In this document: positions 1 to 64,000 of the stretch, piece after piece
Numbering within the stretch: position 1 is the stretch's first letter
Layout of the letters: each line of letters begins with the position of its first letter
NCBI RefSeq assembly: GCF_041886205.1
Contig: NZ_CP169029.1
DNA from: Escherichia coli
Lineage (GTDB): Bacteria > Pseudomonadota > Gammaproteobacteria > Enterobacterales > Enterobacteriaceae
DNA: 64,000 nucleotides
Reading direction: 5' to 3' (one strand)
The notes under the pieces: generated by a model
Databases searched by the model: none
What the model saw: only the letters and a program-made list of their open reading frames with translations
What the model was told of the DNA's origin: nothing
Program-made: the position numbers and the translations under genes

Positions 1-272
1 TTGACGGTCAGGGGGTATTTCTCGCTGGCGCAATGCTGGCCGCAGTGTGGCTGGCAGTCGCCAGTACCATGAAAGAACCGCCGTATGTCAGCAGTTTGCG
101 CATTGAAATCCCGGCGGACATTGCCGCAAACGAAGCGTTAAAAGTGCGTTTGCTGGAAACTGAAGGTGTCAAAGAAGTGTTGATTGCAGAAGAAGAACAT
201 TCAGCTTACGTGAAAATCGACAGCAAAGTGACGAATCGCTTTGAGATAGAACAGGCAATTCGTCAGGCATAA
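1..272 (+). CDS. yajR: C-terminal portion of MFS transporter YajR (5' end lies outside the window)
   Basis: ORF runs in from the window edge; its position next to yajQ/panE matches K-12 synteny; the translated tail is recognised from memory. Confidence 0.75.
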   Translation, partial: DGQGVFLAGAMLAAVWLAVASTMKEPPYVSSLRIEIPADIAANEALKVRLLETEGVKEVLIAEEEHSAYVKIDSKVTNRFEIEQAIRQA

Positions 273-399
273 AAAACGAGGCGAATTGCCTGCTGCGCTA
301 CGCTTACCAGGCCTACAAAGTTCTTGAGTTACAAACCGTTGTAGGCCGAATCAGGCGTTCATGCCGCATCTGACATGAACAAAACGCACATTGTCGCGA

Positions 400-891
400 T
401 TAATCGCGGAAGTTTTTGAACTGGAACGGCTGGCCGAGATCGCCACCACGTACCATCGCCATGACAGCCTGCAAATCATCACGAGATTTGCCAGTCACAC
501 GGATCTCATCGCCCTGAATTTGCGCCTGCACTTTCAGTTTGCTGTCTTTAATCATCTTGACGATTTTCTTCTGGGTCGCGCTCTCAATGCCCTGTTTCAG
601 TTTCGCTTCCACAAACCAGGTTTTACCGCTATGAACGATATTCTCCGGTACATCCAGTGAACTGCCTTCAATGCCGCGCTTCAGCAGCTTGGCACGCAGA
701 ATATCCAGCAACTGATTGACCTGGAAATCGGACTCGCTCAACACTTTGATGGTTTTGCTGGCGTCGTTCAGCTCAAATGAGGCTTCAACATTACGGAAGT
801 CAAAACGGGACTCCACTTCGCGGCTCGCGTTATCGACCGCGTTACGTGCTTCCTGAAGATCAACTTCAGAGACAATATCGAAAGATGGCAT
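400..891 (-). CDS. yajQ: YajQ, nucleotide-binding protein (163 aa)
   Basis: Translation from the internal ATG at 891 begins [19 protein letters not shown]; the longer ORF to 1059 has an implausible N-terminal extension. Confidence 0.92.
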
Positions 892-1058
892 CTTTTCCTC
901 TCCCTTCATTTTTGATGCGAAGCATAATACCTGCAAAGTTAAATAACCAACAGTCCTGCACCAGGACGTATCCCTTAATTGTGCATAGTCGCAACAGCAT
1001 GCACAATTAAGGGATAGCCTTATTGAACACCCGGAGTGGTTGCGGGTGAGGAGGAACA

Positions 1059-2523
<1,465 letters not shown>

Positions 2524-2576
2524 TGTCGGATGCGGCAAACGTCGCATCTGACCAGATGCGACGTAAAAACCACAAA

Positions 2577-4025
2577 TTATGGGCGATACACCTTCACATT
2601 GTTAAAGCCCTGCTCGCGCAGATAGAGCGCCTGCAGACGGCTCATCACCCCGCGCTCACACCACAGTAGCCAGGTTCTGTTCTGGTCGAGATCGCCAAAT
2701 TTGGTGCTCAGTTTATAGAACGGCAGAGAAACCACGTCGATACCTTCAACCTTCAGCGGCTTATCTTCCTGCTCATCGACAGAACGGATATCGAGGATCA
2801 CGTCGTTCGGGCCAAAGCCATTGACGGTTTCCACTTCCACCACTTCCTGCTCGGTCTGCTGGGCGATTTCGCGGATATCAACGTTATTCGCCTCCTCAAC
2901 CACTTTATCGAGAATACTGAAGTCGAACTTCTCTTCTTCCGCTTCAATCTTCGATTTAACCGCTTTCACCGTCGGGCTTTTGGAGATCACACCACAATAT
3001 TCCGGCATCGTGCGAGCAAAGTCTTCAGTGCCAATCTGGCGGGCCAGGTTGATGATGTGCTCTTTGTCGTAAGAAATCAGCGGACGCAGGATCAGCGTAT
3101 CAGAGACGTTATCAATCAGGCGCAGGTTGGTCAGCGTCTGACTGGACACCTGGCCGAGCGCTTCACCGGTGACCAGCGCCTGTACGCCGTAACGTTCTGC
3201 CACTTTAGACGCGGCACGCACCATCATACGTTTGAGGATAACGCCCATCTGACCGTCGTCGATTTTCTCGAGAATTTCCCCGACGACCGGTTCGAAATTA
3301 ATGGCGACAAAACGCACGCGGTGGGAGCTGCCAAAACGGTTCCACAGATAATGCGCCACCTGACGCACGCCAATTTCATGCGCCGCGCCGCCAAGGTTAA
3401 AGAAACAGTAATGCACGCGGCAGCCGCGACGCATCAACATATAACTGGAAACACCGGAGTCGAAACCACCGGAAATGAGCGACAGCACATCTTCCTGGGT
3501 GCCGATCGGGAAACCGCCAATACCTTCGTAGCGGCCTTTAATCAGCAGGAGACGATCGTCTTCCACTTCCAGATGAACAGTTACATCCGGGTTAGTCAGC
3601 TTCACGCGCGCGGATTCAATATGCTGATTTAAACCGCCGCCGACGTAACGTTCCACATCAATCGAGCTAAAATCATGTTTGCCACGGCGCTTCACGCGTA
3701 CGCAGAAGGTTTTGCCTTCCAGCTGATCGCGATACTGAACCAACGCTTTCTCAAAAATATCGTGCATGTCGGTAAACGGCACGTCTTCGACTTCGAGAAT
3801 ATGGTGGATACCCGGAATACGGGTCAGGGCGTCGCGAATAGCCAGACGCTGGTTTTCATCTTTTGCGCGAACTTCGATGTTATCCCAGTGGCGGACGACA
3901 GCGAGCGTCTCATCATAGTGCTTTAAAACGTTACGAATGTTCCCGGTAAGGATTTTTATAAAGCGCAAGCGCACAGATTGGCTTTTGATGGTGATTTCCG
4001 GGAACAATTTAATGATAAACTTCAT
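2577..4025 (-). CDS. thiI: tRNA 4-thiouridine synthase / thiamine biosynthesis sulfurtransferase ThiI
   Basis: 482 aa, [19 protein letters not shown]..., THUMP, PP-loop and C-terminal rhodanese organisation. Confidence 0.95.
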
Positions 4026-4230
4026 GGCGGTAATGGTTCGTTGGCAAGCCTTAAGCGACTTGTATAGGGAAAAATACAGCAGCCCACACCTGCGGCTGCA
4101 TCCAGGCGCGGAAGTATACCACTAACATCGCTTTGCTGCGCACATCACCTTACCATTGCGCGTTATTTGCTATTTGCCCTGAGTCCGTTACCATGACGGG
4201 GCGAAAAATATTGAGAGTCAGACATTCATT

Positions 4231-4473
4231 ATGCCGAAGAAAAATGAGGCTCCCGCCAGCTTTGAAAAGGCGCTGAGCGAGCTGGAACAGATTGTAACCC
4301 GTCTGGAAAGTGGCGACCTGCCGCTGGAAGAGGCGCTGAACGAGTTCGAACGCGGCGTGCAGCTGGCACGTCAGGGGCAGGCCAAATTACAACAAGCTGA
4401 ACAGCGCGTACAAATTCTGCTGTCTGACAATGAAGACGCCTCTCTAACCCCTTTTACACCGGACAATGAGTAA
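4231..4473 (+). CDS. xseB: Exodeoxyribonuclease VII small subunit
   Basis: 80 aa, [22 protein letters not shown]; its stop overlaps the ispA start. Confidence 0.95.
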
Positions 4474-5372
4474 TGGACTTTCCGCAGCAACTCGAAGCCT
4501 GCGTTAAGCAGGCCAACCAGGCGCTGAGCCGTTTTATCGCCCCACTGCCCTTTCAGAACACTCCCGTGGTCGAAACCATGCAGTATGGCGCATTATTAGG
4601 TGGTAAGCGCCTGCGACCTTTTCTGGTTTATGCCACCGGTCATATGTTCGGCGTTAGCACAAACACGCTGGACGCACCCGCTGCCGCCGTTGAGTGTATC
4701 CACGCTTACTCATTAATTCATGATGATTTACCGGCGATGGATGATGACGATCTGCGTCGCGGTTTGCCGACCTGCCATGTGAAGTTTGGCGAAGCAAACG
4801 CGATTCTCGCTGGCGACGCTTTACAAACGCTGGCGTTCTCGATTTTAAGCGATGCCGATATGCCGGAAGTGTCGGACCGCGACAGAATTTCGATGATTTC
4901 AGAACTGGCAAGCGCCAGCGGTATTGCCGGAATGTGCGGTGGTCAGGCATTAGATTTAGATGCGGAAGGCAAACACGTACCTCTGGACGCACTCGAGCGT
5001 ATTCATCGTCATAAAACCGGCGCATTGATTCGCGCCGCCGTTCGCCTTGGTGCATTAAGCGCCGGAGATAAAGGGCGTCGTGCTCTGCCAGTACTCGACA
5101 AGTACGCAGAGAGCATCGGCCTTGCCTTCCAGGTTCAGGATGACATCCTGGATGTGGTAGGAGATACTGCAACGTTGGGAAAACGCCAGGGTGCCGACCA
5201 GCAACTTGGTAAAAGTACCTACCCTGCACTTCTGGGTCTTGAGCAAGCCCGGAAGAAAGCCCGGGATCTGATCGACGATGCCCGTCAGTCGCTGAAACAA
5301 CTGGCTGAACAGTCACTCGATACCTCGGCACTGGAAGCGCTAGCGGACTACATCATCCAGCGTAATAAATAA
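4473..5372 (+). CDS. ispA: Farnesyl diphosphate synthase
   Basis: 299 aa with the two Asp-rich motifs (DDLPAMDDDDLRRG and FQVQDDILD). Confidence 0.95.
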   Translation: MDFPQQLEACVKQANQALSRFIAPLPFQNTPVVETMQYGALLGGKRLRPFLVYATGHMFGVSTNTLDAPAAAVECIHAYSLIHDDLPAMDDDDLRRGLPTCHVKFGEANAILAGDALQTLAFSILSDADMPEVSDRDRISMISELASASGIAGMCGGQALDLDAEGKHVPLDALERIHRHKTGALIRAAVRLGALSAGDKGRRALPVLDKYAESIGLAFQVQDDILDVVGDTATLGKRQGADQQLGKSTYPALLGLEQARKKARDLIDDARQSLKQLAEQSLDTSALEALADYIIQRNK

Positions 5373-5396
5373 ACAATAAGTATTAATAGGCCCCTG

Positions 5397-7259
5397 ATGA
5401 GTTTTGATATTGCCAAATACCCGACCCTGGCACTGGTCGACTCCACCCAGGAGTTACGACTGTTGCCGAAAGAGAGTTTACCGAAACTCTGCGACGAACT
5501 GCGCCGCTATTTACTCGACAGCGTGAGCCGTTCCAGCGGGCACTTCGCCTCCGGGCTGGGCACGGTCGAACTGACCGTGGCGCTGCACTATGTCTACAAC
5601 ACCCCGTTTGACCAATTGATTTGGGATGTGGGGCATCAGGCTTATCCGCATAAAATTTTGACCGGACGCCGCGACAAAATCGGCACCATCCGTCAGAAAG
5701 GCGGCCTGCACCCGTTCCCGTGGCGCGGCGAAAGCGAATATGACGTATTAAGCGTCGGGCATTCATCAACCTCCATCAGTGCCGGAATTGGTATTGCGGT
5801 TGCTGCCGAGAAAGAAGGCAAAAATCGCCGTACCGTCTGTGTAATCGGCGATGGCGCGATTACCGCAGGCATGGCGTTTGAAGCGATGAATCACGCGGGC
5901 GATATCCGTCCTGATATGCTGGTGGTCCTCAACGACAACGAAATGTCGATTTCCGAAAATGTCGGCGCGCTCAACAACCATCTGGCGCAGCTGCTTTCCG
6001 GTAAGCTTTACTCTTCACTGCGCGAAGGCGGGAAAAAAGTTTTCTCTGGCGTGCCACCCATTAAAGAGCTGCTCAAACGTACCGAAGAACATATTAAAGG
6101 CATGGTAGTCCCTGGCACGTTGTTTGAAGAGCTGGGCTTTAACTACATCGGCCCGGTTGACGGTCACGATGTGCTGGGGCTTATCACCACGCTGAAGAAC
6201 ATGCGTGACCTGAAAGGCCCGCAGTTCCTGCATATCATGACCAAAAAAGGTCGTGGTTATGAACCGGCAGAAAAAGACCCAATCACTTTCCACGCCGTGC
6301 CTAAATTTGATCCCTCCAGCGGTTGTTTGCCGAAAAGTAGCGGCGGTTTACCGAGCTATTCAAAAATCTTTGGCGACTGGTTGTGCGAAACGGCAGCGAA
6401 AGATAACAAGCTGATGGCGATTACTCCGGCGATGCGTGAAGGTTCCGGCATGGTCGAGTTTTCACGTAAATTCCCGGATCGCTACTTCGATGTGGCAATT
6501 GCCGAGCAACACGCCGTGACCTTTGCTGCGGGTCTGGCGATTGGTGGGTACAAACCCATTGTCGCGATTTACTCCACTTTCCTGCAACGCGCCTATGATC
6601 AGGTGCTGCATGACGTGGCGATTCAAAAGCTTCCGGTCCTGTTCGCCATCGACCGCGCGGGCATTGTTGGTGCTGACGGTCAAACCCATCAGGGTGCTTT
6701 TGATCTCTCTTACCTGCGCTGCATACCGGAAATGGTCATTATGACCCCGAGCGATGAAAACGAATGTCGCCAGATGCTCTATACCGGCTATCACTATAAC
6801 GATGGTCCGTCAGCGGTGCGCTACCCGCGTGGCAACGCGGTTGGCGTGGAACTGACGCCGCTGGAAAAACTACCAATTGGCAAAGGCATTGTGAAGCGTC
6901 GTGGCGAGAAACTGGCGATCCTTAACTTTGGTACGCTGATGCCAGAAGCGGCGAAAGTCGCCGAATCGCTGAACGCCACGCTGGTCGATATGCGTTTTGT
7001 GAAACCGCTTGATGAAGCGTTAATTCTGGAAATGGCCGCCAGTCATGAAGCACTGGTTACCGTAGAAGAAAACGCCATTATGGGCGGTGCAGGCAGCGGA
7101 GTGAACGAAGTGCTGATGGCCCATCGTAAACCAGTACCCGTGCTGAACATTGGCCTGCCGGACTTCTTTATTCCGCAAGGAACTCAGGAAGAAATGCGCG
7201 CCGAACTCGGCCTCGATGCCGCCGGTATGGAAGCCAAAATCAAGGCCTGGCTGGCATAA
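5397..7259 (+). CDS. dxs: 1-deoxy-D-xylulose-5-phosphate synthase
   Basis: 620 aa, [24 protein letters not shown]-dependent transketolase-like. Confidence 0.96.
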
Positions 7260-7289
7260 TCCCTACTCCACTCCTGCTATGCTTAAGAA

Positions 7290-7435
7290 ATTATTCATAG
7301 ACTCTAAATAATTCGAGTTGCAGGAAGGCGGCAAACGAGTGAAGCCCCAGGAGCTTACATAAGTAAGTGACTGGGGTGAACGAATGCAGCCGCAGCACAT
7401 GCAACTTGAAGTATGACGAGTATAGCGGGAGTGGC
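7290..7435. repeat. ERIC (enterobacterial repetitive intergenic consensus / IRU) element
   Basis: Contains GTGAAGCCCCAGGAGCTTACATAAGTAAGTGACTGGGGTGA and ...GCAGCACATGCAACTTGAAGTATGACG, matching the ERIC consensus as I recall it; imperfect palindrome in the dxs-yajO spacer. Boundaries approximate. Confidence 0.75.
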
Positions 7436-7438
7436 AGC

Positions 7439-8413
7439 ATGCAATACAACCCCTTAGGAAAAACCGACCTTCGCGTTTCCCGACTTTGCCTCGGCTGTAT
7501 GACCTTTGGCGAGCCAGATCGTGGTAATCACGCATGGACACTGCCGGAAGAGAGTAGCCGTCCCATCATTAAACGCGCGCTGGAAGGCGGCATAAATTTC
7601 TTTGATACCGCCAATAGCTATTCCGATGGCAGCAGCGAAGAGATCGTTGGTCGCGCACTGCGGGATTTCGCCCGTCGTGAAGACGTGGTCGTTGCGACGA
7701 AAGTGTTCCATCGCGTTGGTGATTTACCGGAAGGATTATCCCGTGCACATATTTTGCGCTCTATCGACGACAGCCTGCGCCGTCTCGGCATGGATTATGT
7801 CGATATCCTGCAAATTCATCGCTGGGATTACAACACGCCGATCGAAGAGACGCTGGAAGCCCTGAACGACGTGGTAAAAGCCGGGAAAGCGCGTTATATC
7901 GGCGCGTCATCCATGCACGCTTCGCAGTTTGCTCAGGCCCTGAAGCTACAAAAACAGCACGGCTGGGCGCAGTTTATCAGTATGCAGGATCACTACAATC
8001 TGATTTATCGCGAAGAAGAGCGCGAGATGCTGCCTCTGTGTTATCAGGAGGGCGTGGCGGTGATTCCGTGGAGCCCGCTGGCGCGGGGGCGACTGACGCG
8101 TCCGTGGGGAGAAACTACCGCACGACTGGTGTCTGATGAGGTGGGGAAAAATCTCTATAAAGAAAGCGATGAAAATGACGCGCAGATCGCAGAGCGGTTA
8201 ACGGGCGTCAGTGAAGAACTCGGTGCAACACGAGCACAAGTTGCGCTGGCCTGGTTGTTGAGTAAACCGGGCATTGCCGCACCGATTATCGGTACATCGC
8301 GGGAAGAACAACTTGATGAGCTGCTGAACGCGGTGGATATCACTTTGAAGCCAGAACAGATTGCCGAACTGGAAACGCCGTATAAACCGCATGCGGTCGT
8401 AGGATTTAAATAA
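7439..8413 (+). CDS. yajO: YajO, aldo-keto reductase family oxidoreductase (324 aa)
   Basis: Translation from the ATG at 7439 begins MQYNPLGKTDLRVSRLCLGCMTFG; the upstream part of the long ORF is ERIC sequence. Confidence 0.9.
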   Translation: MQYNPLGKTDLRVSRLCLGCMTFGEPDRGNHAWTLPEESSRPIIKRALEGGINFFDTANSYSDGSSEEIVGRALRDFARREDVVVATKVFHRVGDLPEGLSRAHILRSIDDSLRRLGMDYVDILQIHRWDYNTPIEETLEALNDVVKAGKARYIGASSMHASQFAQALKLQKQHGWAQFISMQDHYNLIYREEEREMLPLCYQEGVAVIPWSPLARGRLTRPWGETTARLVSDEVGKNLYKESDENDAQIAERLTGVSEELGATRAQVALAWLLSKPGIAAPIIGTSREEQLDELLNAVDITLKPEQIAELETPYKPHAVVGFK

Positions 8414-8420
8414 GAGTCCA

Positions 8421-8454
8421 GGCCTGATGAGACGTGACAAGCGTCACATCAGGC
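8421..8454. repeat. REP (palindromic unit) element
   Basis: GGCCTGATGAGACGTGACAAGCGTCACATCAGGC, a typical REP palindrome between the convergent yajO and pgpA. Confidence 0.7.
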
Positions 8455-8466
8455 ATCGGTGCACAA

Positions 8467-8985
8467 CTACGACAGAATACCCAGCGGCCAGTGATGACCG
8501 ATAAAGTACAGGATGCCTGCGGAAATCACCCCGGCGACAATATCGTCGATCATGATCCCCATGCCGCCATGTACATTGCGATCAAACCAGCGGATCGGCC
8601 ACGGCTTCCACATATCCAGAATACGGAAAATCACAAACCCGGCGGCAACCCACTGCCAGTCATTGGTCGGCAGCGCCATGAGCGTGATCCACATACCAAT
8701 AAATTCGTCCCAGACAATGCTGCCGTGATCGTGCACGCCCATATCTTTCGCCGTTTGATGACAAAGATAGACGCCGATACAGATCCCCAACATCACCACC
8801 AGCGAGTAGAGCTGCCAGGGTAAAAAGGTCATCAGATACCAGAACGGAATCGCTGCCAGCGATCCCATCGTGCCAGGAACGATTGGGCTTAATCCACTTC
8901 CGAATCCGACAGCAAGCAGATGCCACGGATTACTCATCTTCAGGCGACTTTTCGCGACATCTTTATGGCGTGGCAAAATGGTCAT
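8467..8985 (-). CDS. pgpA: Phosphatidylglycerophosphatase A
   Basis: 172 aa, [32 protein letters not shown]. Confidence 0.93.
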
Positions 8986-9940
8986 ATCCTTTCCAGTCTA
9001 ACGTAACAGGTTCGCCGTCACGAATAAAACAAAGCCCTTCGATATCGGCGGTCATTTGCCCGATACAGGTAAACGGTACGCCCAGGTGTCCGAGAGCCAC
9101 ATCCAGCGCGCCACGGTTCAGTTCCGGCACCGTGAAACACAACTCGTAATCTTCACCGCCAGAGAGCGCCCAGCGCAGCGCCTGTTCCGGTTCAACATGG
9201 CGAGAAAGCGCATCAGAAAACGGCAGCAATGCCAGGTCAATACGTGCGCCGCAGTCGCTGGCTTTCACGATATGCCCGAGATCGGAAATCAGACCGTCAG
9301 AGAGATCGATAGCTGAATTTGCCAGATCGCGCAGTGCCTGCCCCTGTAAAATACGCGGCGATGGACGGAGATGACGTTTGATCAAGTAGTCCGCATCTTT
9401 AGCATCGGCAACCTGCAAACGGTTTTGCAAAATCGCCAGCCCGGCGGCGCTATCGCCCGGTGTACCGGTCACATAGATCCAGTCACCCGGTTTCGCCCCA
9501 GAGCGCGTTAAGGCTCGTCCCATCGGAACAAAGCCGTGGATACCCAACGTCATTGATAATGGCCCACGCGTGGTATCGCCGCCAATGAGTTGCATATCGT
9601 AATAATTGAGAAGATCAAACAAACTGTCGCTGAAGGACTCAAGCCACGCTTCGTCTACGTCCGGCAAGGTTAATGCCAGCGTCAGCCAGGCCGGATCGGC
9701 CCCCATCGCTGCCAGATCGCTTAGGTTCACCGCCAGTGCTTTATAAGCCAGATCAGCAGGATCGATATCAGGGAGGAAATGGTTACCCGCCACCAGCGTA
9801 TCAGTGCTGATCGCCAGGGTCTGTTTCTCGGGGATATTGAGAAGTGCGCAATCGTCGCCGATGCCCAGTTCGACATCAAGACGAGAACTTCTTACACGGT
9901 CAAAATAACGGGCAATCAGGGAGAACTCGCCACATGCCAT
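8963..9940 (-). CDS. thiL: Thiamine-monophosphate kinase
   Basis: 325 aa, [13 protein letters not shown]...; 3' end overlaps the pgpA start. Confidence 0.94.
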
Positions 9941-10017
9941 ACGTTATGCCTCAGCAGGTAAAAAAGAAAAGGCCGGCGATCGCGGAACAGTCTTCCGTGA
10001 ATCTACCGGCCTGGATA

Positions 10018-10437
10018 TCACTTTTTGTTAGGGCGAATCACAGGTGCTGCTTTATCGAGTACGCCGTTGACGAACTTATGGCTGTCTTCTGCGCCGAACG
10101 ATTTCGCCAGTTCGATCGCTTCGTTAATGGCCACTTTGTATGGCACATCGCTACGTTTAGACAGCTCGTACAGCGCAATGCGCAGTACTGCTTTTTCTAC
10201 CTGTCCCAGTTCTTCCAGCAGGCGGGACAGGTATGGCTTCATCAGTCCGTCGAGGTATGCGGTGTTAGTCGCCACCCCGGCCAGCAGCTCACGGAAGTAC
10301 AGGACGTCAACGTCTTTTACATCCTGTTCAGCCAGGAACTGGTATTCAACATCAGCGATGTCGTTCTGGGACAACTGCCAGGAGTAGAGCGCCTGGACGG
10401 CACACTCACGAGCGCGGCGACGAGCAGCAGGTTTCAC
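10018..10437 (-). CDS. nusB: Transcription antitermination factor NusB
   Basis: 139 aa, [34 protein letters not shown]. Confidence 0.96.
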
Positions 10438-10456
10438 GGATTTCCCCTTACTAATT

Positions 10457-10927
10457 TCAGGCCTTGATGGCTTTCAATACATTAATCATTTCAAGCGCGG
10501 TCAGTGCAGCTTCTGCACCTTTGTTGCCAGCTTTGGTGCCAGCACGTTCGATCGCTTGTTCAATGCTTTCAGTGGTCAGAACCCCAAAAGCAACCGGAAT
10601 TTCGCTGTCCTGGGCAACATGCGCCAGGCCGTTGCTTGCACCACCAGCGACATATTCAAAGTGGGCAGTGCCACCACGAATAACCGTACCCAGCGCAATC
10701 ACCGCGTCGTATTTACCGGTTTTAGCCAGTGCACCCGCCGCCAGCGGCAGCTCATAGGCACCAGGCACCCAAACAACGGTAATGTTTTCATCTTTTACCT
10801 GACCGATACGTTTCAGTGCGTCAATTGCACCTTCCAGCAGGCTGTCATTGATAAAGTTGTTGAAACGCGCAATGGTGATGGCGACGCGAGCGTCCGGGGT
10901 AGCAACGTTAGCTTCAATAATGTTCAT
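10457..10927 (-). CDS. ribE: 6,7-dimethyl-8-ribityllumazine synthase (156 aa)
   Basis: Translation from the internal ATG at 10927 begins [23 protein letters not shown]; the longer ORF extension is implausible. Confidence 0.93.
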
Positions 10928-11015
10928 TTTCTTCCTTTGGGTTCGATTATGGCCCCGCAGGGGGGCGGATTTTAGCATAATATTTCGTGCGCTGCTTCCC
11001 TTTCTAGCCGGGAGA

Positions 11016-12119
11016 TCATGCACCCACTAAATGCAGGCAAACATCCGGGCCTACATGACGTATCTCTTTGAATTTAAATTGGGGGGCGTCAGCTAATTTC
11101 TCAAGCCCTGGCAGTGTGCATAATCCACGGGCGTCGCTGCCTAATAGTTTAGGTGCGATATAGACAATCAGCTCATCGACTAAACCCGCCTGCAGCAATG
11201 CGCCAGCGAACGTTGGCCCCGCTTCCACCCAGATGCTGTTAATCTGCTGTTTACCCAGTTGCATCATCAGTACAACCAGATCCAGATGACCTTTATGCTC
11301 TGGAATCAGCAAGGTACGCACCGTTTCCGGCCACTCACGAGAATCTTCCTGCGTACGCGCGAACCAGGTTTCGCCGGGCTGCTGCACAATGTGATGTTCC
11401 GGCGTCACGCGATTTTGGCTATCAATCACAATACGTACCGGCTGGCGGAGATTTTGTTGCGGGTAGAGCGCCTGAGTTTGTTCATCCAGTTCAGACCAAC
11501 GCACTGTTAAGGCTGGATCATCCGCCAGCACCGTGGCGCTGCTGGTTAAAATGGCATGACTTTGCGCGCGCAGTCGTTGTACATCACGCCGCGCCTGGGG
11601 CGAAGTGATCCACTGGCTTTCGCCGCTCGCCATCGCCGTGCGACCATCAAGCGATGCGCCAAGTTTTAACTGAATATAAGGAAAGCCGGTGCGCATCCGC
11701 TTGAGAAAGCCTTTATTCAATTGCTCGGCTTCACTCATCATCAGGCCGTGGCTGACGTCAATGCCAGCCTGTTGCAGACGGTAAAGTCCACGCCCAGCGA
11801 CCTGCGGGTTAGGATCTTGCATCGAGGCAACCACGCGCGCTACGCCAGCGGCGATGAGTGCGTCACAGCACGGTGGCGTACGACCATGATGGCTACAGGG
11901 TTCGAGTGTGACATAGGCGGTCGCACCTTTGGCTTTTTCACCCGCCATACGCAACGCGTGTACTTCGGCATGTGGTTCACCCGCTCGTTGGTGGTAACCT
12001 TCACCGACAATTTCGCCATCTTTGACGATGACGCACCCGACATTCGGGTTGGGGTGGGTGGTAAAACGTCCTCGTTGCGCCAGCTTTAGCGCCCGCGCCA
12101 TGTAATACTCGTCCTGCAC
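11016..12119 (-). CDS. ribD: Bifunctional riboflavin biosynthesis deaminase/reductase
   Basis: 367 aa; CMP/dCMP deaminase zinc motif (HAEVHAL ... [11 protein letters not shown]) followed by a reductase domain. Confidence 0.95.
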
Positions 12120-12122
12120 GGC

Positions 12123-12608
<486 letters not shown>

Positions 12609-12722
12609 TTACCCTGAACTGACGATACAACAAAGGCGCAACGCTTTTGAGATAAAGGATCGATGCTTTCGCTGCTTTTACCCTCTACCATTAGGCTAAT
12701 TGCGACGAGAAAGGGACGACCT

Positions 12723-13262
12723 ATGAATACTAACGTTTTTCGACTGCTCCTGCTGGGAAGCCTGTTCAGCCTTAGCGCCTGTGTGCAGCAGAGCGAAGTG
12801 CGACAGATGAAACACAGCGTCAGCACGCTGAACCAAGAGATGACGCAACTCAATAAAGAAACGGTCAAAATCACTCAGCAAAACAGGCTGAATGCAATAT
12901 CCAGCAGTGGGGTTTACCTTCTGCCTGGAGCGAAAACACCGGCAAGACTGGAAAGCCAGATCGGTACTTTACGTATGTCGCTGGTGAATATTACGCCTGA
13001 TACAGATGGCACCACCCTGACGCTACGTATTCAGGGCGAGTCGAATGATCCCTTGCCCGCATTCAGCGGAACTGTTGAATATGGGCAAATTCAGGGAACA
13101 ATAGACAACTTTCAGGAAATCAATGTGCAGAATCAATTGATTAATGCCCCTGCCAGCGTCCTCGCCCCCAGCGATGTTGATATTCCATTACAGTTAAAGG
13201 GGATTTCTGTGGATCAGTTAGGCTTTGTACGTATCCACGACATTCAACCTGTTATGCAGTAA
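12723..13262 (+). CDS. yajI: Lipoprotein YajI (179 aa)
   Basis: Translation MNTNVFRLLLLGSLFSLSAC from the ATG at 12723 carries a lipobox (LSAC); divergent from nrdR. Confidence 0.88.
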   Translation: MNTNVFRLLLLGSLFSLSACVQQSEVRQMKHSVSTLNQEMTQLNKETVKITQQNRLNAISSSGVYLLPGAKTPARLESQIGTLRMSLVNITPDTDGTTLTLRIQGESNDPLPAFSGTVEYGQIQGTIDNFQEINVQNQLINAPASVLAPSDVDIPLQLKGISVDQLGFVRIHDIQPVMQ

Positions 13263-13560
13263 ACGTATTTCGGGGCGATTTTGTGCGTCCCGCAACATCT
13301 TTCCCCGTCATTTTGTTACTCCGCTTACATCACCCAGATTGATAGTAAAAGTTTGCAACAAGGGTGAAAGTCAGTACAATCCCAGCCCGAATGTGTGTAA
13401 ACGTGAACGCAATCGATTACGTAAATGATAGAACTGTGAAACGAAACATATTTTTGTGAGCAATGATTTTTATAATAGGCTCCTCTGTATACGAAATATT
13501 TAGAAACGCAATTTGCGCCTTTTTCACTCCCGCAAGGGATTTTCAAACAGTGGCATACAT

Positions 13561-26196: not shown

Positions 26197-27516
26197 TTAG
26201 TGAGCGCTGGAGGTCACCTGACGACCTGCCGCGCGATCCCAGATAATGGCCAGAACCACCATCACCACTGTTGGCATTAACCACGCCAGACCTTGTTCGG
26301 CCAGCGGTAAACGCTGCGCCCAGGACGGTAAGATATCGCTGAATGCAGATGCTTTGATCCCGTCGAGAATACCAAAAAGCAGGCTGATAAACATCGGCGG
26401 AGCAATCACGCGGGACGAATTATGCCACCATGAGCGTGTAAAACTTAATACAACCAGTGCGATACACGGCGGATAAATAGCGGTCAGCACCGGTACGGAG
26501 ATCTGAATCAGCTGGCTCAAGCCGAGGTTAGACACCACCATCGAGAAGCCGCCGAGGATAAACACCAGCGTACGATAAGAGAGCGGTACGTACTGGGCAA
26601 AGAATTCTGCACAAGCACAGGTCAGGCCAACTGCCGTTACCAGGCAGGCGATGAAGATTAACGCCGCCAGCAGGAAGCTACCGCCGCCGCCAAAGGTGTG
26701 CTGAACGTAAGCATGCAGAATAGCAGCGCCGTTTGCAGACTGATCGACCAGCGACGCGCTGTCTGAACCCAGACGGAACAGCGCCAGGTACAGCAGAGTC
26801 AGACCAACACCCGCCATCAGGCCAGCCCAGACGGTATAACGGGTCAGCAGACGCGCTTCGGTAACGCCACGAGAACGCGCCGCGTTAACAATAACGATAC
26901 CAAACACCATTGCGCCCAGCGTATCCATGGTCAGATAGCCGTTAACGAAGCCGTTAGAAAACGCAGCGTTTTGATAAGCCTCAGTCGCCGTGCTGATAGA
27001 ACCCGCCGGCCAGACAATCGCGGCAACAGACAGGATGACCAGCGCGATAATTTTCAGCGGCGCAAGGAAGTTGCCCACGGTATCCAGCAGCTTGCCCGGA
27101 TAGAGCGAAACCAGAATAACGATAGCGAAATAGACCAGGCTGTAGATAAACAGCGGCAGCGCGGAATCACCAGTCAGCGGCGCAATCCCCACTTCAAAAG
27201 AAACGGTAGCTGTACGCGGCGTAGCGAAAAGCGGCCCCACCGCCAGGTAACAAACCGTTGCCAGCAGTACGCCAGCGACTTTACCGATTGGCGTGCTGAG
27301 GCTGTCAACACCGCCGCCAACTTTTGCCAGCGCCACTACCGTTAATACCGGCAGACCAACGGCAGTAATGAGGAAGCCGAATGCCGCAGTCCAAACGTGT
27401 TCGCCTGCCTGTAAGCCGACCATTGGAGGGAAAATAATGTTACCTGCGCCGACGAACAACGCAAATGTCATAAAGCCCAGAGCGATGATATCGCGCGATC
27501 TTAATTGATGGGTCAT
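26197..27516 (-). CDS. brnQ: Branched-chain amino acid transport system II carrier
   Basis: 439 aa, [31 protein letters not shown]. Confidence 0.94.
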
Positions 27517-27866
27517 AAATCATACTGCCTGTGGATGTGGTGTTGTAACGTTAAATTTTTGTGCCAATCCCTGGGGATGATACAGCGGTATATTTAAACA
27601 ATTTTAGCGGGAAATACTCCCAACCAGGCGCGGCGAAGAATAGTTTTTCGATTTACCGCGTGAATGCAGTCAGTATGACAGCACCTGAAGCGCAATTTAA
27701 ACGCTTATAACGTTTTAAAGCAAGGAGGGATCTAAAAACCAGAGGTATATAGCGATAAGAAATCACCAACCAGTATAAAACACTATTTCCGTGAAAAAGA
27801 CATGGCTAATCATGCGAACAAAAAATCACCAACCGTTGTAAAATCTAACGCCCGTATTTTGACTGC

Positions 27867-27897
27867 AAAGAAAATAAGCCAGCATTGGCTGGCTTAT
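27867..27897 (-). terminator. Rho-independent terminator downstream of phoR
   Basis: On the minus strand ATAAGCCAGCcaatGCTGGCTTAT (perfect 10-bp stem) is followed by UUUUCUUU, about 25 nt after the phoR stop. Confidence 0.75.
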
Positions 27898-27922
27898 GGC
27901 AATAAAAGATGACAAAGGCGGA

Positions 27923-29218
27923 TTAATCGCTGTTTTTGGCAATTAAACGTTCCGGGATAACAAAGCTGAAACGTGTTCCTTTTCCGACTGTACTCTCAAT
28001 ATTCAGGCGACTTTCGTGATGATTCACCGCATGTTTCACGATCGCTAACCCTAATCCGCTACCGCCGGTTTGCCGGGAACGCGCTTTATCAACGCGATAA
28101 AAACGCTCGGTCAGGCGCGGAATATGCTCCGGTGCAATGCCCGGTCCGTTATCTTCAACGCTAAATTCGGCACCGTGCGGCACTCGCTGCCAGCGTACGG
28201 TGATATGCGTGCCTTCCGGCGTATGATTCACGGCGTTATAGACCAGGTTCGAAATCGCACTGCGTAGCTGATCTTCGTTGCCAGACACCTTGAGGCCGTT
28301 ATCTATCTCAAAGGTAAATGTCTGTTTTTTCTGACTCAGAGTCTGAGCCTCGCGCTCAACAACGCGCAGCATCATCGGCACATCAACCTTTTCATTGAGC
28401 AAATGCGTCGGCGCGGCTTCTATTTTCGACAGCGTCAGCAATTGCTTCACCAGCCCTTCCATCCGCTGGGTCTGCTCGCGCATGGTGTGCAACGCTTTTT
28501 CACGTACCGCGCCTTCCAGCGGTTGCTCATCCATCATCTCGAGGTAACCCTGTAACACGGTCAATGGCGTACGTAACTCATGGCTCACGTTGGCAAAAAA
28601 GTTACGCCGCGCCCCTTCCAGTTGATGCATTTGCGTGACATCACGCGCCACCATCAGCAACTGTTTGTGGGTATAAGGCATGACGCGAATTTCCAGATGC
28701 CGCCCGGTGTTGAGCACCAGATTAAGCGGGCGAGAAAAATCACGCGTTTTCAGATATTGCGTAAACTCCGGGTAACGCAGCAGGTTAAGGATGTTCTGCC
28801 CGTTATCTTCCGGCCAGCGCAAACCAAGAATTTGTTGCGCCAGACCGTTACACCAGAAAATACCGCCCTCTTCCGTGGTCAGCACCACCGCGTCGGGCAG
28901 CGACTCCGCGCCGCTACGAAAGCGTTTAATCAGATTGCCCAGTTCACGGCGGCGTTTTTTATTTCGCAGCTGCATCTGGTGTAAGCCGTATAGTAGCGGT
29001 TCCCAGCTACCACGCCCCGGTGGCGGGGTCATACTGCGATCCACCCACAGCCACCATGAAAGGCGCAATAAATTCCAGAAATGCCAGATAAGCAGTCCTG
29101 TTACCGATGCCAGCAAAAACCAGGGCAGGTAACCAAAAAATGCACCCAGGATGAAAGCCGGGAGGCAGCAAAGTAGCAGCTCCAGCACCAGCCTTTTCCA
29201 CGACAGCCGTTCCAGCAC
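27923..29218 (-). CDS. phoR: Phosphate regulon sensor histidine kinase
   Basis: 431 aa; H-box ([13 protein letters not shown]) and HATPase motifs; 5' end lies close to the phoB stop. Confidence 0.95.
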
Positions 29219-29275
29219 GTAAGATACTCCAGTTAAGAAATCATAAGCCCTGCTCTGCGTCCGATGAGCAAGGCG

Positions 29276-29965
29276 TTAAAAGCGGGTTGAAAAACGATAT
29301 CCTGTACCGCGCACGGTCTGCACCATGCGGTCATGCCCGCCGGGCTCCAGTGCTTTACGCAGGCGACGAATGTGGACATCGACCGTGCGGTCTTCCACAT
29401 ACACGTTAGTTCCCCAGACGTGGTTTAACAGCTGCTCGCGGCTGTACACGCGCTCAGGATGCGTCATAAAAAAGTGCAGCAGTTTAAATTCTGTCGGCCC
29501 CATCTCCAGCGGCTCTTCGCCCGCCATCACCCGGTGAGATGTCGGGTCGAGACTTAATCCCTGCATCTCAATCACCTCTTCCACCGCCATTGGCGAAATA
29601 CGGCGCATTACTGCTTTGATTCGCGCCACCAGCTCCTTCGGCGAAAACGGCTTGGTGATATAGTCATCCGCACCGGTTTCAAGGCCGCGCACGCGATCTT
29701 CTTCTTCCCCTCTGGCGGTCAACATCACCACTGGAATATCCCGGGTCATCGACTCGCGCTTGAGGTGTTTGATGAACTGGATACCGGAGCCGCCAGGTAA
29801 CATCCAGTCAAGGAGAATTAAATCCGGCCAGGGTTCATTCAGTTGATTCACAGCACTGTCATAATCTTCCGCTTCGACCGGCTGAAAGCCATTTTGTTCG
29901 AGCACGAAGCAGACCATTTCGCGAATTGGAGCTTCATCTTCTACGACCAGAATACGTCTCGCCAT
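29276..29965 (-). CDS. phoB: Phosphate regulon response regulator
   Basis: 229 aa, [38 protein letters not shown]..., OmpR-type winged helix. Confidence 0.96.
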
Positions 29966-30018
29966 GATTTGCCCTGTTGTAATAAATAGGTTGCGATCAT
30001 TAATGCGACGTCATTATG

Positions 30019-30047
30019 CGTCAGATTTATGACAGATTTATGAAAAG
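30019..30047 (-). promoter_or_regulatory. Pho box (PhoB binding site) of the phoBR promoter
   Basis: Minus strand reads CTTTTCATAAATCTGTCATAAATCTGACG (direct 7-bp repeats at 11-bp periodicity), about 55-80 bp upstream of the phoB ATG. Confidence 0.8.
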
Positions 30048-30154
30048 CTCGTCGCACATATCTTCAGGTTATTGATTTCCGTGGCGCAGAAAAAAGCAAA
30101 TGGCACATCTGTTTGGGTATAATCGCGCCCATGCTTTTTCGCCAGGGAACCGTT

Positions 30155-31357
30155 ATGCGCATCCTTCACACCTCAGACTGGCATCTCGGCCAGAACTTCT
30201 ACAGTAAAAGCCGCGAAGCTGAACATCAGGCTTTTCTTGACTGGCTGCTGGAGACAGCACAAACCCATCAGGTGGATGCGATTATTGTTGCTGGTGATGT
30301 TTTCGATACCGGCTCGCCGCCCAGTTACGCCCGCACGTTATACAACCGTTTTGTTGTCAATTTACAGCAAACTGGCTGTCATCTGGTGGTACTGGCAGGA
30401 AACCATGACTCGGTCGCCACGCTGAATGAATCGCGCGATATCATGGCGTTCCTCAATACTACCGTGGTCGCCAGCGCCGGACATGCGCCGCAAATCTTGC
30501 CTCGTCGCGACGGGACGCCAGGCGCAGTGCTGTGCCCCATACCGTTTTTACGCCCGCGTGACATTATTACCAGCCAGGCGGGGCTTAACGGTATTGAAAA
30601 ACAGCAGCATTTGCTGGCGGCTATTACTGATTATTATCAACAACACTATGCCGATGCCTGCAAACTGCGCGGCGATCAGCCTCTGCCCATCATCGCCACG
30701 GGACATTTAACGACCGTGGGTGCCAGTAAAAGTGACGCCGTGCGTGACATTTATATTGGCACGCTGGACGCGTTTCCGGCACAAAACTTTCCACCAGCCG
30801 ACTACATCGCGCTCGGGCATATTCACCGCGCACAGATTATTGGCGGCATGGAACATGTTCGCTATTGCGGTTCCCCCATTCCACTGAGTTTTGATGAATG
30901 CGGAAAGAGTAAATATGTCCATCTGGTGACATTTTCAAACGGCAAATTAGAGAGCGTGGAAAACCTGAACGTACCGATAACGCAACCCATGGCGGTGCTG
31001 AAAGGCGATCTGGCGTCGATTACCGCACAGCTAGAACAGTGGCGCGATGTATCGCAGGAGCCACCTGTCTGGCTGGATATCGAAATCACTACTGATGAGT
31101 ATCTGCATGATATTCAGCGCAAAATCCAGGCATTAACCGAATCATTGCCTGTTGAAGTATTGCTGGTACGCCGGAGTCGTGAACAGCGCGAGCGTGTGTT
31201 AGCCAGCCAACAGCGTGAAACCCTCAGCGAACTCAGCGTCGAAGAGGTGTTCAATCGCCGTCTGGCACTGGAAGAACTGGATGAATCGCAGCAGCAACGT
31301 CTGCAGCATCTTTTCACCACGACGTTGCATACCCTCGCCGGAGAACACGAAGCATGA
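30155..31357 (+). CDS. sbcD: SbcCD nuclease, Mre11-like subunit SbcD (400 aa)
   Basis: Translation [32 protein letters not shown] from the ATG at 30155; calcineurin-like phosphoesterase motifs. Confidence 0.94.
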
Positions 31358-34300
31358 AAATTCTCAGCCTGCGCCTGAAAAACCTGAACTCATTAAAAGG
31401 CGAATGGAAGATTGATTTCACCCGCGAGCCGTTCGCCAGCAACGGGCTATTTGCCATTACCGGCCCAACCGGTGCGGGGAAAACCACCCTGCTGGACGCC
31501 ATTTGTCTGGCGCTGTATCACGAAACTCCGCGTCTCTCTAACGTTTCACAATCGCAAAATGATCTCATGACCCGCGATACCGCCGAATGTCTGGCGGAGG
31601 TGGAGTTTGAAGTGAAAGGTGAAGCGTACCGTGCGTTCTGGAGCCAGAATCGGGCGCGTAACCAACCCGGCGGTAATTTGCAGGTGCCACGCGTAGAGCT
31701 GGCGCGCTGCGCCGACGGCAAAATTCTCGCCGACAAAGTGAAAGATAAGCTGGAACTGACGGCGACGTTAACCGGACTGGATTACGGGCGCTTCACCCGT
31801 TCGATGCTGCTTTCGCAGGGGCAATTTGCTGCCTTCCTGAATGCCAAACCCAAAGAACGCGCGGAATTGCTCGAGGAGTTAACCGGCACTGAAATCTACG
31901 GGCAAATCTCGGCGATGGTTTTTGAGCAGCACAAATCGGCCCGCACTGAGCTGGAGAAGCTGCAAGCGCAGGCCAGCGGCGTCGCGTTGCTCACGCCGGA
32001 ACAAGTGCAATCGCTGACAGCGAGTTTGCAGGTACTTACTAACGAAGAAAAACAGTTACTTACCGCGCAGCAGCAAGAACAACAATCACTAAACTGGTTA
32101 ACGCGTCTGGACGAATTGCAGCAAGAAGCCAGCCGCCGTCAGCAGGCCTTGCAACAGGCGTTAGCCGAAGAAGAAAAAGCGCAACCTCAACTGGCGGCGC
32201 TCAGTCTGGCACAACCAGCACGAAATCTTCGTCCGCACTGGGAACGCATCGCAGAACACAGCGCGGCGCTGGCGCATATTCGCCAGCAGATTGAAGAAGT
32301 AAATACTCGCTTACAGAGCACAATGGCGCTTCGCGCGAGCATTCGCCACCACGCAGCGAAGCAGTCAGCAGAATTACAGCAGCAGCAACAAAGCCTGAAT
32401 ACCTGGTTACAGGAACACGACCGCTTCCGTCAGTGGAACAACGAACTGGCGGGTTGGCGTGCGCAGTTCTCCCAACAAACCAGCGATCGCGAGCATCTGC
32501 GGCAATGGCAGCAACAGTTAACCCATGCTGAGCAAAAACTTAATGCGCTTGCGGCGATCACGTTGACGTTAACCGCCGATGAAGTTGCTAGCGCCCTGGC
32601 GCAACATTCCGAGCAACGCCCACTGCGTCAGCGCCTGGTCGCGCTGCATGGGCAGATTGTTCCCCAACAAAAACGTCTGGCGCAGTTAATGGTCACTATC
32701 CAGAATGTCACTCTGGAACAGACGCAACGTAATGTCGCACTTAACGAAATGCGCCAGCGTTATAAAGAAAAGACGCAGCAACTTGCCGATGTGAAAACCA
32801 TTTGCGAGCAGGAAGCGCGCATCAAAACGCTGGAAGCTCAACGTGCACAGTTACAGGCGGGTCAGCCTTGTCCACTTTGTGGCTCCACCAGCCACCCGGC
32901 GGTCGAGGCGTATCAGGCGCTGGAGCCGGGCGTTAATCAGGCCCGGCTATTAACGCTGGAAAAAGAAGTGAAAAAGCTCGGCGAAGAAGGTGCGGCGCTG
33001 CGCGGGCAACTGGATGCATTAACGAAGCAGCTTCAGCGCGATGAAAACGAAGCGCAAAGCCTCCGACAAGATGAGCAAGCACTTACTCAACAATGGCAAG
33101 CCGTCACGGCCAGCCTCAATATCACCTTGCAGCCACAGGACGATATTCAACCGTGGCTGGATGCACAAGATGAGCACGAACGCCAGCTGCGGTTACTCAG
33201 CCAACGACATGAATTACAAGGGCAGATTGCCGCGCATAATCAGCAAATTATCCAGTATCAACAGCAAATTGAACAACGCCAGCAGCAGCTCTTAACGGCA
33301 TTGACGGGTTATGCACTGACATTGCCACAGGAAGATGAAGAAGAGAGCTGGTTGGCGACACGTCAGCAAGAAGCGCAGAGCTGGCAGCATCGCCAGAACG
33401 AATTAACCGCGCTGCAAAACCGTATTCATCAGCTGACGCCGATTCTGGAAACGTTGCCGCAAAGTGATGAACTCCCGCACTGCGAAGAAACTGTGGTACT
33501 GGAAAACTGGCGACAGGTACATGAACAATGTCTCGCATTACACAGCCAGCAGCAGACGTTACAGCAACAGGACGTTCTGGCGGCGCAAAGTCTGCAAAAA
33601 GCCCAGGCGCAGTTTGACACCGCGCTACAGGCCAGCGTCTTTGACGATCAGCAGGCGTTCCTTGCGGCGCTAATGGATGAACAAACACTAACGCAACTGG
33701 AACAGCTCAAGCAGAATCTGGAAAACCAGCGCCGTCAGGCGCAAACGCTGGTCACTCAGACAGCAGAAACGCTGGCACAGCATCAGCAACACCGACCTGA
33801 CGGGTTGGCTCTCACTGTGACGGTGGAGCAGATTCAGCAAGAGTTAGCGCAAACTCACCAAAAGTTGCGTGAGAACACCACGAGTCAAGGCGAGATTCGC
33901 CAGCAGCTGAAGCAGGATGCAGATAACCGTCAGCAACAACAAACCTTAATGCAGCAAATTGCTCAAATGACGCAGCAGGTTGAGGACTGGGGATATCTGA
34001 ATTCGCTAATAGGTTCCAAAGAGGGCGATAAATTCCGCAAGTTTGCCCAGGGGCTGACGCTGGATAATTTAGTCCATCTCGCTAATCAGCAACTTACCCG
34101 GCTGCACGGGCGCTATCTGTTACAGCGCAAAGCCAGCGAGGCGCTGGAAGTCGAGGTTGTTGATACCTGGCAGGCAGATGCGGTACGCGATACCCGTACC
34201 CTTTCCGGCGGCGAAAGTTTCCTCGTTAGTCTGGCGCTGGCGCTGGCGCTTTCAGATCTGGTCAGCCATAAAACACGTATTGACTCGCTGTTCCTTGATG

Positions 34301-34497
34301 AAGGTTTTGGCACGCTGGATAGCGAAACGCTGGATACCGCCCTTGATGCGCTGGATGCCCTGAACGCCAGTGGCAAAACCATCGGTGTGATTAGCCACGT
34401 TGAAGCGATGAAAGAGCGTATTCCTGTGCAGATCAAAGTGAAGAAGATCAACGGCCTGGGCTACAGCAAACTGGAAAGTACGTTTGCAGTGAAATAA
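31354..34497 (+). CDS. sbcC: SbcCD nuclease, Rad50-like ATPase subunit SbcC
   Basis: 1047 aa; N-terminal Walker A (GPTGAGKTT), long Q-rich coiled coil with a CxxC zinc hook (CPLCGS), C-terminal signature and Walker B; start overlaps the sbcD stop. Confidence 0.95.
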
Positions 34498-34622
34498 CTA
34501 TTCAGCAGGATAATGAATACAGAGGGGCGAATTATCTCTTGGCCTTGCTGGTCGTTATCCTGCAAGCTATCACTTTATTGGCTACGGTGATTGGTAGCCG
34601 TTCTGGTGGTTGTGATGGTGGT

Positions 34623-35807
34623 ATGAAAAAAGTCATTTTATCTTTGGCTCTGGGCACGTTTGGTTTGGGGATGGCCGAATTTGGCATTATGGGCGTGCTC
34701 ACGGAGCTGGCGCATAACGTAGGAATTTCGATTCCTGCTGCCGGGCATATGATCTCGTATTATGCACTGGGGGTGGTGGTCGGTGCGCCAATCATCGCAC
34801 TCTTTTCCAGCCGCTACTCACTCAAACATATCTTGTTGTTTCTGGTGGCGTTGTGCGTCATTGGCAACGCCATGTTCACGCTCTCTTCGTCTTACCTGAT
34901 GCTCGCCATTGGTCGGCTGGTATCCGGCTTTCCGCATGGCGCATTTTTTGGCGTCGGAGCGATCGTGTTATCAAAAATTATCAAACCCGGAAAAGTCACC
35001 GCCGCCGTGGCGGGGATGGTTTCCGGGATGACAGTCGCCAATTTGCTGGGCATTCCGCTGGGAACGTATTTAAGTCAGGAATTTAGCTGGCGTTACACCT
35101 TTTTATTGATCGCTGTTTTTAATATTGCGGTGATGGCATCGGTCTATTTTTGGGTGCCGGATATTCGCGACGAGGCGAAAGGAAAGCTGCGCGAACAATT
35201 TCACTTTTTGCGCAGCCCAGCCCCGTGGTTAATTTTCGCCGCCACGATGTTTGGCAACGCAGGTGTGTTTGCCTGGTTCAGCTACGTAAAGCCATACATG
35301 ATGTTTATTTCCGGTTTTTCGGAAACGGCGATGACCTTTATTATGATGTTAGTTGGGCTAGGGATGGTGCTGGGAAATATGCTAAGTGGCAGGATTTCAG
35401 GACGTTATTCACCACTGCGCATTGCAGCAGTGACTGACTTTATAATTGTACTGGCACTGCTGATGCTCTTTTTCTGCGGCGGCATGAAAACAACGTCGCT
35501 TATTTTTGCTTTTATTTGTTGCGCGGGATTATTTGCCCTTTCAGCACCTCTGCAAATATTGTTACTGCAAAATGCCAAAGGCGGAGAGTTATTAGGTGCC
35601 GCAGGTGGGCAAATAGCGTTTAACCTCGGTAGCGCCGTCGGCGCATATTGCGGAGGTATGATGCTGACGCTGGGGCTGGCATATAATTACGTGGCGCTGC
35701 CTGCCGCCCTGCTTTCGTTTGCTGCGATGTCATCGTTGCTGCTGTATGGTCGCTATAAGCGCCAGCAAGCGGCGGATAGCCCGGTGCTGGCGAAACCACT
35801 GGGGTAG
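34623..35807 (+). CDS. araJ: MFS transporter AraJ (394 aa)
   Basis: Translation MKKVILSLALGTFGLGMAEFGIMGVLTELA from the ATG at 34623. Confidence 0.9.
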   Translation: MKKVILSLALGTFGLGMAEFGIMGVLTELAHNVGISIPAAGHMISYYALGVVVGAPIIALFSSRYSLKHILLFLVALCVIGNAMFTLSSSYLMLAIGRLVSGFPHGAFFGVGAIVLSKIIKPGKVTAAVAGMVSGMTVANLLGIPLGTYLSQEFSWRYTFLLIAVFNIAVMASVYFWVPDIRDEAKGKLREQFHFLRSPAPWLIFAATMFGNAGVFAWFSYVKPYMMFISGFSETAMTFIMMLVGLGMVLGNMLSGRISGRYSPLRIAAVTDFIIVLALLMLFFCGGMKTTSLIFAFICCAGLFALSAPLQILLLQNAKGGELLGAAGGQIAFNLGSAVGAYCGGMMLTLGLAYNYVALPAALLSFAAMSSLLLYGRYKRQQAADSPVLAKPLG

Positions 35808-35835
35808 ATTACTGTCACGGTGCGCGTTGCTTATT

Positions 35836-35925
<90 letters not shown>

Positions 35926-35949
35926 TGATGCGCCAATTGCCTACGTTTT

Positions 35950-36858
35950 TTACTCTTGTGGCCATAACCACGCAGCGCCGCGTACGCCGCTGGAATCACC
36001 GTGCTTCGCCTTACGCACCGGCGTTTCACATTCGCCGCCGAAGACAAATTGTTTAATCAACTGCGGAACCGTTTGATATAAACGGTCTACATTGCTCATC
36101 CCGCCCCCCAGCACAATCACATCCGGATCGAGAATATTCACGACATGTGCCAGCGATTTTGCCAGCCGCAGCTCGTAGCGACGCAATGCCAGTTCCGCTA
36201 CCGGATCGCTTTCTTCAACCAGGCTGATAATTTCACTGCCTTTCAGCGCATGTCCGCTCAAACGACGATAATCTGTGGCAAATCCCGTGCCCGAAATAAA
36301 GGTTTCAATACAACCTTGTTTACCGCAATAACAAGGGACTTCCTCGCGATAACGCAGTTCGTCTTCGTCCATCCACGGTAGCGGATTGTGTCCCCACTCG
36401 CCTGCCGTGCCATTGCCGCCGATATGCGCCCGCCCATTGAATGCCACGCCCGCGCCGCATCCCGTGCCGATAATCACGGCAAATACCGTCTGTGCTCCCG
36501 CTGCCGCGCCATCTACTGCTTCTGAAACGGCCAGACAGTTGGCGTCATTTGCCAGCCGCACTTCCCGCTGCAACCGCGCGCTTAAGTCTTTATCGAATGG
36601 CTGACCGTTGAGCCAGGTTGAATTGGCATTTTTCACCACGCCGGTGTAAGGCGAAATTGAGCCAGGAATGCCCATACCTACCGTTCCGCGCTGCCCTGTC
36701 GCCTGCTCCGCCATATCAACCAACGTGGCGATCGTTTCAATAGTCTGCCGGTAATCATCACGCGGCGTGGGCAGACGATGGCGGTACAACTGCTCCCCTG
36801 CATCGCCCAGTGCAATCACTTCAGTTTTGGTGCCGCCTAAATCGATACCTATACGCAC
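35950..36858 (-). CDS. mak: Manno(fructo)kinase Mak (302 aa, GTG start)
   Basis: Translation from the GTG at 36856-36858 gives (M)[13 protein letters not shown]..., ROK family; AAGGAGAG ribosome-binding site just upstream. Confidence 0.9.
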
Positions 36859-36982
36859 GGTACTCTCCTTATTTTTTTCAATATCAATAGCGTAGAGACG
36901 GACAACCGGATTGGCAATGCAAGGCCGCCGACAATTCGTTATCATGCCCGCTAAATTTAACGACAAGGCCGTGGAAATTATC

Positions 36983-37894
36983 ATGCTGTGGTTCAAAAAT
37001 TTAATGGTTTACCGTCTTAGCCGCGAGATTTCGCTGCGTGCAGAAGAGATGGAAAAACAGCTAGCCTCGATGGCATTTACCCCATGCGGCAGCCAGGACA
37101 TGGCGAAGATGGGCTGGGTTCCTCCGATGGGATCGCACAGCGATGCGTTAACGCACGTTGCCAATGGTCAAATTGTTATCTGTGCGCGCAAAGAAGAAAA
37201 AATCCTCCCGTCTCCGGTGATTAAACAGGCGCTGGAAGCGAAAATCGCCAAACTGGAAGCGGAACAGGCGCGTAAGCTGAAGAAAACCGAAAAAGATTCG
37301 CTGAAAGACGAAGTGCTGCACTCTCTGTTGCCGCGTGCTTTCAGCCGTTTTAGCCAGACAATGATGTGGATAGACACGGTTAACGGTTTGATTATGGTGG
37401 ACTGCGCCAGTGCCAAAAAAGCGGAAGATACGCTGGCACTGCTGCGTAAAAGCCTGGGGTCGTTACCGGTTGTACCATTGAGCATGGAAAACCCGATTGA
37501 ACTGACGCTGACCGAATGGGTACGTTCCGGTAGTGCGGCACAGGGCTTCCAGCTGCTTGATGAAGCCGAGCTGAAATCGTTGCTGGAAGATGGCGGCGTG
37601 ATCCGCGCGAAGAAACAAGATCTGACCAGCGAAGAGATCACCAATCACATTGAAGCCGGAAAAGTGGTGACTAAACTGGCGCTCGACTGGCAGCAGCGCA
37701 TTCAGTTTGTGATGTGCGACGATGGTTCGCTCAAGCGTCTGAAGTTCTGCGACGAGCTGCGCGATCAAAACGAAGATATCGACCGTGAAGATTTCGCCCA
37801 GCGTTTTGATGCCGATTTCATCCTGATGACTGGTGAACTGGCAGCGTTAATTCAAAACCTGATTGAAGGATTAGGTGGCGAAGCACAACGTTAA
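36983..37894 (+). CDS. rdgC: Recombination-associated protein RdgC (303 aa)
   Basis: Translation [28 protein letters not shown] from the ATG at 36983. Confidence 0.94.
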
Positions 37895-37911
37895 TTGCTG
37901 ATTTTCCTTTA

Positions 37912-37946
37912 ATGCCGGATGCGACGCCTGCCGCGTCTTATCCGGC
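37912..37946. repeat. REP element
   Basis: TGCCGGATGCGACGCCTGCCGCGTCTTATCCGGC palindrome downstream of rdgC. Confidence 0.7.
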
Positions 37947-37971
37947 GTACGAAGCCACACCAGGCATATAA

Positions 37972-38427
37972 TTATTCGCTACGGCGGGCAATAATTTTTA
38001 GCGCAGCAATATTATGCGTTTTACGCCGTAACTGATCTAATCGCCTCATCCCTATTCGCCTGTCAGCAGCACGCAGAATATTCACTAACCCCCATTTATC
38101 GCTGGTAAATTGTTTTGTTAACAGCTCCGCTTTTGGGGTATCAATATATTCACGCAATAAATCAGAAATTGAACAAATATCCGTCAGGTAAGGATACCAG
38201 CAAGTTTCACCGTGAAAATTACGCACTCCACCGTTACCTGCAATAAAGTCTTTCGGGTAATCCCAGATCACGTTTTTATCCAACGTGATCCAATAACGCG
38301 GTAAATCGGTGCTTCCACCATTTTGGCTGCGCATGGGATAACGGGTACAGTGAATTTGCAGGTTGATCGTTGGCGTCAGTAAGTCATAGATCTCCCGCTG
38401 TAACTTGCTCCATGGGCGCTGTGTCAT
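37972..38427 (-). CDS. Hypothetical 151-aa protein, translationally coupled to the upstream 762-aa gene (possibly related to K-12 ykiA; uncertain)
   Basis: ATGA start/stop overlap with the upstream ORF; GAGG sits 7 nt upstream of the ATG; no signal peptide; AT-rich. Confidence 0.7.
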
Positions 38428-40712
38428 TGTTTTTCCTCAAGCCGGTGACGCGCTTCACTGCGAATTTTCCGCGTTGCCCCGGTTTTCACTAAATCACGTA
38501 ACAGCGAAAGATCGGGTTGTTCGACAAATAAGAGTAATGATGGATCCTCTTTTAACCACGCCGTTTTCACATCGGCAGCCAGCTGTGGATTATTAATAGC
38601 CAGCGACCGATCCTGAGGCTCAGTCAATGTCGTTAACAACGACGCCGGGGTATGTGCGTTGCGCAATGCCGTTTGGCGCAAATGATCATTGCGACTTTGC
38701 AGCAATGCACGCCACCATTCATCATCTGATTTATCTTTTATCGTAGCCAGTTCCGCAACAATATCGCTATCCTCACTGTTCCAGCGGTGTAATCCTCTTT
38801 CACTTTGCCTACGGGTGCTATTTTTCATACTGACAACAGCCAGCGCCCAGTCAGAGTTGAAGCGATACTGTTGATCGAGTTTGTTGATAATTCCGGTAGG
38901 TAATCCTTTATTATCAAATAATTGGTTACGCATTCGATAGCGGTATTCAGCGGGTAAATAAATCAGTAAATCAATGGCATTATTTAACATCTCTTCGTCA
39001 ACAACACCATTATCAATCAGCGCCAGCTGTACTTCGTAGGCTTGCTCTTGATCTTCTTGCCGTTTGCTCATCATTAAATTTAATGTGCGTTGCCATAACT
39101 GTTTCTTATATTCCAGCGGCAATAATTTATCGCGTGCCAGCTCATTCCAGACGGTAGTAACATCATGCTGAGTCAGTAGATAACTAATCACTTCCGTCGA
39201 TGCCAGATAACGCACACCTTCGCGTAAATTGTGCACATCTTCTTTTGCCAGAGACAGTTGACGCATCTCTGGCAACGCTATCAATAACGCCTTAACGATA
39301 TTTTTATTTTCTTTATTATCCAGATACATTTGTTCTGCGATACGTTCAATATCCTCTGTACGCAGGGTTGCTGACAGTTGGGTAATTTTTAGTTCAGTAA
39401 GCGTCCGGGCTAATGCTTCACGAACTTTCAGTGATTTATCTTTACTCAACTTCACAGCTTGTTGTGCGGTTAAATCTGCTCCGGTAATTCTTTCACGTAA
39501 CTCCGGGTCTTCGTTATTTATCAACTCATCGGTCACTGCAGTCGGAACCAGCCAGGCGTAATCGTAATGGCTGAGTAATGTCTTGCGCACACTGAGAAAG
39601 GGGCTATGACTTAACGACGCAACAATATCAGGAGAAAGATTATCCTGTCTGGCCTGCTCCAGCTGTACGCTCTCTACGGGTACAGACATTAATTTTTTAT
39701 TCACATCGGCGGAAATATTACTGTTTTTAACCAGCCCTCTGGCAACAGCCTCATCTTTAATTAATTCATCGGTAAGCAAATGCATCTGTTGAGCGGGCCA
39801 GGACTGCGCCATCGATTCACGCGTCTGGTCATCGGGGTGCTGTAACAGTTGCAGCATAACGGCGGGTGATAAACTCTCTTTATAGGTCAGAAAACGTGCC
39901 ACCAGTGGATCTTGATGCTTTATTTTATCTGCAGGGAAATTATCGAGTTTACCCGTTTCAATCCATTTTAATTTCTCATTAATTTCAGGAGCGGCTTTAT
40001 CGCGAAAAAGAGGTAAACCCTGAATGATGTTGTCTGCGACGCTATCATAGTCAGGATACGCATTGGAAATATTATCGGTTTCGATTTCAGTGTAATCATA
40101 AAGATCGGCAGTCACCAGTGAATAGGCTTTTTGAATATTCTCATCCCAGTTATATCCTTCACCACTTTCATCTTCATTGATATAAAATTCAGCTTTGATG
40201 ACCTCAAATTGCGTTGCTTTATCGGAAACAATAATGCCTCGCGCGCTAATTCCCTTCATTACTTCAAAGTTATGATCATTGTAATCAGCATAAACTAAAC
40301 CTTTCGCTGTCATCTGTCCTTTGACATACGCGAAATCATGATTAATAAAGTTATCGACAATAACATTACCTAATACAATCAGATGACCATTACCTGACAG
40401 ATAATCATCATAATCGCCGGAAATCGTTAAATTACCGTTCACCACCAGTTTATTTTGATTGCTGAAGTTAGCGGGTAATGATAGGTCACCATTATGATAA
40501 TACCAGCGGATATTATCTTTTAGCATATAAGCAGCTTCCATACTATCGTCGGTTGCCGCTTTAACCACGTTGCGCTCATCTGCCGTCATAAGATGAAAGT
40601 CAGAGGTGATAAGTTCCTCGCTACTGATCCACTCTGTGGCACATGCATTGCCAGTCATAAAAAATACGACCATCCAGATGACCAATATATTAATTCTATT
40701 CATAATCTTCAC
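38424..40712 (-). CDS. Hypothetical secreted/periplasmic repeat protein (762 aa from GTG 40712, or 759 aa from ATG 40703) with a Sec signal peptide and HEAT/PBS-lyase-like helical repeats
   Basis: N-terminus M(K)[26 protein letters not shown] has n/h/c regions and an AxA cleavage site; the C-terminal two-thirds has recurring D-P-x-(L/V)R ... A helical-repeat-like segments; AT-rich. Confidence 0.75.
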
Positions 40713-40811
40713 TGATATTTATATCAACCTTGATGAATTATGAATATATCGGAAATTGAAAAAATCGCAGCAAAGGAAATATTATTATAGGTTAAAGAGA
40801 GGATATTTCAG

Positions 40812-40840
40812 AAAAATGCCCTCCCGTTCAAGGGGAAGGC
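40812..40840 (-). terminator. Rho-independent terminator downstream of ppnP
   Basis: On the minus strand GCCTTCCCcttgaacGGGAGGGC is followed by AUUUUU, 7 nt after the ppnP stop. Confidence 0.65.
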
Positions 40841-40846
40841 GAGGAA

Positions 40847-41131
40847 TTACAGATAGCGGCACAGATAAGAGGTGGGTTCGGCAACTTGCAGATGAAACTC
40901 GCTGTGACCGGGAACATTAAACACCGAACCGGCTTCATACACTTGCCAGTCGGTCGCGTCAGGCAGTAACACATTCAGCGCGCCACTGATTACCGTCATC
41001 TCTTCCGGCTCAGCGGTGCTGAAGGTGTATTCGCCTTCAACCATAACACCCACGCTGGCGCGACCAGTGCTGCTGCTGGAAAAGCCGATTGATTTCACTT
41101 TGCCGGAAAAGTACTCATTACTTTGAAGCAT
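40847..41131 (-). CDS. ppnP: Pyrimidine/purine nucleoside phosphorylase PpnP (YaiE)
   Basis: 94 aa, [30 protein letters not shown]... Confidence 0.94.
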
Positions 41132-41202
41132 AAACTGGCCCTGTCTGGTAGTTGAACATCTACTTCACTATAGGGGCCAGAGGCGCTGACTGTCACGCAA
41201 AA

Positions 41203-41880
41203 TTACACCAGTAATTCCGCAGCCAGCCGTGCAATCAATACGTTAGACAGCAAGACAGGAACATCGAGCTGTTTTTGCAGTAAATCGCGATGACGTTGGT
41301 GAAATCCTAAACAATCCAGCATGATGACATCAGCCCCTTTTGCCAGTAATTCTTTCCCGGCATCAATGATTTTTTGTTCTGAATCATGAATGGGGTTACC
41401 CAATGAAAATACCGGCGATTTCTGCAAAATTTGCCATTTTTGCGTCTGAACGGGCAGCATCTCCTCAACCGGAACGATAACCCCCACCTGATGATCTTCA
41501 ACAATAGAGGAAACCAGTGGAGGCAATATTCGCGACGGCTCAAGAAAGATCGTATTACGCGCAGTCATACTACTAATGTTTGCTGTACTCATTAATAAAA
41601 TGACGTCATAACCCTGATTATCGAGCACTTCAACCACACCTTGCAGGTCTCGCTCCACTTTACGACGCGAAACATGGGCCAGCTGGTTGTCATTTAATAA
41701 TGTGAGAATGGTGTCTTCGCCTGCTTCTGGCGCGTACTCCGCCATCACTTCTTCACGACTTAACTTCCCCAGCAGGCTATGATGGGAAATATTATCTTCG
41801 TCAATGTATTCCGTCAGGAGCGGCAAAACTTCCTGCATAGGTACAATGCCGATGGTCAGGATCGCCAACGACGCACTCAT
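41203..41880 (-). CDS. aroM: AroM protein
   Basis: 225 aa, [27 protein letters not shown]...; third gene of the aroL-yaiA-aroM cluster. Confidence 0.9.
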
Positions 41881-42137
41881 TGTTCATCCACCTTACTTTT
41901 CTTTCGTCGTTAATTACCGGGCAAGTGTGAAGCACCACTGCTGACACTTACTTGTGCTACAAATGACAAAAAGCGTAGCAGCAGACGTGCACGGCATAAT
42001 GTAAAGATTCCAAATGACTCCAGTAATGGATTGTTATTGTTTAATATTCTAATTATTAGAAAAACATGAATTATGAAAAATGTGACGCAGATCCCTTGTA
42101 GTGGCACTCAGAATCCCTTCCGAGCAGTCTAATGCGG

Positions 42138-42338
<201 letters not shown>

Positions 42339-42378
42339 TTATTTCACGGGATGAACGTTAAGTATAGGCGCTCTAAAA

Positions 42379-42903
42379 TCAACAATTGATCGTCTGTGCC
42401 AGAGCGCTGCGAATTTCAGAAATCACCTGGCTGGGTTCGTTTGTTGCGTCGATGATAATATGCGCGACTTCGCGATATAGCGCATCGCGTTCTTCCAGCA
42501 CTTCCTGAACTTCTTCGCTCAGCGGTTTTCCCGTTAAGGTTGGTCGTAAATCTTCTTCCGGTGCAGCTTGCAGTCGGTTAACCAGGACTGATACTGGCGC
42601 ACACAAATAAACCACGATCCCGTTATTTTGCATGAAGTGACGATTAAATTCCGTCAGAATAATGCCGCCGCCTGTAGCGATAACGGTGGATGGCGCAGTT
42701 ACCGCTTCCAGCGCCGCCGTTTCTCTGGCGCGAAATCCCGCCCACTCTTCCCTTTCGACGATCTCCGCGACCGTCATATTGAGCTGTGATTGCAACCACT
42801 GATCGGTATCGACAAACCGACGGTTAAGCGAATCGGCAAGGGCCATTCCGACCGTTGTTTTACCACAGCCCCGAGGCCCGATCAGAAAAAGAGGTTGTGT
42901 CAT
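42379..42903 (-). CDS. aroL: Shikimate kinase II
   Basis: 174 aa, [26 protein letters not shown] (P-loop). Confidence 0.95.
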
Positions 42904-43085
42904 CGTGGGTTTTCCCCAATAGGTCGCAATGCGGCGAAAGCCGGTGTCATGAGAATAGCGATCATACCATCAAACTAGTACAATTTCGATTGTAAAGAAA
43001 AAATTCCACTTAAAGTGAAAATCTCAATACATCCCTTACTATACCAATAAATATTCAAGAATGAAGTGTAAATAATAAATTACAT
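42904..43085 (-). promoter_or_regulatory. aroL promoter region with TyrR-box-like sites
   Basis: Minus strand contains TGTAATttattaTTTACA (plus 43067-43084) and TGGAATtttttcTTTACA, resembling the TyrR box TGTAAA-N6-TTTACA; aroL is a known TyrR/TrpR target. Confidence 0.55.
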
Positions 43086-43544
43086 TTAGCCACGACTACG
43101 TTGCACTTCCAACCACCACTTCTCCAGCTCCGCGGCAAAGGCCTGGCGGTCACGTTGTGAAAGGCTATCTGGTCCGCCGGTCTGGATCCCACTGGCACGT
43201 AAGGTATCCATAAAATCGCGCATCGTTAGGCGCTCACGAATGGTCGCTGGCGTGTAACGTTCACCGCGCGGATTAATCGCCGCAGCGCCTTTCTCGATGG
43301 CTTCAGCAGCCAAAGGTATATCTGCGGTGATCACCAAATCGCCCGCTTCACACTGCCGGACAATTTCGTTATCGGCAACGTCGAAACCTGCCGCGACGCG
43401 CAGCGTACGAATAAATCGCGATGGCGGCACGCGTAAACTCTGGTTTGCTACCAGTACCAGCGGCATCTGCATACGTTCCGCCGCGCGATACAAAATCTCT
43501 TTAATTACATTGGGACACGCGTCGGCATCCACCCAAATTGTCAT
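43086..43544 (-). CDS. yaiI: YaiI (UPF0178 / DUF188 family, 152 aa)
   Basis: Translation [26 protein letters not shown] from the ATG at 43544; divergent from proC. Confidence 0.88.
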
Positions 43545-43663
43545 AAAGTCATCCTTTGTTGGGTAATCCTCTATTGTGTCGCGCTTTTGCCTTCCGGCAT
43601 AGTTCTGTTTATGCTTCTGCCAGCGATTATCAAAACAATGAATTTCACGGCAGGAGTGAGGCA

Positions 43664-44473
43664 ATGGAAAAGAAAATCGGTTTTATTGGCTGCGGCAATA
43701 TGGGAAAAGCCATTCTCGGCGGTCTGATTGCCAGCGGTCAGGTGCTTCCAGGGCAAATCTGGGTATACACCCCCTCCCCGGATAAAGTCACCGCCCTGCA
43801 TGACCAGTTCGGCATCAACGCCGCAGAATCGGCGCAAGAAGTGGCGCAAATCGCCGACATCATTTTTGCCGCCGTTAAACCTGGCATCATGATTAAAGTG
43901 CTTAGCGAAATCACCTCCAGCCTGAATAAAGACTCTCTGGTCGTTTCTATTGCTGCAGGTATCACACTCGACCAGCTTGCCCGCGCGCTGGGCCATGACC
44001 GGAAAATTATCCGCGCCATGCCGAACACTCCCGCTCTGGTTAATGCCGGGATGACCTCCGTAACGCCAAACGCGCTGGTAACCCCAGAAGATACCGCTGA
44101 TGTACTGAATATTTTCCGCTGCTTTGGCGAAGCGGAAGTAATTGCTGAGCCGATGATCCACCCGGTGGTCGGTGTGAGCGGTTCTTCGCCAGCCTACGTA
44201 TTTATGTTTATCGAAGCGATGGCCGACGCCGCCGTGCTGGGCGGGATGCCACGCGCCCAGGCGTATAAATTTGCCGCTCAGGCGGTAATGGGTTCCGCAA
44301 AAATGGTGCTGGAAACGGGAGAACATCCGGGGGCACTGAAAGATATGGTCTGCTCACCGGGAGGCACCACCATTGAAGCGGTACGCGTACTGGAAGAGAA
44401 AGGCTTCCGTGCCGCAGTGATCGAAGCGATGACGAAGTGTATGGAAAAATCAGAAAAACTCAGCAAATCCTGA
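43664..44473 (+). CDS. proC: Pyrroline-5-carboxylate reductase (269 aa)
   Basis: Translation [27 protein letters not shown] from the ATG at 43664 (Rossmann GxGxxG). Confidence 0.94.
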
Positions 44474-44489
44474 TGACTTTCGCCGGACG

Positions 44490-45605
44490 TCAGGCCGCCA
44501 CTTCGGTGCGGTTACGTCCGGCTTTCTTTGCTTTGTAAAGCGCCAAATCTGCCGATTTCAACCACTCACGATAGTGACTCATTTGTGGGTTCAGCGGCGC
44601 AACCCCCACACTAATCCGTAAAGTTACCTGTGGCGTATTCGGCAAGCGTAACGTGTTTAGCCCTTCATGCACCCGTAACATGGCGGTAATGGCGCTCTCA
44701 GCTGGCGTACCGGACATGATTACTGCAAACTCATCGCCGCCAAACCGACCAATCACATCGCTACCGCGCAGGGTAATTTGTAACTGTCGGGTAAGCGCCA
44801 CAATCGCTTCATCGCCCACATCATGACCCCAGGTATCGTTGATGCTCTTGAAATGGTCGATATCGATAATCAGTAACGTTGCATCGCGATTATGCCGCCG
44901 ACAGTTATCAAATTCATTGCGTAACATAGTTTCCCAATGACGTCGGTTATACACGCCCGTCATGCCGTCGCGGGTACTCATGACCTGCAACCTGCGTTTA
45001 TGTTCCGCCAGTTTGGTTGCCGTCTGGTAGCTGACCCAGCCAAACAGCAGAGGATAAATGACGATAATGGGAAGGGAGAGCCACCATTCCAGCGGCGCGC
45101 TATTGAACGACACGGTGATGCCCGTCAGTTCGAGGGTGACAAGGCAGGAAACCACCATCAACACCAGACCCGCGACAAACAGACGGGGGCCGCCTGCCCC
45201 CATCAAATTCAAACACATAATCATCAACATCGCGGTGGAAGGCAGCACGTTTACGCCCATTACGCCTACCCACATTCCCGCTAATACTGCATCGGTTTTT
45301 AAGTTGTAAATTTCCCGGCTAAGCGGATCGACGGCCCTGCTCGCTATCTGCCAGGCTAAATGCGGCCAGACGAACGCCCAGCCGACCAACACCAGCCACC
45401 ACCAGCCCGGCGGCGGGTGTGAAACCAGCGTTGAAGCAATCGGTAAGAACATGCCAGCCAGGCCAACCGCACGGGGTAGTCTGACGCGACGGGCGAAGCG
45501 CAGCCCGGACCGCTGATGTTCGTTTTGAGGAGTTAAAGGAGGTTCCTCCCCGTGCGCCGCCGCTTTTTTGAAAAAGTTTTCATCATTCATTATTTTTGGG
45601 AACAT
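44490..45605 (-). CDS. dgcC: Diguanylate cyclase DgcC (AdrA/YaiC)
   Basis: 371 aa; N-terminal MASE2-type membrane domain and C-terminal GGDEF (RFGGDEF). Confidence 0.93.
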   Translation of the reverse strand: MFPKIMNDENFFKKAAAHGEEPPLTPQNEHQRSGLRFARRVRLPRAVGLAGMFLPIASTLVSHPPPGWWWLVLVGWAFVWPHLAWQIASRAVDPLSREIYNLKTDAVLAGMWVGVMGVNVLPSTAMLMIMCLNLMGAGGPRLFVAGLVLMVVSCLVTLELTGITVSFNSAPLEWWLSLPIIVIYPLLFGWVSYQTATKLAEHKRRLQVMSTRDGMTGVYNRRHWETMLRNEFDNCRRHNRDATLLIIDIDHFKSINDTWGHDVGDEAIVALTRQLQITLRGSDVIGRFGGDEFAVIMSGTPAESAITAMLRVHEGLNTLRLPNTPQVTLRISVGVAPLNPQMSHYREWLKSADLALYKAKKAGRNRTEVAA

Positions 45606-45706
45606 TCAGAAACAATTTTCCCAAATTATAGAGACGGAGCTAAAGGCAGAAGTATGAAATTTCGGGTGAGCCATTTTCTTAGCTCACCCGTTAGCACTAT
45701 CAGGTA

Positions 45707-46027
45707 TCAGGCGGCTTTCTTGAGGCAGGCACTCATAAACTTATTACGATCATCCCCTTTCAGAGATTGTTGTGTTGCTTGATTATTGCATTCGCGCATC
45801 TTTTGCTGCTGTGGCGTCAAACTTTTTTCACCAGGCGCAGACTTGCTGTTCTTCAGGCAATCACTCATGTAGGTCTTACGAGCATCCCCTTTCAACGCCT
45901 GCGCCGTCGCCTGCTGATTACAGGAGGTCATACGCTGTTGTTGTGGGGTTAACGTTCTCTCGGCAGCGCCGACGGTGGTTAAAAAAACCAGACCGAAAAG
46001 CAAGGTAACCAGTAATGTAATTTTCAT
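45707..46027 (-). CDS. psiF: Phosphate starvation-inducible protein PsiF (106 aa)
   Basis: Translation MKITLLVTLLFGLVFLTTVGAA from the ATG at 46027; two duplicated LTPQQQ(R/K)M..CN.QAT..L.GD repeats; downstream of phoA. Confidence 0.9.
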   Translation of the reverse strand: MKITLLVTLLFGLVFLTTVGAAERTLTPQQQRMTSCNQQATAQALKGDARKTYMSDCLKNSKSAPGEKSLTPQQQKMRECNNQATQQSLKGDDRNKFMSACLKKAA

Positions 46028-46102
46028 AGCACCATCCCTCTTCATGTTTTAACCATGAGCGTATGCGCCCGTGATCTGCCATTAAGTCTGGTTGCTAACA
46101 GC

Positions 46103-46138
46103 AAAAAAACCACCCGGCAGTGAAAATTCACCGCCGGG
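46103..46138 (-). terminator. Hairpin plus U-run terminator downstream of phoA
   Basis: On the minus strand CCCGGCGGTGAattttCACTGCCGGG is followed by UGGUUUUUUU, 8 nt after the phoA stop; probably partial since psiF follows. Confidence 0.6.
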
Positions 46139-46145
46139 CGCGGTT

Positions 46146-47561
46146 TTATTTCAGCCCCAGGGCGGCTTTCATGGTGTAGAAGAGATCGGTCTGGTCGGTC
46201 AGTCCAACGACATTGGCGGCATGCGGGCCATACGCCGCAATACGCAGCTGACTGCCGGTATGTTCTTGTGAATCCTCTTCGGAGTTCCCGTAACTCATCA
46301 CCATCACTGCGCCATCTTTGGTATTTAGCGCCTGGGTGAGGCCCGGAGCTTTGGTATCCGGCGCAACAATCTGGCTGGCGTGGGCGTGATCAGCGGTGAC
46401 TATGACCAACGTGTTACCCTCCTTTTTAGCGAATTCCAGCGCCCGTTGTACGGCTTCATCGAGATCGACCGTCTCGCCAATTTGCCCACAAGGATTCGCA
46501 GCATGATCCTGTTTATCGATTGACGCACCTTCAACTTGCAGGAAAAATCCTTTCTCATTTTTACTCAACAATTCAATGGCTTTGTCGGTCATCTGTGCCA
46601 GGGTTGGTACACTGTCATTACGTTGCGGATTAGGCGTACAGGTGACTGCGGGCTTATCGATATTGCCGTGGTACGTTGCTTTCGGCCCTAGCCAGCGCAC
46701 TGGCATATTGCCGTCAGCAAACAGGCCAAGCAGGGGTTTTTGCTGATTCGCTTCCGTCACCGAATTCAGTGAGGCAGCATCGTTCACCAACTGATAACCA
46801 CGCGCCTGTGCCTGTTCACGCAGCGTTTTTCCCTGCCATTCACCTGCGGTTGCCGTTTCAGCAAAGGTTTTTGCGCCACCGCCAAGCGTAACGTCGGCAC
46901 GAGCGTTAAGCAGCTGTTCGGTAATCGATCCTTTTCCGCCTTTTTCCAGAGCGTTACCCGGACATTTTTCACTGGTCGCGCTCGGACCGTAGCATTTGCG
47001 CGAGGTCACATGCGCCACCAGCGCAGCGGGCGTGGCATCCTGCAACTCTGCGGTAGAAACGTTACCGGTCGCCAGACCTGCGGCTTTTGCCATTTCCAGA
47101 ATCGTTGGGTGATCTTTTTCGTGAATATCGACGCCCAGCGCGCCGTTATAGGTTTTGACACCGGTTGACCAGGCGGTTGCTGATGCAGCCGAGTCGGTGA
47201 CGTAGTCCGGTTTGCCGGTTTTTTTATTCAGCGCATAGTGAGTGTATTGCCCGGTAAGCGGTAAGGCATCGATACCTTTAAAAAAGCCGCCCGCACCTTC
47301 GGCATAATTACGTGCGGCAGTAATTTCCGAGTCCCCCATCCCATCGCCAATCAGCAAAATAATATTTTTTGCAGGTTTATCGCTAAGAGAATCACGCAGA
47401 GCGGCGGTCTGATCACCCGTTAAGCGGCGAGCACCGCCGGGTGCAGTAATATCGCCCTGAGCAGCCCGGTTTTCCAGAACAGGCATTTCTGGTGTCCGGG
47501 CTTTTGTCACAGGGGTAAACAGTAACGGTAAGAGTGCCAGTGCAATAGTGCTTTGTTTCAC
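46146..47561 (-). CDS. phoA: Alkaline phosphatase precursor (471 aa, GTG start)
   Basis: Translation from the GTG at 47559-47561 gives (M)[41 protein letters not shown] ribosome-binding site upstream; catalytic DSAAS(A) serine motif. Confidence 0.96.
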
Positions 47562-47621
47562 TTTATTTTCTCCATGTACAAATACATTAAAAAATAAAAA
47601 CAAAGCGACTATAAGTCTCGG

Positions 47622-47641
47622 CCGTGACAACTTTATGACAG
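47622..47641 (-). promoter_or_regulatory. Pho box of the phoA promoter
   Basis: Minus strand reads CTGTCATAAAGTTGTCACGG, the classic phoA Pho box, about 60-80 bp upstream of the GTG start. Confidence 0.85.
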
Positions 47642-47661
47642 CTGTTGAAAAGATTAACTTT

Positions 47662-47922
47662 TTACTGACGAGGATGCTTCAATAACTTCTTTACGTAATC
47701 GCGCAGCAGCTCCGTATCGTCGTCAGGAATGCTGGCATCGGGCTTTACCTCGTACAGCGCCCCCTCTACCTGATCAATCAACCGCTGTTGGTCATTTTGC
47801 GCCATATTGCGAAGCATTGCAGTGACGATAATCTCCAAAGCTTCTACCTGCGCGCACAGTTCTTTCGACTCTTCTTCTTTTTGGGCAAGCTTAAATAACA
47901 ACTCAGCAATGAGATTTTTCAT
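47662..47922 (-). CDS. iraP: Anti-adaptor protein IraP (YaiB)
   Basis: 86 aa, [33 protein letters not shown]... Confidence 0.93.
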
Positions 47923-48383
47923 GTCTGTATTTCCTTATCCAAAGTATGGAGAAGTTAACATTATGTTTCATAACTTCATAGTGTCTGGAAGTATTATTTT
48001 TATGACAAAGGAAATACTTTGCACAAATATTTTTTGTTTGATTACCAGCGAAACGTTTCTCTTATTTAAATAATTACCCACACAAAATATAGGCTTTAAA
48101 TTATCAACCTTTATTATAAATAAAAGTTATGAAATATATTCTCTTCGTTAACTTATAATTAAGAGAAAAAACTCACCGCATGGCCATTTAAGCCAGGAAT
48201 AAATTAGCTTCCCGTTCATCATTTTTGTGATCTTGCGCACATCTTTGAGATAACGCACTTTCTTCACCAGTACGTTGCACGCTTTGTCAGCAGAAGATTG
48301 CAACAATCTTTCAGAAGGCCGCGAATCCCCCGTTTTGTCGTGGTAATGTATGCACTTTGTGTTAGACGGGATAGGTTTTTAAG

Positions 48384-49478
48384 ATGGAAAAACTGCGGGT
48401 AGGAATCGTTTTTGGTGGTAAATCAGCGGAACATGAAGTGTCTCTGCAATCGGCAAAAAACATTGTCGATGCCATTGATAAAAGTCGCTTCGACGTTGTG
48501 CTGCTGGGCATTGATAAACAAGGGCAATGGCACGTCAGCGATGCCAGCAATTATCTGCTAAATGCAGACGATCCTGCCCATATTGCGTTGCGCCCTTCGG
48601 CGACTAGCCTTGCGCAGGTGCCAGGTAAACATGAGCATCAGCTTATCGACGCGCAAAACGGTCAGCCGTTACCGACGGTGGATGTCATTTTCCCGATTGT
48701 CCACGGTACGCTGGGCGAAGATGGTTCCTTGCAGGGAATGCTGCGGGTCGCCAATTTACCGTTTGTAGGTTCTGATGTTCTGGCTTCAGCGGCCTGTATG
48801 GATAAAGATGTCACCAAACGTCTGCTGCGCGATGCCGGGCTGAACATTGCGCCATTTATTACCCTGACGCGCGCCAATCGTCACAACATTAGTTTTGCCG
48901 AAGTGGAGTCTAAACTGGGGTTACCACTGTTTGTAAAACCGGCTAATCAGGGCTCTTCTGTTGGTGTCAGCAAAGTAACCAGTGAAGAACAGTACGCAAT
49001 TGCCGTCGATCTGGCGTTCGAGTTCGATCATAAAGTGATCGTTGAGCAAGGGATCAAAGGTCGTGAGATCGAATGCGCAGTTCTGGGCAACGACAATCCG
49101 CAAGCCAGCACCTGTGGCGAGATCGTACTCACCAGCGATTTCTATGCCTACGACACCAAGTACATTGACGAAGATGGCGCGAAAGTGGTAGTTCCGGCAG
49201 CCATTGCGCCAGAAATCAACGATAAGATCCGGGCGATTGCGGTTCAGGCTTATCAAACGTTGGGATGCGCAGGCATGGCGCGTGTAGACGTGTTTTTAAC
49301 CCCAGAGAACGAAGTGGTGATCAACGAGATCAACACCCTGCCTGGCTTCACCAACATCAGTATGTATCCGAAGCTGTGGCAAGCCAGCGGTCTGGGTTAC
49401 ACCGATCTGATCACACGTTTGATTGAGCTGGCGCTGGAGCGTCACGCTGCGGATAACGCATTGAAAACCACAATGTAA
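48384..49478 (+). CDS. ddlA: D-alanine--D-alanine ligase A
   Basis: 364 aa, [32 protein letters not shown]. Confidence 0.95.
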
Positions 49479-49484
49479 TTTTCA

Positions 49485-49516
49485 AACGCCCGATAATATT
49501 CTTATTGGGCGTTTTC
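49485..49516 (+). terminator. Terminator hairpin shared by the convergent ddlA and yaiZ
   Basis: AACGCCCGATAAtattcTTATTGGGCGTT (one mismatch) followed by TTTT; begins 7 nt after the ddlA stop and overlaps the yaiZ stop. Confidence 0.6.
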
Positions 49517-49714
49517 AGTTTCTTCATCGCGACGACGAATAATCAGCCCCGCCAGCCAGAAACTAATCACCCACGTCACCAGACCGACGGCATAGGTCTG
49601 CCAACCTTTTGCTTCAAATCCCAGTAACCCCACCACGCCATTAAGAATGAATATAAGGCCAATGGCGAACGCATAGTAGTGCCAGTCACGGCGGATTTTT
49701 ACAGGCAGATTCAT
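49502..49714 (-). CDS. yaiZ: Small inner-membrane protein YaiZ (70 aa)
   Basis: Translation MNLPVKIRRDWHYYAFAIGLIFILNGVVGLLGF from the internal ATG at 49714; two predicted transmembrane helices. Confidence 0.85.
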   Translation of the reverse strand: MNLPVKIRRDWHYYAFAIGLIFILNGVVGLLGFEAKGWQTYAVGLVTWVISFWLAGLIIRRRDEETENAQ

Positions 49715-49973
49715 GGCTGCTCCGTTAACGAAAAACAACATCCTTGCATATTCTGCAACAACCGTCTGTGGTGTAGACAACACTTTCGCAATTGTTAATA
49801 AATTTAACTTAAAGTTGCTATTTTGTGACTCGCAACGAAGATTCACGCTTCGGGAATATTCCCAACATCAATTTACCATGATTCTGATATTGACAATCTA
49901 AATGACCTGTCAGACTTGCCATAAGCCGCTGGTATCACACCAGAAGAGAAGCAGATGACTTCCGGAGGTTTTT

Positions 49974-50282
49974 ATGGCTGATTTCACCCTGTCAAAATCG
50001 CTGTTTAGCGGAAAATATCGCAATGCCTCTTCAACGCCTGGCAACATTGCCTATGCGTTGTTTGTGCTGTTTTGCTTTTGGGCTGGGGCGCAATTGCTGA
50101 ACCTGTTAGTGCATGCGCCCGGCGTCTATGAGCGTTTAATGCAGGTCCAGGAAACAGGTCGCCCACGGGTGGAAATTGGTTTAGGTGTCGGCACCATTTT
50201 CGGGCTGATCCCGTTTTTAGTAGGCTGCCTCATTTTTGCAGTGGTGGCGCTATGGCTGCACTGGCGACATCGCCGCCAGTAA
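49974..50282 (+). CDS. yaiY: Inner-membrane protein YaiY
   Basis: 102 aa, [36 protein letters not shown]. Confidence 0.9.
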
Positions 50283-50294
50283 GTTTTACGTTGT

Positions 50295-50328
50295 CAGATG
50301 CGGCCTGAAACGCCTTATCTGGCCTGAC
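50295..50328. repeat. REP-like palindromic element
   Basis: TCAGATGCGGCCTGAAACGCCTTATCTGGCCTGA between the convergent yaiY and yaiW. Confidence 0.6.
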
Positions 50329-50340
50329 ATTCCTGTTTGA

Positions 50341-64000: not shown

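Follow-up and report, generated by a model that had tools for sequence, protein, structure and literature searches.

Cleavage by RNase III destabilises the rnc and pnp messages. The 5' leaders of rnc, pnp and adhE, together with those of ahpC, pflB and yajQ described by Gordon, Cameron and Pfleger (mBio 2017; PMC5371410), share a stem of at least 20 bp that is cut by RNase III. One of the sites in that study, designated 'Intergenic (panE-yajQ)', was placed at MG1655 position 444573, where 96 reads were found in an rnc mutant versus 2 and 3 in the wild type (PMC5371410). This site was cut in vitro by purified RNase III, with T7 templates made for both senses, 5' RACE revealed several cleavage sites 'near panE', and both senses could, according to its authors, fold similar hairpins (PMC5371410). 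The half-life of yajQ mRNA was ~6 min in the wild type versus ~3 min in the rnc mutant, and a change in half-life was seen for yajQ only (PMC5371410). Double-stranded RNA is also formed at loci where divergent transcripts overlap in their 5' untranslated regions (Lybecker 2014; Conway 2014; Huang 2020, PMC7373196), and Table S1 of Huang 2020 links the locus studied here to the Lybecker data, the Conway data and its own p19 data. At the DNA level, Warman, Grainger and colleagues (2021; PMC12825309) described bidirectional promoters in which one -10 element is shared and the two starts lie 18 (or 10 or 23) bp apart.

The window analysed here is a 64-kb stretch of DNA from an Escherichia coli strain other than K-12, and positions refer to it unless another record is named. 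Alignment of NC_000913.3 444300-444900 to the window gave the conversion window = 445574 - MG1655 coordinate, and for U00096.2 the conversion is window = 444798 - coordinate; the hairpin sequence is identical in K-12. The features concerned are the following:

400-891, minus strand: yajQ coding sequence, 163 aa plus stop (stop codon 400-402, coding 403-891)
892-1058: yajQ-panE spacer, 167 bp
916-929, minus strand: proximal yajQ promoter P1, -10 TATTAT at 929-924, start at 916, leader without the hairpin
953-967: small perfect hairpin GTCCTG-CAC-CAGGAC at the position of the ancestral panE -10, holding the NtrC-like half-site TGCACCA
969-986: left arm of the palindrome, TATCCCTTAATTGTGCAT
987-998: loop of the palindrome, AGTCGCAACAGC, 12 nt, forming most of the 17-bp spacer in both putative promoters
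999-1016: right arm of the palindrome, ATGCACAATTAAGGGATA, including the published RNase III site at 1001 (MG1655 444573)
971-1006, minus strand: putative yajQ promoter P2, -35 TTGTGC at 1006-1001, 17-nt spacer, -10 CACAAT at 983-978, start at A971
979-1015, plus strand: putative panE core promoter, -35 TTGTGC at 979-984, 17-nt spacer, -10 CACAAT at 1002-1007, start at A1014/T1015
1015-1160: overlap of the P3 yajQ leader and panE mRNA according to data quoted in Table S1 of Huang 2020, an intermolecular double-stranded RNA that is cut by RNase III and abuts the hairpin
1028-1048, plus strand: panE leader stem CACCYG / CRGGTG, 6 bp with a 9-nt loop, just 5' of the Shine-Dalgarno sequence
1059-1970, plus strand: panE coding sequence, 303 aa plus stop
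1158-1170, minus strand: distal yajQ promoter P3, inside panE codons 36-38, -10 TACAAT at 1170-1165, start at G1158

A first-pass annotation of this DNA had described a perfect inverted repeat of 17-nt arms with 12-nt spacing between the divergent yajQ and panE genes and had judged it too long to be due to chance. A repeat search of the 64-kb window confirmed the repeat and lengthened it by one pair, with 18-nt arms that are 100% complementary and a 12-nt loop, and its divergent placement was also borne out, with 42 bp from the end of the right arm to the panE ATG and 77 bp from the start of the left arm to the yajQ ATG. The palindrome is the longest perfect inverted repeat of the window, the longest in each of 20 shuffled windows being 9-11 nt, and analytically 1.7e-5 perfect repeats of at least 18 nt with a loop of 3-20 nt would be expected in a window and 4e-8 in a spacer. 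Allowing up to 3 mismatches, the arm sequence is found at two places only in the window (0.04 expected). As RNA, the palindrome is predicted to fold with -30.2 and -31.3 kcal/mol on the two strands (z = -7.4 and -6.8) into a stem of 18 perfect pairs, extended by 2 pairs in the loop and 3-4 basal pairs, which reaches the length of double-stranded RNA cut by RNase III (about two helical turns, at least 20 bp). ATG CAC AAT TAA can also be read in each arm, which gives both strands a mini-ORF of three codons (999-1010, and 986-975 on the minus strand); no Shine-Dalgarno sequence was evident for these mini-ORFs, which are probably a coincidence of the palindrome.

Searches with the palindrome returned no phage matches, and the plasmid matches were Mb-sized E. 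coli chromosome records that had been mislabelled. An Rfam scan of 700-1300 returned no family, with a chance snoRNA match (E = 3.6) outside the hairpin. The classes of REP/BIME, MITE, IS end and mobile element were rejected, given that each of 5424 E. coli genomes has the sequence at one place and the window has only the two arms. The sole other long inverted repeat of the window, at 22694-22741, has 20-nt arms of 85% complementarity and an 8-nt loop; it is situated in a 109-bp gap between the minus-strand ORFs 21118-22665 and 22775-24592, has a T-run at the loop region and may be an intergenic terminator or a processing hairpin. The convergent yajR-yajQ spacer (~283-385) holds what we take to be REP/BIME-like repeats, GCCTGCTGCGCTACGCTTACCAGGCCTAC ... 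GTAGGCCGAATCAGGCG. The start of the yajL frame (GTG 1927 or ATG 1933) precedes the end of panE (1970), and this overlap of ~40 nt is consistent with a panE-yajL operon.

The published cleavage position, MG1655 444573, corresponds to position 1001 of the window, the third base of the right arm and inside the stem. The first-pass annotation had been aware of no assigned function, a statement that does not hold, as the RNase III site had already been reported (Gordon 2017; PMC5371410). The palindrome is thus already known, as an RNase III site, and what is added here is the reading of promoters within its arms and its evolutionary history. Because the RNA-seq behind the 444573 site was unstranded and the in vitro T7 RNAs had artificial 5' ends, at 846 for the panE sense and 1196 for the yajQ sense (PMC5371410), transcription start data were used to deduce which strand is cut in vivo. 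The first-pass annotation had also proposed mapping of the panE and yajQ starts; public data supply the yajQ starts at 916, 971 and 1158 from the primary table, and the panE start at ~1015 from a second-hand one. The primary 5' ends on the yajQ strand (plus strand of U00096.2), detected by Cappable-seq (Ettwiller 2016; PMC4782308), are:

U00096.2 443640, window 1158: yajQ-strand 5' end, score 35.9
U00096.2 443827, window 971: yajQ-strand 5' end, score 43.2
U00096.2 443882, window 916: yajQ-strand 5' end, score 63.7
U00096.2 443902, window 896: yajQ-strand 5' end, score 2.3

Among P1, P2 and P3, the strongest start is that of P1, and the proximal yajQ -10 region, GGTATTATGC, is invariant across the Enterobacteriaceae aligned. 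On the yajQ strand, the primary 5' end at 1158, which has TACAAT 7 nt before it, is that of a native transcript with both arms. This transcript, from P3, is the only mapped one that carries the whole hairpin; its leader is 267 nt long, and, at 35.9 out of a summed score of 142.7, it provides only about one in four primary 5' ends in the yajQ sense. The magnitude of its effect on YajQ is uncertain.

Table S1 of Huang 2020 (PMC7373196) quotes from Conway 2014 a plus-strand unit that extends from a promoter at 443641 to a terminator at 444835, beyond yajQ, and a divergent panE operon whose 5' end is at 443783 (U00096.2; window 1015), giving an overlap of 142 nt. The same table quotes from Lybecker 2014 the double-stranded RNA MS-115, classed as 'Divergent', with a seed at 443638-443780 (window 1018-1160) and an extended range that reaches 443836 (window 962). 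RNase III products captured with p19 form a cluster at 443437-443776 (window 1022-1361), and 21-22-nt duplexes at 443738-443777 cover the panE ribosome-binding site (PMC7373196). As far as the quoted entries go, the three data sets (Conway, Lybecker and p19) place the panE 5' end at ~1015-1022, where the right arm has its outer border. The supplements of SMRT-Cappable-seq make no mention of yajQ and panE. According to the same entries, the locus is like other divergent loci with overlapping 5' untranslated regions in that the yajQ leader from inside panE pairs with panE mRNA. Unlike at those loci, the intermolecular duplex ends exactly at an intramolecular hairpin, which provides a cut site for RNase III that is independent of the partner RNA.

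With the RNase III leader stem-loops, the palindrome shares rnc-dependent coverage and an effect on mRNA half-life, and it is itself on the published list. It differs from the rnc and pnp leaders in that cleavage at yajQ stabilises the downstream message. It is also unlike the other RNase III leaders in that the hairpin is present only in a minority distal transcript and in that its DNA appears to hold two core promoters.

Both strands of the palindrome read TTGTGC-N17-CACAAT-N6-A in a scripted geometry check. The hexamers are weak matches to sigma70 (TTGTGC 3/6; CACAAT 4/6, with -11A and -7T), and in a consensus promoter scan of 700-1300 no promoter passed, the palindrome hexamers being below threshold. 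From the symmetry, starts near 971/970 on the minus strand and 1014 on the plus strand were predicted before the Cappable-seq table was seen. The Cappable-seq start at 971 matches this prediction exactly and is the 7th nucleotide after the P2 -10, and the panE start at 1015, from the second-hand Conway entry, is the mirror of 971 within 1 nt. The palindrome edges coincide with mapped transcription starts, which had not been noticed in the earlier annotation. From these public 5'-end data we infer that the arms form the panE promoter and yajQ P2, with the -10 of either arm promoter overlapping the -35 of the opposite one and the starts 43-44 bp apart. Since the mapped 5' ends are at the outer edges of the palindrome, the main panE and yajQ mRNAs would be without the hairpin. 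The flanking genes are expressed, yet wild-type coverage at 1001 is near zero, as would follow from main mRNAs that begin at the palindrome edges and are transcribed away from it, leaving only read-through from 1158 to cross the position.

As in the bidirectional promoters mentioned above, symmetry allows divergent starts of RNA polymerase from one short segment. Membership in that class was considered and rejected, as there is no shared -10 and the starts are separated not by 18, 10 or 23 bp but by ~43 bp, the overlap of each -10 being with the -35 of the other promoter and not with its -10. The layout is of the older type of 'overlapping divergent promoters', a term reportedly due to Beck and Warren in 1988. 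Two rare E. coli variants are located here: C1004T changes CACAAT to CATAAT, a better putative panE -10, and leaves a G.U pair in the panE-sense RNA, while G1012A is in the discriminator/outer stem.

The spacer is single-copy in 5424 of the 5426 complete E. coli genomes. Its core (955-1030) is 100% identical in 5209 of the 5424 and has one mismatch in ~4% of the complete genomes (215/5424), while only 3195 E. coli genomes have 99% identity or more over the full spacer. The hairpin of E. albertii is identical to that of E. coli (0/48 differences in 969-1016). No difference between the two species is found in 968-1058, and all of the 5 differences in the 167-bp spacer are within 938-967; the 4-fold sites of panE and yajQ differ at 32% (64/197). 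The identity includes the loop and the outer stem (972-977 / 1008-1013), which are outside the hexamers, and the conserved loop is explained by neither pairing nor a role as promoter spacer. There is no covariation signal within Escherichia because the sequence is completely identical. In E. coli 13TMH22 (NZ_CP019256.1), a clinical urine isolate, IS1203 of the IS3 family is inserted in the right arm, at the equivalent of window 1005-1007, with a 3-bp CAA duplication, and panE is cut off from its putative promoter. The palindrome is dispensable insofar as this one clinical strain has IS1203 within the right arm.

The first-pass annotation had also suggested a conservation check across Enterobacteriaceae. 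The palindrome proved to be conserved in perfect form in E. coli and E. albertii, the two Escherichia species compared, and as an imperfect homologue in the Citrobacter freundii complex, and to be missing from Salmonella, Enterobacter and most others:

Salmonella, Enterobacter, Leclercia, Kosakonia, Pseudescherichia and others: spacer of ~125 bp, no inverted repeat
C. amalonaticus and C. farmeri: spacer of 113 bp, no inverted repeat
C. freundii complex (werkmanii, youngae, braakii, FP75): spacer of 174 bp, homologous and imperfect inverted repeat

The palindrome is part of an extra segment, ~61 bp in the alignment, that is found only in Escherichia and the C. freundii complex. This segment is directly downstream of a panE-oriented ancestral -10, GCGCTATACT (TATAAT in Salmonella), which is kept in every genus except Escherichia, where the site is TCCTGCACCA (TGCACC). 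In a first MAFFT alignment, CATAGT (984-989) appeared to be the counterpart of the ancestral -10; it was rejected when a larger alignment put the ancestral -10 at 955-964. At that position, the 953-967 hairpin is specific to E. coli and E. albertii; it adjoins an NtrC gSELEX peak (~952), is followed by a U-rich tail on the yajQ strand and corresponds to +5 to +19 of the P2 transcript.

The Citrobacter version of the ancestral -10 is TATACT and is situated 6-7 nt upstream of the stem. The Citrobacter stem would start at ~+1 of the panE mRNA, because the segment is directly downstream of the ancestral -10. Predicted folding energies are -17.7 to -22.9 kcal/mol for the panE sense of this stem and -6.9 to -15.1 kcal/mol for its yajQ sense, with 87.3% versus 74.6% paired cells and 17 versus 1 G.U cells. 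The differences in the arms are transitions, which appear as G.U when read as panE-sense RNA and as C.A when read as yajQ-sense RNA, and one double compensatory pair, A-U versus G-C, distinguishes Escherichia from Citrobacter. With about 5 events versus 1 (binomial ~0.11), the pairing bias may be a signature of selection on panE-sense RNA rather than of DNA symmetry. The ompA leader is said to carry a 5'-terminal stabilising stem-loop, reportedly described by Emory, Bouvet and Belasco in 1992. Judged by the alignment, the stem of the C. freundii complex would resemble stem-loops of the ompA type in beginning at ~+1 of panE mRNA and being kept in the panE sense. E. coli is unlike them, since its panE start, in the entries quoted from earlier data sets, is mapped on the far side of the stem.

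E. coli and E. albertii alone have the P3 -10 TACAAT, which requires TGT as the codon for Cys37. In the other genera sampled, this codon is TGC, which yields TGCAAT or TGCAGT without the -11A. A synonymous TGC-to-TGT change appears to have created the P3 promoter inside the panE coding sequence. Taking these comparisons together, we infer that the element may have begun as a panE leader stem-loop and been re-used in Escherichia after promoter turnover. The separate panE leader stem at 1028-1048 is kept in most Enterobacteriaceae sampled. Its fifth pair is U-A in 19 sequences, U.G in 4 and C-G in 3, which looks like covariation via a wobble intermediate, and the stem may control translation or stability.

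Several other explanations were weighed against these data. A known mutational bias of E. coli corrects quasipalindromes through template switching during replication, and an inverted duplication or quasipalindrome perfected in this way could be functionless as a structure, kept as promoter halves and cut by RNase III only incidentally. Such a bias would account for an orthologue that is imperfect in Citrobacter and perfect in Escherichia, and the tolerated IS1203 insertion and the status of P3 as a minority start fit the same explanation, which we nevertheless regard as unlikely in view of the absence of any difference in 48 positions against 32% neutral divergence, loop and outer stem (972-977 / 1008-1013) included, the measured effect on yajQ half-life (PMC5371410) and the one double compensatory pair. 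It is also conceivable that the hairpin acts mainly in an E. coli panE mRNA starting just upstream of 969, as a protective stem-loop or an entry site for RNase III. The position of the Citrobacter -10 and the better folding in the panE sense point that way, as do the in vitro cutting of panE-sense RNA at several sites 'near panE' (PMC5371410) and the extended range of the Lybecker double-stranded RNA, quoted as reaching window 962. We consider this quite unlikely for E. coli, where the ancestral -10 is destroyed (TGCACC), as it is in E. albertii, the panE 5' end is given as 1015-1022 in the three data sets as quoted, wild-type coverage at 1001 is just 2-3 reads and the half-life changed for yajQ only (PMC5371410).

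The first-pass annotation had left the choice between an operator and a hairpin; the hairpin stood, given the published RNase III site at window 1001, and the operator did not. A dimeric or tetrameric transcription factor, NtrC or another, would bind the palindrome and control panE, yajQ or both; any binder would repress both, as the palindrome overlaps both putative core promoters. Like NtrC-type operators, the palindrome is a perfect dyad in a (divergent) promoter region with a gSELEX peak nearby, an in vitro NtrC peak of 41% intensity at 443846 (U00096.2; window 952) beside TGCACCA at 957-963, and a binder might also explain the loop that is invariant between E. coli and E. albertii. The peak is ~20 bp outside the palindrome and unvalidated for this locus, and neither the NtrC dyad TGCACC-N5-GGTGCA (up to 3 mismatches) nor a sigma54 -24/-12 promoter (up to 2 mismatches) was found in 892-1058. 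The 18-bp arms, 30 bp apart from centre to centre, are unlike known operators and far longer than usual half-sites, the Citrobacter transitions keep RNA pairing in one sense and break the DNA symmetry, and the element is missing in Salmonella, Enterobacter and the majority of the other Enterobacteriaceae with panE and yajQ, all of which makes an operator improbable. A role as a terminator or attenuator against read-through from one divergent gene into the other is highly improbable: the stem is very stable on both strands and is followed on the yajQ strand by a small G+C-rich stem with a U-rich tail, terminator-like at 967-953, but neither strand has a U-tract after the 18-bp stem, terminator-like matches are at chance level (1 found, 0.8 expected) and the plus-strand unit from 443641 in the Conway entry, as quoted, runs to 444835, past yajQ.

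That the stem is an RNase III substrate crossed by a native yajQ-sense transcript is largely established, having been shown by others and mapped here. Beyond this, we favour, with a probability of roughly 0.6, a dual use of the palindrome, as an RNase III hairpin in the P3 yajQ leader and as promoters in its arms, with a history of promoter turnover. We propose that transcription from P3 inside panE (start at 1158) would yield a long leader that is antisense to the panE ribosome-binding region and then passes through the palindrome. This leader RNA would fold into the perfect 18-bp stem, about 20-24 bp with flanking pairs, to be cut by RNase III at 1001. The cut would split the yajQ message from the antisense leader and leave a processed yajQ mRNA that is more stable, and it may act where the duplex with panE mRNA borders the body of the yajQ message. 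As DNA, each arm would serve as the -35 (TTGTGC) in one direction and the -10 (CACAAT) in the other, with RNA polymerase starting at the mirror outer edges, at 971 toward yajQ and at ~1014/1015 toward panE, and the bulk of panE and yajQ mRNAs would start outside the hairpin and lack its sequence.

As to its history, the repeat would have come in with the ~61-bp segment, next to the ancestral panE -10 on its downstream side. In the C. freundii complex the stem would still be at ~+1 of the panE mRNA, folding well only in the panE sense, whereas in Escherichia the ancestral -10 would have been lost, the arms made perfect and P3 created by the TGC-to-TGT change in panE. The full formulation, in which the 48-bp palindrome acts at two levels, as mirror sigma70 promoters in DNA and as an RNase III gate that frees yajQ mRNA from its panE-antisense leader, and evolved from a panE stem-loop, is offered tentatively, as somewhat short of an even chance.

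Because yajQ and panE are non-essential, the practical impact is small. For this little-described locus, the mapping adds a concrete architecture that can be tested: P1, P2 and P3 for yajQ, a single promoter for panE, a leader antisense to panE, and a hairpin situated exactly at the duplex end. If the dual-use reading is true, the locus would offer a compact case of selection acting on a single sequence in two capacities, as promoter DNA and as structured RNA, and it would also illustrate how promoters turn over around an insertion confined to one lineage.

Follow-up and report, generated by a model that had tools for sequence, protein, structure and literature searches.

Several upstream regions of E. 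coli, including those of ilvIH, pap and livJ/livK, contain multiple sites for Lrp. In such multi-site arrays the sites are typically 31–33 bp apart, and the DNA wraps an Lrp oligomer. We analysed a stretch of 64,000 nucleotides of E. coli DNA (contig NZ_CP169029.1), hereafter the window, in which an initial annotation had pointed out a direct repeat upstream of brnQ. This gene encodes a low-affinity branched-chain amino acid carrier, and little has been documented of its transcriptional control. Like the multi-site regions, this upstream region is AT-rich, belongs to an amino-acid-related gene, is bound by Lrp in vitro and carries several degenerate matches to the Lrp consensus (YAGHAWATTWTDCTR) about three helical turns apart. 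Unlike them, it has weak matches (10–13 of 15 positions) whose phasing is not statistically significant, and the 12-mer that catches the eye does not belong to the consensus. Binding in vitro makes the brnQ spacer, in part, a candidate member of this class.

Two other kinds of repeat bear comparison. As in systems where short repeats are substrates for slippage or recombination, E. coli strain A39 has lost exactly one 63-bp period and keeps a single hybrid copy; unlike in those systems, the deletion is found in just 1 of 5424 genomes. The repeat resembles the REP/BIME and ERIC families in being intergenic and adjoining a terminator, but the brnQ stretch occurs at a single place per genome, matches no Rfam family and has no palindromic REP structure. 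Lrp binding to the spacer (PMC5320599) and GcvB control of brnQ (PMC9299463) have already been published, and the new details reported here are small ones: the repeat, its decay outside Escherichia, a parallel substitution and the A39 deletion. The stakes are correspondingly small, at most a detail of how Lrp might dock upstream of brnQ.

Position and geometry of the direct repeat

The minus strand of the window carries phoB (29276–29965), phoR (27923–29218), brnQ (26197–27516) and proY. The spacer between phoR and brnQ is 406 bp long, was found in 5424 of 5426 complete E. coli genomes and has no RefSeq annotation in the sampled E. coli genomes. A single brnQ transcription start site was mapped by Kim et al. 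2012 (PMC3415461, supplementary file 2) at NC_000913.2 position 418,645, giving a 5'UTR of 170 nt, and the sequence from -50 to +1 was given in that study as TTTAGATCCCTCCTTGCTTTAAAACGTTATAAGCGTTTAAATTGCGCTTCA. This start site converts to window position 27686, and we read the -35 and -10 hexamers off the window sequence. The spacer has the following features.

27874–27897, minus strand: terminator-like hairpin of phoR followed by a T run
27820–27843: distal repeat copy, AAAAAATCACCAACCGTTGTAAAA on the plus strand, -134 to -157 from the brnQ start site
27757–27780: promoter-proximal repeat copy, AAGAAATCACCAACCAGTATAAAA on the plus strand, -71 to -94 from the brnQ start site
27814–27848, minus strand: extended distal unit, TTAGATTTTACAACGGTTGGTGATTTTTTGTTCGC in the brnQ sense
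27751–27785, minus strand: extended proximal unit, TAGTGTTTTATACTGGTTGGTGATTTCTTATCGCT in the brnQ sense
27686–27723, minus strand: brnQ core promoter, with -35 TTGCTT at 27718–27723, -10 TAAATT at 27694–27699 and the start-site A at 27686

The distances of the two copies from the start site follow from its position at 27686. Both copies lie between the phoR terminator and the brnQ core promoter, a placement that the initial annotation had right. In one E. coli genome (NZ_CP136025.1) the spacer matched at two places, the better match covering only 88% of it, which suggests an insertion near the phoR terminator at about window position 27872. One spacer copy in the E. coli search sits on a plasmid record.

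The two strings named in the initial annotation are both present where it put them, and they do form a direct repeat. Its description of them as near-identical was generous, since the noted 23-mers match at 18 of 23 positions. In the best ungapped register (27757–27780 against 27820–27843) we found 20 of 24 positions identical with a start-to-start distance of 63 bp, or 6.0 turns of 10.5 bp, which agrees with the reported spacing of ~63 bp and about six helical turns. The copies have in common an exact 12-mer, AAATCACCAACC (GGTTGGTGATTT in the brnQ sense), at 27760–27771 and 27823–27834. When one or two small gaps are allowed, the similarity extends over units of ~35 nt (27751–27785 against 27814–27848), with 27 matches in 37 aligned columns. 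There is no in-register similarity outside these units, so the repeat is not a 63-bp tandem duplication; this candidate was rejected because the two 63-bp periods are unrelated beyond the ~35-nt units.

Repeats of this quality are rare in shuffled sequence. Dinucleotide shuffles of the 64-kb window gave a mean of 0.02 such pairs, compared with three loci observed. When the 406-bp spacer was shuffled, 0.04% of trials yielded a pair with at least 20 of 24 identities and 0.34% an exact 12-mer repeat. Simple scaling to a 5-Mb genome predicts ~1–2 such pairs by chance, so the repeat is unusual locally and not extraordinary genome-wide. A second 24-nt direct repeat in the window, at 4264–4350 (GAAAAGGCGCTGAGCGAGCTGGAA and GAAGAGGCGCTGAACGAGTTCGAA), also has 20 of 24 identities and a 63-bp spacing; it is probably a coding repeat.

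Dispersed repeats and known RNA families were also considered and rejected, since the 121-nt stretch is found at one place per genome in the 5424 genomes and has no Rfam match. An Rfam scan of 27300–28100 at E<=10 returned only sub-threshold hits, all of them on the phoR terminator.

Conservation across genera and variation within E. coli

The brnQ upstream regions of 80 other Enterobacteriaceae species were fetched and aligned. The strongly conserved parts are the core promoter with the adjoining GGTTTTTAGATCCC, most of the 5'UTR, and a block of 25 nt that lies between the two copies.

27801–27825: near-invariant 25-nt block, TTTTTTGTTCGCATGATTAGCCATG in the brnQ sense, -115 to -139 from the brnQ start site

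The distance from this block to the brnQ ATG is fixed, at 285–290 bp in most species. The block is not AT-rich, and it holds an 11/15 match to the Lrp consensus at 27803–27817. The A/T run of the distal copy overlaps its edge. A by-eye comparison of the block with consensus sequences for CRP, NtrC, sigma-54, PhoP, IHF, Fur, ArcA, TorR, MarA/SoxS and FadR gave no convincing match, and the same comparison of the 12-mer core gave none either. A further invariant element is the near-palindrome TTTAAAACGTTATAAGCGTTTAAA at 27696–27719, which spans the gap between the brnQ -35 and -10 hexamers. Its conservation beyond the need of the hexamers suggests an operator that may overlap the core promoter.

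The repeat itself is not conserved in this way. Few stretches of the spacer are as poorly conserved as the proximal core, where the E. coli base is present in 0–60% of the 80 species; in the distal copy, conservation is confined to the part where the T run passes into the 25-nt block. The two copies match at 20 of 24 positions in this E. coli, 17 of 24 in four other Escherichia species and 10–14 of 24 in Citrobacter; the median over the 80 species is 10 of 24, about the background for T-rich DNA. The 12-mer core differs in every other Escherichia species examined. The initial annotation had proposed paired regulator binding sites and had named conservation in relatives as a check; we found that the paired similarity decays outside E. 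coli, and among the 80 aligned upstream regions there was no conserved pair of like sites outside Escherichia. The repeat is restricted to Escherichia and lies inside the upstream region of a single brnQ promoter.

Within E. coli, 35 of 60 evenly spaced sampled genomes were identical to the window over 27740–27860, and the others had 1–3 differences. Alignment of nine strains revealed four variable positions in the distal copy (27826, 27828, 27833 and 27835) and two in the proximal one (27765 and 27771). K-12 carries the 27833 C>T change, and its cores therefore match at 11 of 12 positions. The first six strains have 14 SNPs in the spacer, 5 of them inside the 48 repeat bases (binomial P = 0.018), the opposite of what is expected under purifying selection on an operator.

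In one haplotype the two copies share an A>G substitution at corresponding positions, 27765 and 27828. A sequencing error can be dismissed, since this haplotype recurs, allowing up to one mismatch over 121 nt, in ~146 genomes, strain 042 included. A rough estimate puts the parallel change at 0.002–0.01 as a coincidence. This hints at copy-to-copy correction as the simplest explanation, with co-selection as the alternative. Gene conversion between the copies is perhaps at work, on the strength of this one parallel substitution, which would then illustrate, in a small way, how repeats this short might undergo micro-conversion.

A natural deletion of the region was also found.

27760–27822: 63 bp absent from E. 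coli strain A39 (NZ_CP028737.1), with the copies joined into one hybrid

This deletion is exactly one 63-bp period long; with it A39 loses both the conserved block and the best Lrp-like site but keeps an intact brnQ. A39 was the sole case among the 5424 genomes, which indicates that the repeat is not a contingency or phase-variation locus. The sole demonstrated consequence of the 12-mer, as read from this genome sequence, is to have served as a substrate for a 63-bp deletion by slippage or recombination. Because the 12-mer core is specific to Escherichia, is variable and could be dispensed with in one natural isolate, the region behaves as ordinary promoter-upstream DNA. A39 provides a natural deletion allele for probing Lrp at brnQ.

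Lrp binding to the spacer in vitro and the weighing of explanations

In a genomic SELEX (gSELEX) screen with purified Lrp, Shimada et al. 2015 (PMC5320599, Table S1) recorded a peak at 418,534 in the spacer between phoR and brnQ, one of 314 sites in all for a protein with a preference for AT-rich DNA. The selection was carried out in vitro with no effector, and its resolution is ~100–150 bp (60-mer probes every 105 bp, fragments of 200–300 bp). We checked the coordinate conversion on a W3110 record, where window positions 27740–27860 correspond to 418,591–418,471. The peak converts to window position 27797, only a few bases from the point halfway between the copies. Lrp thus physically binds the spacer, as found by published gSELEX in vitro (PMC5320599).

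We then scored the 15 positions of the Lrp SELEX consensus along the upstream region and obtained the following maxima.

27740–27754, minus strand: promoter-proximal Lrp-like position, 10/15 in E. coli, centre 27747, 31 bp from the site centred at 27778
27771–27785, minus strand: best Lrp-consensus-like site, TAGTGTTTTATACTG, 13/15, centre 27778, which overlaps the proximal copy at its AT-rich end
27803–27817: Lrp-like match in the conserved block, 11/15, centre 27810
27836–27850, minus strand: weaker Lrp-like match, CGTTAGATTTTACAA, 11/15, centre 27843, at the AT-rich end of the distal copy
centre 27874: Lrp-score maximum, 10/15

These five maxima are 31–33 bp apart. A score of 13/15 is reached at only nine positions in the 64-kb window; the IUPAC consensus is nevertheless low in information, and at up to three mismatches it has 94 matches in the whole window compared with 81 expected. 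At the aligned positions of 27747 and 27778, scores of at least 12/15 were found in 59 and 27 of the 80 species, respectively, and the mean score over the 80 species peaks at 27747, 27778 and 27810, which are 31–32 bp apart. In a control with permuted consensus sequences, P was 0.09 for the count at the top position and 0.026 for that at the second, and a periodogram of the score profile gave no significant period of 30–34 bp (P ~0.19). Statistical support for an Lrp lattice is weak. The 12-mer core lies outside the consensus matches.

We looked for signs of Lrp control of brnQ in published data. No in vivo Lrp binding at brnQ and no lrp-dependent brnQ expression was found in the retrievable literature, and brnQ is absent from the Ziegler 2023 supplements. 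In the PPTP-seq matrix the brnQ-proY row stands at ~3.5, level with a neighbouring row that has many N/A values. In an RNA-seq table (PMC7373191) brnQ was unchanged after cystine addition while the Lrp-controlled liv genes fell 3–7 fold.

Two readings of the repeat can be set aside with some assurance. The first would make it part of a coding sequence: a 36-aa ATG ORF on the plus strand (27802–27912), antisense to brnQ, has both copies in its frame, which would encode the repeated peptide KKSPTSIK / KKSPTVVK, and its start, MANHANKK, coincides with the conserved block. Against this, the proximal copy is upstream of the ATG and there is no alternative start after the stop at 27733–27735, across species the ORF may be as short as 8 aa or as long as 138 aa, the start codon is replaced by CCG, ACG, CTG or CCC in 12 species, and the sampled E. 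coli genomes carry no RefSeq annotation there. Moreover, within the block it is the third codon positions that are best conserved, a pattern contrary to coding constraint, which places the constraint on the DNA and not on a peptide. With neither start nor length conserved and no codon-like substitution, we rejected a small protein gene and hold the repeated-peptide reading to be extremely unlikely. The initial annotation had also offered a duplicated promoter element, so that each copy would be part of its own brnQ promoter. Although the copies are in tandem and upstream of brnQ, a consensus scan of 27400–28000 found no sigma-70-like hexamer pair, and the single mapped start site at 27686, 71 bp downstream of the nearer copy, has its -35 and -10 hexamers in a separate invariant block. 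The single start site and the lack of promoter-like hexamers exclude the duplicated promoter as far as these data go, and we give it hardly any credence.

The readings that deserve more weight differ in the part they give to Lrp and to the 12-mer. Lrp-type control, as suggested in the initial annotation, gains from the selection of the region by Lrp in vitro and from the 13/15 and 11/15 matches at the AT-rich ends of the copies; what did not stand is a part in it for the identical 12-mer, which is outside the matches, poorly conserved, polymorphic and lost in A39. If the 12-mers were nonetheless paired operators on the same helical face, at which one regulator (Lrp or another) loops or cooperates, they would be an Escherichia-specific innovation. 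The distance of 6.0 turns of 10.5 bp and the binding of Lrp in vitro are what such operators would lead one to expect, and co-selection could have put the same derived base in both copies in one lineage. We consider this unlikely, however: the core is outside the Lrp-consensus matches, it differs in all other Escherichia species examined, nine strains show variation in its region at four positions of the distal copy and two of the proximal one, and in K-12 the cores match at only 11 of 12 positions. Near matches to the 12-mer number 21 in the window compared with 5.7 expected, but of the ten that fall in an annotated 40-kb stretch nine are within genes, on either strand, and not in promoters. 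This probably reflects coding composition and not regulation, and the 12-mer was rejected as a recurrent regulatory motif. Equally improbable, in our judgement, is concerted evolution of the copies through short-patch correction, combined with a role as paired cooperative regulator sites peculiar to Escherichia; were it so, lineage-specific control of brnQ would have been laid over the conserved promoter, the upstream block and GcvB control.

A neutral origin is a good deal harder to dismiss, and we regard it as a real possibility, though not a probable one. The repeat would then be a chance likeness of two T-rich stretches, Lrp selection would reflect AT-richness, and there would be no regulatory role. 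Such an origin would sit well with a core that is among the least conserved bases, pair similarity at background outside Escherichia, repeats rich in E. coli SNPs, a natural 63-bp deletion tolerated with brnQ intact, a chance expectation of ~1–2 such repeats per genome and the weak lattice statistics. It sits less well with the 0.04% of shuffled spacers that reach 20/24, the gSELEX peak midway between the copies, the recurrence of Lrp-like matches in many genera at corresponding alignment positions and the improbability of the parallel A>G change as coincidence.

The reading that we prefer, and to which we give about even credence, is that the repeat represents two of several degenerate Lrp contact modules in a lattice of ~32 bp upstream of the brnQ promoter, with the 12-mer as a passenger. 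Each unit, read in the brnQ sense, begins with an AT-rich segment resembling the Lrp consensus, and these segments, together with the middle site (27810) and the promoter-proximal site (27747), would form a lattice with steps of 31–33 bp, of which the 63-bp spacing would span two. Contacts of low specificity between Lrp and such bases may tune brnQ transcription, up or down. The 12-mer is probably not a recognition element; its identity between the copies in E. coli may stem from recent shared history, perhaps with occasional copy-to-copy correction.

Other features of the brnQ leader and of the window

An invariant CA-rich stretch, CAACACCACATCCACAGGC at 27527–27545, lies just upstream of the brnQ start codon and has the sequence of a GcvB R1 seed-type target. 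That brnQ is a GcvB target was verified in Salmonella and is conserved in E. coli (PMC9299463). The brnQ 5'UTR also contains TGGCAC-N5-TTTA (27552–27566), a perfect sigma-54 -24 element without the -12 GC, which is not conserved in Citrobacter or Enterobacter. A gSELEX peak for RpoN plus NtrC at 418,832 (PMC8743547) converts to about window position 27499. The 5' end of the 5'UTR (27667–27678) is complementary over 12 nt (92%) to 27520–27531, just before the AUG. The minimum free energy fold of the 5'UTR contains this pairing, yet it is no better than the folds of shuffled sequences (z = -0.59).

Elsewhere in the window, an array with a 12-bp period, CGCAATTTTTTC, runs for ~7 copies over 21662–21757 within a 489-aa hypothetical gene between acpH and malZ. 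In K-12 there is presumably no gene at this place, and the 489-aa gene is probably an accessory gene. Between phoB and sbcD we found a perfect 11-bp tandem, CAGATTTATGA in two copies at 30022–30043, whose reverse complement we take to be the Pho box of the phoB promoter. Window positions 38000–41000 correspond to a stretch of the closest annotated relative (L090, 30456–33187) in which an SF0329-family gene and a 759-aa DUF2773 gene lie between rdgC and ppnP.
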